Below, piece by piece: positions 1 to 64,000 of a stretch of 64,000 nucleotides of DNA. Origin of the DNA: Tricharina praecox (lineage: Eukaryota); NCBI RefSeq assembly GCF_024521635.1, contig NW_026250404.1:1922001-1986000 (forward strand), read 5' to 3'. Every line of letters starts with the position of its first letter. The first letter of the stretch is position 1. The translations under genes were made by a program, and so were the position numbers. A model generated the notes under the pieces. The model was not told the origin of the DNA. It worked only from the letters and a program-made list of their open reading frames with translations, and did no database searches.

Positions 1-1
1 A

Positions 2-109
2 GGTTTTGTTCGCAAGGAGGAGGATGAAGAGTACGAGGATGAGGACGGGGAAGTCAGCGGAGAGGCGAGGAATGTACTCTGGATGGCCCGATCATACTAT
101 ACAACATAG
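2..109 (+). CDS. 3' end of a gene truncated by the window edge, possibly a GNAT-type acetyltransferase tail
   Basis: Frame 2 reads GFVRKEEDEEYEDEDGEVSGEARNVLWMARSYYTT* (TAG 107-109). The GF...M.R ending resembles GNAT C-termini, but the fragment is too short to be sure. Confidence 0.35.
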   Translation, partial: GFVRKEEDEEYEDEDGEVSGEARNVLWMARSYYTT

Positions 110-759
110 TAGCTTGACCCAGCAATACGAGCTTGAGCTTAAAATCAACCATGTACATAAACTCAAAGCTTCTTATCGCCGTGGACAACGAACAGCAAAA
201 GCTCAATCATGATTTCCATCCTGGTGTCGCAGCGGTGGGATGTGAATTGTTCTATGTACCGCCCGAAAGAAAAAAATGCGCCGTCGGAGTTGTTGGAGCG
301 AGGGGATTTGTGTACATATTCGTGCACTGACATGGTCACTGGTCAGCGCCAGTCCCGATGGATGGGATTGGGCTAATCTTTGCCTCCACCACTCCTCCGG
401 GCCCACCGCAAGGAGAGAAAAAGTCTCACCAGTGCCTGTCCATCGTGGCTTACCGGTGATTGGATGTGGATCGAATGTACCTGCAGTGGTGTTGGTAGAT
501 GCGGCAGATATACTCCATCTCCCCCCTTGGCGCCATGTATGTGTAGATGAGCAGGCGTATATAAGTCCTATCCCTTCCCCGTTTGAAATCCCGTTTCTAT
601 CCTCAAGCTCCTTCCTCTTCAGCAAGCAAACAAGACTGGTTCTCGTCAAGCAGCACTTACATCCACCACGATCCTTCTACTTTAAGCTTTCCAAGGAAAA
701 CTTTAAGACCCTTACCTCACTCCTCCTCGTCCTCCTTCACCACCACCACCACCACCACC

Positions 760-1224
760 ATGCATTACTCCCTCCTCCCCCTTATCTTCCTCCTGTCCCT
801 CTTCTCCCTCAACCTCGCCGCCCCAGTGCCGGCAGCAGTACCCAAGACCCTCGCCTCAGCGCTCACCAGCCGGGCCTCCGGTGGTTCCGGCGAAGCAACA
901 TTCTACGAGCCGGGCCTCGGGGCCTGCGGGCGAGTTAACGGGCCGAACGACATGATCGCTGCGGTGGCCATTGGCCGGGGCAAGGGCGAGTGCGGCAACA
1001 GGATCCGCGTGTCCTGCGGCGGGAAGCAAATCGAAGTTGAAATTGTCGACCTGTGTGCATCTTGCGTAAGTTCTTCCCTACCTATTGAGTTATAGTTATG
1101 GAGGGCTTTGTGGCTAATACCTAATCTATAGGCTCCTAATGATGTCGACCTCTCGCCGATTGCTTTCAACCAGCTGGCGGACCCCGATCAGGGACGGGTG
1201 GCCATTACTTGGGAATACGTCTAA
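760..1224 (+). CDS. Secreted RlpA-like double-psi beta-barrel (expansin-like) protein, 2 exons
   Basis: ATG 760 with a hydrophobic signal peptide (MHYSLLPLIFLLSLFSLNLAAP); GEATFYEPGLGACG, IVDLCASC; intron 1066-1131 (GTAAGT..GCTAAT..TAG); exon 2 APNDVDLSPIAFNQLADPDQGRVAITWEYV*. Confidence 0.9.
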
Positions 1225-2000
1225 ATGCTTGATCCGGAACGGAGTCACTGGTTGATTTCCGTCGGATTGAGCGTGGTGCTGGTACATACACGGAATAGGT
1301 GGTGGATGGGAAGGTTTTTGGTTTTGTTTTGCTCTGCTGGCTGGCTGCGCTGGCCGTTCATGATTCATGATTCGCACGAACACCCGAAAAGGAAAAAAAC
1401 GGTGGGGGATTGTTATATAGACGGATACTGGATTGGGATACTGGGATACCGGGTTGGGGGCGTCGATTTTGATTTTTGGGGGTTCAAGCAAGGTTATGTG
1501 GCTGCGTCTGGTTCCGAGGATGGGCGTTAGCCACCGGATAGGCACTCAGGTATGGGAGGATCGGGATTTGGGATTGGTGTTGGGGTACATAGATGAAAAG
1601 GAAATTTTACATACATCGTCCGTACTTCATGCGTTTTTGCTGGTGATTATGTAGAGTGCTATGCGATGAGTCTCTCGCCATGGTGACAAGATCCGGTGGA
1701 GGGATTGGGAAGCTCACATCGAGTTGCCGGTTTATGGGTCAGACAGTGGGGAGGAACCGGTTTGTAACTGCCATGATCTAATAGGGTCGAATGCAATAAT
1801 AATAAATCAAAAACCAGAAAGCCATAGTAACAGTGGCCTGTCTATTCCCGTTGCAATGAGGAACCGTTTTTCAGAGCCAAAATATTGTACAAGCATCAAA
1901 TCATCTATCCCTCCGTACGCTCACTCTGTCGAGCAGCAGAGGATATCGTACACTTCCGTCGGCTCGGCCTCGTCCTCCTCCCTCTCCTCCACATGCACCG

Positions 2001-2412
2001 TTATTTCGGACTCGTCTGCGCCTGTCCGACAGGCTGCGGAACATCAATCTGCTTTGCGCCCTCATTCTGCAGCCCCTTTAACATCTGCTCACGATTATGT
2101 TCCATGACGCGCCGTTTCTTGAAGTACTCGACCTATGTTGCTCGCGCGTTAGCAACCACCCCCACCCCGCCCGCTCTCCGTCGAGTCGGGACATACCCAG
2201 CTGCCGACACAATCGCGCTCGAATGCGACTTCCTGCGCGCCGCATGCACTCTTCGCTTTGGGAGCTTCTTTGATCGCGTCGATGATGTTGTTGGCGTCCA
2301 GGCAGGCAAAGAAGCCGTCACGGGCTTCCCAGCAGGCCGCTCGTTGCGTGCGGTTCGGTGCGATCTTTTGAGGCGGTAGGCCCGCGGGCGTAGAGGAGCC
2401 GAACAGTCCCAT
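2001..2412 (-). CDS. COA6: Cytochrome c oxidase assembly factor 6 (COX6B/COA6 family), 2 exons
   Basis: MGLFGS..APNRTQRAACWEARDGFFACLD..C..C..SW | VEYFKKRRVME; intron 2133-2196 (GTATGT..GCTAAC..TAG on minus); stop TAA 2001-2003. Confidence 0.88.
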
Positions 2413-2941
2413 TATGAGCTTGTGGTCGGCGGTGTGGTTGTGGTTGTGATTGTGGAGGTGGAGGTAGGAGCGGTGATGGAGGGGCGGGTTGAACTGAGTG
2501 GATGACGTTGTGATCGGTGTGTGTAACCGAGACGCTATTATCCCACGGAGGCCAGGGTTACATAAGAATGCTAGACTGGCCCGCATTCTCGGCCCGGCCT
2601 CATCATCTCCGGGCGGCAAGTGGCGGGGTTCCCCTTTAATATAGCCGCTCTCCAGAAAGCGCCAGACTTCTCCGGCGGGTGTAGTTGGAGTATCTATCGG
2701 TTGATGCTACTTGTGGCTGAGCGATAATTAGTACCAGTTGGGCGTTTACACGGTTTGAAACGTGGCTTTGAATACGATCATCGTCATCCGCAGCGAAGCG
2801 GACAAGGTTCCTCCATCGTTTCCACCACTGCTCACTACCATACCGTAGCATACCCAGCTACCACCGCACGGAACTACACGAAACTACAACGCGACCACAC
2901 ACACAACAGCTTCGCATCTCTACGAAGCACATACGCGTGCC

Positions 2942-3587
2942 ATGGCGAAACCTCAACGGCGCCGTCGCTTCCGGCGCAACGCCTCGGAACCCTTCCAGCC
3001 GCTACGAACACTCCTGCATATCGTGTTGCTCCAGAGCATCTACTACCTCGCCGCAACACTCCTAATTCTCTTCGCTGCGCTCGTCGCCGGCACTCCCTTC
3101 AGCATCTCGCTGATCTTTAGTTGGCGTGCTGTACGCGGGGATACAACCGTGGGGTGGACATTAGGCGTCGTGTGGCTCCTATGCGGGCTCTTCATGTACC
3201 CTCGCCCCTCTCACCCCTCATCTCCCCGCTCTCTCACTGCACCGGCTAACACGCATACCGCAATACAGGATCGTAGCACAACTCCTAGTAATCGCCCGCT
3301 CCAAGCTTGTCCTCGACTTCTCGCTCACCAGCACGTTCCTCCACCTGATGGTGGTAAGCCTCTACGACCACGAAGTTCCACGCTCGGTACTCTGGTGGGC
3401 GCTACAGGTTGCTATTACCGTGCTCATGATCGGCGGGGGAACATGGGCATGTCGCTGGCGCGAGCTGCGGCCGATGAGCTTCGGACTCGGAGAGCAGGGT
3501 GCCCGCGGGGAGTATGAGATGGTGCCGGTGGCGGCGGTCGAGGAGGGACAGGCGGCCGCAAAGTCCGGGGAGAGCTCTAGGGCCTAG
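2942..3587 (+). CDS. SYS1: Golgi integral membrane protein Sys1, 2 exons
   Basis: PLRTLLHIVLLQSIYY..LIFSWRAVRGDTTVGW; intron 3196-3268; RSKLVLDF..H..WW..C..RELRP motifs typical of Sys1; TAG ends at 3587. Confidence 0.88.
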
Positions 3588-4261
3588 GAGGGCCGATGGA
3601 TGGCGTTTGTGCATTTGGTTTTATTTCATCTGGATCCGTGTGGGCTTTACTGGGTTGCGGACTGGTAACTTGATTGTAGCTTCTTTTTATCTTAGTCTTA
3701 GAGGACGTGTGCTTGTACGATAGTTGGCTGGGTTAGAAACGCGTATAGTTGGTATGTATCACGGCGTTCTTTGGAGTGTCCACCATCACCCACTCCTCAT
3801 AGCGAAGCTTCTGTCTCGAGGTGCTGGCTGTGATGCCCCAACGCGTGCAGCTGCGATCAGGAGATTTCTCTCCGCCTTCTTGCCATTACCCCGCCCGTCC
3901 GGCCGGCACCGACGCAAGGCTGCAGATTCCTACCCGCTCTCCCGTTCCGATAATTTCTCCGCACTCCTCGTTCGTGATTTATGGGTGACCTGATCTCTCT
4001 CTCGCTCGGTGGATCGGGCCGAGACGAGGTGGCATGCAAGCCTCGGGTGACTCTAGCGGCAGCCCATAGCTCCGACAGACAGCACCTCATCTCAAACCTT
4101 GCAATCGTCCATCTTTCTCCACAGTTAGCCATCATACGACATCGAAACACCACACCACCGTTCACCACCGCCGCCACCACCACCACCACCAGCACACACT
4201 ACACCTCCAGCACCAGCACGGGATATAAAGAAACTCCACAGGAGAAGCAGAAGAAGAAAAG

Positions 4262-4740
4262 ATGTCGGCATCACTCGCGCCCGTAAGCCATCACCACCGT
4301 CAGCACCTCTCCTAGCACCACCACCACCACCATCATCGCGCCTCCCAACAGCCATGACGCACCACCGCGCACGCTTCTCAGACTTCTTCCGTGAAGCGGC
4401 TAACAACGTCCTCCCATGCCAGGAATGCTCCGAGCGAAAGGAGCGCTACGATACGTGCTTCATCAACTGGTATTCGGAAAGTCAGTGCTCCCTTCTCCTC
4501 GTCCTCCTGCTCCTCGTCCTCCACCGCCGTCGAAAGAAGGAAGAAAATGGACTAACGTGTGCTGGCGGACGAAAAGAGTACCTACGCGGCTCGACCGAGC
4601 CCTCAAAGGAATGCGAAGAGCTGTTCAAGGAATACAAGACGTGTCTCAACAAGGCGCTTAAGGAGAAGGGAATCTACAACATGATTGAGGACGCGAGGAA
4701 AACTAGCCCCAATGGGGGTGGTGGGGGTGTGAGGGCGTAG
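4262..4740 (+). CDS. MDM35: Mitochondrial intermembrane-space twin CX9C protein Mdm35/TRIAP1, 3 exons
   Basis: MSASLAP | ECSERKERYDTCFINWYSEK | YLRG..ECEELFKEYKTCL; introns 4283-4403 and 4481-4576. Confidence 0.93.
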
Positions 4741-5354
4741 TGAGACGGGCGGGACGGGCACGCGGCGTATGGGAGTTTGCTTTACGATGCTTTTGGGGGA
4801 TATACATACACGGGCATTTGGGGGGAGTAATGCGGGGGGATGGTGAACGGACGGTGAACGGGGACGCGGACGGGGACGGCGGACGCGGACGGGGACGGCC
4901 ATGGTCATGGTCATGGTCATGGTCATGGCTAGTATATAAACGTATATTCTCTTCTCAAATCGTCGTCCCAAGTCCTAGTGTACCTATGCGTGACACGGTC
5001 CGTCCCGGTTTCGGTGCCGACCGGACGGCAGTCCAAGGCGAGGGTTGCCAGTCGTCCGTCTCCTCCAGACCATTGTTCGGGCCGTGGTGGAGAAGGACTG
5101 CGCGGACGGTTGAGGAGAATAGTTACGCGGCCCCCCGACAAATATATGTGCTTTATCCAGCAGCCATCGACGTCACCCTCTCGATATCGGAATCTCAGTA
5201 TTCCGGCATCGAGTCTTGTCCCCACTCAACCGTTGCTCGCATGAAGGACTACCTACGGTACGGTAATCTGCTGCCCTAATCACGAGCCATGGAAAGCGAG
5301 GTTTGCCGGGAGGGCGGTGCGTACATACTCCGGTTTATTGGGCTCTCGGTGTCA

Positions 5355-5395
5355 GCCATGAAAGATCGTCGGCCATGAAAGATCGTCGGCCATGA
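5355..5395. repeat. 17-bp tandem repeat, ~2.4 copies (GCCATGAAAGATCGTCG)
   Basis: Two exact copies plus GCCATGA, read directly. Confidence 0.9.
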
Positions 5396-5852
5396 TTTGC
5401 CATCTGGATTCCAGGACGGAATTCCGGAATTGCGAGTGATACGATATGTCTGAAACCGCCCCCGGTAGACGCCATATCAATAGTTGTGCATCCAATGAGC
5501 ACTACCGAACACATGATTATCTCGGCCTCTCCACCGGAGACTCCATATATTTCCCCAGGACTCGGGAGGCTTTAAGTGCGCAACCGCATAGGCGGCGGAC
5601 GAAAAACTGCAAATAGGGTCCTTCGTGGCATACGTCCTTTTTCTCTTCACCCCAACAATGCGATAAAATTGGCCATGCTTATTGCATCCTTCGATTCGCC
5701 CTCGATAATTATGGTCGAACCCATAGAGTTTAGAAACAATGGGATAAATAGTAGTACTGAATGGAGTGACGACGACCGAGTATGTGGGTGGCATATTTGT
5801 GTTCAACAGATTGCTGCTCAAAAAGCACCTAGCTATTATATACTCCAATCAA

Positions 5853-5960
5853 GGCAGGATGGCCGAGTTGGTTATGGCGCCAGGTTAAGGTCACCTTAAT
5901 ACAATCGTTCCGATTCCTGGTTCGGGAAACTGAGCGTGGGTTCAAGTCCCACTTCTGTCA
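5853..5960 (+). tRNA. tRNA-Leu(AAG) with 24-nt intron (5891-5914)
   Basis: Acceptor stem GGCAGGA/TTCTGTC+A; A-box TGGCCGAGTTGG; anticodon stem CCAGG/CCTGG with loop TT-AAG-G[intron]T; long variable arm TCGG-GAAA-CTGA; T-arm GTGGG-TTCAAGT-CCCAC; oligo-T Pol III terminator just downstream. Confidence 0.96.
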
Positions 5961-6727
5961 ACACTTCTTTTTACGTTTTTTTTCCACTGGTTCCATTCTT
6001 GCTAGCTTGGGTCTTCCGACCCCGCTCCTACAATAGCGGCACAGCAGCCCAGCCAAGGTAAACACAGTAGACAAACGATTTCTTCCCACGTGGAGCTTGC
6101 GGGCTCAACGCACATGTCAAAGCGGGACAAACTCTGTTCACAGTTCAGTCAGATCGTCCGTGCTAGTGTCCGTGGGAGTCTTCCGGCCCAATCGATTCTC
6201 AGTCCGTAAGAACGGGTATGTAAATTGCAATTGATATGTATGTTTCCATAGTGGCCAGATGAGGCCGTAGTAACCGGCTACGTAGGTACCATAACTTGAC
6301 GTGACGGCCTCTGTTCTTGGTCGCATCTTGGTATTAGGGCCGCTGCAGGTGACAGCCGTTGTGCATGTTTTTGCAGCGCTCTTTATGATGCCAAAATCGC
6401 TCGAGAAAGGCGGGTCTTCTTTCCACGATAGACATGGAGTTACTCTAGGTACTCTACCGGATTGCAGGGATCAGGCGTCTCAGCTGTACGGTTGGGCGGT
6501 GACATCATCTCTGGTCAGTGGCAGTGGTGGAGGGGGAGGGCCAGAACGAAGAAGTCTCCCTGTGGCGGGCCTTACACCGTACACCAGAGGGATTCACATA
6601 CCCACATAGAATAGAATCCGCGAGAAGACCCGCATGCTTGATGCCGGTCGAGTGCGCACTCTATCGATAGACAGCACGACGTGTTTGGTGCCGAGGGTGA
6701 AGCAAGGAACGAAGGCCTGGTAAGTGA

Positions 6728-6789
6728 CATAGAAGCGTGGGAACACTACGATCCATAGAAGCGTGGGAACACTACAGCCCATAGAAGCG
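6728..6789. repeat. 26-bp tandem repeat, ~2.4 copies, upstream of TPS2
   Basis: CATAGAAGCGTGGGAACACTAC(GATC/AGCC) twice, then CATAGAAGCG. Confidence 0.9.
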
Positions 6790-7287
6790 GTCCGTACGCG
6801 GTGTATCTACGAGTCCGGAATTTGTCAATCGGTCTTGCTCACGCACTTATCTATCCCGCAGTGCCATCTCTTCCGCCTGTTCATCTGCTTCGCTTCGCTA
6901 TCCGACTTCTTCCACGCCTCTGCATAGCTGCCCCTCATTCTGCCCCCGAGAGATCGACGGCATTAATCCCCTCAACCCCACCAACGGTACTCCTCCTCCT
7001 CCTCTTCACCATCATCGTCCACAGAACAACCAAGACTGTATTCCTTCACGCCGCGGTCGCACCCATACCGCCTCTGTATGTTGTCTCCCGCCCCAATCCC
7101 CTACTGACAGAAGATGATCTGACACATGAACAACAGCTTTCGCCAACAGCCCGCGCTACAAGCTGTACGGAGCAAAAGGCCCACACTAACTCTCGTTCAA
7201 GGCGTCCGGACATTGGCGCAACCTTCCCCCTATCTCCGTCGCTCACTGCATTCTCCCACCGGCATCACAGCGAAGCCCACGACCAGC

Positions 7288-10192
7288 ATGACCATCCCAG
7301 ACGGAATCAAGCCCGCGAGGCCTTCCCCGCTCGCTAAATCCGCCGCCGTCCCAGCCGACGACAATGTCACCGTCCTTCCTTCGCCGAGCGACGCCCCATC
7401 AAAACTGAAGCTCTCGGGGAACATCATCTCCGTCACCTGCTTCACTCCGTACACGATCGGCTACCGACGGAAAGCCAAAGACGTCGATGAACGCGAGGCC
7501 GGCAGCTCGACGTGGGAGTTGACCCCGCGCCGCGGATCGTCCGCCTTGTATGACACTCTTAAACACTTGGCCTCGAAGGAGAGCAAGTGGAATCATACCA
7601 TCGTAGGATGGACCGGCGATATCACGGAGCTCTCGGCGAAGGCTGCGACGAATCCGCTGCAGCACCTACAGAATTCTAGGACCGCCCAGGTCGGCAATCC
7701 CCCGCCTGCCACCGGAAATATCCCCGGGAGAATCCAGCCCGGATTGTTGAATCGCACCAAGAGTTTTCAGACTCCGCCGCCGGTTCCGGTTTTTAAGGGA
7801 ACCCAGAACAGAATGACGATGACGGCGTCGGACTTTTCTCGCGAACGGCCTGAGGAGGAACAGGTGCCGAAGGTTACCAAGGAAGAGCGGGAGGAGCTGC
7901 AGACTGTCCTGGGAAAGTGTGCTGCTGATGTTGGTTGGGAAAAGATTCGCGCTGTGTGGTTGGGAGACGAGGAGGATGGAGGTGTCACTCTGACCTCGAT
8001 GACTAGGTGGGTGCAGTACGCCGAGAAGGGTGAGTAACCTCGTGGTCTTGGTGCAAATCGAGCTTGTGCTGACTGTCAATCTAGTCCTCTGGCCTACGTT
8101 CCACTACATCATTCCTCAGACGTTTCCCATGGCCGAGGGATCCTCGCTCGAGGAGAAGGGCTGGTGGAGGGATTACTTGCGATTCAACAATGCCTATGCG
8201 GACGAGATTATGAAGATATACACCCCCGGCGACATCATTTGGATTCACGACTACCATCTACTAGTCCTGCCGGAGATTCTCCGTCAGCGTATTGGGAGGG
8301 ATGTTCACATCGGCCTCTTCGTCCATGCTCCATGGCCCTCGTCTGAAATATTCCGCATCCTTTCCAGACGGAAGCAGCTTCTGAGTGGAATGTTGGCCTC
8401 CAACATGATCGGTTTCCAGTCCGAGACCTACAAAGAACATTTCGTGTCGTGTTGCAAGAGGATTCTGGGATTTAGAGAATCTCTGGACTCAAAGGGCAAC
8501 TGCACCGGAGTTGAGACTTATGGATCCCATTGCGCAGTGCACACATTGCCCATTGGAATCGACTATGAGAAAGTCAATTCTGCAGTTAGGAATCGGGGCG
8601 TCGAGGAAAACATGGCGAAGATTAGAAGCGGATATGGAGACCGAAAGATCATTGTCGGTCGTGACAGACTCGACAGTGTTCGCGGAGTGCTGCAAAAACT
8701 GCGCGCTTTTGAGCGTTTCTTGGAGACGAATCGCGAATGGATCGATAAGGTAATTTTCACACCTCCTGTACGGGTCATATCGCCATGTAACTAACCGCTT
8801 CAATAGGTTGTGTTGATCCAAATCACATCTCCTTCGTCGTTGGTGGAATCACAGGCGATTGAGAATAAGGTGTCTGAACTGGTTTCCCAGATCAACGGCA
8901 GATTCGGGTCGCTACATTACACCCCCGTCCAGCATTACCCCCAATATCTGCAGCCTCAGGAGTACTTTGCACTCCTGCGCGTCGCTGCTCTTGGGTTGAT
9001 CACCAGTGTGCGAGATGGGATGAACACGGCATCTCTAGAGTACATTATCTGTCAGGAAGAGACACACGGTCCCGTCATCTTGTCCGAATTCACCGGAACG
9101 GCCGAGTCGCTGCATGACGCTATCATCGTCAACCCCACAAACACAGAACAGGTCGCATACGAGATTGCGAGATGCCTATCAATGTCCGAGGAGGACAAGA
9201 AAGCGCATCATGCTAAGCTCTACGAGTACGTAACCACCAACACCTCACAGGCATGGAACTCGCGCTTCCTGAGCTGTCTCTTCGATGAGCTCGTGTTCGA
9301 CGCCTCCCACCCCATCACACCGGTGCTGGATTCGCAGCGCCTGCTCACCGCCTACAAGGAGAGCAAGGAGCGGCTCTTCATGTTCGACTACGACGGCACG
9401 CTGACGCCGATCGTCACGGACCCGGAGATGGCGATCCCGGCCGACCGAGTCGTTCGTACGCTCAAGCGTCTTGCGCAGGAGCCTGGTAACTTAGTCTGGA
9501 TCGTATCCGGGCGCGACCAAAATTTCCTGAGCAAATGGCTCGGTCACATCGACGAGCTGGGCCTCAGTGCCGAGCACGGCTGTTTCCTGCGCTACCCAGG
9601 CCAGACCGAATGGCAAAACCTCGCCGAGCTCATGGACATGAGCTGGCAGGCAGTCGCCGAAGACGTGTTTGCACGGTACACGGAAAAGACTGCCGGCTCG
9701 TTCATCGAGAAGAAGAACGTAGCCGTCACGTGGCACTACCGCCGCGCCGAACTCGGCCTGGGAACGCACATGGCCAGCCTCTGCCGCGCCGAGATGGAAG
9801 TGGCACTCAGCCAGTGGCCCGTTGAGGTCATGGAGGGCAAGGCCAACCTCGAAGTGCGTCCGCAGGCGCTCAACAAGGGCGAGATCGCGCGCACGCTCGT
9901 CAAGGCCATGAAGCGCGACGACGGAAAGGGCGTAGGCTTCGTCCTCTGCGCGGGCGACGACCGCACCGACGAGGACATGTTCGATGCGCTCAACCAGCTC
10001 GAGGAGCAGGGCCGCGACGGCGAGGCAGGCGAGTTGAAGAATATCTTTAGTGTTACCGTCGGCCCGAGCTCGAAGGTCACCTCTGCAAAGTGGCATGTAC
10101 TCGAGCCCAGCGATATTGTCGACGCGGCCGGCCTCTGTGTCGGCATTGTGGATCCGAGGGATGCGGGCGTTTGTAAGGGTGTCGAGGCTTAG
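7288..10192 (+). CDS. TPS2: Trehalose-6-phosphate phosphatase (GT20 + HAD domains), 3 coding exons; alternative in-frame ATG at 7126
   Basis: LWPTFHY, IWIHDYHL, GRDRLD, RDGMN, LSEFTG (GT20); intact HAD motif FDYDGTL, SGR, AEHG, GDDRTDEDMF; introns 8030-8084 and 8750-8806. Confidence 0.93.
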
Positions 10193-10674
10193 ATTTGTTT
10201 CTGCGTGCGTGCGATTTGGACTGATCTGCGAATAAGGCTTTTTTCTCTTCCTGTTTTGTTTTGTTTTGTTTGTTTGGTATGTCCTTTGTAGAGATAAATG
10301 GCAACAGGGTACAATACGAAAGAACGGTGGGGTCCTTTGACAGTCCTTGTGTGGTTGAAACTTGAGTGACTTTTGAACCTCCCCTCGCACCTGCCACCGC
10401 GAGTGATAGGTAGTGAATACCAGTCTCCATGTCACTTCACCCTTCTTACTACTCTACACTCTGCACACGTCAGAAGCGTGCAGTATGATTCAGCACATGC
10501 AACGAGTCGTCGTCGTGTGATGTAAGCATTGGATAGATCATAGCTACAGCTCCAGCTTTCAGCTTTCAGCTTGCACCGCTTTCTTTCTTTTCCGCATCGC
10601 ATCGCATGCAGGCCGCCGTCCGTCCGTCGACAGTTTGCCGATTGGGGCACGATGCGATGGTCTCCGCTTCCTCA

Positions 10675-10712
10675 AAGCCGCAACTCGAAGCCGCGACTCG
10701 AAGCCGTGACTC
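10675..10712. repeat. 13-bp tandem repeat x3 (AAGCCGYRACTCG)
   Basis: aagccgcaactcg / aagccgcgactcg / aagccgtgactc. Confidence 0.8.
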
Positions 10713-11893
10713 CCCCGCTTCCTCCTCCTATGTAGAGTAGAGTAGGTAGAGTACGTCGCATCGGGAGGGCGGGAAACAACATGGGCGGACAATGGACAAT
10801 GGACATAGGTAAACGCTGTGATCACCATTTCCGCTCGGTGTTGCAGTTGCAGTTACAGTGTTGCAGTTGCAGTTATGTACTGGCAGTATGTACTGGCAGT
10901 ACCGTTCGGCGTTGGTTTCCAGGTGGAGATATGAACAGCGCAGCAGGAACAGTCGTCGTCGGGTTGTAAGTGACTTCTTCCCGCTCTCGCTCGGGTTGGG
11001 GGTTCGGGTTCGAGTTCATTCATGCTCTTTCATGCTCTTTCATGCAGCCTTCCGCCGCCTCCCACCACCCTTCCGCCGCCTCACACCTCGAGCAAGGACG
11101 AGCGAGCGAGGGCGAGGGCGAGGACGAGGGATTATGTGATCCATATACATACCGCAACATACAGCAACTGCAATATCGCTTCCATCCCCCCATTCTTCTT
11201 CTTCTTCCCGGAGAAAAAAAGGGATGACGGACGGACGCGATTCGCAATTTTTCATTTCTCTTCCTGTCGCTTCCTGTTCAGGTTTCTGCAGCCGATAGAT
11301 TAGGTGAGCTGGGTGGGTGAGGTATCGCCAGTACTGTAGGGTATCTGAGTAGGGGAGTAGGGGAGTACATAGATAGAATAGAGCAGGTGGAGTAAGGGAG
11401 TACATAGAGCAGGTGGAGAGCAGGTGGAGTCGGTCAGTACTCTATCTACTCTACCTACTCTACCCAGGTACTCTACATAGGTACTCAAGATTCAAGATTC
11501 AGGAAGGTAGGAAGGTAGGAAGGTAGGAAGGTAACTTGAGTAGATGGTAGATGGTAGATGGTGTACGTCATGAACGGAACAAATGGAATGCGACATGAGT
11601 ACGGAGGGACTTGGAACTTGGAAGGGGAGGGGGAGGGGAGGATGAATTGTCAGTTTCAGCGCAGTATATCCGATGCCTGCTCAGTCCACGGAGTCCAGTG
11701 CTTACAGTTTCGCTGTTTCAAAATTTCGAATCCGAACGGGAGGCTGGGAAGCTGGGAATGGGAATGGAATGAATTTTTCCCGTTACATTCTGTCCAGTGT
11801 CTCCCTCGCGAAGAGGTGGCCGGCCGGCTCTACTGGTTCTACCGGACGAAAGGCGGGTGGGCGGGCTTTCAAGTCTCGACGTTTCGTCAGGGC

Positions 11894-11987
11894 GAATTAG
11901 AGAATTAGAGAATTAGAGAATTAGAGAATTAGAGAATTAGAGAATTAGAGAATTAGAGAATTAGAGAATTAGAGAATTAGAGAATTA
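11894..11987. repeat. Perfect 8-bp minisatellite (AGAATTAG), ~12 copies
   Basis: Ten full perfect units at 11901-11980 plus partial units on both sides. Confidence 0.97.
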
Positions 11988-13307
11988 CGGTAGAAATGCA
12001 GCAGCAGCAACGGAGGGAGAGATGCATGCATGTAAAATGGAAATGGTAGATCGTCCCTGAGCCAATATCCAATATCCATCCATTCATCCATCCATCCATC
12101 CATCTAACACAACGGGAATAGAAATTCCTCGGGTTAGCATGTACCTAACTTGGTGGTTGTGGTCGAAGGCCCGGAGCCGGAGCCGGAACCGAAGCTGGAG
12201 TGAGGGAGTGAGGGAGTGAGTGAGTGCGAAATGAAAAGAAAAGAACGCGTGGATGTCGAAAATCGCAGCATCATCGTACATGGGAGTAATCTCAGACAGC
12301 CAGACTTCTTCCCGGCCGCGGAATGGAATGCGGAATCTGAAATCTAAAATCTGAATCTTGACCATCGAGATATCTCCACTTCTTCACCTTGAGGCTTGCG
12401 CCCAACTTGTCTTGTCTTGTATAGCTGTTACCCATAGGCTATGTAGACTAGCTATCGCCCCGAGACTCGGGAGGTTGCGTGTCGTGTCTCAGCTCTCTCA
12501 GCTTTCTCTCTCTGTTTTTCCGATAGATACATTTTGCAGACAGAGCCGCAAGCAAGCCACAAGCCGCAGGCTGCGATAATCGCGCCGCCCCCCGCCGCCC
12601 CCCCCTTTCAAGTCTGGTTGGCCATGTTTCTGTGGAGATCGTCGGCGTCGGCGGGTGTGACAGGAATATCTGCTCCCGTGTGCAACGGTGCAACCCTTCC
12701 TACATACTTCTCGCACGGAAAAACAATTATAGGGGGCATGTGTGCTCTTTTCTTTTTCTTTTGTCTTTTTCTTTTCTCTCTCTTCGCCTGCCCCCCCTCC
12801 ACCCCCGGTTTTGTTTGCAACCATAACATAACATATCATAACAACGGCGACAGCGACGGACGGAAAGATTACAGGAAAGAAGCGAGGGAAGAAGGGAGAG
12901 AGGCGCTTGGTGCGCCTTCGCCGCCACCGGTTAGGGAGAAGTCTCCCCTCGGGTGACATATCCCGTGCTGGGGCTGGATAAAAGGCAAAGCCCGGGGAAA
13001 CAGGAATTTTGCGAAATCCGATGGAGCATGGAAAAGGGTATGTAGGAAGGATATCTAGGAAGGATATAGCCGCGTGTTCTTTGGCCTCGCTTGCTTCGTC
13101 GAAAACGGCCATGGCGAACGGATCGCCGGCTTTTCCGTCCTGAGGAGGAGGACGTCTCCGGGCGGGCCGGACTGGGGACGAGGAGCAGGAGGAAGGGAAG
13201 AAGGAAGAGGAACGTGTGCTCTGCCTAATGCCAAGGATCGGGGAAGGCGGCGGCTGGGGTCGGGGGGGATGCTGTTTCACGAGGCCGGATCGGCTGGGAT
13301 TCGCCTA

Positions 13308-13326
13308 GGGGGGGGGGGGGGGGGGG
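13308..13326 (+). repeat. G19 homopolymer
   Basis: Read directly. Confidence 0.9.
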
Positions 13327-15068
13327 TTTCGAAGAAGCCTGTGGGTGAAAGGAGCCTGGGCAGTGGACAATTCCTGACCTCGTCAACTGCTTGCGCTGCT
13401 AGCAGAGCCTGACGGCCTGCGGCACTGTGGTTAGTTCCTCTAGAGTCTGGCAAATGGAATGCCGGTCGCTCTGCTAGTGGAGACTTGATTACCCTTCCGG
13501 TGCGAAGCTCGTGGCCGTTAGTTACTCTAGTGTAGGAGCGACTCTCCAAGTTGTGCGGAGGTTGGCCCCCACCAAACGTGTCGACGATGTTCGTCGGTCG
13601 ACTAGAGTCTCCAGACAAGCCGTTCTAGAGTACCAAGGTGGATATGTAGAGAACAAGCACATCTCTAGGCGGAGAAGGTGCTCGAGCAGTCGAGCAACTG
13701 CGGAGTATCTCTCTTATCATGGCGTCCGCTTGGGCAACGCGGGGTGACATTGGACGGATCGGTGGGGAACGAAGATAGATAGTCGGCGGCGATCGGGCTC
13801 CGGGAGAAGCTATTTCCCGGCGACGACGAGGACGACGAGGACGACGTAGATACTGATAGATCACAATATCTACATAGATACCAGTTTTCTGCTCCGAGAA
13901 CTCGGTGCATGGCGAGTAGCAAAGATACCCAGTACGCACCAGCCACTATGATAGTAGGTACGTCGATACCTTGAAAACTGCTGATAACCGTCCAATTACG
14001 ATCGACGATTCTGGCGGTGGGGGGGCAGGAAGGAAGGGAAGGAATCGTTGCACATACATACCGAAATCTCCCCCGGCCTATGGCACTTGACCCGCAGGTT
14101 CCACTTGTTGTTCTTTCGGTGTGGGCATTGCGCGGCTCGTTTCCAATAATAGAACCGCACATCGAAGAAAAAAAAAGAAAGAAAAAGAAAAAAAGAATAG
14201 CGAAAAGGTAACAAGCATACGGCACGAACGACAGACGAACGCCAGACGAACGCCCGAAGCGGTGATGGCGGGTGGCCGCTATCGAAGAGTTTGGGAGTCC
14301 GGAGGGAAATTCGACGCTGCACTCTGCAGACAGGGCCTCGTTGGTGAGCAGTAGCAAGACTGCTTGCGTGCTTTGCTGCTCGTCTGCTCGTCTGCTTGTT
14401 CCGTCTGCTTACTCGTGGTGGTTTGTAAGGCTCGCATGCTTCTTGTGTTGGATGCGTTCCCTCCTTCCCACCGTCGCAACCCAGTCCGAAGACGGCTTTG
14501 CCGTGTCGGGCGTAGCGAGCAGGAGGAAGTGCAGTCCGAATCTCCCGTTATCTGCCCCAACCAGGAGAAGGCCATCTCCCCCTACCCTGCTGATTGCCTT
14601 CGAAAAAGAAAAGAAGAAAACCCCGAATAATCCATGGTGTTCATGCTCGCTCCGTCCCCCCTTCCCGGAGGGGCAAGGGTCCGTTGTTGATGAGTGACGA
14701 CTGAGGTGGATGTGTGTGGCAACGGGGGGTCGATGGCCTGCGGTGCTGGTGGTGGTCGAGGTGGTGGTGGTGGTGGTGGAGTGGAGTGGAGTGGAGTGGA
14801 GTGGCTCCCCGTGCGTTACGTGCGCAAAGGGCATGGTCCCGAAGCACATCCCATCACACACACACCCGCCTCGAACCAGCAACTCACAACAAGCACCAGT
14901 CCAAATAAATACCCTCCAAGCCCCCCCCATATTCTCTTGCATCCTCCAACCCATTACACACTCGCTCAACTACTACACGCTCGTTCCATCCCCACGACCT
15001 CAGCATCTCATCCATCAACAAACAACTCTCAATCCCAAAACAACCCCCAAACAAACAAATCAATCAAA

Positions 15069-15409
15069 ATGCAGTTCAAGCTCGTCTCCCTCGCTGTTGC
15101 TGCCCTCGTGGCCTCCGCTGCGGCCCAGAACGCCACCAACGGGTAAGGACCCCTCGATCATCACAGCCAGCTCAGCTGGAATCACTTTGCTCATCGTATA
15201 CTGACATGTTCCATCATCAGAACCAACGGAACCACCCCCGTCCCCACCCAGTCCGCTGTCCCCGACTCGGCTGCGTTCCAGAACGCCGTCTCTGGCGGTC
15301 TCTTGGGAGCTGTCATCGCTGGAGGTCTCGCCTTGGTATGTTGACACCTACACTCGATCGTCGCTTCCCTCGAGCAATTACTGATTGTTTGTCCCTGCAG
15401 GTCTTGTAA
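15069..15409 (+). CDS. 65-aa secreted, probably GPI-anchored micro-protein, 3 exons
   Basis: CAAAATG context; MQFKLVSLAVAALVASAAAQNATNG | TNGTTPVPTQSAVPDSAAFQNAVSGGLLGAVIAGGLAL | VL*; introns 15143-15220 (GTAAGG..CTGAC..CAG) and 15336-15400 (GTATGT..CTGAT..CAG). Confidence 0.85.
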
Positions 15410-16576
15410 ATCAACCTCTTCTTTTCATAGAGTAGTGGTTTGAGCTTTGCATGGTCTCGGTTGGTTCTGGCGATATGTGGCGTCTCTGTTCATAGTCATG
15501 TTTTGCTGGGAGTGTCCGTTTTTTCTTTTTCTTGCTTTGGGAGACATCAGGTGTCACGACTTTGTGGCAGGATGATGCTTTCTGTTCTGCTGGGGGCGTA
15601 ATGATCGGGAGAGGATGGCGGAGGAGGATGTCGGGGAGTGGATTGCCCGTTTCTGCGTTACAATAGAAGCCTTAATTTCCATCCGCAAATATGTGTGTAT
15701 CTCGTGTGAGCTGTCGTGTGAGCTGTCGTGATCTTTTGGCCATCAAACATCAAACATCTCATCTGTGTATTTACCCTTACCACCTCTCGTCCCGAAGCTA
15801 TTTTTCCGTGATTGTCGCTATGGTTGTAAAACTGTGCTGCACAGCAGCTCCAATGTTTTTTACACCTACAGCTCCCTATTCCCACACTTGTGAGGCGGGT
15901 GGATGGAGCATTCTGCGACATTTCGAGGTCGGTCATTCGCTGGGCCCTGGCTGTTTCGGAGCGGAAAGCGAGACAATCCGTGCCTACCGATCCCTACGAC
16001 ATGCCGAGTAGTGTCTCCGCTGTCTCCACTGTCTCCGTCCCCACCGCTCGTGCCGTGGAGCTCAAAAATGCGATGGAAATCCGTAAATAAAAACTACCAG
16101 TATACAGATTTCTGAATGTTGTGACTCGTGAGGATGTTCGAAACTCCCGTACGACCATGCACGTGGTTGAAGTATGCAAAGTGTTCACAGCTGTGCGGCG
16201 ATAAAGCGTACTTTCAGTCATCGACACCCTGTTCTCCTGTCGAACGGTGAAGTGAACAACTCTGTGTGAGTGAACACTTCGTATCAGCCTCCCCACCCCC
16301 CAACAGAGCAACCGATCCCCTTCCGTCAATCCTGCCATCTTGCTTTTTATCCGCAACACTCACTCTACCTACCACTATCTACTACTTTAACGCCGTCGCC
16401 GTCACGATACCACGCAGCTCTTCACTTTTGGCGATTCGTTTCTGTTCACTGTTCCGAGCGCAGTCGACCTTAACCCCCCGGAGCAATCCAACCCACCTCC
16501 TTTTCGCACCACCACCATCACCCGCCAACAACCCCACCCCCACCCCTAGTGTTGGCTTACAACATCGGAAATCACT

Positions 16577-19500
16577 ATGGCGCCTCTACCAATCTCCTTT
16601 ACTGAGCTTCTCTCGGTATGATCTGAATCACTGGAACGTGTTGGAGGTCCGGGGTGTGATGCTGACAGCTGGTGCTTCGATATAGCTCCCGCAGCTAGAA
16701 ATCTCGGTATGTGCCCGCCTCCCCCGTTACCCAGCTCTTTTTCCATCCTAACCATCTCAAAGCCAGGTTCGATAGGATTCAATACCACCGTAAGTAGCAT
16801 CCCTCGAGATCGTGACATCTCCTCCGGAGGGGTGGGGAGGGGGGCATGTCCGCTTATTGGGAGGTGGTGTCTAGACATTAGAGAGCGACCGGTACATATG
16901 TGTGCGGGAAAAGAGCGACGAAGCTTCGGCCCAGGTTGTGATTATTGACCTTCACAATGGCAACAATGTCACGCGGCGAACCATCAAGGCCGACAGTGCC
17001 ATCATGCACTGGACCAAAAACATCATAGCTCTCAAGGCCCAGCGCACACTTCAGATCTTCGACCTGGATGCTAAGGGAAAGCTGAAGTCCCACGCGATGG
17101 ATGCCGATGTCGTGTTCTGGAAGTGGATCAGCGAGAAAGCGATTGGTCTCATCACCGATACGAGTGTCTACCATTGGGATATCCTGGACCCCTCACAGAA
17201 TGCTCCGGTCAAGATGTTTGATAGGCACATGAACCTTCAGGTCGGTAGCTAACGGATCATCTACCTCTACCCTCTTGTGCGGCGGCGGCGGCGGCGGGAA
17301 ATTGTGATGCTGATGATGGAACGGTGATCCTACAGGGCAGTCAAATCATCAATTACCGTGTCAACTCCGACGAGAAATGGATGGTGGTTGTCGGGATATC
17401 TTCGCAGCAGGGACGAGTCGTCGGCAGCATGCAGCTCTATTCGAAGGATCGGGGCATCAGTCAGGCTATCGAGGGTCACGCCGCGGCATTCGCCGAACTT
17501 CGCATGGAGGGGGCCCCGAGCCCGACGAAGCTATTCACATTCTCGGTGCGCACGCCACAGGGGGCAAAGCTGCACGTCGTAGAGGTGGATCATGTCGCCG
17601 GAAACCCCACCTTCCAGAAGAAGGCCGTGGACGTCTATTTCCCGGCGGAGGCGGTCAACGACTTTCCCGTTGCGATGCAAGTCTCCCAGAGATTTTCAAT
17701 AATCTACCTTGTCACGAAATACGGCTTCATCCACCTTTACGATCTGGAGACCGGAACCTGCATCTTCATGAACAGAATCTCGAGTGAAACAATCTTTACC
17801 ACCACAACACATGACGCCACATCCGGCATAATCGCGGTCAACAGAAAGGGTCAGGTTCTGTCGGTCAGCGTGGACGAGAACCAGATCATCCCATACCTCC
17901 TTCAGAATCCTGCCAACTCACAGCTGGCCATCAATCTTGCTTCGCGTGCTGGACTTGCCGGTGCCGACGATCTCTACACACAGCAGTTCAACCAATTAAT
18001 GTCGCAGAACAACTATGTGGAAGCTGCCAAGGTTGCCGCAAACTCTCCCCGTGGTTTCCTGCGGACGCCACAGACCATCGAGAAGTTCAAGGCCGTCCCT
18101 GCACCCCCGGGGCAGCTGTCCGTCATCCTTCAGTACTTTGGAATGTTGCTCGATAAGACAACACTCAACAAGCATGAGACGATCGAGTTGGTCAGGCCGG
18201 TATTGGCCCAGAACAGGATGTACCTTCTGGAGAAGTGGGTGAAGGAGAACAAGCTCGAGTGCACCGAGGAGCTCGGAGACATCGTGCGTCCTCACGACAT
18301 CAACCTGGCCTTGAGCGTGTACCTGCGGGCAAACGCCTCGCAAAAGGTCGTTGCGTCTTTCGCGGAGACCGGCCAGTTCGACAAGATCCTGCCATACGCC
18401 CAGAAGGTTGGATATAACCCGGACTACACGGCTCTTTTGACGCACATTGTCCGGATCAACCCCGAGAAAGGAGCCGAGTTCGCTACCCAGCTTGCTGGCC
18501 ACGAGGGCGGCGCTCTGATCGATATCGACCGCGTTGTAGATGTCTTCCTCTCGCAGAGCATGATCCAGCAGGCTACTGCGTTCCTGCTTACTGCTTTGGA
18601 GGGCAATAAGCCTGAGCAAGGAGCGCAGCAGACTCGTCTGCTCGAGATGAACCTCCTCAATGCCCCGCAGGTTGCTGCTGCGATTCTGAGCAACAACATG
18701 TTCTCGTACTATGATAAGGCAAAGGTCGCGCAGTTGTGCGAGAATGCCGGTTTGTTCCAGCAGGTTTTTACTCCCCGTATTCCCGTTCGCCGGATATAGC
18801 CTAACTTTTTCCAGGCTCTCGAGCATTACGAGGATCCTGCGGCCATCAAGCGGGTTCTGTGCAATAATGCGGCTGCCTTGAACGCCGATTTCGTAGTTCA
18901 GTACTTCGGACGCATGTCGGTCGAGGACTCTCTGGAATGCCTCCGGGAAATGCTGCGCGTCAACATCCGGGCGAACCTTCAGATTGTCATCCAGATCGCC
19001 ACCAAGTACTCGGATCTTCTGGGACCCCACCGTCTCATTGAGCTTTTCGAGCAGTTCAAGACTTTCGAGGGATTGTACTACTACTTGGGAACCGTTGTCA
19101 ACCTAACGGAGGATGGCGATGTAGTGTTTAAATACCTCCAGGCTGCCACCCGGATGGGCCAGATGACCGAAGTGGAGCGCATCTGCCGTGACAACAACCA
19201 CTACAACCCCGAAAAGGTTAAGAACTTCCTCAAGGAGGCTCAGTTGACCGAACAGCTTCCTTTGATCGTTGTGTGCGACCGGTTCAACTTCATCCATGAT
19301 CTGGTCCTCTACCTCTACCGTAACCAACAGTTCAAGTCCATTGAGGTCTATGTCCAGCGCGTCAACCCGAGCCGGACGCCCGCCGTTGTTGGAGGACTGT
19401 TGGATGTGGATTGCGAAGAGTCCATCATCAAGGGCCTGTTGAAGTCGGTTCCGGCTGCTGCTGTTCCTGTTGACGAGCTCGTGGCCGAGGTAGAAAAGAG

Positions 19501-22140
19501 GAACCGGCTCAAGATGCTCCTGCCTTTCCTCGAGGACATGCTTAACGCCGGCAACGAGCAGCCTGCGGTTTACAACGCTTTGGCCAAGATCTACATCGAC
19601 AGCAACAATAATCCCGAGAAATTTCTGAAGGAGAATGACAAGTACGACTCTGCTATCGTCGGAAAATACTGCGAGAAGAGAGATCCTTACCTGGCTTTCA
19701 TCGCCTACCAGAAGGGCCAGAACGACCTCGAGCTGGTTAAGATCACCAATGAGAACTCGATGTTCAAGCACCAGGCCAGGTATCTCGTTGCGAGACGTGA
19801 TCCCGAGCTGTGGAACTTCGTCCTCAGCCCGAACAACTTGCATCGCCGTCCCCTTGTTGACCAGGTTGTTGCCACTGCCGTTCCGGAGTCGACCGATCCC
19901 GAAGACGTCTCGACCGCGGTACAGTCGTTCTTGCAGAATGATCTGCCTACGGAGCTCATTGAGCTACTGGAGAAGATCATACTCGAGGCTTCCCCGTTCA
20001 GCGAAAACAACAACTTGCAGAACCTGCTGATTCTCACCGCTGTCCGCGCCGACAAGGCTCGCGTGATGGACTACATCAACCGCCTGACGAACTATGACGG
20101 TCCCGATATCGCTAACATCTGTATCGAGAACGGTCTGTTCGAGGAAGCACTTGAGGTGTACAAGAAGAGCGATGCACACGCTGAGGCGATTAATGTTCTC
20201 ATCGAGCACATCGTCAGCATCGACCGCGCATACGCCTATGCTGATCGTGTTGACCTGCCGGAGGTATGGAGCCGCCTGGGTAAGGCCCAAATCGATGGCC
20301 TTCGCATTTCCGATGGTATCGAGTCGTACATTCGGGCCGGCGACCCAAGCAACTACGCCGAGGTCATCGAGATGTCTAGTCGTGCCGGAAAGTTCGAGGA
20401 CCTTATTAAGTACCTTCAGATGTGCCGCAAGACGCTACGGGAGCCACCGATTGACAGCAGTATGGCTTTGTGCCTGGCTCGTGTCGAGAAGCTTCACGAG
20501 TTGGAGGACTTCTTGAACGCAGCCAATGTCGCCAACATCGAGGAGTGCGGAGACGCGGCGTACGAAGAGGGCCTTCACCAGGCTGCCAAGATCTTTTACA
20601 CCAGCATCTCCAACTGGGCTAAGCTCGCGACGACCCTGGTGTTCTTGGAAGAGTACCAGAATGCCGTTGAGTGCGCCCGCAAGGCCAACAGCACCAAGGT
20701 CTGGAAGCAGGTTCATGAGGCCTGTGTTCACAAGAAGGAGTTCCGCCTTGCTCAGATCTGTGGTCTGAACCTGATCGTTCACGCCGAGGAGTTGCAGGAG
20801 ATTGTCAAGCAGTACGAGCGCAACGGTTACTTCGACGAGCTCATCCACTTGCTTGAGAATGGTCTCGGTCTCGAGAGGGCGCACATGGGCATGTTCACCG
20901 AGCTCGGAATCGCACTCACCAAGTATCACCCCGAGCGTGTCATGGAGCATCTCAAGCTATTCTGGGGCCGCATCAACATCCCCAAGATGATCCGTGCATG
21001 CGAGCAAGCACACCTGTGGCCAGAGCTTATCTTCTTGTATTGCCACTACGACGAGTGGGACAATGCTGCGTTGGCCATGATGGAGCGGGCCGCGGATGCC
21101 TGGGAGCACCAGTCCTTCAAGGATATTGTCGTCAAGGTTGCGAACTTGGAGATCTACTACCGGGCGCTCAACTTCTACCTACAGGAGCAGCCTTCGCTTA
21201 TGACGGACTTGTTGACGGTGCTCACGCCCCGCGTCGATGTCGCCAGGTATGTTGCCCGCAATCAGCTGATGGACATGGATACTGATTGCATGCAGGGTGG
21301 TTCGCATGTTCGAGAAGTCGGATAACATTCCGTTGATAAAGCCCTTCTTGCTCAACGTGCAGCCGCAGAACAACAAGGTCGTCAACAGTGCCATCAACGA
21401 TCTGCTGATCGAGGAGGAGGACTACAAGACTCTGCGTGACTCGGTTGAGAACTACGACAACTACGATCCCGTTGAGCTCGCCCAGAGACTGGAGAAGCAC
21501 GAGTAAGTCCCTACAGTCCAGCACAGCCAATCGCTTGGTCAACATGCGGTCACGGTGAAACTGACGATCCCATGTAGTCTTGTCTTCTTCCGGCAGGTTG
21601 CAGCAAACATCTACCGAAAGCACAAACGCTGGAGCCAATCGATTTCTCTGTCGAAACAAGACAAGCTTTTCAAGGATGCGATCGAAACTGCTGCCGTGTC
21701 GGGCCGCGAGGAGGTTGTCGACGACCTCCTGCGATACGTAAGTCGTCCACATTTAGGCTGTGTTCCCGGGTAATATCCACTAAGTGGAGATTCTCTAGTT
21801 CGTCGATATCGGAAATCGGGAATGCTACGCGGCGATGCTCTACGCCTGTTACGATCTGATCCCCGTGCACACGGTCATGGAGATTTCATGGCGGTACGGC
21901 CTTACCGATTACGCCATGCCTTTCATGATCAATGTCATGCGCGAGCAGTCGACGAAGATCATCACGCTCGAAAAGGATAACGAGGAACGCAAGGCTCGCG
22001 AAGCATCCCAACAGAAGATTGAGGACGACACGCCGATCTTGGGTAAGGGAACACTCATGATCACTGCCGCTCCCGGTGGCGTTGGTCAGCCTTATGGAAA
22101 TGGCATTGCCCCCCAGGCTACTGGATTCATGGGGTTCTAA
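16577..22140 (+). CDS. CHC1: Clathrin heavy chain, multi-exon
   Basis: MAPLPISFTELLS | LPQLEIS | PGSIGFNTT | TLESDRYICVREK; ADSAIMH, DFPVAMQVS, TKYGFIHLYDLETG, PLIVVCDRF, GLERAHMGMFTEL; ends ATGFMGF* at 22140. Confidence 0.98.
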
Positions 22141-24809
22141 TCGGGCGGATCGAGCGAGGGATGGCTTGAGATTTGGAAATTCCGTTTGTTTTTTTTTCTT
22201 TCTTTTCGAGCGGAAGGGTTAAAAGGGGGAATTAGTCCAGGTGGGGTGGTGGGTTCTTAGCTTTTTTTCTTTTCTTCCTTTTTTTCTTTCTTTGCGGGGT
22301 GTTGTCTTTTAGTTTCGTACCTAAGTACTTTGTCATTTCAAACTCATGTCCATTCGATTCGCGGGTCTGCTGTAGTTGTAAGGGTTGGCTTGTTCTTTGG
22401 TTTTTCTTTCCTTTTTATCACTTGCTTGCTTGCTTAAGTAAGTGAGTATTTTTTACCTTTGCGATTTTGATGACCTTTCCTCTACACTCCGCTTCGTATG
22501 ACACTTCAGAATGGGATCTTCTTGTTCCGTTCGTTTGTTTACGAATTTTTTGATGATGACATGGATAAATTTCCTTACCTATGATTGGTAGCGATATGAT
22601 AGGTAGCGATGAGGATGGCGATGGGCGATGGCGATGGGGTTGGCGATGGGGTTGGTTTACACTCTACCTACTCTAATAGACGCTTCTTACTCTCTTACTC
22701 TTACTCTACGGTATACTCTATTTCTGCTTTGCGCGGCAGCCAGCATAAAGAGCAGCACGATGATGTGATCTGTAGACTGTAGTCTGTAGATAGAGTAAAG
22801 CGGCGACGAAGAAAAGTGTGATTGGTACACACTTCATTGCTTTTTTTCCTCTCTTTTGAAAAATGCCCCCCTCTAGTTCTAAGACTTTTTTGTTTGAACT
22901 TATCATGTACGGCGATGAGGGATGGGCTGGACTGGGGATGGGGGAAGGTCGCCGCCGCATGCCGTTAATCGATTATCGATCTGTAGATACACACTGTATG
23001 TATGTGCGTATTTGAGATGCTGCATGACATGACAGGACATGTCTCGGGGGCCGACGACGACAGCCAGGACTATACACCACGACTCGCAGGGCGTCGAAGA
23101 GGAGGAGGAGGCTGAAGACCGGACCCCATCAAGGTGCGTACGTAGTTTCTTAAGTACTAGGCGGAGACGCAAGTGCGTATAACTCGGCAGTGCTCATGGG
23201 CATGCTCGTGGGCGGACGGCGGACGCCGGGGAGAGGTCGGCGTCTGGTGTCCGGGGAATTGACCCGAAACACCGCGTGCTGGGTGCGGGTTTCACAAGCC
23301 AGCAAGCCAGCCACTACTTCCCCCGCCTAGCGTGTAAGGAGGAAGTCCAGAGGGTCTACGAGAGCTTGAGCTGTAGGAGAACATACGATAGGTAGAGTAC
23401 GGGGGAGCTCTGGATGGATGCTGGGTGGTGAATGGTAGTGGATGGCAGTGGGCGGGCGAAGTCGGCTATGCGATGGGCCCGAGGTTGAGTGCGGTGGGCA
23501 ATCACCCGTACCTACATGATGCTCGTGCTGGGTATTGTATGGGGGAGGGGATGGGATGGGTATAGAGCATAGAGAGAGCGTCGGGACTCGGTGGGTTTGT
23601 GGATTTGTGGGTCTGTGGGTCGGGACTCTGGGTAAGTTGGTATGTTGGTATGTTGGTATGGGTCTATCTATCTACACACATACCCGGAGAGTAGAAGTAG
23701 AGTAGAGTACCTGCGTGGATATTTCGGGACTGACAGTCTATCATACAGAAGGGTTGGTTGGCTGGGGGTTTGGAATTTGGCCTTTGGCGGGCATGGGTGC
23801 TCCGTCCTGGGATCAGAGCTATGACCATTGACCACGGGCTGCGGGGGTGGGAGGAGAGGTTGAAGCTCGTGGAGATGGATGGAGATGAAGTTCCAAGTCG
23901 ATGGGCGATGGAGCGGCTTGGAATGAGTGGGTGGGTGGGGTGTGTGTGTGCAGGAAAAATGGTTATTTGCACCCAAGTCAGTCGCCTTGTGCAGTGCAGA
24001 ATTGATCTGATCCGATCGGACTGCTCGGCCGGCCGTGATGTTACCTTTGCCTTTTCCTCTTGGAAATTTGGGTGTGCGCTGCGATAAGAAACCGAAACCG
24101 AAACCAAGCAGCAGCTTCGATTCCTCACTGGAAAACTACCTAGCACACTCTAGTTAAAGTCCGTAATCTAGTGTCACTACTGCGCTCTAACCTTCGTTTC
24201 TTCCTTACCCCTCCATCTCGTAACCCCGCCAACCCAAACCCCAGCCGAACCTTCTTCCCCTCCTGTGGCTGTGGGAAACAAAAAATCTTAGCGCACATGG
24301 TGGTGGTGGTGGTGGTAGGGAAAAGTGCAGTGACGCCGCCGCTGCCCAGGAAGCAGCAGCAGCTGCTGCTTGCTGGACCCAAGACCGTACGCAGACCAGA
24401 CCGTAGACCGACCCAACCCCCATCTTTGCGTCCGTGAAGATAGATAGGCAAGGCACTTGGACTTTTATCGTTGGTCTATGACTCTATTGCACATACATAA
24501 CATAAGATCCTCCTCCCTCCCGCCCTCCCCCCACCATCACTCCCGATATATTATCCTCCCTTCCACCCACCTGCTCCTCCTCCTCCCTCTCCTCCTCCTC
24601 CTGTCCCTTCCTCCATCTCTTCCCTCACCTCACCTCTCCCATCCGCTAGCCTGCCAGCCTATCTACACACTCACCACCACGACACAAAAAAGAAGGGACC
24701 TTTAGCTTGAACTGGCTTGCCGGCGTTGCCCTTCCGCCCACGCCCGAATCCACTGTTTCCCACCCCCATACACACAAACAAACAACCTACAACAGCAACA
24801 AACGCAGCA

Positions 24810-27800
24810 ATGGCTACCGAGTACAACGAGGTCTTTGAGGATGCGGCCGACTCGTCCACCGTCAGGACCATCCACCGCGTCCGTGCCAACTCGACCATCA
24901 TGCACCTGAACAAGATTCTGGGTAACCCATACACCCCTCCGCCTAGCCCATCCACCCCACCACCCCGCACCTCCTACACAGCGGGGTGGAAGTAAAAGTG
25001 AATGTGAATGCTGACGGTAACGCTTGCGTGTGGAACAACAGTCGCCAACCGTGGAGAGATTCGTAAGTTCTCCTACTCTGAGTGACCGGCGATTGGTTAG
25101 GTGGAAGGCTGATTGAGATAATAGCTATTCGTGTATGCATCGCCTATCTATGCTGGTTTAACCTTCGGCTGTTTGAGGAGGTCAATTGGGATGGCTTTGC
25201 TGACTAGGACTTGTGGCGCCGTGAATAGATCTTCAGAACTGTACGTTGAACCTATGCCAGAGGGGGGGGGGGGGGGGGGGGGGGGGGGGCGATGGAGGCG
25301 ATATAGGCGATAGAGAGGCTAATTGAGACGCTTTATAGGCACACGAGCTGTCGTTGCAAACTGTGGCTATCTACAGTTATGAGGACCGTCTCAGCATGCA
25401 TCGTCAAAGTGGGTAGCTTCCGGCGCAGTAGAGGGAGGAGGAGGAGGGAGGGGGCAATTGGCTGACTCATTGGACAACAGAGGCGGACGAGGCCTACATG
25501 ATCGGAAAGCGGGGACAGTACACACCTGTCCAGGCCTACCTCGCTATCGACGAGATTGTCAAGATTGCCGTCCAGCACGGCGTCGACATGATCCATCCCG
25601 GTGAGTAGCGGCGCTCCAAAGGTTGTGCGGGAGAGCTTGGCTGATGGCGAAAGGTTACGGATTCCTCTCGGAGAACGCCGAATTCGCTCGCAAGGTCGAG
25701 GAGAACGGAATGGTCTTCATCGGTCCTACGCCCCAGGTCATCGATGCCCTTGGTGACAAAGTGTCTGCACGCCGAGCGGCTATCAAGGAGAACGTGCCAG
25801 TCGTTCCCGGTACCGAGGGTCCCGTCGACAAGTTGAGCGAGTGCGAGGATTTCGTCGCGCTGCACGGATACCCGGTTATCATCAAGGCTGCCTTCGGTGG
25901 AGGTGGACGTGGTATGCGTGTCGTGAGGGAGGGAGACAACCTGCAGGACGCGTTCACTCGTGCTTCTTCCGAGTAAGTACCCCGCCCTGCCAGCAGGGTA
26001 GGGATGTTTCATTCGCTTACGCTTCGCACATAGGGCTCTGTCGGCTTTCGGAAACGGCACCGTGTTCATTGAGCGTTTCCTCGACCGCCCCAAGCACATT
26101 GAGGTCCAGCTGTTGGGTGACAACCACGGAAATGTCGTTCACTTGTACGAGCGTGACTGTTCCGTCCAGCGACGACACCAGAAGGTCGTCGAGATTGCGC
26201 CCGCGAAAGATCTGCCCGACCATGTCCGACAGGGCATCCTGGCCGACGCCGTGCGATTGGCCAAGTCGGTACGATACCGCAACGCCGGTACCGCCGAGTT
26301 CCTGGTCGACCAGCAGAACCGATACTACTTCATCGAGATCAACCCCAGAATCCAGGTCGAGCACACCATCACCGAGGAGATCACTGGTATCGATATCGTT
26401 GCGGCGCAGATCCAGATTGCCGCCGGTGCGACTCTGGAACAGCTCGGTCTGACCCAGGACCGTATCTCCACCCGTGGTTACGCCATCCAGTGCCGTATCA
26501 CCACTGAGGACCCCAGCAAGCAGTTCCAGCCCGACACTGGTAAGATCGAAGTTTACCGCTCTGCAGGTGGTAACGGAGTCCGTCTCGATGGTGGAAACGG
26601 TTTCGCCGGTGCTATCATCACCCCCCACTACGACTCCATGTTGGTCAAGTGCACTTGCCACGGCTCCACATTCGAGGTCGCCCGACGAAAGATCCTCCGT
26701 GCGCTGGTCGAGTTCAGGATCCGTGGTGTCAAGACCAACATTCCTTTCTTGGCTTCGCTGCTCACCCACGAGACTTTCATCACCGGCAACTGCTGGACCA
26801 CTTTTATCGACGATACTCCCTCGTTGTTCTCTCTGATGAAGTCTCAGAACCGTGCTCAGAAGCTCTTGGCGTACCTTGGAGATGTTGCCGTCAACGGCAG
26901 CAGCATCAAGGGACAAGTCGGAGAGCCCAAGTTCAAGGGTGAAATCATCTTCCCCGACCTCTACGATGCGGAAGGAAAGCTCATCGACATCTCGGAGCCT
27001 TGCCCGACCGGATGGAGGAATATCCTGGTCAAGGAGGGTCCCGAGGCTTTCGCCAAGGCCATCCGTAAGAACACCGGTACTCTGTTGATGGACACCACCT
27101 GGCGTGATGCCCACCAGTCGCTCCTGGCGACTAGGGTCCGTACCACCGATTTGGTTGCTATTGCGAAGCACACCAGTTGGGCGTACTCCAACGCTTACAG
27201 TTTGGAGTGCTGGGGTGGTGCCACATTCGATGTGGCCATGAGATTCTTGTACGAGGACCCTTGGGACAGATTGAGGAAGCTGAGGAAGCTCGTGCCCAAC
27301 ATCCCCTTCCAGATGTTGCTGCGTGGTGCCAACGGTGTTGCCTACTCTTCGCTTCCTGACAACGCCATCGACCATTTCGTCGACCAGGCCAAGAAGAACG
27401 GTGTCGACATCTTCCGTGTCTTCGATGCGCTCAACGATCTCGACCAGCTCGAGGTTGGTGTGAAGGCCGTCAAGAAGGCCGGAGGTGTGGTTGAGGCTAC
27501 TATCTGCTACAGCGGAGACATGCTTAACCCCAAGAAGAAGTACAACCTTGCGTACTACTTGGATCTGGCCGACAAGGTGGTTGCCATGGGCACCCACATC
27601 CTCGGTATCAAGGATATGGCTGGTGTTTTGCGGCCAAAGGCTGCGACTCAGTTGATCGGTGCCATCCGCGCCAAGTACCCCGATCTCCCCATCCACGTGC
27701 ACACCCACGACTCCGCCGGTACCGGTGTTGCCTCCATGGCTGCTTGCGCACATGCTGGTGCCGACGCCGTTGACACGGCTACCGACAGCATGTCGGGTAT

Positions 27801-28998
27801 GACTTCCCAGCCCAGTGTTGGTGCCGTCATTGCATCCCTCGAGGGATCCGACTGCGACCCGTGCCTCAACATCGACCACATCCGTGCCATCGACACGTAC
27901 TGGGCCCAGCTTCGTCTCATGTACTCTTGCTTCGAGGCCGGACTTACCGGACCCGACCCTGAGGTGTACGTACACGAGATCCCCGGAGGACAGCTCACCA
28001 ACCTCATCTTCCAGGCCACACAGCTTGGATTGGGAACACAGTGGCAGGAGACAAAGAAGGCCTACCACCAGGCCAATTACCTCCTCGGCGACATCGTCAA
28101 GGTCACTCCCACATCGAAGGTTGTCGGAGATCTTGCACAGTTCATGGTTTCCAACAAGCTCACTTCCGAGCAAGTCGTCGAGAAGGCCGAGTCCCTGGAC
28201 TTCCCCGGCTCCGTGCTCGACTTCTTTGAGGGTCTGATGGGTCAACCATACGGAGGCTTCCCCGAGCCTCTCCGGACCAAGGTGCTCCGCAACACCCGCA
28301 AGAAGTTGACCGAGCGCCCTGGAAAGTCTCTGCCTCCCACCGAGTTGGCCAAGATCAAGTCAGAGCTCGAGACCAAGTACGGCTTTGCTTCCGAGTGCGA
28401 CGTTGCCAGTTACGTCATGTACCCCAAGGTCTTCCAGGAGTACAAGGACTTCTGCAGCAAGTACGGAGACTTGAGCGTGCTCCCCACAAAGTACTTCCTG
28501 TCCCGACCCGACATAGGCGAGGAGTTTGGTGTTGAGATCGAGAAGGGTAAGATCTTGATTCTGAGACTATTGGCGGTCGGACCCCTGTCCGAGCAGACAG
28601 GTCAGAGGGAGGTCTTCTTCGAGATGAACGGAGAGGTCAGACAGGTCACTGTCGACGACAAGCACGCTGCCGTGGAGAACTTGAGCAGGGCCAAGGCTGA
28701 CCCTAACGACGGTTCTCACGTCGGTGCACCCATGTCTGGTGTTGTCGTTGAGGTCCGCGTCAAGAACGACACGGATGTCAAGAAGGGTGACCCGATAGCT
28801 GTGCTCAGCGCCATGAAGATGGTAAGATATCCTCCCTAAATTTGCCACCTGTCTCCGAAATATGTTTACTAATCGAATTGAAATATATAGGAGATGGTTA
28901 TCAGTGCGCCTCACTCCGGAAAGGTCCACGATCTCGCGGTCAAGGAGGGAGACTCCGTAGATGGCCAGGACTTAGTCTGCAAGATCCACAAGGCTTAG
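24810..28998 (+). CDS. PYC1: Pyruvate carboxylase, multi-exon with 5' micro-exons
   Basis: KILVANRGEIPIRIFRTAHEL rebuilt across micro-exons; [55 protein letters not shown], biotin site AMKM|E; TAG 28996-28998. Confidence 0.98.
25262..25289 (+). repeat. G28 homopolymer in PYC intron 4
   Basis: Read directly; lies within intron 25241-25338. Confidence 0.9.
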
Positions 28999-30134
28999 GC
29001 TTGTTAGGACATGCAGTGAAAGGGCACTTTGTAGATGCGACGGGATGGGGTTGGGGTTGGGTTGGGCTGGTTTCGGGGTGTTTGTGCATCGTTTGTTCGA
29101 GTTTCTTCAGGCTTTGGGGCTGTTGCTTGTGCTTATTCTGTGGTCACGGTCTTGTTTACTAGTCTCCTTTGTGTTTCATTTGTGTTCCTTTGGGCTTTAA
29201 TGCGGGATTGGGATGCTCGCAGCAGTTGTTGATTTCGTGATGAATACACCGATGATGTTGTGATGTTAATATATTGACCGCTTGCACCGCCACGCCAGTG
29301 AAAACCATCCGGGTTCTTCCCCCCCACCCACGTGGCGCTCGGCTCAGGCAACCCCACCACTCTGCCACACTGCACTAACGAAACGTCATCGGCGAAGGTG
29401 CGGGGTTGTTTCTCATCGGCCACCACTCCATTTGACATCCCACTCTTCGGCGACAGAGGGATCCGCCGCCCCACCCTCATCTTTAATATGTAGATTCTCA
29501 TCCAGCCCGTCATCCACCCACGGGCCACTCATGGCTACTAACTAGGTTCAGATGGTCCAATTGCGTTCCGCTGATAAAATATTGACTCCTGTTGCGTGCT
29601 TGGTCTTATCGACGTAGTTGCGATTTAAGGCTAGTTAGATGGACATCGAACTTTTGCGTGAAGCCTGGAGGTTTGGGCTGGGGCAGAGCAGGGCTTACCC
29701 AGACGATATCGCGTATAATTGCGATCTTTCTGGCCACCTAAAGTCCCTCATCTTACGTACATACTTGAAAAGACGCCGGAAAAAAAAAGAGACCCCTCTT
29801 CCTTCTTCCCCCCCGCTTCTGCTCGTCTTCTAGCCCTGCCGACTCACCAACCACCCGTTTCCGGTCTATCTATCAGTGTTTACTCTCTGGTCCTAGCTCC
29901 GTTGTCCGCTAAGTCGCCGTTGTTCGTTCCTCGCTCAACCCACCACCACCCATCCCATCGTCCCACCATCCCACCATCAACCTTGCCCAGTCTTCTCCGA
30001 TCTTCTTCGCCGTGCTAGATAAATTGTGAGCTTCTTTTCTTTCTCCCTTTCTCCCTTCTCTCTCTCCTCTCATCGCAAGTTAACACAATATACAAGCACC
30101 GAAAAAAGCACATTTCAATACCAACACAATCGAA

Positions 30135-32078
<1,944 letters not shown>

Positions 32079-34464
32079 ATCTTTTGTAATCTTTCTGGTG
32101 TTTTTCTTTCTCCTTTTCTTTTCGTTTCGGGTGTTTTCCTCTTTTCTTTTGTTATTGGGATGGGATGGGATGGGATGGGGATGGGGATGGGGGGTTTTTT
32201 TTCCCTGGGGGAAAATTTGTGATGATAATAGGTACATATGCCGCTCTCTGGCATCTGATGAAGTGGAATAGAGTTCTCTTCCCGTGCTTGATGTGATGCG
32301 ATGCGACGTGATGTGAGGTGAGGTGAGGTGATTTCGAACACGAGACGTCACTCAGTGTCAGTCGCGTGGGGGCCGGTGTCGGGACAGAGGCCAGTTGGAT
32401 ATGGTCGTCGCTATAGGTAGGCTAGACAGGCCGTATACGACAATAATTGATGTTCTCCCTCTCATTCGGGGTATAAGATGGCACTGGGTACATCGGGGTT
32501 TACTAGGAAGTGTATGAAAAGTTACAGCGAATGCAAGGCCATAGGTATGGTGCCTACAGTATATAACGGCACAGTGGTTTTGAGCTTTGCACCCGGATAA
32601 CTTACATGGCAACAGCCGGCCCCACCAAAAAGATCAAAAAAGATCACCTGACAACTCTCAAACATGCAACTTCACCAGCCGGCGATGACTGGTATACACC
32701 AGTTCCTTTCCACTACGAGAATCAATCACTGCCGGTGGTTGGCTATGCATATCCTGGGACAGGCTATCCGGTGGTAGAGTCTGGATGGCGGCCCGTATTT
32801 CGGATGGTAGTTGAAGAGCTGAGTTCCGGGTCCGAAAATCTCTCCGAGCTTTTCTCCAACCGAGTGCATGTGACCACTACACTTACTTTAGAGTGAAAAT
32901 CAGTTGCTATCACGTGGGGGTTTAGTGTACACGATGATGATTTCCATACAAAACCCGATGTTACATCTTGCAAAAGATATTCACACCAGCATCGGACCAG
33001 GAATCTAGTGATGGGGGGAGGTACATAACCTGTGCCTTTTTCACTTTCCGTCACTCATAGCTGCTGCCGGCTGCTAGCTGGCTTGAACAATTAACCGCAA
33101 AAAGAGGGCCCTTCAAAATTGCAGGCACCATACGGTAACGAGGACCATGGAACTTAGAACTTGGAAGAAATGCAACGATCGATGGCTTCCCGCTCCAACC
33201 CCCTTGGGAAAAAAAGACGAAAAATGGAGCGAGGCTAAGGCCAAAGGATAGTAGAAATACTGAATCCCGGGAAGAGAGGAGATACATACAGAGCTGAGAG
33301 GAACGACGGCGACGAGAGGGTGGCGGATGGACGGACGGACGGACATAAGAAGCTGGTATCACGGTACTAATAGTAGAGTAGATGAAGATGAAGATGAAGA
33401 TGAAGATGAAGACGGGCCACACTCTCAATACGTTTCAACTTTCTCCGTACATAAGTGATCAGGGTGGGGCTTTGCCAGATATCTCTCCGAAGAACTACAT
33501 GTATATGGTCATCTACCACGAGAAGCCGAAGCTCGGGCTCGCCTGAGTACCGTACCGGTACCTGGGGCTGCAAAATTCCATTCTGATATGTATGTACGGG
33601 TACCCACGCAACTCTGATCTTCGACGGCATCGAGTCTCGACATTAGGTACCGGTAGGTACTCGCCAGAGACGACTCGACGAGCACACCCGCGGGAGCAAT
33701 CTCGCCGCAAGCACGATCTTCGCCGTCCATGGTCTCCAGTCTCCAGGAATCTTGTTCCGTGACTCCAGCTCCCGCTCGCTCGGCGCTTGCGTGGTCGGGC
33801 CGAGCGCGCTAAAATATGGTTTAAACTTCACGCGCCACGGCGGCAAACCGTCACCGTCTCCGTCGACAGCCGTTCCGTCCATATCGTTGACTAGGTATGA
33901 ATGTTTGTATAGAGTATACATTACAACGTTCACTGAAGATAGTTACGCTTTCCCGCTTTTTCAGGCTTCAACACAAAGAACGGGCGGAGTCGTCGGTCGT
34001 GATTGGCCTGACAGACCGAGGAGAATGGGTTCCGAGTCGCTGGCTTCAAACAAATGCCCGGGTGGCCGATCGTTGGATTCGGAGTCGCCAGAAGCACACA
34101 CACACATACACACGCGGGCAGACAGATAATCATTGGTATGATCGAAGAATTATTATAGGTAGACTACTATAATTACACATACCAGTGTGTTGGCCCTCTC
34201 CGCGGGAATAAGCTTTCGCCCCCAAATACAAGTCCAAATCCAACTCCAATGAGATGAGATTTCCGATCTCCCACAAACCCCCCCCCCCCCAGATGCCAAT
34301 TCTCGATTGCTGTTGCTGCCTATGATATCCAAAGCCCATACGAAAAAGAAATTGCAAAGTAAAGATCGTGACAACATTGACCAAACAAACCCCCCAAACC
34401 CACCCCAAACCCACCCTAAACTCCCTCAAAAAAATACATATCAACACACACCCCCCCTCCAGGC

Positions 34465-36424
34465 TCAAACATGCGGCCAATAATCCGTCCAACCCACGGT
34501 CACAAACGCATCATCCGGCAGAGACCGCAGACTGATATACCCCTCGACAGTGATGAAGAGGATACAGACCAGATATCCCGCCAGCAGCAGCAGACACAGG
34601 ATCAGCAGGAACACATGCAGGAGGATCCTCCAGTTCGACGTTGGGAGCGGCTGGTCGACAGCGGGGGTCTGCGCTTCGATATTCGTAGCAGACTCTGTGA
34701 CTACTACAGTTTGGGGTTTGTTTTCCTGTGCGGTCGGGAGGGCACCGGCACCGGCGGCGGGTGCAGGTCGACTCTGCGCACTGACCTCAGCGATCTCGTA
34801 GAGATATATAAGCGCCTGGGGCAGATACTCGAGCGGTTTGCAGCCGACCATGCTATTTCGCCAGAGCACTTTAGTCAGGTCCGTATGATACGAGTTCATT
34901 GCGGCGGCGAGGATCGTCGCCGCGGGGAACACCGCCATTCCCACGCACGACAGCCGCCAGAGCAGCCGCTCCGTCGGCGTGGGAAAATCGAGATTCCACG
35001 CTACCGCGTGAAGTCCCGCGAGAATCGTGATGAACAGCCCTTCGACGAACATCATGTTCGGGTTGATCAGCGCGGAGATCAGGCGCCGCAGCAGCGGCGG
35101 GTTGGTGCTGCCGGTAGAGGTGAGCTTGTCCACCCGCGTGATGTACACGATTATGTCGTAGAAGGCCCGGTTGGTCACGGCGGAGAGGCCCGCTGGGGAG
35201 CGGGATATTGTGTAGTCCCGGTCCAGTGGCAGTGGCGAGCCCGGCCCGATGTCGATCGCTTCTCTCGAGAGAAGCTCTTCCTCCGTGAGACCAAGGAACG
35301 GTTGCACGTATTCGTATTCCTCCGTCGAGCCGGTATCACTGGGTGTGTCCGCTCGAGACCCGTGTGCCCCATTGTCTACCTGCTCGTTCTCGGGCTGGCG
35401 CTTTAGTTTGAGCTTGAGCGGGATGGGCTCGTTGACGTCCATTGGCTTCTGCCACCAGCACAGAAATATCAGGACGGTGCAGGCTACTTGGATCAGAACG
35501 TGTATCTCCAGTAGACTAGTACTCATGTTAGCGGTGTTTCCCGAGTGGCGGTGGTTCAATACCTACTTACGTTATTGTAAGGCCGTGGATGTATCGTTGG
35601 AGCGACTGAACCAGCAGCCAGAAGGCCTGCGAGGAAGCCAAGATCTTCCCAAAGTAATCCTCCTTGTTCTTATCCTTGATATCATCTGTTTGGAATGGCG
35701 GGTTGATGTAGTCGTCAAAGTATCCCGCCTTGAGGTATCTGACAAAGCCTTTCGGCGTGAGAGTCGCCATGAAATGCCCGGGATCGCCCACCGCGTCAAA
35801 ATAATGGGGATCGTCCACCGCGCCGTCCGGATTGAGCTTGTACTTCTTGAACCTGCCAGAATAATTCTCCTTGCTAGGTTTCTTCGACACGGCTTCAGAC
35901 CTGTCGATGACGAACCCGCCCATGACGACGAAGAACGCCGTGGTCATTTTGAGATTCGCCCACTTCTTCAATTTCTTCCGTACGATGCGGTCCTGTGGCT
36001 TACTGTCTTTGGTGGGGTATTTCCCGTTGAAGTAATCCCGCCACTCATTCCTGACCATTCTCGCATCGCGCCACTGTCTGTACGCGAGAACCGCAATGCC
36101 CTCGGGGTTGATCGCCGCAATCGCCATCAGCAAGCTCCGGTAGAAGAACCGGTGCCAGGTCGACAACGCCGGAATCGTGTCCGGGTGCACCGTCGTCCAC
36201 ACACAGAAGAGGAACGTCGCCGTGCAGCTGAGGATTATGTTCCACGTCCCGCGGCCCTCGGGGCTCTTGGCGTAGGTCATCGGCCCGAGCGAGGTGCTGT
36301 GATTGTGCACTTGCACCCCCGCGGTGAGGTTCGAATGGTCGGCGGACGTGAGAGAGACCAGGAATAACGCGATGATAGTGATCATGGCCGGCCATGGAGC
36401 GGATAATCGGATTAACGATGCCAT
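34465..36424 (-). CDS. Uncharacterised fungal multi-pass membrane protein, 2 exons
   Basis: Signal-like N-terminus; RGTWNIILSC..CVWTTVHP; FFVVMGGF; DIKDKNKED; intron 35519-35571 joins IT|TLLEIHV; WWQKPMDV; HAVAWNLDFPTPTERLLWR; WTDYWPHV*. Confidence 0.85.
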
Positions 36425-38442
36425 CGTGTGGTTTCGTAGTGGGCTCCGTGGAAAGTCTCAAGCAATTGGTCAGTTTCCTAGAACTGACGGCGGATGAATG
36501 TCAATACATACTTGCGCGTGCCCGAATACCTGTGGGATAGGACCAGCCTGAGGCTATGGATACTAACCTGAGCAATGGGCTACTAGACAAAGAAGTGCCC
36601 GCGCACGAGGGGTCGTTCGTAAGTCTGCTGTGGGGGCAATGGTGAATTTCGACATTCGATGGACAGATGAGCCAGATTTTATGTTTTTTTGTCTCTTTTT
36701 CTTTTCTTTTTCGTCGAGCCTTGTATTGTCGTGTTATATCCACGATCTGTGGGCTTGGATGGCTATTGCATTGGAGGGGATACATAGCAGCCTGTATAAT
36801 TATGTTCGTTGTTCCAGTTCATTATATTGCAGTGCTGTAAGGTGATGTATCATTCGGCCAAGAAGCTACCATCACCAACGTGGAGATGCCACCAACACTG
36901 GCGATGCATACTACTGGCAGCTATGTATGAAGCTGCAGTCGCCACTTTTGTGTCTCATGTCTCACATAGGTATTGGCCCAACCGCTTATCTTGGGCCGCT
37001 ACTGTAAGTACACTGTTCGTCAGTACATACTCCACAGTTTCACAAACGCTGCCCCGCACGTCGAGATACATGTCAAATTATCAATTACAAGCCTGACCAT
37101 TGAATTCACCGAACGACATAGAGCATGTTTGGCCTGAGGGAAGACTATAGTATGGTTCCCAAAGTCATTCCTCCCAATTTCAAGAGCGGCGTTTTCCGAC
37201 CCGATCAGAGAACGATGGCTTCCAATTGACATATGCATACCCAAACCAACAAGGCCACATGGCACCTGGAGCCTTGTGGTCTAGATCAACCCATAATAGG
37301 GAGCAACACACACCGCGGTTGCCCAAAGTGGCGAAGATGGGAATATGGGAATCGGCCATCGCACTCTTTGAGCTGAGGCTGGATAAACTGCTCATCGTAC
37401 ATGCCAATTGATGTGGCATGCAATCATCGTTTTCTAGAAGCACAACGCAGTTCTCACCACCACCACCCGCTTTGCGCATAGGTGCGGTGCCCCGTAGATA
37501 CCCAGTGGTTGCTTTTTCTGACCAGCGACCACAGTGAGGTAGAACATTGGTACGAACGTAAGTACTCCCCCAAAGACACACGGGTGACTGGTTTACTACT
37601 ATACACATGTACTGCCGTTTTGGCTCTTCTCACCGATCGCGGGAGGACATTAATATGGAATCGCGATTGTCTGTGCTCCGAGAACAGTGCTGGGCAGCCG
37701 CTGAAATGATTGCCCCAACCACCGATTATAGGATGTAATTGGTTTATGAGTTAATGGATTGGTGGGGTGATAGACCGATGGATTAACGGATTGATTGGAT
37801 GATTGATGTGCTGTTTCCTACAGACCTGATGGTAATTTCCGTATCAAACGGCATCCAGTTGTTTGTAACTGAAGACGGCCCAATGTTCACCTTCTATTTG
37901 TCTACTCGAGTAGTGCCCAGCCATGTGCAAACCGCTCAGCACGAGTAAGAACTCTCGTTGAAGCAATGTGCGGCTGAAAACAAACCTGAATGTCTCGTAC
38001 GGCAGAGTGTAGGTACTATGATAGCATCACAACCGGCCCGTCATTGGGGTTTGGGCCAAGAATGATTTGAGCGGGGTTGGTTGGAGGTTCACATCGGGGG
38101 CGGGGGACGTTCCTCTTTCGTCACGCTCGCCAGGCGTATGTTGGAGGACACGAACGGAACAAGTCACCATCTTGGCGTTCGCGAAGGCCCGTACCGCACC
38201 ATCGCTAAGTTAGAGGGATGGGGGTTGGTGTAGCAGACCGTTTCCCAGAAAACTGGAAAGTTTGGTTGAGATGGCATCCGTCACTGCACGACCAGGCTGT
38301 CACTCTCTGCAGCTTCCCGATAGCCCCCCTCGTGCCAATGTGGATCGTGTCATATAATAGTTCTATTCTATCAGAGTCAATCTGAACCACTTCCACGCCG
38401 TGCCTAGATACCTAGTGCATGCATACGACGTATTTGTTATAT

Positions 38443-39074
38443 TTACTCCAACCTATCCTATTGTCAGCCCTGCCTCTCCACCACGTCTCTTCCTTCACGG
38501 GGACTCACCTTTCAATCAGATGCACGCCGCTCCCAGTATCCACGGGACCCGACATCTCGCCGGGCTTGAGTGAGAAAGCCACATCCTCAAACTCCTTCTG
38601 CATTTCACCTCTCCCAAAGAACCCGCTGTTTCCACTACATTAGCCCCCGCCCTCAGAACATCCCGTTGTGGTGCGGGGTATGGGGTATGGGGGAGGGACA
38701 AACAGATCACCGCCCTTCCTGGCACTGGAGCAGTCGCTCTCGGTTTCAGCCAGCTTCGCGAGCGAGGCCTCGCCATTCCTTATCTTGCTCTCATAGCCCT
38801 TGATGATCTCAATGGCCTCCTCGTGGGACCGCGTGATCTCGGGGGTCCTCCAGCTGCTCGCACGGCGCGAGTCGCGGTGCTTGACGAGGAGATGCGCGGC
38901 GCGCACCTTCTGCGTCTGCGTCAGCGTGGCGACGTGCGCGGCTAGCAGGTCTTCGTTGGTGCCGTCGGGCGCTGACCATTGCGACATCCCCGTGGGCAAG
39001 TGGAAGTAGTACGGCGCGTTCTTGGACTTGCTGTGCTTAACGATCCAGTCGGGGGGGAGACCGGTCGAGGACAT
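38443..39074 (-). CDS. ESS1: Parvulin-type peptidyl-prolyl isomerase (WW + PPIase), 3 exons
   Basis: LPPDW..YYF..QW..P WW domain; [23 protein letters not shown] | [21 protein letters not shown] | LE*. Confidence 0.96.
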
Positions 39075-40418
39075 GGTGGCTGGAGGTGATGGCGAGGTGG
39101 GGTGGGGTGGTGGTGATGGTGGTGGTGGGATGGTGATGGTGGTGGGGCTGCTCGAGCTGGGAAGTGGTGATGCGGGGCTTGGAGTCGTGACACAATGTGC
39201 TCATCCCGGCCAGACACCATTCCACCACGGCTCACCCACGCGTCGGTGACATTCGCACGCGACGTCTAGTGAACATTCTATTCAGGAGTGGTGACTTGGC
39301 CATGTGTCTTAAGCTCCGAGCTCCAAGCTCCCGTATCGTCGTTGGCTGGCGCACCGTTTGCTTATGTACTTACCCATCTACAGCTTGTACCAGGAAATCC
39401 GAGTGAGGGGCCATGAATGCATCGGACCAGAGAGGATGACAACAACGGTCTCGTCTTTGAGAGATGCCAACAAAGAGGTAAGGAACTGTTGGAGTTGCAG
39501 GATAGGTAGCGATGATTGAGAGTGAGAGCCAGAGCCGGTGATTTATCTTATCCATCTGCCATCTTTGTCTGATCATCTTATCTCATCGCCCACAGCAGGT
39601 CGCGGCGCTGTCTCCGTCCGTCAGTTGTTAGAGTGGCCATGGATGGATGCGATGAGAGTGAAGCGAGACAGAAACACCCAAACAGAAAAGGGTTCGCAGC
39701 GGAAGTATGTGCCTGTGAAGGATAGTTATCACGAGTGTCCTCCACGCACACTTGTTCACCAAATAGGCATATACCTACCAAATCATCGTCACAGGAACCG
39801 TAAAGCATCCATTTCAGTTCGCGTCTCGTCTTATTATACCTGCCTCCCTCCATATCCGTAACTATCGTACTCTCTGTTGTTTGTTTGCTGCCCTCCCGTC
39901 TGTCCGACCGTTAACCGCGCACTCATCGCCATCGAGCAACTCACAACTCCCCACCCCTTCCCCATCCCCCGAGTTCCAACTGCCGCCCTTGTCCAGAGAT
40001 CATCGTCGTTCCTTCCGTCTAGGTATCCTGAGCCTAACCCACACACACCTCCACATCTCCACCTTCCACCTCCACTTCTCCCCCCATCAACCACCCACCT
40101 CCGCCGCCGCCGCCGCTCCTTTCGCTCGCATGCTAAACGACACGACGACAACGACCACAGCTTAGCCGTAATTACCAACCCTACCTAAACACCATCTACA
40201 CACTCTACTTGCTGCCTTTTCCTGTTCCCGCGACGCAACGATCTCGAGGAGGTAGGTAGGTAGGTAACTTTGCAGGTAAACGTGAGAGGAGATAAGACCG
40301 GTGGACCCTGCGGCGCGCGAGACTCCAACGACCACATAACCCACCTCACCCCCCAACGATCGCGATCGCAACCACACCACAACCCACAACCCACGCCCAC
40401 GCCCACCACCGAGAGACC

Positions 40419-43400
40419 ATGGGCAACGTCAGCGGGAGACTGGAGGATGGGGCAACGATGTACCTGCGAGATCAGTGGAGATGTACGAATCCACCACCAC
40501 CACTACCACCTCAGGCGCGAATTGAAGAGCAGTTGGGCGCGGGGCAGTGGCAGGGGCAGGGGCGCTGATGCGTGCGATTAGTATCGATTTCGGCCATCCA
40601 AGTGGTGAATTCTCACAATCGGGTGTTGCTGCGGATCGCTCCGAACGCCTTTCCGTGCTCGAGGGTTACCGCCAGAAGAGAGCCCGGCGATGAGGGGTTG
40701 GTTGAGTTTGTGCAGGTGGGTGGAAACTCCGGCGGCGGTTGCGGTTGCGGGGGTGCTTCTGCTGTGGTGGTTGCTGTGGTTGTGATGATGGTAATCCGTG
40801 GCGATGCAAAATAATAGGACCCGGACCCGAATTCTACGACACCGTTCTTGATTAAATTGCCACCCGCCGAGGACGAGCTTAATCTGATATTTACATTTAC
40901 CATTCGCCGCCGAGAGGAGACTGCCGGAACAGCTTCAAACGGCAACAACAGCACGATTACGACCATCAACGGACTCACCTTTATCACTGCTTCTAGTGCG
41001 CGCGAGATTGAGAACCTCGTCACCCGAGAGTTCCACGCCGACCCGAACTTGCACAAGAACCCGAACGTCAATCTCGTCGGCGACTATTCCACCGACGGCT
41101 CGAATGCGGTGCAGTTCGACTATAAATGGCGCTGGAGACCACCACAGGGCCAGGATGGGGGTGCCAGTAACTTTGGCTGGAGGAATACCTGCAGTGTACA
41201 TATACCTACATACAACGCCCTTCTTGCTCTTGTTCTTGTTCGGTGCGGAAAAGTAAAGCTGAGGACTGATATCTTTTCTGTGTGTCGGCGCGCGTATAGT
41301 TTGTCGAATATGATCAGCGGGCGCACAAGTTATCGACACTGGCACAGTTCTCGTTCTGGGTGCCGCGTGAGCAACTCTCGGACCGACGAAGGCGGTATAG
41401 TTTGGTGGGAAAGCTGACGGTAGGAATTATAGGATCCGTACGAGCTGCACCATGGCCTCCATCGCCCGCGATCGGTCCCGAGTATCTGCTCAACTCACCG
41501 CCGAAACTTCGAGTGAGCTCGAGTCGATCGACGGATATGCGCGTCGGTAACGGTATGGCGATGTTGGGCGACTACACCGATGGCGAGCTGCCATCACCGT
41601 TGATTGACAACTTCGACGGGTCGACGCTTGCACCTTCCATCACGAACATCCCCGCGGTAAGGGTTGATAACTGTCCCCGGCCGGTAGACAGCTCCGTGTC
41701 GGACGACGGCCCATTGTTCAGAGCTACGATGAAAAGCTTGGAACAGAAGACAGGAAACCTTCGCACTAAGATGAAGAAGGTTCTCAAGCGCGCGGAGCAG
41801 GCCCGTCAGGCGCAGGTCACTAGCATCGATGCGCTCGCTGCCTTCCAGGAGTCTCTGCGCGAGGTCTCGACTACCGGCAATGCCCCGGGAATCCAACCCG
41901 CACTCGACCATTACTTCAACCGGACATTCCAAGAGATCCTGGCGTACGAGCGCTTGAACGGAACAAACCTCCAGAAGCTGATTATCGATCCGCTTACCAA
42001 GCTCTACCAGGTGGACCTGAAGCAGGCTGAAGCAAAGAAGAGGGACTTCGAGGAGGAGAGCCGCGATTACTACAACTATGTTAGCCGCTACCTCGGTATC
42101 CGGAACGACCCGAGCAAGGAGAAGAAGAAGGCAGAGAGCGAGTCCAAATATCAGGCCAAACGAAAGAACTTTGAGCTCAAGCGCTTCGACTACTCCACGT
42201 TCATGCAGGATCTTCACGGTGGTCGGAAAGAACAGGAGGTTCTGGCACAACTCACAAAGTTTGCGGATGCGCAAGCGCGCGGATTCCTCGCCACCGCGAA
42301 GAAGGTCCAGGATCTCCTTCCAGAGCTAGAGGCGTTGGATCACGAGGTGAAGGAAACCGCGAAGGAGTTTCAGATACAGCGCACTGAGCGGGAAGAACGG
42401 CGGAGAGTGCTGGAAAAGAATAATCTGGTCTACGTCGAGCCGGAATCCATTCCCCCGTTTTTGCCGCCGACAACACCGAATCCCAATGGCGGGCCTTCCA
42501 GCAGTGATATCCTCGGATTCAATACCGGTTTCGAGCGCTTGGGCATGGGCACTAGTAGTGTAAGGGCCGTGTCTTCCGGCAGTGAAGGTGGCCCACAACA
42601 GGACAACACCGTGCTGTCTCCGATTTCGGCTTCGGCGCCGGCAAAGATAAACTCGGGATCCCTCAAGTACCGTGGCATCGCCATCGGCGAAGGCGGACTG
42701 GGGGTGGATAAGGAGACGGAGCGCAGGAAAGAGGGACTTCTCTGGGCCCTCAGCAGGCCAGGAAGTCACGTAGATCCCAAGGGGTTGAACAAGCAAGCGT
42801 GGCACAAGTACGATAAACCAATGAAGTCAAGGGTGTTTTCCTAGCTGACATGACCGACAGATACTGGGTTGTTCTTGCCGGAGGGCAGCTGTGCGAATAT
42901 TCCAACTGGAAGCAGAAGTTAGGATTACACAACGACCCGATCAACCTCAAGATGGCGTCCGTACGAGAAGCGCGCAATTCGGACCGCCGATTCTGTTTCG
43001 AGGTCGTTACGCCACAGTACAAGCGGGTATACCAAGCAACGTCAGAGGAAGACATGAACAACTGGATATCGTCCATCCACAACGCGGTCAAGAGCACGAT
43101 CGAAAGCGGAGGCTCAATCAAAAACTTTGACGCCTCGCCAATAGAGAACGAGGGTGATGCTGTCCAGTTGAAGAATATTCAGTCCGCCCTGACAGGTAAA
43201 AGTCCGCACTACCATCACTCCGTCCATGGCAGCAATCCGCTCAGCAATTCAGCCAATGCCAATAATATCTACCGCCGGACCACGGTGGGTGCTCGGCCGC
43301 CGACTAATGCGGCGAGGAGGAACAGTAGCAATTTCGGAGAGGATCCGGAGAAGTTGCTGCAGTTGATCAGAGATGCGGATCCGAGCAATAGCAGTTGTGC

Positions 43401-44235
43401 GGACTGTGGAAGTCAGGTCAAGACCGAGTGGGTTTCCATCAACCTGGGGATTGTACTCTGCATTGGTGAGATCTATCCATCCATTTAGCACTTACCGCCT
43501 ACACGACACTGACTACCAGCAGAATGCAGCGGCCTCCACCGTTCCCTTGGTACACACATAAGCAAAGTTCGCTCACTAACCTTGGACGTTACCTCTTTCA
43601 CACCCGATCTCGTCGAGCTCCTCTGCCAAATCGGCAACCGAGTAGCCAACAGCGTTTGGGAAGCCAAAGCCGAACCCGCCCTCCGGCCAGGCCCACAGTC
43701 CTCTCGCGAATCACGGCTCAAGTTTATCACTGCCAAATACGTTCAACGCGCCTTCGTCGCTCCACTAAGTCCCACACTATCAATAACAGACTCACCAGAC
43801 GAACTCCTCCTTGAGGCAGTCAAGAAGGGGGATCTTCCCGCGGCCTTCTACGCGCTCGCCCTCCACGGGAGCGCCAACACCGTCGACCCGGCAACGGGTA
43901 TGCACGTCGTAATCCTTGCGCTGGCCGCTTCCAGCCCGCTCTCGCCCAGCATGTCGCCAACCTCTCCCACCGAACCCACGGCAACAACAACCACCACGCC
44001 CTTCCCGTTAGCCGAACTGCTCCTCCAAAACGGCGGCGAGATGCCGTTCCCACTGGCGGCCAGCACGGAGCAGGGACTGTCAGAGGCCGCACGATCATAC
44101 GTCGCCCACAAGACGGCAAAGCGCTTCCGCCAGGACGCGGTGCCTCCTATCCCGCAGGAGAAGTTGGATCGCCTGCAGAAACGAGTCAGTTCCGGCCCGA
44201 GACTGCACAGAGATCGGCTCGTCGTGGATCGGTGA
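40419..44235 (+). CDS. BAR-PH-ArfGAP (centaurin-beta/ACAP-like, csx2-like), multi-exon, possible N-myristoylation (MGNVS)
   Basis: DDGPLFRATMKSLE (BAR); KEGLLWAL..WHK|YWVVLAGG..RRFCFEV (PH); CADC-x16[21 protein letters not shown] (ArfGAP); ankyrin-like tail; TGA ends at 44235. Confidence 0.93.
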
Positions 44236-45262
44236 TGGCACGGGAAGAAGGGGGTGTAGCGGGGGGAGTAATGACTTAATGGAATCGAATGGAATGGAAC
44301 TGAATGGAATCGAATGGCGCTGGAAGGGTATTGAGGTGTTGGTGTTGAGGTGTTGGGTTAATACTTTGACTGACTAGATAGCTTGTTACGTCGTGTATCG
44401 TCGTGTGCCTGTCTATGTGTGCCTGTGTGTGTCTGTGTGTGTAGGTACCTGGAAACCGGGGGATAGGGTGGGATGCGATGCTATGCGATATAGTCATGTT
44501 ATGAGACAATGTGATGAATGGGACTCAATGTAGTTCGGATATTATATATGAGCAATATTCTGTGATTGTATTGGAATAGGTACCCTCGACACCTGTCTCC
44601 AAGGTGGTGCTGGATAGCTGGATAGGTAGCTGTTGCTGTTGATCCGCCTCTTGACGCTCGGGGCTTCTTTTGAATACCTACCTCCCTCCCTCCTCACAGA
44701 CAATAAACGCCCCTCTCATCAAGCAGAGCCGTCACAACACCTCGCATACTCCTACCCACAACATCCACACCCCATTTTAGCGCATGTATAACCGTATCAC
44801 GGAAGATCTGCCAGGGCAGTTGGGCTGAGGAGTTTCGCGGGCTACTCTAGATGTTCGCTCAGTCGATTACTGGTACAGCTGCGTATGGAAGCTGCATATA
44901 CTTCGACGGTAGGTATAAGAAGGACGTGACGATCTATTGGGTAGAACGCGGCAGGAGCCTGCCATTCTCTTCTTCACAAGAGATTCAAACTACTTCGTTA
45001 CCATTCGATCCATTCGATAGGTACACCACATTTTTGAAAGCGGTTGCTCTTTTGACATAACCCCATCCAACAGCCGTATAGAAGCAAAGCGTCGACACAT
45101 CCCGACATGATCCGAACCCCACATTTCCGTAGCAAAAAAAAAACAAATAGGATATAGGAAAAACACTCGATTTACACATCAACAAAGAAAGAAAATACAC
45201 ATGTTGGGTATTCAACCACAAAAAAAGGCACCAAATCAAGGTTAACCAAATAAAACCACCCC

Positions 45263-46568
<1,306 letters not shown>

Positions 46569-48907
46569 CTTTGCAGAGGTTTCCTCTGGCCGATGGATAC
46601 GGGGGGTTTCCGTCTAAGATATCCGAGAAGAAATTTGCTGCTTATGTTTCAGTTTCGTCGCAGCTCACGGTCGTGAAGATGGTCTAGGGATGCGATGTGA
46701 GGTGATGAGCAGACAAAGGATCGGACTCGGGAGAAGGTAAAGGGCAGGGCGCGCGCGTAAAGCTGAGATAAGGTGGTATGGGGGGGAGGGGTTCGGTTAG
46801 CGCGTCTGCGAATCGTAGATGCGACAGACACGGAAGCCTGGTGAGCTGAAGCAGATTCTGCTGAGATCGTCAACCACCAGCTGCAGAGTGAATGGGTATG
46901 TGCAAAGCAATTCGCAACCTGAGCTAAGCTCTCGGATAGTAGAATGTGCCGTTGTGGGAGGGAGGGGAGGGATGTGGTGGGGCTGACGGGAACGAAGAGG
47001 GAAATGGAGCGGGGAACAAGGAGCAGCTGTCCGAGAGGGAGACTGTTGCTGGACGGCGGTGTGGGCGCCTGTCGCGCGACAACAGCTGCGGGGAGGAGGA
47101 GAGGAGATGACTGAGGATGGAATATTGCTTACCTGGAAGATGATGCTGTGGATTTGCAAAGGAAGGAAGAAGGGAGCAGGAGGATGAGATGATAACGAGA
47201 GGAGAGAGGAGGAGGAGAAAGATGAGGAGGAGAGAGAAGGAGATGGGGGATGACAAGGAGAGAGGGGAAGCTGTTTGTTGGTTGGTCGATTGGATTTGGT
47301 TGTGTCGGGGATGGATGGAGGGGAAACTGATCGAGCAGGGGTGAGAGGTGAAACACAGTGGGAGGCTGTTTGGGCTCCAAATACTTCTCGCCTCGTCCCT
47401 TTTCGCGCTGGCTCGCTCGCTCTTTCAGAGTGAATAGCTCCATCGAGCAGCGATTGAGCATCTTGACGACCACGATGAGGTCTCGTCACTGCCGCCGCCC
47501 CAACGAGATGGCTTTCGAAGGAAGCGACCCACACTGAGCCATCGATTAGACGCTTGCCCCCTCCAGAGCCAGAGCGAGAACCCAGCCCGTCTGACTGTTC
47601 AGTGTTGATGCAGTGCCCTCGTCAGCTTCATATATCTAACTGCCAGCCCCGTCGATAGTGCACACGAGCGAATCGGAACCGCAATTGCCACCCGTCCCCA
47701 CGAAGCAAGCGAGCGAAGCACGCATTTCGCGAACACAAAGAAGCCCCCTGCTCGACGAGAAACATCGCATACATGGTAACTACTAGTAACTCCCAACCTA
47801 CCGCACCATAGGCCGCGATAAGTTTGCGAGCGGTTTTAACTTTCAGGGCCTCTTTTTGAGAATGTCCAAAGTTCAAATGAAATGTCCCCACACTCATAGC
47901 AGCCCCGGCCAATGGGATGTGCAGGAATCGAATCGGAGGGACCCATGTCGAAGTCCTCTCGTTACGAGATATCTGCACGTACTCTACTCTACTTACCATC
48001 ACTACTCTATGTGAGTCCCGGCGTGGCAATCCGTCTCGTCTCGGTAGGGCCAGAGACATTAGTTACGGCACGCTCCAAAGTTTGAACTACATCACGAGTA
48101 TGCTAGGCCCCGCAGCCCGTAGGCGATCACGGTATCTATCTACAGCACCAAACCCCAACAGTTCTCCCAGAGTGCTTCTAACTACCACTAAGGGATTCCA
48201 GACCGAGCAACTTCAAGACCGGTGCAAAAAAAATATAAAAAGTGGCAGCCCTCTGCCGTAGGTCCTAGGGATGCCAACGGACCCTCTCGTCAGTAAAATA
48301 CTGCCAGCCCGCCAGCCTGCCCGCACGGATCGAGCTCGCAGTTACGACTCGCAACAACAGCCACGGGCCACGGCGGGAGGGCGGGCGTCCAAGCCACTAC
48401 ACAACCACACGGTCCACACCATGACGCTCGGTGCGAGTGGCACACCTACAGTACTCGTACTTTACTAGTACTCGAGCCTGTGGAATGCAGAGCATGTATG
48501 TAGGGTATAACTACGAACTGCAACTTCGTCGCGACTCCTCCTGTGGCGCGAATGAGATCCTGTGCAGATCACCCGTCGAGGAGCGGATAGCTGCGTCAGC
48601 GACTTTGATACGACGGCTCGGAGGCCGGTGATACTGGACAGATTCTTCGAGAGCAATACCCAAAGCTTGCGATAGTTCACTAATAATGATCCTGCATACG
48701 CTGCGTGATTTGAGGAGGCTGTATGTATTGTACGGCGGAACACAGAATGATGAAAAAAACAAAAAACAGACATCACCGAGTCGGACAGGATCCCGATGCC
48801 CGGATAGACTGCCGTACCGCCCATTGCCCCGCTCTAATAAAAATTATGTACTCCAGCTAGTTAAATCGATAAACTCTTTCACTCAAACATCTGCCCATGC
48901 ATAGACA

Positions 48908-51306
48908 TCACAACGCTTTCCGCCTCGCCCTTGACCCCGCGTACTCCTTCCCGACAATCGGCTTCCCGACCGGATAAGCCGAGAACGCCAGATGCCCCGT
49001 TCCGCCCTCCTCGAAGCCGACACTGACATCTCCCCACTGCAGCGGCTTCGAAATGATCTCTTCCCTGCCGGTGTCGTCCATGGTGGGAGGATGGCAAGCC
49101 GCGCTGATAGCCGCCGAGCAGCCGCTAGGAATCGGCATGTCGTGGCGGTATTTCCGCAAGCCCATAACGATGATGACGACTATTGTCAGAGCCCCCATCA
49201 CGAGCGCCAAGATTATGGCCATGGTGCTGAAGCACACCGCGGAGAGTGTTTCAATCTCATCGAATTCCGGTGTGCCCGGTATTTTGGTAAAGTATACCTC
49301 GATTCGTGCGAGGAATATCGCCTGCGACGTGAGCCAGTGGAGGATCCCCGAGAAGACCATCAGAGTGAGGGCGAAGCGGTACGGCAGTTGGAGATAGTAT
49401 GAGCTCCGCTGGCCCTCTCGCGGGTAGGTGACCCGCAGTGGCTTTCGAGAATTGGCATAACTGTTCCATTCGAGGCACGACAGCATGCTCGTGAAAAGTG
49501 CGTTGTACATGAGGTAGAGGAAGGAGAGGATCGTCTGAGGCAAGTTGGCGAGGAAAACAGCCCCAATCAGGGGCAATTTGTACCCCAACGCAAAGACCAT
49601 GGAGCCGAAACTGACCCGCGCAAACCCGCGATCCCAAATATCTTTGAAGGTATTGGAAGGGTAGACGGACATATCCGACCGGACAGCTAGCCATAACAAA
49701 TATGCCACAGCGGCGAGACTGATGCACATGCAGAACACACTGACAATCCACCGCCTGAGACTGACGGCATTCCGCCAGTGGAATGGGCGGCGTTCCCACG
49801 GCTGCGGTCGCAAATCTCCGCTATTCCATGGTATTCCCGTCTTCCGCTGGGCCTCGATGTACTGCTTGTCGGCGTAGCAGATCCCAGCAGTATTCGGATC
49901 TGGCTTCAACAGGAAACTCTGGATTGCGTCGCCGAGGGTGACCAGCGGGATGAAGTTTCGTTCAAACAGCGTGAGGGTCATGCAGACAACTTTCACGGCA
50001 TTGCACACGATAACGATCGCTAGTATCAATGCTGAGAACTGCAGCTTGCAGGCTTCGTCCATGACTTCGGCACGGCATTCCTTGACCGGAACGACCTGTC
50101 CTTCGAGGTTTCGAACCCTCCATTCTCCACCCGATCGAACAACACCCATTATTTTGTCATCTTCTCCAAGATCCATGTAAATATACTGTTCATTCCACCC
50201 CACTGGATCAGAGAGCCATTGCCGGGGGAAAAGCGAAGGCTGGGACGTGATAAAGCCATTCAAGAACCCTTCGTTACTGTTGCCCTGTAATACCACGGCG
50301 ACATTTCTTTTTCCGGAGACGAATGTTTTGTCGTACTCGATGAAGCATTCTCGAGGCGAGATCGCCGTCCAGTTTCGAGCATGGGCGAGAAACTCTACCC
50401 ACGACTGCGGCGTGTAGTTGTTTAGGTTCGGGTAATAGGTATCTTCTGTTATTTCAGATCTGGTGAAATTCATCGTTGGAGGTTCCGACGAAAACGTATT
50501 CTCCGGAATAACAGCCACCAAGTAATCGTTTGATGCTATCGTTGTGAACGCGGCACTGTTGTATCTACGCAATATACATGTCAGTACAGCCATGCGCCTG
50601 TAATCGATGATCGGGACTTACAACAAGTGTAGCGGTACCGACGTGACTGCGAGGAACCACCACAGCACCATCCGGCTCCGCTTGACTCTCCGCAGATTCT
50701 TGACGCTCGGCACGCCGATGTCGAGCCACTCTCCCTTCGCATGGGCCCGATCGACCTCCTCACGAGTGGGGCTCGTCAAGCACTGCTGCGCATAGTTGCT
50801 GCCACTCAATGCCAGCGTGCCCAGCGCGTTGATCAGGACATGAATCCATATCGACAGCGTCTTCACTTGTGCGCAGGGGCCCTCAAAGACAACCCCCAGT
50901 CCATTGGTGACCGAAAACGTCTTCACCGCCCAGATGGTGATAAACAGATTGAGCAGGAACACCATCGACACACTGGCGATGCACCATATCAATCCTATCC
51001 GCCAGCCCGAGGTCGGTTCTCGTGGTGCCGCAGCCCGCGTACACAGCTCGCCATCGTCAGAGTCGGGCGAGTATTTCGTCGAACGGCCGCCAGCACCTCG
51101 CATCCTACATACCGCCATTACCACCGGTTAGTTTATATTTTGCATCCGCAACCCGCCCTCGGACTGGATGCTTACAATTGTAATTCAACCGCCTCGAGAG
51201 TTGTAAGTTTATCGTTCGAATGATCCACCGGTGGGTGCACGGCGTCAGTTTTTTCGCCGACATCATCGTGTTGCTGTGCTCGCGTCCACGGGAGGTGATC
51301 AAGCAT
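48908..51306 (-). CDS. DUF6536-like multi-pass membrane protein, copy 1 (intact), 3 exons
   Basis: [93 protein letters not shown]; introns 51105-51175 and 50565-50621. The start at 51306 is inferred. Confidence 0.85.
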
Positions 51307-53029
51307 TGAGGGCCAGAATTGTTGAGTATCGACTTGTGCCGTCTAGGTAGCATTTTCGGGTTCCATGTAGAGGTATTTGAACACAGCGAGACAGCCGGCT
51401 CCATGCTGGCTGGAGGTACTAGTGGAGTACCCAATGTGCTCGTCGTCTTCTTCGGAATCAGACAACCAGTTGCGTTACTCACAATTCTGATAGGGGGAAG
51501 TGGGGGGAGGTAGGGTGAGGAGACACTCTTACTGGTTTGGCGTTCCCACTTGCATGAGCCACCGCCACGCATGCCGCCTTTAAGCGATATTTTCAGCTCT
51601 CGATCGTCCACATTCGCACTGTCTCGTTACACTAACCTGCCGGCTCTCGGTCGCCCAGCATCGAGACGGTCGCTAACGAGGGGGTAGGTAATATGTGTTT
51701 CTTTTTGTTCAGCTCGATGGCCGTTCTGAGGACTCTCAATTGCCGCAGCTGCCTTCTCAGAGCGGTCGTTTGTCATTCCCTCGTTCCCAGGCCTCCTTCG
51801 CCGTCTCCGGTACTCGCAGTGGGATCGTGTCGCGGTTGCATGGCGACAATCAATGCTGGGAGAGATCTTCAATGATGCGGGGAGGGTAGGTACAAAGCGG
51901 GGACGGTCTGCACGGGGAGGATGTGCATGGAGAGGATGTGCACGGTGTTTTCCAGCCAATTGACCATCCATCAGACATCAGCCATGTATCCAACGAAGCG
52001 TGAAGACTACCGTCAAGTATCCTGAATACCGCAGCAGCAACCGGTGTAGCTACCTAAGTACTCCCTGCGAAGGAGTACTACGCCGATGGTTAACCGTCTT
52101 GCCTCAGAGTCGTGTAGATATCAGGAGCTCACATCTGCTGGGCACGAATATTAAGCTTTAGTTAGTCGTGTGGAATCTCAGGGCTGAATATAGTAGATTG
52201 CATATCTATAGGGCGACATGAGTGAGCACTAGCTGTGATGTAGGCAGGTAAATAGCACATACATACTAGTAGTAATAGTACCAGGTATGTTGCTTCCACA
52301 GTAGCCGGACCCCACGCATTTCTACGGCCAGGTCCAGGCCGTGATGTTCGCCATCATAGATGCGCTTCTTCCACGACAGGGTGCTGACTATACATACGAC
52401 TCCACGGGCGTACCGAGAGGGTCTCGTCTGCTTACTTGCACAGATGGTTAACGTTGCCTACCTATAGATTTCAACCACAGCCCGACCCAAGCTCTCGTCT
52501 GCGGAACGACCGACCTCCTCGCACTGCGAGTCTGCAAACTCATCCATCACAACGTACCTAGATAGCTCCGCAGTGTCCCCACCCCCACACCCATCGTCTC
52601 CGCAACGTTTGCTTGGATGACAACCCGGCCGCGAGTCCCAGCCCTTTCCTTCCCCCGTCTCTTATGTGCACCTATATAGAACCAAAAAGACACATCATTA
52701 GACTGAAATGACATTTGCGAGTGAGGGTCCGTGGTTCGAATGTATGTGCGTCCGGCGGCATATACGATAGTCTATCGTGAATGCGGATCATCGTCGCCTG
52801 AAGCCAGAAGCTCAGAGCCACAAGTCTCATAGGCCTCCTGTACTAGCAGGAATGCCACCCGTGTGGACTCAGAAGTTGGCCGCGATCAGCTGCTGGACGG
52901 CACAACCAGTTACGAGTGATCCAATCGAGTCCGCTCCATTTAAAGACCGAGTCGTATGTACTTGATTCCGATGTCCGAACGGACTACTACCAAACACGCT
53001 GTTCCGCTACCTCTGATCATCCGCCTCCA

Positions 53030-55326
53030 TCACCGCAGCGCTTCCCGTCTTGCCCATGACCCTGCGTACTCCTTCCCTTCTACCGGCTCGCCGACTGGAT
53101 GGGCCGAGAACGTCAAATGCCCTATTCTTCCTTCTCGATTCACAGAGCCAAAATCGACATCCCCCCACTGCAACGGGCTCGATACGATTTCCTCCCTCAT
53201 AATCTCGTCCGCGTCCAGCAGATGGCAAGCCGCGCTGATAGCCGCCGAACAGCCGCTCGGAATCGGCATGTGGTAACGATACTTCCGCAGGCCCATGAGG
53301 ATCACTGCGACTACCGTCAGGGACCCTACGGGCAGAGACACGATTATAGCAACGGTGCTGAAGCACGCCACCGAGAGCGTGGAGTGCCCGGCCTCGACCG
53401 CCTGCAGCTTCAGCAGATCGACGGGGTATATCTCGATCCGTGCCAGGAATATCGCTTGAGAGGTGATCCAGTGGAGGATCCCCGAGAGAAGCATGAGAGT
53501 GAGGGCGAAGCGGTACGGCAGTTGGAGGTAGTATGAGCTTCGCTGGCCCGACCGCGGGTTGGTGACTCGCAGTGGCTTTCGAGAATTGGCATAACTGTTC
53601 CATTCGAGGGCCGATAGCATGCTCGTGAAAAGTGCATTGTACAGGAGGTAGAGGAAGGAGAGGATCGTCTAAGGCAAGTTGGCGAGGAGCACAGCCGCGG
53701 TTAGGCTCAGGCCCATGTTGGGGTTCAGCTCAACCACGGAACCCAGCCTGACTTGGTCGAACCCACGGTTCCAGATGTCTTTGATCGTATTGGAAGTATA
53801 GTTGAACCTATCCTCCTGGACGGCTCGCCACAGCAGAATCCCCACGGCCATCAGGCTGATACACATACAGGATACACTGACAACCCACCGCCTGAGACTG
53901 ACGGCATTCCGCCAATGGTAGTGGTATGAGTGGCGTTTCCATGGTTGCGGCCGCGAATCTCCGCTGTTCCACGGTATTCCAGCCTTCCGCTGGGCCACGA
54001 TGTACTGCTTGTCGGCGTAGCATATTCCAGCAGTGTTCGGATCCGGCTTCAACAGGAAACTCCGGATTGCGTCGCCATTGGTGACCAGCAGGATGAAGTT
54101 TGGATCGAGCAGCGTGAGGGTCATGCAGATAGCTTTCACCGCGTTACACCCGACAACGATCGCCAATATCAATGTCGAAAACTGCAGCTTGCAGGATTCC
54201 TTCCGAGCTTCCGTACGGCATTCCTTAACTGCGACGAGTTCTCCTTCGAGATTACGAGCCTGCCACTCCCCACCGGATCGAATCCTGTCGATCGTCCTTT
54301 GATCGCTTATATTCCCGAAATATAGATACCTCCAACCCACCGGACGGCTGAGCCACTCCCGGCTAGTGGGCGCCGATGCGTCGACCATATAGCCATCCAA
54401 GAGTGCCTCACTGCTGTTGCCGTATAAAACCACAGCGACATTTCGGTTTCTGGAAACAAATGCTGTGTCGTAGGCGCTAAAGCATTCTCGGGCCGGGACT
54501 GCCTTCCAGTTTTGAGCCTGACCGAGGAATTCCAACCATCCGCGCCGTGCATCGTCGACATATGTTTCGTATTCTGGCGCATAAACCAAAAGCTCGTCAG
54601 GTACATCAAATCTGGTTGCATTTATGATTTGAGTTTCCGAGGATAATGCATTTTCTGAGACAACAGCCACTAGGTAATCGGTTGTCGCTATTGTTGCAAA
54701 CGCTGCACTGTTGTATCTGCACGATTTCCATGTCAGTGTCCAGTCATGTGCCATCGATTACCGTGCCTTACAGCAAATGCAGCGGTACTGAAGTGAATGC
54801 GAGGAACCACCACAGCATCATCCGTCTCCGCTTGACGCTCCACAAATTCCTGACGCTCGGCACGCCGATGTCGAGCCACTCTCCCTTTGCGTGGGCTCGA
54901 TCAACCTCCTCGCGAGTAGGGCTCATCAAGCACTGCTAAACATAATTGCTGGCGCCCAATGCCAGGGTGCTCAGTGTGTTGATCAAGACATGAATCCACA
55001 CCGACAGCGTCTTAACTTCTGCGCAGGAGCCCTCATAGACAGTTCCGAGTCCGTCGTGGATCGAGAACTTTGCCACCGCCCAGATGGTGATGATTAGATT
55101 GAGCAGGAACCCCACCGACATGCAGAGGATACACGAGATCATTCCTGTTCGCCAGCTCGAGAGCGAAGTTGGCGCGGACCCGCCACCATTGTTTTCGATC
55201 CTGCCGTCATGCCCGTCGATTAGTTTTGTACTTACTCGAAACCCCCTCCCTTTCCGGACCGAATGCTTACGGTTCGAGCTTGACAGTCTCAAAATCTACG
55301 AGTCCCTCGTCCGAATCCTCCGCCAT
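53030..55326 (-). pseudogene. DUF6536-like membrane protein, copy 2, with two in-frame TAG codons (54936-54938, 53669-53671)
   Basis: Collinear with copy 1 with the same two phase-2 introns (55201-55270, 54717-54771). No frameshift seen; both TAGs align to CAG (Gln) in copy 1. Confidence 0.8.
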
Positions 55327-56967
55327 CGAACGTACGCCGGTATCGGGTTCTTTGCAGTATTTATCGTGCTGCGGTATTCGAATCCATGGGGGTTGAACCA
55401 TTGGGGGCCCGGATTTCCTGAATATCAGAGCCCGTGCTGCCGGCGGGCTGCTTTCGAAGGTTATATACTACGCCGACATCTCGAATACTACAAGGTATCC
55501 ATATCGAATGCTTGAAAGGTACTATTCCTGCTATGTGTGTGGACACGTTTATACTAACTATCCTCCCATCCAGGCTAAACTCCGTTTTCATGAAAACTGC
55601 AGACGGAGAGCGGTCTGCTAGCGATACATAAGTATGTACGATTCTGCCGGTTTTGGTGGTGATGAGTGAGGGAGAGTTGAGGTTTATACACACCTGTATC
55701 GCCGCTCCGTTACGCATACCCGCTCCGCTCTCTGGCCCGCCTTCTTTTTCCGCCATCTCGTCGAGCTCCCACTTAACATTTTCGGTTCGCCTATCGAACC
55801 AGCCTCGTGGCAGCCATATCTATCTCTTTTCCTTCGGCCTGGTAGGTGTTCTCCAGACCTTGTCTTCTCGCCGCTTGCGTTCACCACGTTTTCCTACCAT
55901 CGGACATATGTATAGCTAACGAAGCGTGCAAGTTATGCCGGTAGATAGTCTATCTATCTACATACTTAACAGCGCACGGTAATAACGGGATGTATCCAGC
56001 CCCTGGAAAGAAGTAGTGCACTCTACGCACGTCATACATGATGTTGACCATCCCGACGGACCTTATGTACTCTTCGGAGACAACACCCACCCAGTCTAGG
56101 AGTTTAAATCCGTAGATGCAGTCAGGTATTTATATACTTACAAGTAGGATTCGCTTACAATCCGAGTGGCTGGAAATGGAGCACAGTTGCTACCTGCATG
56201 TACGTACGTGCCCACTAGTGGGCCCCTCCGGCTATATTGCGTGGCTGATCGTGATTGTCTCACAAAGTTATGTACATCTTCTCACTCGATACATACTCTA
56301 TGTCACACTGCGCACCTGTCATGGGTGAATATTTGGTCCAGCATGAGATCAGGCGGTGGGTGGGTGGGTAAGGGGAGTAAGCCGTCTTATCTAGCTGGTC
56401 ATCTAGGTCGTAAATGGATTATCCGGGGGTGCGATACCGATCATCGTCAGACGGCCCGGTACATTGTCAATCTCACACGGTCGAAGGAGTTTGAGGGAAA
56501 CAAAAATAAGCACAAACCTCTAGAGTGTGCGGGATGGTTTCCGGCAACATGGAGACAGAAGAGGAGGGAAAGAAGGATTTGGAGTGGCTACAAATGGTGC
56601 GGGTGGGTACGAGGATTAGGAGGAATTATACCGGTAGTCAACTTTGAAGCGTTAGTTGCCATTTCTCTCAAATATCATACTATTCTGTTGCCGGAGCAAT
56701 CTTTTAGACGCCTCGCAGCGAGGCTGTCCTACTTTCTGAACTTCTAAGGATCCTGGTAAGCCTTCTCCGGGACAATTGAATAAAAATTGGCGGAGGTATC
56801 AAATCTCTGAAACAGGAGCTACGGAGCTCATTCCCGATCACTCGTGCCAAGAAACGTTAGCGGCATTCTTCGTGCCGTAGGAAACCCCTGACCTCATGAA
56901 GATCCCAATAGCTCCGAAGCTCTCAATCCACCTCGTCTCTCTCATAACAAACAAACAACCACTCACC

Positions 56968-59260
56968 ATGGCTCCACCTCGCCCCCCGCCGACTGAGCAT
57001 CAACTCCAACAGTCCGAGGAGTGGAAACAGAAAGGAAACGCCGCTTTTCGTCTCAAGTAGGTTTCCTTGCGTTTCATTTCGCAAGATCTAAAGCTGAGGT
57101 TTGTAATCTCAGGAACTTCACCGAAGCTTTCTCGAGTTACACTGAGGCGATTGCTCTGAATCCGACGTCGCACTTTCTGTATTCCAACCGTTCGGCGGCT
57201 CTGCTTTCTCTCGGCCGGCATCCATTGGCCCTCAACGATGCCAAACGTGCCATTGAGCTGGATCCTAAATGGTCCAAAGGATACAGAAGAAAGGCGACGG
57301 TTCTGGATGCCATGAAGAGGTATAGGGACGCTCTTGTGGTCTACGAGGAGGCCCTTGCGGTGACCAGGTTGGACGACAGCCTCTCGGATGATCAGAAGAA
57401 GAAGGAGGAGGTCGAAGTCAAGAAGCTGATGATAGGTTTGTTTCTGGGTGATTTATGGTTGGTTCTGTCTGGTTGCTGACGGCCCGCATAGCGTTGAGCA
57501 AGAAGCTTAACGCGAGACCGGAGCACCCTGGAATTCTCCATACCCAAAGAGATCTAGAGAATTCTCCTGGTATTCTCATCGTGAGAGAGGCAGAGCGTCG
57601 CGCGCAACAGGGCGTGCCGTTCGGAAGCTGGCCTCCTATCGGATCTTGCTTTCGGAGGTTGTGGATAGCGTTTGGCTCCCCACCAAGACCACTACAATCC
57701 ATCGTGCTGATTATTGCAGAGAAATGCAGTTTCACAACGCTCTCATCCACTTGAATGAGTACAATACTGTCGAAGTGATGGTTCCGCGCTCGGACCAGCC
57801 CGAGCCACTCATCTATGGACAACTCCAGACACTCGAAGAACTCACCACCGCAATGACCGAGGATATCCGCGTGGCTCGTATGGATCACGTGCTTCTCGGT
57901 AAGCTTCGCATGTGTCTCCAGCTCGAGCAGCAGCGACGGAATGCCATAGGACCCAACATGTCACCCAGGGACACGATCCAAGAATATCTGCGTAGGTTGA
58001 CCGAGCCAGTATCATCTAGGCAAGTGTTTGAAACCGGAGCAGGCACCGGCAGCACAATGGCTGTTGGCTGGGACTATGTTCGTCCGGCTCTGCAGCTGAG
58101 CATTCGCTCATCCCTTATATGCGGATTCATCAAGGATGTATTCGCCGAGGGTGAGATAGGGGACGAAGAGTTCCGTCGCTGTGTGGACCTTATTGAAGAG
58201 GCTCGAGCTCAATGGCCTGATGTCAGTGGTGGTGTTCGTGGTAGGACTCTCGAGGAGACCTTTCTTCGTCAGGTAAGTACTCGAGCATGTGTCTTGATGT
58301 CCCCGTCAAAACCACCAACACTCACGGGCAACCCAGATTAAAGTGCACCTCGCGGAGTCCCTCGCTAGGAAGTATATGCAGAATCCCAGCGACCCCAACC
58401 GAATCAAATTTCTCGATGAAATCATCTCGATAACCATGTGGATCATCCATTCTTTCGAGAACAACCCTCACCCTCCAGAAGACGAGAAACATACTACTCC
58501 CGCCGGCGAGCCCGGTTGGTGGACGGTATACTACACCCACTACGTCGCCCCGCTAGCCAAAGCGCACAATCTCTTCGCTTTCGCCAACCTCCGCTACGGC
58601 ATGGACGTCGAGCACGTCGCCCTCAACTCCAAAGAAACCGGCGCACGTGGCCCCATCGCCTCCAGTCCCAGCCGTCTCGGCGTCGCAGCCATCCACTACG
58701 CCACCGCCGCCGCCTGGATGCCCCCCGACGAGCCCGAGCGAGCTAATGCCCTCTGGTACGCCATCTTCAGCATGGTCCGTCGCGGCGGCTACTACCTCGC
58801 CGACTTCGAGATCATTCGCGACATGGCAACCAAGTCCCCAGGTTTCTTCATCCCGTTCATCCCCGCCGAAGCCGTCCCCGAGAACCACGCGGGAAAGCAC
58901 GCGGCTGCTGAGGTCCTCGGAACGTCTGCCGGCGGAGAACCCGATATGATCTGCTCCCCCATGGTCCAGTGGCCCGACGACGTCCCCACCGACATGAACA
59001 TCCTCGAGGAGGTTATGAACCCGTGGACGCGTGAGATTGTCAACGGCCCGGGTGGCGGACTCCTGGCGCTGACAGAGGTGATGAGAAACGTGTGGAAGGA
59101 CCGCGTGGAGAAGTGGGGTGAGAAGAAGGAATACATGGGAGCTGACAAGATTTGGGATGATCTTGAGGGCGACCTGAAGACGAACTGGGACCAGGTGTGG
59201 AAGGAGCACCAGGCGGAGGGAAACCTCACCTTTGGCCCCAGGGCGATTGGTGGACTCTAA
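56968..59260 (+). CDS. TPR-repeat protein (Sti1/Hop-like TPR N-terminus) with uncharacterised C-terminal domain, ~5 exons
   Basis: WKQKGNAAF..YTEAIALNP..YSNRSAA..DAKRAIELDPKWSKGYRRK (carboxylate-clamp-type TPR); frame continues across introns to TAA ending at 59260. Confidence 0.85.
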
Positions 59261-60469
59261 ATGTTTTTCTTCTTTGTGTAGCGAACGACAAGATACCAGG
59301 GAAACATACAATAAGGCGTGATTGATAGTTGGCTTCTACATGTGGTTTCCTTGTCCATCTTTCTGTATTTGTTCTTTTTTCGGTTTCATGTGGAGGTTTC
59401 GACGTGGGAGTCAAGTTCGCCGAGCAGGTGATATCGCATGACTCGAGGCCCTGTAGTAGACCGATTCAAGATACCTGCGAGAGTGTCCACAGTGTAGGCA
59501 CTTCGGCCGCCCAACAAACAAAATCATGACTCTTATATTTGTTGACCCTCGCCGGTACGGTCGCCTTACATCCGTTGCAGTTACATGTGTATCCGGCCGT
59601 TCATTTCCCATGATTTTGTAGTCTGCTGATGAAGTGGGCACTCCAGTAGCGGGTTTCTACAGCAACAGGAGGGATTAGTACCTGTTGCAGTCAGCCCAGG
59701 CGCACTACCTACCTGAAGTGCCAGCCGGAGTGCATCTTGAAGGAAGTCTGAACGAGGCTGTATCTACCAACTGCAGAGCAGGTGCGCACTTGAAACGCAC
59801 TTGAAAAGGTAGACAAACAAACACGCTGATTGGCAATCTACTGCAGATTCCATCAGGATTACTAGACAGAGATTGGCGCTCCTCGAGGCTTGAACAGGCG
59901 ATGAGGAGACTCGTAGGTATGTAGCACTACAACCCGAAGACAAGATCTTGAAAGATACATTCAACTCGCCCAATTCAACGCCAACACCACTGCCATTGCC
60001 GATGCTGCCTTGTCCTGTCAAGACTTGTCGGAACCCTCATGCTCAAAACTCGCACATCAGAAGACACGTGTGCTCGAGCAGATCTTTGTTTGCATCTTGC
60101 TCGAGAATCGCTGAAGCGAGTGATCAAGGCTGGGAGCAAATGGCATTCGTTACATACTAGGTAAGCAACGGCCATCAAAGCCAACCAGTTACCATTACCA
60201 CACCATATAGAGTAATGTAAATTAGCAGGTAGAAGTAAACTCCATCAAATCAGTAGCTCCCCGCCAAACGAAATGCACTCGCGTAATTACCACCAAGCAA
60301 CTCCTATCGCATCTCATCGCATGGCATGGCATCCATCTATCACAATTCCCGAACAAGTAGCATAGCAAAAGCAGAGTAAAAGCCAGTAAAAGCCAGTAAA
60401 TATAGCACCCAACACCAGTAAAGAGTAAACGCCACAAATCATTCAAGTCAATCAAGTCAACCAAGTCAC

Positions 60470-62389
60470 TCACGCATCTCGCTTCTTCTCTCTCGGCCGA
60501 ACACTAAGCAGCGGCTCGATCCTCGCGCGCTTGGAGAGACCAACGCGGTATGGCACCTTCCCGCTCTTCAGTGGCGAGTGCAGCTGCTTCTTCTTCTTGC
60601 TGGTCTCTGGGGTGACTGGGGGTGGGATGGGGGTTCGCAGCTCTTCCTCTTCGACCGGGGCGGGAGGAGGAATGGTGTCCTCAGGATCAGCTGGAGGATC
60701 AGCAGTTTTGGTGCGCTTACGCTTAGCCGCGGCTTTGGGTTTGGCGGGAGCGGGCTCTGGTGCGAGGGCAGCAGGGACGTCTTCAATGGCTTCAGGAGCG
60801 GGGGCGGGGTCCTGCTCAATGGTATCCATCTTCTCTTCGGGCTCATTCGCCTCTAGCCGTGACTGTGCCCTCTCAGCAGCCGTCGTCCGCTTTCGCTTCG
60901 CTGTAGCCTTCGGGTTCTCCCCATTCCACTCTCCGCCATCTCCGTCATCAACCGGAGCATCGTCTTTCTTTGAAGTCGTTCGTTTCCGCTTCACCGGCGC
61001 GGCGGCAGGAGCAACCGCAATGCTATCTCCGTATCCCTCATCTTCTTTGGGGGGCTTTGATTTCTTCTTACTCAAGGGCTCAACAGGCGATAGCGGCGGC
61101 GAAGACAACGGTGCATCCATATCACCGTCCGAGTCAGCTACCATCGTAGCTGTAGGTGCGGGTGCAGGGTCAGGGTTGACATTGAGTTCCATCGTGACTT
61201 CATGTTCCGTCGTGAGAATGTTATTATCAACGACGGGCAGCGGCGGATCCTCGTTCTGTTCCTTCTTCTTCCTCTCCTTAGTAGGCCTTTTAGGAGTAGG
61301 TTTTCTCTGCTTCTGCTCCGCATTCCCATCCGCGACTGGCACTAGCACTGGCGACTGCCTCACAGGCTTGTCGGAAAGATTCTGTCGTCCCTTCGCCTTC
61401 GCCGCCCTCCACTCTGACGCAATCCGCATGCCCCCAGCACCACCATCACTATCCACACCACCTCCAACCTCTCCAACACCCAATCCCGCCCACATCTCCG
61501 GCGGATCGGGGATGGTGCTCATCGGGCTCCCGCCATCGCCCAAGCCCATATAATCAGGCAGCGCACCAGTAGCCTGCACCTGACCCTGTTGGATTTCTAT
61601 GGCAAAGGGGGGCGAAGGTAACGGCAGGAAATCCTGCAGCTCCCTGGTCAGATCTCGCTTTCGCTTGATCTCGGTTTTGGCGCGCGGTTTCGTAGTAGTG
61701 GCGGGGGCAACGTCGGAGTCGGAGATGACGATCGGATGCGGAGCAGTTATGGAGCGCGGCTTCCCGGTAGTGGCGGGGGCAAAGTCGTCGGAGATGATGA
61801 TCGGATGTGGAGCGGTTCTGGAGCGCTGCTTGGGCTTGGGTTTCGTCTTTTTCGCAGGCTTCTTCTTGGGGGCGCCGAAATCGCTGTCCGAATCGTTGCC
61901 CATGGTTCGCGGTCGTCCCGCTTCCGTTGCGGCAGACTTCTTCGCCTTCTCTTTCGTCTTCTTCGCTGGTGCCGGGAGAAAGTCGTCGTCGTCGTCGGGC
62001 GGGTTGTAGACATCCCCCTCCGCCTGAGCGTCCCCATTGACCCGCACATCCCCTTCACCCACCTCCCTCGCGATCTGTTCCGCAATGCCCCCCTCAATCG
62101 GCCCCGCTCCTTGCCCCGCAACATCCACGCCGATCGTTTCCTGTCCGCCATCAACTCCCGCGTACTCCCCCGCATACTCTCCGCCAATCGCCGCCGCATA
62201 CTCCCCGCCACTCGCCCCCTCGCCTTCCCTATCGGCAACAGTCTCATACACAGACGGCGCAATCAGCATCCTCGCCGCCTCGATGGCGCACAGCCGCATT
62301 TCGCCGCTTGTCGGTGCGGGTGCGGCGTCGTCGAAGCCGTCGAAGCCGTCGCCGCCGGAGTCTTCGGAGTCTTGGATTTCGAGGGGCAT
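60470..62389 (-). CDS. 639-aa low-complexity, probably disordered nuclear protein with a conserved-looking C-terminal motif
   Basis: Single long ORF; acidic, Pro- and Lys-rich; several KRKR NLS-like clusters; ends HSPLKSGKVPYRVGLSKRARIEPLL. Confidence 0.8.
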   Translation of the reverse strand: MPLEIQDSEDSGGDGFDGFDDAAPAPTSGEMRLCAIEAARMLIAPSVYETVADREGEGASGGEYAAAIGGEYAGEYAGVDGGQETIGVDVAGQGAGPIEGGIAEQIAREVGEGDVRVNGDAQAEGDVYNPPDDDDDFLPAPAKKTKEKAKKSAATEAGRPRTMGNDSDSDFGAPKKKPAKKTKPKPKQRSRTAPHPIIISDDFAPATTGKPRSITAPHPIVISDSDVAPATTTKPRAKTEIKRKRDLTRELQDFLPLPSPPFAIEIQQGQVQATGALPDYMGLGDGGSPMSTIPDPPEMWAGLGVGEVGGGVDSDGGAGGMRIASEWRAAKAKGRQNLSDKPVRQSPVLVPVADGNAEQKQRKPTPKRPTKERKKKEQNEDPPLPVVDNNILTTEHEVTMELNVNPDPAPAPTATMVADSDGDMDAPLSSPPLSPVEPLSKKKSKPPKEDEGYGDSIAVAPAAAPVKRKRTTSKKDDAPVDDGDGGEWNGENPKATAKRKRTTAAERAQSRLEANEPEEKMDTIEQDPAPAPEAIEDVPAALAPEPAPAKPKAAAKRKRTKTADPPADPEDTIPPPAPVEEEELRTPIPPPVTPETSKKKKQLHSPLKSGKVPYRVGLSKRARIEPLLSVRPREKKRDA

Positions 62390-63210
62390 TGGTCGTGTTA
62401 TGTCGTGGCAGTGGTGGTGGTGTGGTGTGGTGCAGGAGAGTGAGGGAGGGGGAGGGGGGGACGTGTTGTGGAGTGGACCGTGGTTGGACGCGGCGGGACA
62501 CGACGGGACGCGGCGGGACTAGGCTTCTTTGGGTGGCGTATGGAGGCCGTGGTCACTGGTTAGACGGGCGAGTGCTGGTAGGAGTGGATACGCGCAGGAG
62601 AATGGAGGGAGGATTACGTAACCCGATCTCTCTCGCCCTCTCTCTCTCTCGAGGCAATGGCAGCAGTCAGCGAGGCACGAGAAAGACGCGTAGTGTTCGG
62701 GTAGATACAGGCCCAGGCCCAGTACATTCACACGAAGATATGTGTGTAAAAGATCCTTCATCACGGGCCATCACACATCACATTGGCGAACCACTATCCG
62801 TGCACGAACAATAAAATTAACAAGCCCATTGAACATCACGCACTTAGTCACGACTCACTTAGGGAGTAACGAAATATACAGCCTAGCCTGCAAAAGAGTA
62901 GAAAAAAACCGTACACCTGCGCAATTCCCAACCAACACAGAAACAGCGCACAATTGAAGGAAAAAGCAGAATGAGAAGGAGAAAGGGGAAAAAAATCCAC
63001 GGCTCGCCCCGCCTTCAAGTAACAAGGGCAGCGAAGCAACAACACAGGTGGAGTGAAAACGCACACACAGAGAGCGAAAAACAGCTAGAGGTAGTAAGAA
63101 ATATCCAAGTAGTAAACCATCAGCAGTACTAGTTTAGGTCGACATTTTGCAGCGTATAATTGCGGTAAAAATGTCCACGAACCCGGCAGGTAACAATCCA
63201 CACCCAGCGG

Positions 63211-64000
63211 TTACTCGAAGGCGGAGAGAAGAATGCCCGAAAAATACTAGAGTTTCGTGAGTTAATGAAGTCGTTTGCGGAATTGATGGTGGTAAATGAC
63301 TCACCTCGCTGGCTTCCTTGGCCTGCTTCTCCTGCCACTCCTTCTCCCACTTGTGGACGTGTTCCTCGATCTCCCTCTCATCAGTGAGACCCTTCTTCCT
63401 TGCACGGGCTCTAAAGTTCGAAAGACGCGCCGACGTCTTCGCCTTCTCGGGATTCTTCTTGCGGTAGTCGGACGACGAGATTCTGTTGCGTTCAACGGGG
63501 GTTCCTTTAGGTTCTAGAGATAAGACGCGTGTCAGACAAAAAGAGACGCGATGTGAGACTTAGGTACCATGTATCTTACCCGCGTCGCGCTTCATTTCAG
63601 CATGAGCTTCGCCGTGCGACTTCTCGAACTCGGCCCTGTCAGGAAGTCCGCGCGTAGCATAGTACTTAAGGTGGTGCCAGAGAGACTGTCTCGGGTTCCG
63701 ACCGGTGAAAGTCTGTCCACACCCCTTGACTGGACAGCGCAGGTTGCCCTGTGGGCCAGGTGATCCTCCCGACTTCTCGACCCTACCCGAGCGCACGCGT
63801 GAACCTGGCGTCTTAGGAATCCTCGTGCCCTGCGGCGTCTGTGGGTCCTGAAGGTGTTCGGGGGTCGCAGTGTTGGAGGCTTCACCACCGTAGGCCGTAT
63901 CTATGATGCCGCTGTTGTTGTTGTTATTGTTGTTGCCGGTCGAAATGTGATTGGTAGTGGGGGTTTTCTTGACGTTTGTAGGCGACTTTTGCTTGGGCGT
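63211..64000 (-). CDS. Partial gene (5' end outside window) with a C2H2-like zinc finger and a basic/coiled-coil C-terminus
   Basis: CPVKGCGQTF..LWHHLK; intron ~63515-63579; next exon EPKGTPVERNR..RARARKKG..WEKEWQEKQAKEASE. Last exon and stop are tentative. Confidence 0.6.

Follow-up and report, generated by a model that had tools for sequence, protein, structure and literature searches.

Two in-frame TAG codons in a well-preserved tandem membrane-protein gene of the cup fungus Tricharina praecox probably mark a young pseudogene

We analysed a stretch of 64,000 nucleotides (the window) on contig C17 of the 38.4 Mb, 104-contig genome of Tricharina praecox, a post-fire cup fungus (Pezizomycetes) that we take to belong to the family Pyronemataceae. 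Genome searches detected three copies of a membrane-protein gene with the domains DUF6536 and DUF8419: copies 1 and 2 lie in tandem within the window, and copy 3 is found on contig C27. Copy 2, with 748 codons at 53030-55401 on the minus strand, retains both introns and an intact frame, and carries TAG at two positions where the paralogs carry CAG. All of its features are on the minus strand. Exon 1 (55271-55401) runs from the ATG at 55401, which is homologous to the start of copy 1; this exon measures 131 nt in both copies and its peptides can be aligned. It is followed by intron 1 (55201-55270, 70 nt, GT..AG) and by exon 2 (54772-55200), which encodes the DUF6536 (PF20163) region and contains the first premature stop, TAG 1 (54936-54938, codon 132; CAG for Gln in copies 1 and 3). 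Beyond intron 2 (54717-54771, 55 nt, GT..AG), exon 3 (53030-54716) encodes the DUF8419 (PF28510) region with most of the hydrophobic segments and ends in a terminal TGA. The second premature stop, TAG 2 (53669-53671, codon 536), lies in this exon inside an N-x-P-Q motif. The context of TAG 1 is AAT TAT GTT TAG CAG TGC, with the corresponding CAG of copy 1 at 50786-50788, and the preceding codon has changed from GCG in copy 1 to GTT in copy 2. The context of TAG 2 is TTG CCT TAG ACG, with the CAG of copy 1 at 49535-49537.

An earlier note on this DNA had described the two TAGs as the sole lesions of copy 2 and its indels relative to copy 1 as frame-preserving, and we observed the same: the spliced frame contains no further stop or frameshift, and the coding indels are all multiples of 3 (3, 6, 15 and 54 nt), with gaps of 2, 3 and 4 nt (alignment columns 147, 197 and 720) found at the introns. 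That introns and frame are kept is thus borne out; the ATG at 55326, however, which had been taken as the start, is an internal in-frame Met, and the homologous start is the one at 55401. Both stop changes are CpA to TpA, as had also been noted. With TAG 1 ending translation after 131 residues, a full-length product of copy 2 is not expected.

Copy 1 (48908-51306, minus strand) is intact, with 756 codons from the ATG at 51306 and introns at 51105-51175 and 50565-50621. Both of these introns, which are homologous to those of copy 2, are skipped in the contigs of sequencing runs X2 and X3. Exon 3 of copy 1 is a 100% match to BZA05DRAFT_331044 of T. praecox, and the likely start at 51306 is 44 codons upstream of the start in the public model. 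The 5' leader of copy 1 is long and spliced and contains many upstream ATGs; X2 shows two further introns in it (51450-51532 and 52078-52132, minus strand). In the tree, copy 3 groups with copy 1 as its sister (97/99), at 84% identity, so that the two genes lying side by side are not the most recently duplicated pair. Copy 2 is 76% identical to copy 1 over 2154 columns, with shorter stretches being more alike, and about 75% identical to both paralogs. A single in-frame TAA interrupts the last exon of copy 3, at a variable site about 83% of the way along the gene (minus strand; L002:1855-1857, G000:C27 ~113462); contigs of the RNA-like runs X2 and X3 contain the sequence of this copy. Two of the three family members in this genome are thus interrupted. 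Predicted introns bypass the stops in the public models for copy 2 and copy 3 (BZA05DRAFT_433407 and BZA05DRAFT_409130), one of 42 nt removing the TAA of copy 3, which means that two of the three public gene models conceal stops. We considered and rejected the introns by which the public model of copy 2 (P0003) skips its stops, as they remove conserved motifs and have no supporting contig joint.

The N-terminal DUF6536 and the C-terminal DUF8419 place these genes in a family with numerous homologues (6743 representatives at E<=0.001), of which the named ones are from filamentous ascomycetes; many tandem copies are found in Tuber (Pezizomycotina). The protein has six hydrophobic segments. It would be a multi-pass membrane protein, in which a cysteine-containing domain probably faces outward. 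The AlphaFold model of copy 1 (pLDDT 87.9, pTM 0.86) has no Foldseek match at E<=0.001, its structural matches are generic helical bundles only (Z<=9.8), and no sequence relative of copy 1 was found in the PDB. Searches with this predicted structure thus indicate neither a function nor a new fold. A literature search for DUF6536 returned nothing on the family, only an unrelated Brucella paper, and DUF6536 is absent from one supplement file of the Fusarium paper on premature-stop-codon-correction (PSC) genes. No orthologue of copy 2 from a sister species was found in the homologue and metagenome searches, the metagenome scan yielding three loci of only 38-52% identity. The closest outside relatives (P0126 and P0256, 66%) have Gln at the TAG 2 site and do not reach the TAG 1 site.

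Of eight sequencing runs, none of them recorded as RNA, we examined four (X1, X2, X3 and X7), all as assembled contigs; such contigs drop minority variants. In X1, a separate soil DNA run, the contigs carry TAG at both sites: a record over TAG 1 (54858-55700) has no difference from the genome, and a record over TAG 2 (53580-54074) has one. The observation of two TAGs thus stands against the suspicion of an assembly error. The one difference in the record over TAG 2 is unlocated and is the point that speaks for sequencing or assembly errors; however, as the neighbouring record also has one, it most likely falls in their 30-nt overlap (54045-54074). Furthermore, the 76 tallied differences of X1, located in copy 1 (39 in 49704-50104 and 37 in 50666-50987), match the differences between copy 3 and copy 1 in all ten change types, which leaves none for copy 2; this accounting rests on tallies, with 40 of the 82 difference rows listed individually. 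We therefore regard errors as an extremely improbable source of the stops. As X1 differs hardly at all from the genome and could come from the same clone, it confirms the bases rather than their spread within the species. X2 and X3 behave as RNA, given that the introns of copy 1 are skipped in their contigs. The cover of copy 2 in these two runs is patchy, with no splice joint on the sense strand and no contig over TAG 2; as genes cannot be ranked by contig depth and the tissue is unrecorded, we draw no conclusion from this pattern. Both runs have some cover in the bin with TAG 1, where no extra T>C or A>G was tallied among contigs of this kind, in which minority variants are lost. X7 covers only copy 1 and its upstream region.

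To describe selection on the three copies, we compared their dN/dS. The pairwise values are 0.36, 0.49 and 0.33, and the branch values are 0.60 for copy 1, about 0.30 for copy 2 and 0.42 for copy 3, with a dS of about 0.6 from copy 2 to both paralogs. Relative to the outgroup P0256 (465 columns), copy 2 shows no rate acceleration (39 vs 41 for copy 1, and 34 vs 54 for copy 3). Among 85 columns that are conserved in at least 90% of the homologues, copy 2 departs at one besides the stop, and this site is also changed in copy 1. Purifying selection has thus acted on copy 2 through most of its history. Together with the lack of acceleration, this means that the stops are either very recent or tolerated. 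In the coding sequence of copy 2, about 3.8% of substitutions make a stop, with TAG accounting for about 0.47 of the nonsense changes and CAG>TAG for 0.06-0.16. The probability that two lesions are both TAG and that no frameshift is present is 0.007-0.079 at assumed indel:substitution ratios of 0.2-0.03. Such a pattern would be uncommon for one gene, and a few cases would be expected among the dying genes of a genome.

The two stop columns differ in their conservation. At the TAG 2 column, 250 of 253 distinct homologues have Gln and three have His, and the Asn of the N-x-P-Q motif is invariant; in the AlphaFold model of copy 1 this position is placed within a long helix (493-532). The TAG 1 column is variable, with Met in 166, Gln in 43 and other residues in 11 of 220 homologues (gap in 33), and it is followed by a Gln (the CAG codon after TAG 1) that is conserved in 217 of the 220. 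Trp occurs at neither column (0/220 and 0/253), and a smaller homologue set gives the same picture (Gln in 117/117 at TAG 2, Trp in 0/87 at TAG 1). The earlier caution that editing would give Trp and not the ancestral Gln is hence borne out and strengthened, as none of the aligned homologues has Trp at either column.

The earlier note had preferred RIP-like or methylation-driven deamination of the tandem duplicate as the origin of the stops. Copy 2 does resemble the targets of RIP (RID-dependent CpA>TpA in Neurospora) and MIP (methylation in Ascobolus) in being a tandem duplicate with two C>T changes in CpA, and the genome carries cytosine methyltransferase genes, whose matched parts contain no stop. 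RIP is expected to leave many mutations in both copies. The partner copy is untouched. We counted changes as specific to copy 2 where copies 1 and 3 agree, an unrooted comparison that includes the stem to copies 1 and 3. Among the 308 such changes, C>T exceeds T>C (106 vs 83). By context, C>T affects 15/172 CpA, 13/163 CpC, 17/186 CpG and 17/143 CpT sites; there is thus no excess at CpA (15/172 vs 47/492 elsewhere, Fisher p=0.88) and none at CpG (17/186, p=1.0). On each of the three branches C>T is the most frequent change, without context bias. The product index (0.57) and the substrate index (1.29) of copy 2 are like those of copy 1 and outside the thresholds for RIP (at least 1.1 and below 0.9, respectively, in the excerpts of PMC3778014), the composite index is -0.72 (-0.73 in copy 1), and GC3 is 0.665 vs 0.69. 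According to the same excerpts (PMC3778014), RIP acts on repeats of more than 400 bp that are at least 80% identical, and just 0.46% of the Pyronema genome appears to be affected by it; the copies described here are 76% identical. A RIP-like signal has been reported in Tuber (excerpts of PMC7882544). Taken together, classical RIP is refuted, and we consider it highly improbable that RIP or methylation-driven deamination made the stops. Sporadic deamination of two methylated cytosines is possible.

We next consider whether the stops could be corrected in the RNA. In the excerpted sources, Pyronema confluens, which belongs to the same family, has 2772 sexual-stage A-to-G sites, of which 149 are stop-loss (PMC5381528), and its sexual-stage A-to-I editing is also described in PMC11156358; in Pyronema and its kin, Ame1 is duplicated and editing arose independently (bioRxiv 10.1101/2023.10.18.562923). 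In T. praecox we found two intron-poor DUF726 genes that are 50% identical, L040 (G000:C2) and L041 (G000:C39), and a more distant third (33%), in which a flagged TAG lies at an intron donor. Judged by sequence, the pair appears Ame1-like, consistent with the Ame1 duplication in Pyronema, and sexual-stage mRNA editing may operate in T. praecox. Copy 2 could then be a PSC gene that is silent in mycelium and in which a Tad2-Tad3-Ame1-like complex edits both UAG to UGG in fruiting tissue, so that a full-length protein carrying Trp132 and Trp536 is made. Editing only in apothecia would here place Trp at a near-invariant Gln, recoding and neofunctionalising the paralog rather than restoring it, by a Pezizomycete editing system independent of that of Sordariomycetes. 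Copy 2 resembles the PSC pseudogenes of Fusarium graminearum and other Sordariomycetes (e.g. PUK1; excerpts of PMC10776026 and PMC11156358) in having in-frame UAG codons as its only lesions, with introns and frame intact, in its public model that skips the stops by predicted introns, and in its host lineage, which probably edits. Two-site cases exist as well: in the excerpts on Fusarium, two sites are found in 6 of the 71 PSC genes and up-regulation in perithecia in 55, and TGG is the main source of the TAG, although other codons often give rise to it (PMC10776026); the edited residue need not be ancestral (excerpts of PMC13431901). In contrast to these pseudogenes, copy 2 is in a Pezizomycete, neither of its stops derives from TGG, Trp occurs at neither column (a typical, not an obligatory, PSC feature) and one site is a near-invariant Gln; its stops are not known from any other species, and its editing would be hypothetical. 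No Pezizomycete PSC gene is named in the literature searched, as far as the excerpts go, and the Pyronema site table, which lies outside them, may hold some. If editing did restore copy 2, it would represent convergent stop-codon correction in an independently evolved Pezizomycete editing system.

The editing context of the two stops was scored by the rules for Fusarium (bases -2 to +4 and a hairpin loop; excerpts of PMC9600606). TAG 1 has five of the six preferred bases and a predicted hairpin loop, whereas TAG 2 has four of six and is predicted to be paired in a stem. Among 116 control codons, 30 score at least five preferred bases and 41 are in predicted hairpins, and the local folds at TAG 1 and TAG 2 are no more stable than shuffles (TAG 1 z=-0.14). 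The point raised earlier that U at -1 favours editing does not discriminate, as every UAG has it. Correction of both sites is thus favoured by the editing in Pyronema, the putative Ame1 pair and the good preservation of copy 2; against it stand the Gln-to-Trp change that it needs at a 99% conserved helix position, the Trp that it needs at the TAG 1 column, the context of TAG 2, and copy 3. The latter is broken by a TAA, from which a single A-to-I event cannot yield a sense codon, showing that this family takes non-correctable stops in T. praecox. We regard two-site editing as unlikely. Given a dN/dS well under 1 and a lineage in which an editing system is probably present, stage-specific rescue retains a low probability. 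In a two-step variant, copy 2 would have been a PSC gene with a single site, TAG 1, that was genuinely edited and accepted Trp at a variable Met/Gln column; TAG 2 would be a recent killing lesion, or would be edited weakly and uselessly. This variant gains from the better context of TAG 1, to which the change from GCG to GTT supplies the preferred U at -2, and from needing only one lesion after death, which fits the lack of decay; however, Trp is also absent from the TAG 1 column, the fold is no more stable than shuffles and about a quarter of the control codons match the context quality of TAG 1, so that we give it a slim chance, below that of editing at both sites. Alternatively, read-through or an amber suppressor tRNA would insert Gln at both UAG and restore the ancestral protein. 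Both ancestral residues are Gln, and TAG 1 is followed by CAG, similar to the context of read-through in yeast. Yet this CAG just encodes the conserved second Gln, the codon after TAG 2 is ACG, and two low-level events would multiply. No CTA anticodon was seen among the 45 tRNA loci read or the matches to a Gln probe (63 of about 999 candidates scored), and the six tRNA-Gln-like genes found with this probe all have CTG. TAG is not reassigned, as it ends other open reading frames in the window and the in-frame TAG of the clathrin gene (18797) is intronic. We consider read-through or suppression very unlikely.

In our judgement, copy 2 is probably a young unprocessed pseudogene in a decaying three-gene family; the weights that we give to the explanations are judgements and were not computed. 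Copy 2 combines disabling lesions with a signature of past constraint. TAG 2 replaces a Gln that is found in nearly all homologues and sits in an unremarkable, predicted paired editing context, neither stop goes back to TGG, the codon from which edited stops in Fusarium chiefly arise (excerpts of PMC10776026), another family member is also interrupted, and C>T is the commonest change throughout. We suggest that an old duplication of the gene for a multi-pass membrane protein (DUF6536 and DUF8419) would have produced copy 2, which would have worked under purifying selection for most of its past. An ordinary C-to-T transition in a codon for Gln would then have inactivated it recently, and a second such transition would have followed before frameshifts or much decay accumulated. 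As copy 1 is intact and may be redundant with it, the loss of copy 2 would be tolerated. The order and timing of these events, like the absence of a protein, are what we infer from the pattern of changes. Some observations fit this explanation less well: there is almost no decay, the branch dN/dS of copy 2 is the lowest of the three, both lesions are of the one editable kind, TAG 1 lies in a favourable context and two Ame1-like DUF726 genes are present. Compared to other young pseudogenes in birth-and-death families, copy 2 is alike in being an old duplicate with past purifying selection, few nonsense lesions, an intact adjoining paralog and another interrupted paralog, but differs in having two stops of the same type, no frameshift and almost no other decay. 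As a young pseudogene, copy 2 shows turnover in an unstudied family of fungal membrane proteins.

Lastly, we note some further observations on this genome. On the plus strand, single contigs skip GT..AG segments at 54598-54672 (X3) and 55516-55572 (X2), which suggests antisense transcription, with splicing, over copy 2 and the region upstream of it. At 48986, the contigs of X3 and X7 have C>T relative to the genome, which is absent from X1 and X2 and points to a second allele or strain. Copies of the same tRNA gene tend to be grouped on particular contigs, for instance many tRNA-Lys (CTT) genes on C94, tRNA-Gly (TCC) on C22 and tRNA-Arg (ACG) on C28, and also on C39. The window furthermore contains a perfect 8-bp tandem repeat of about 94 bases at 11894-11987.
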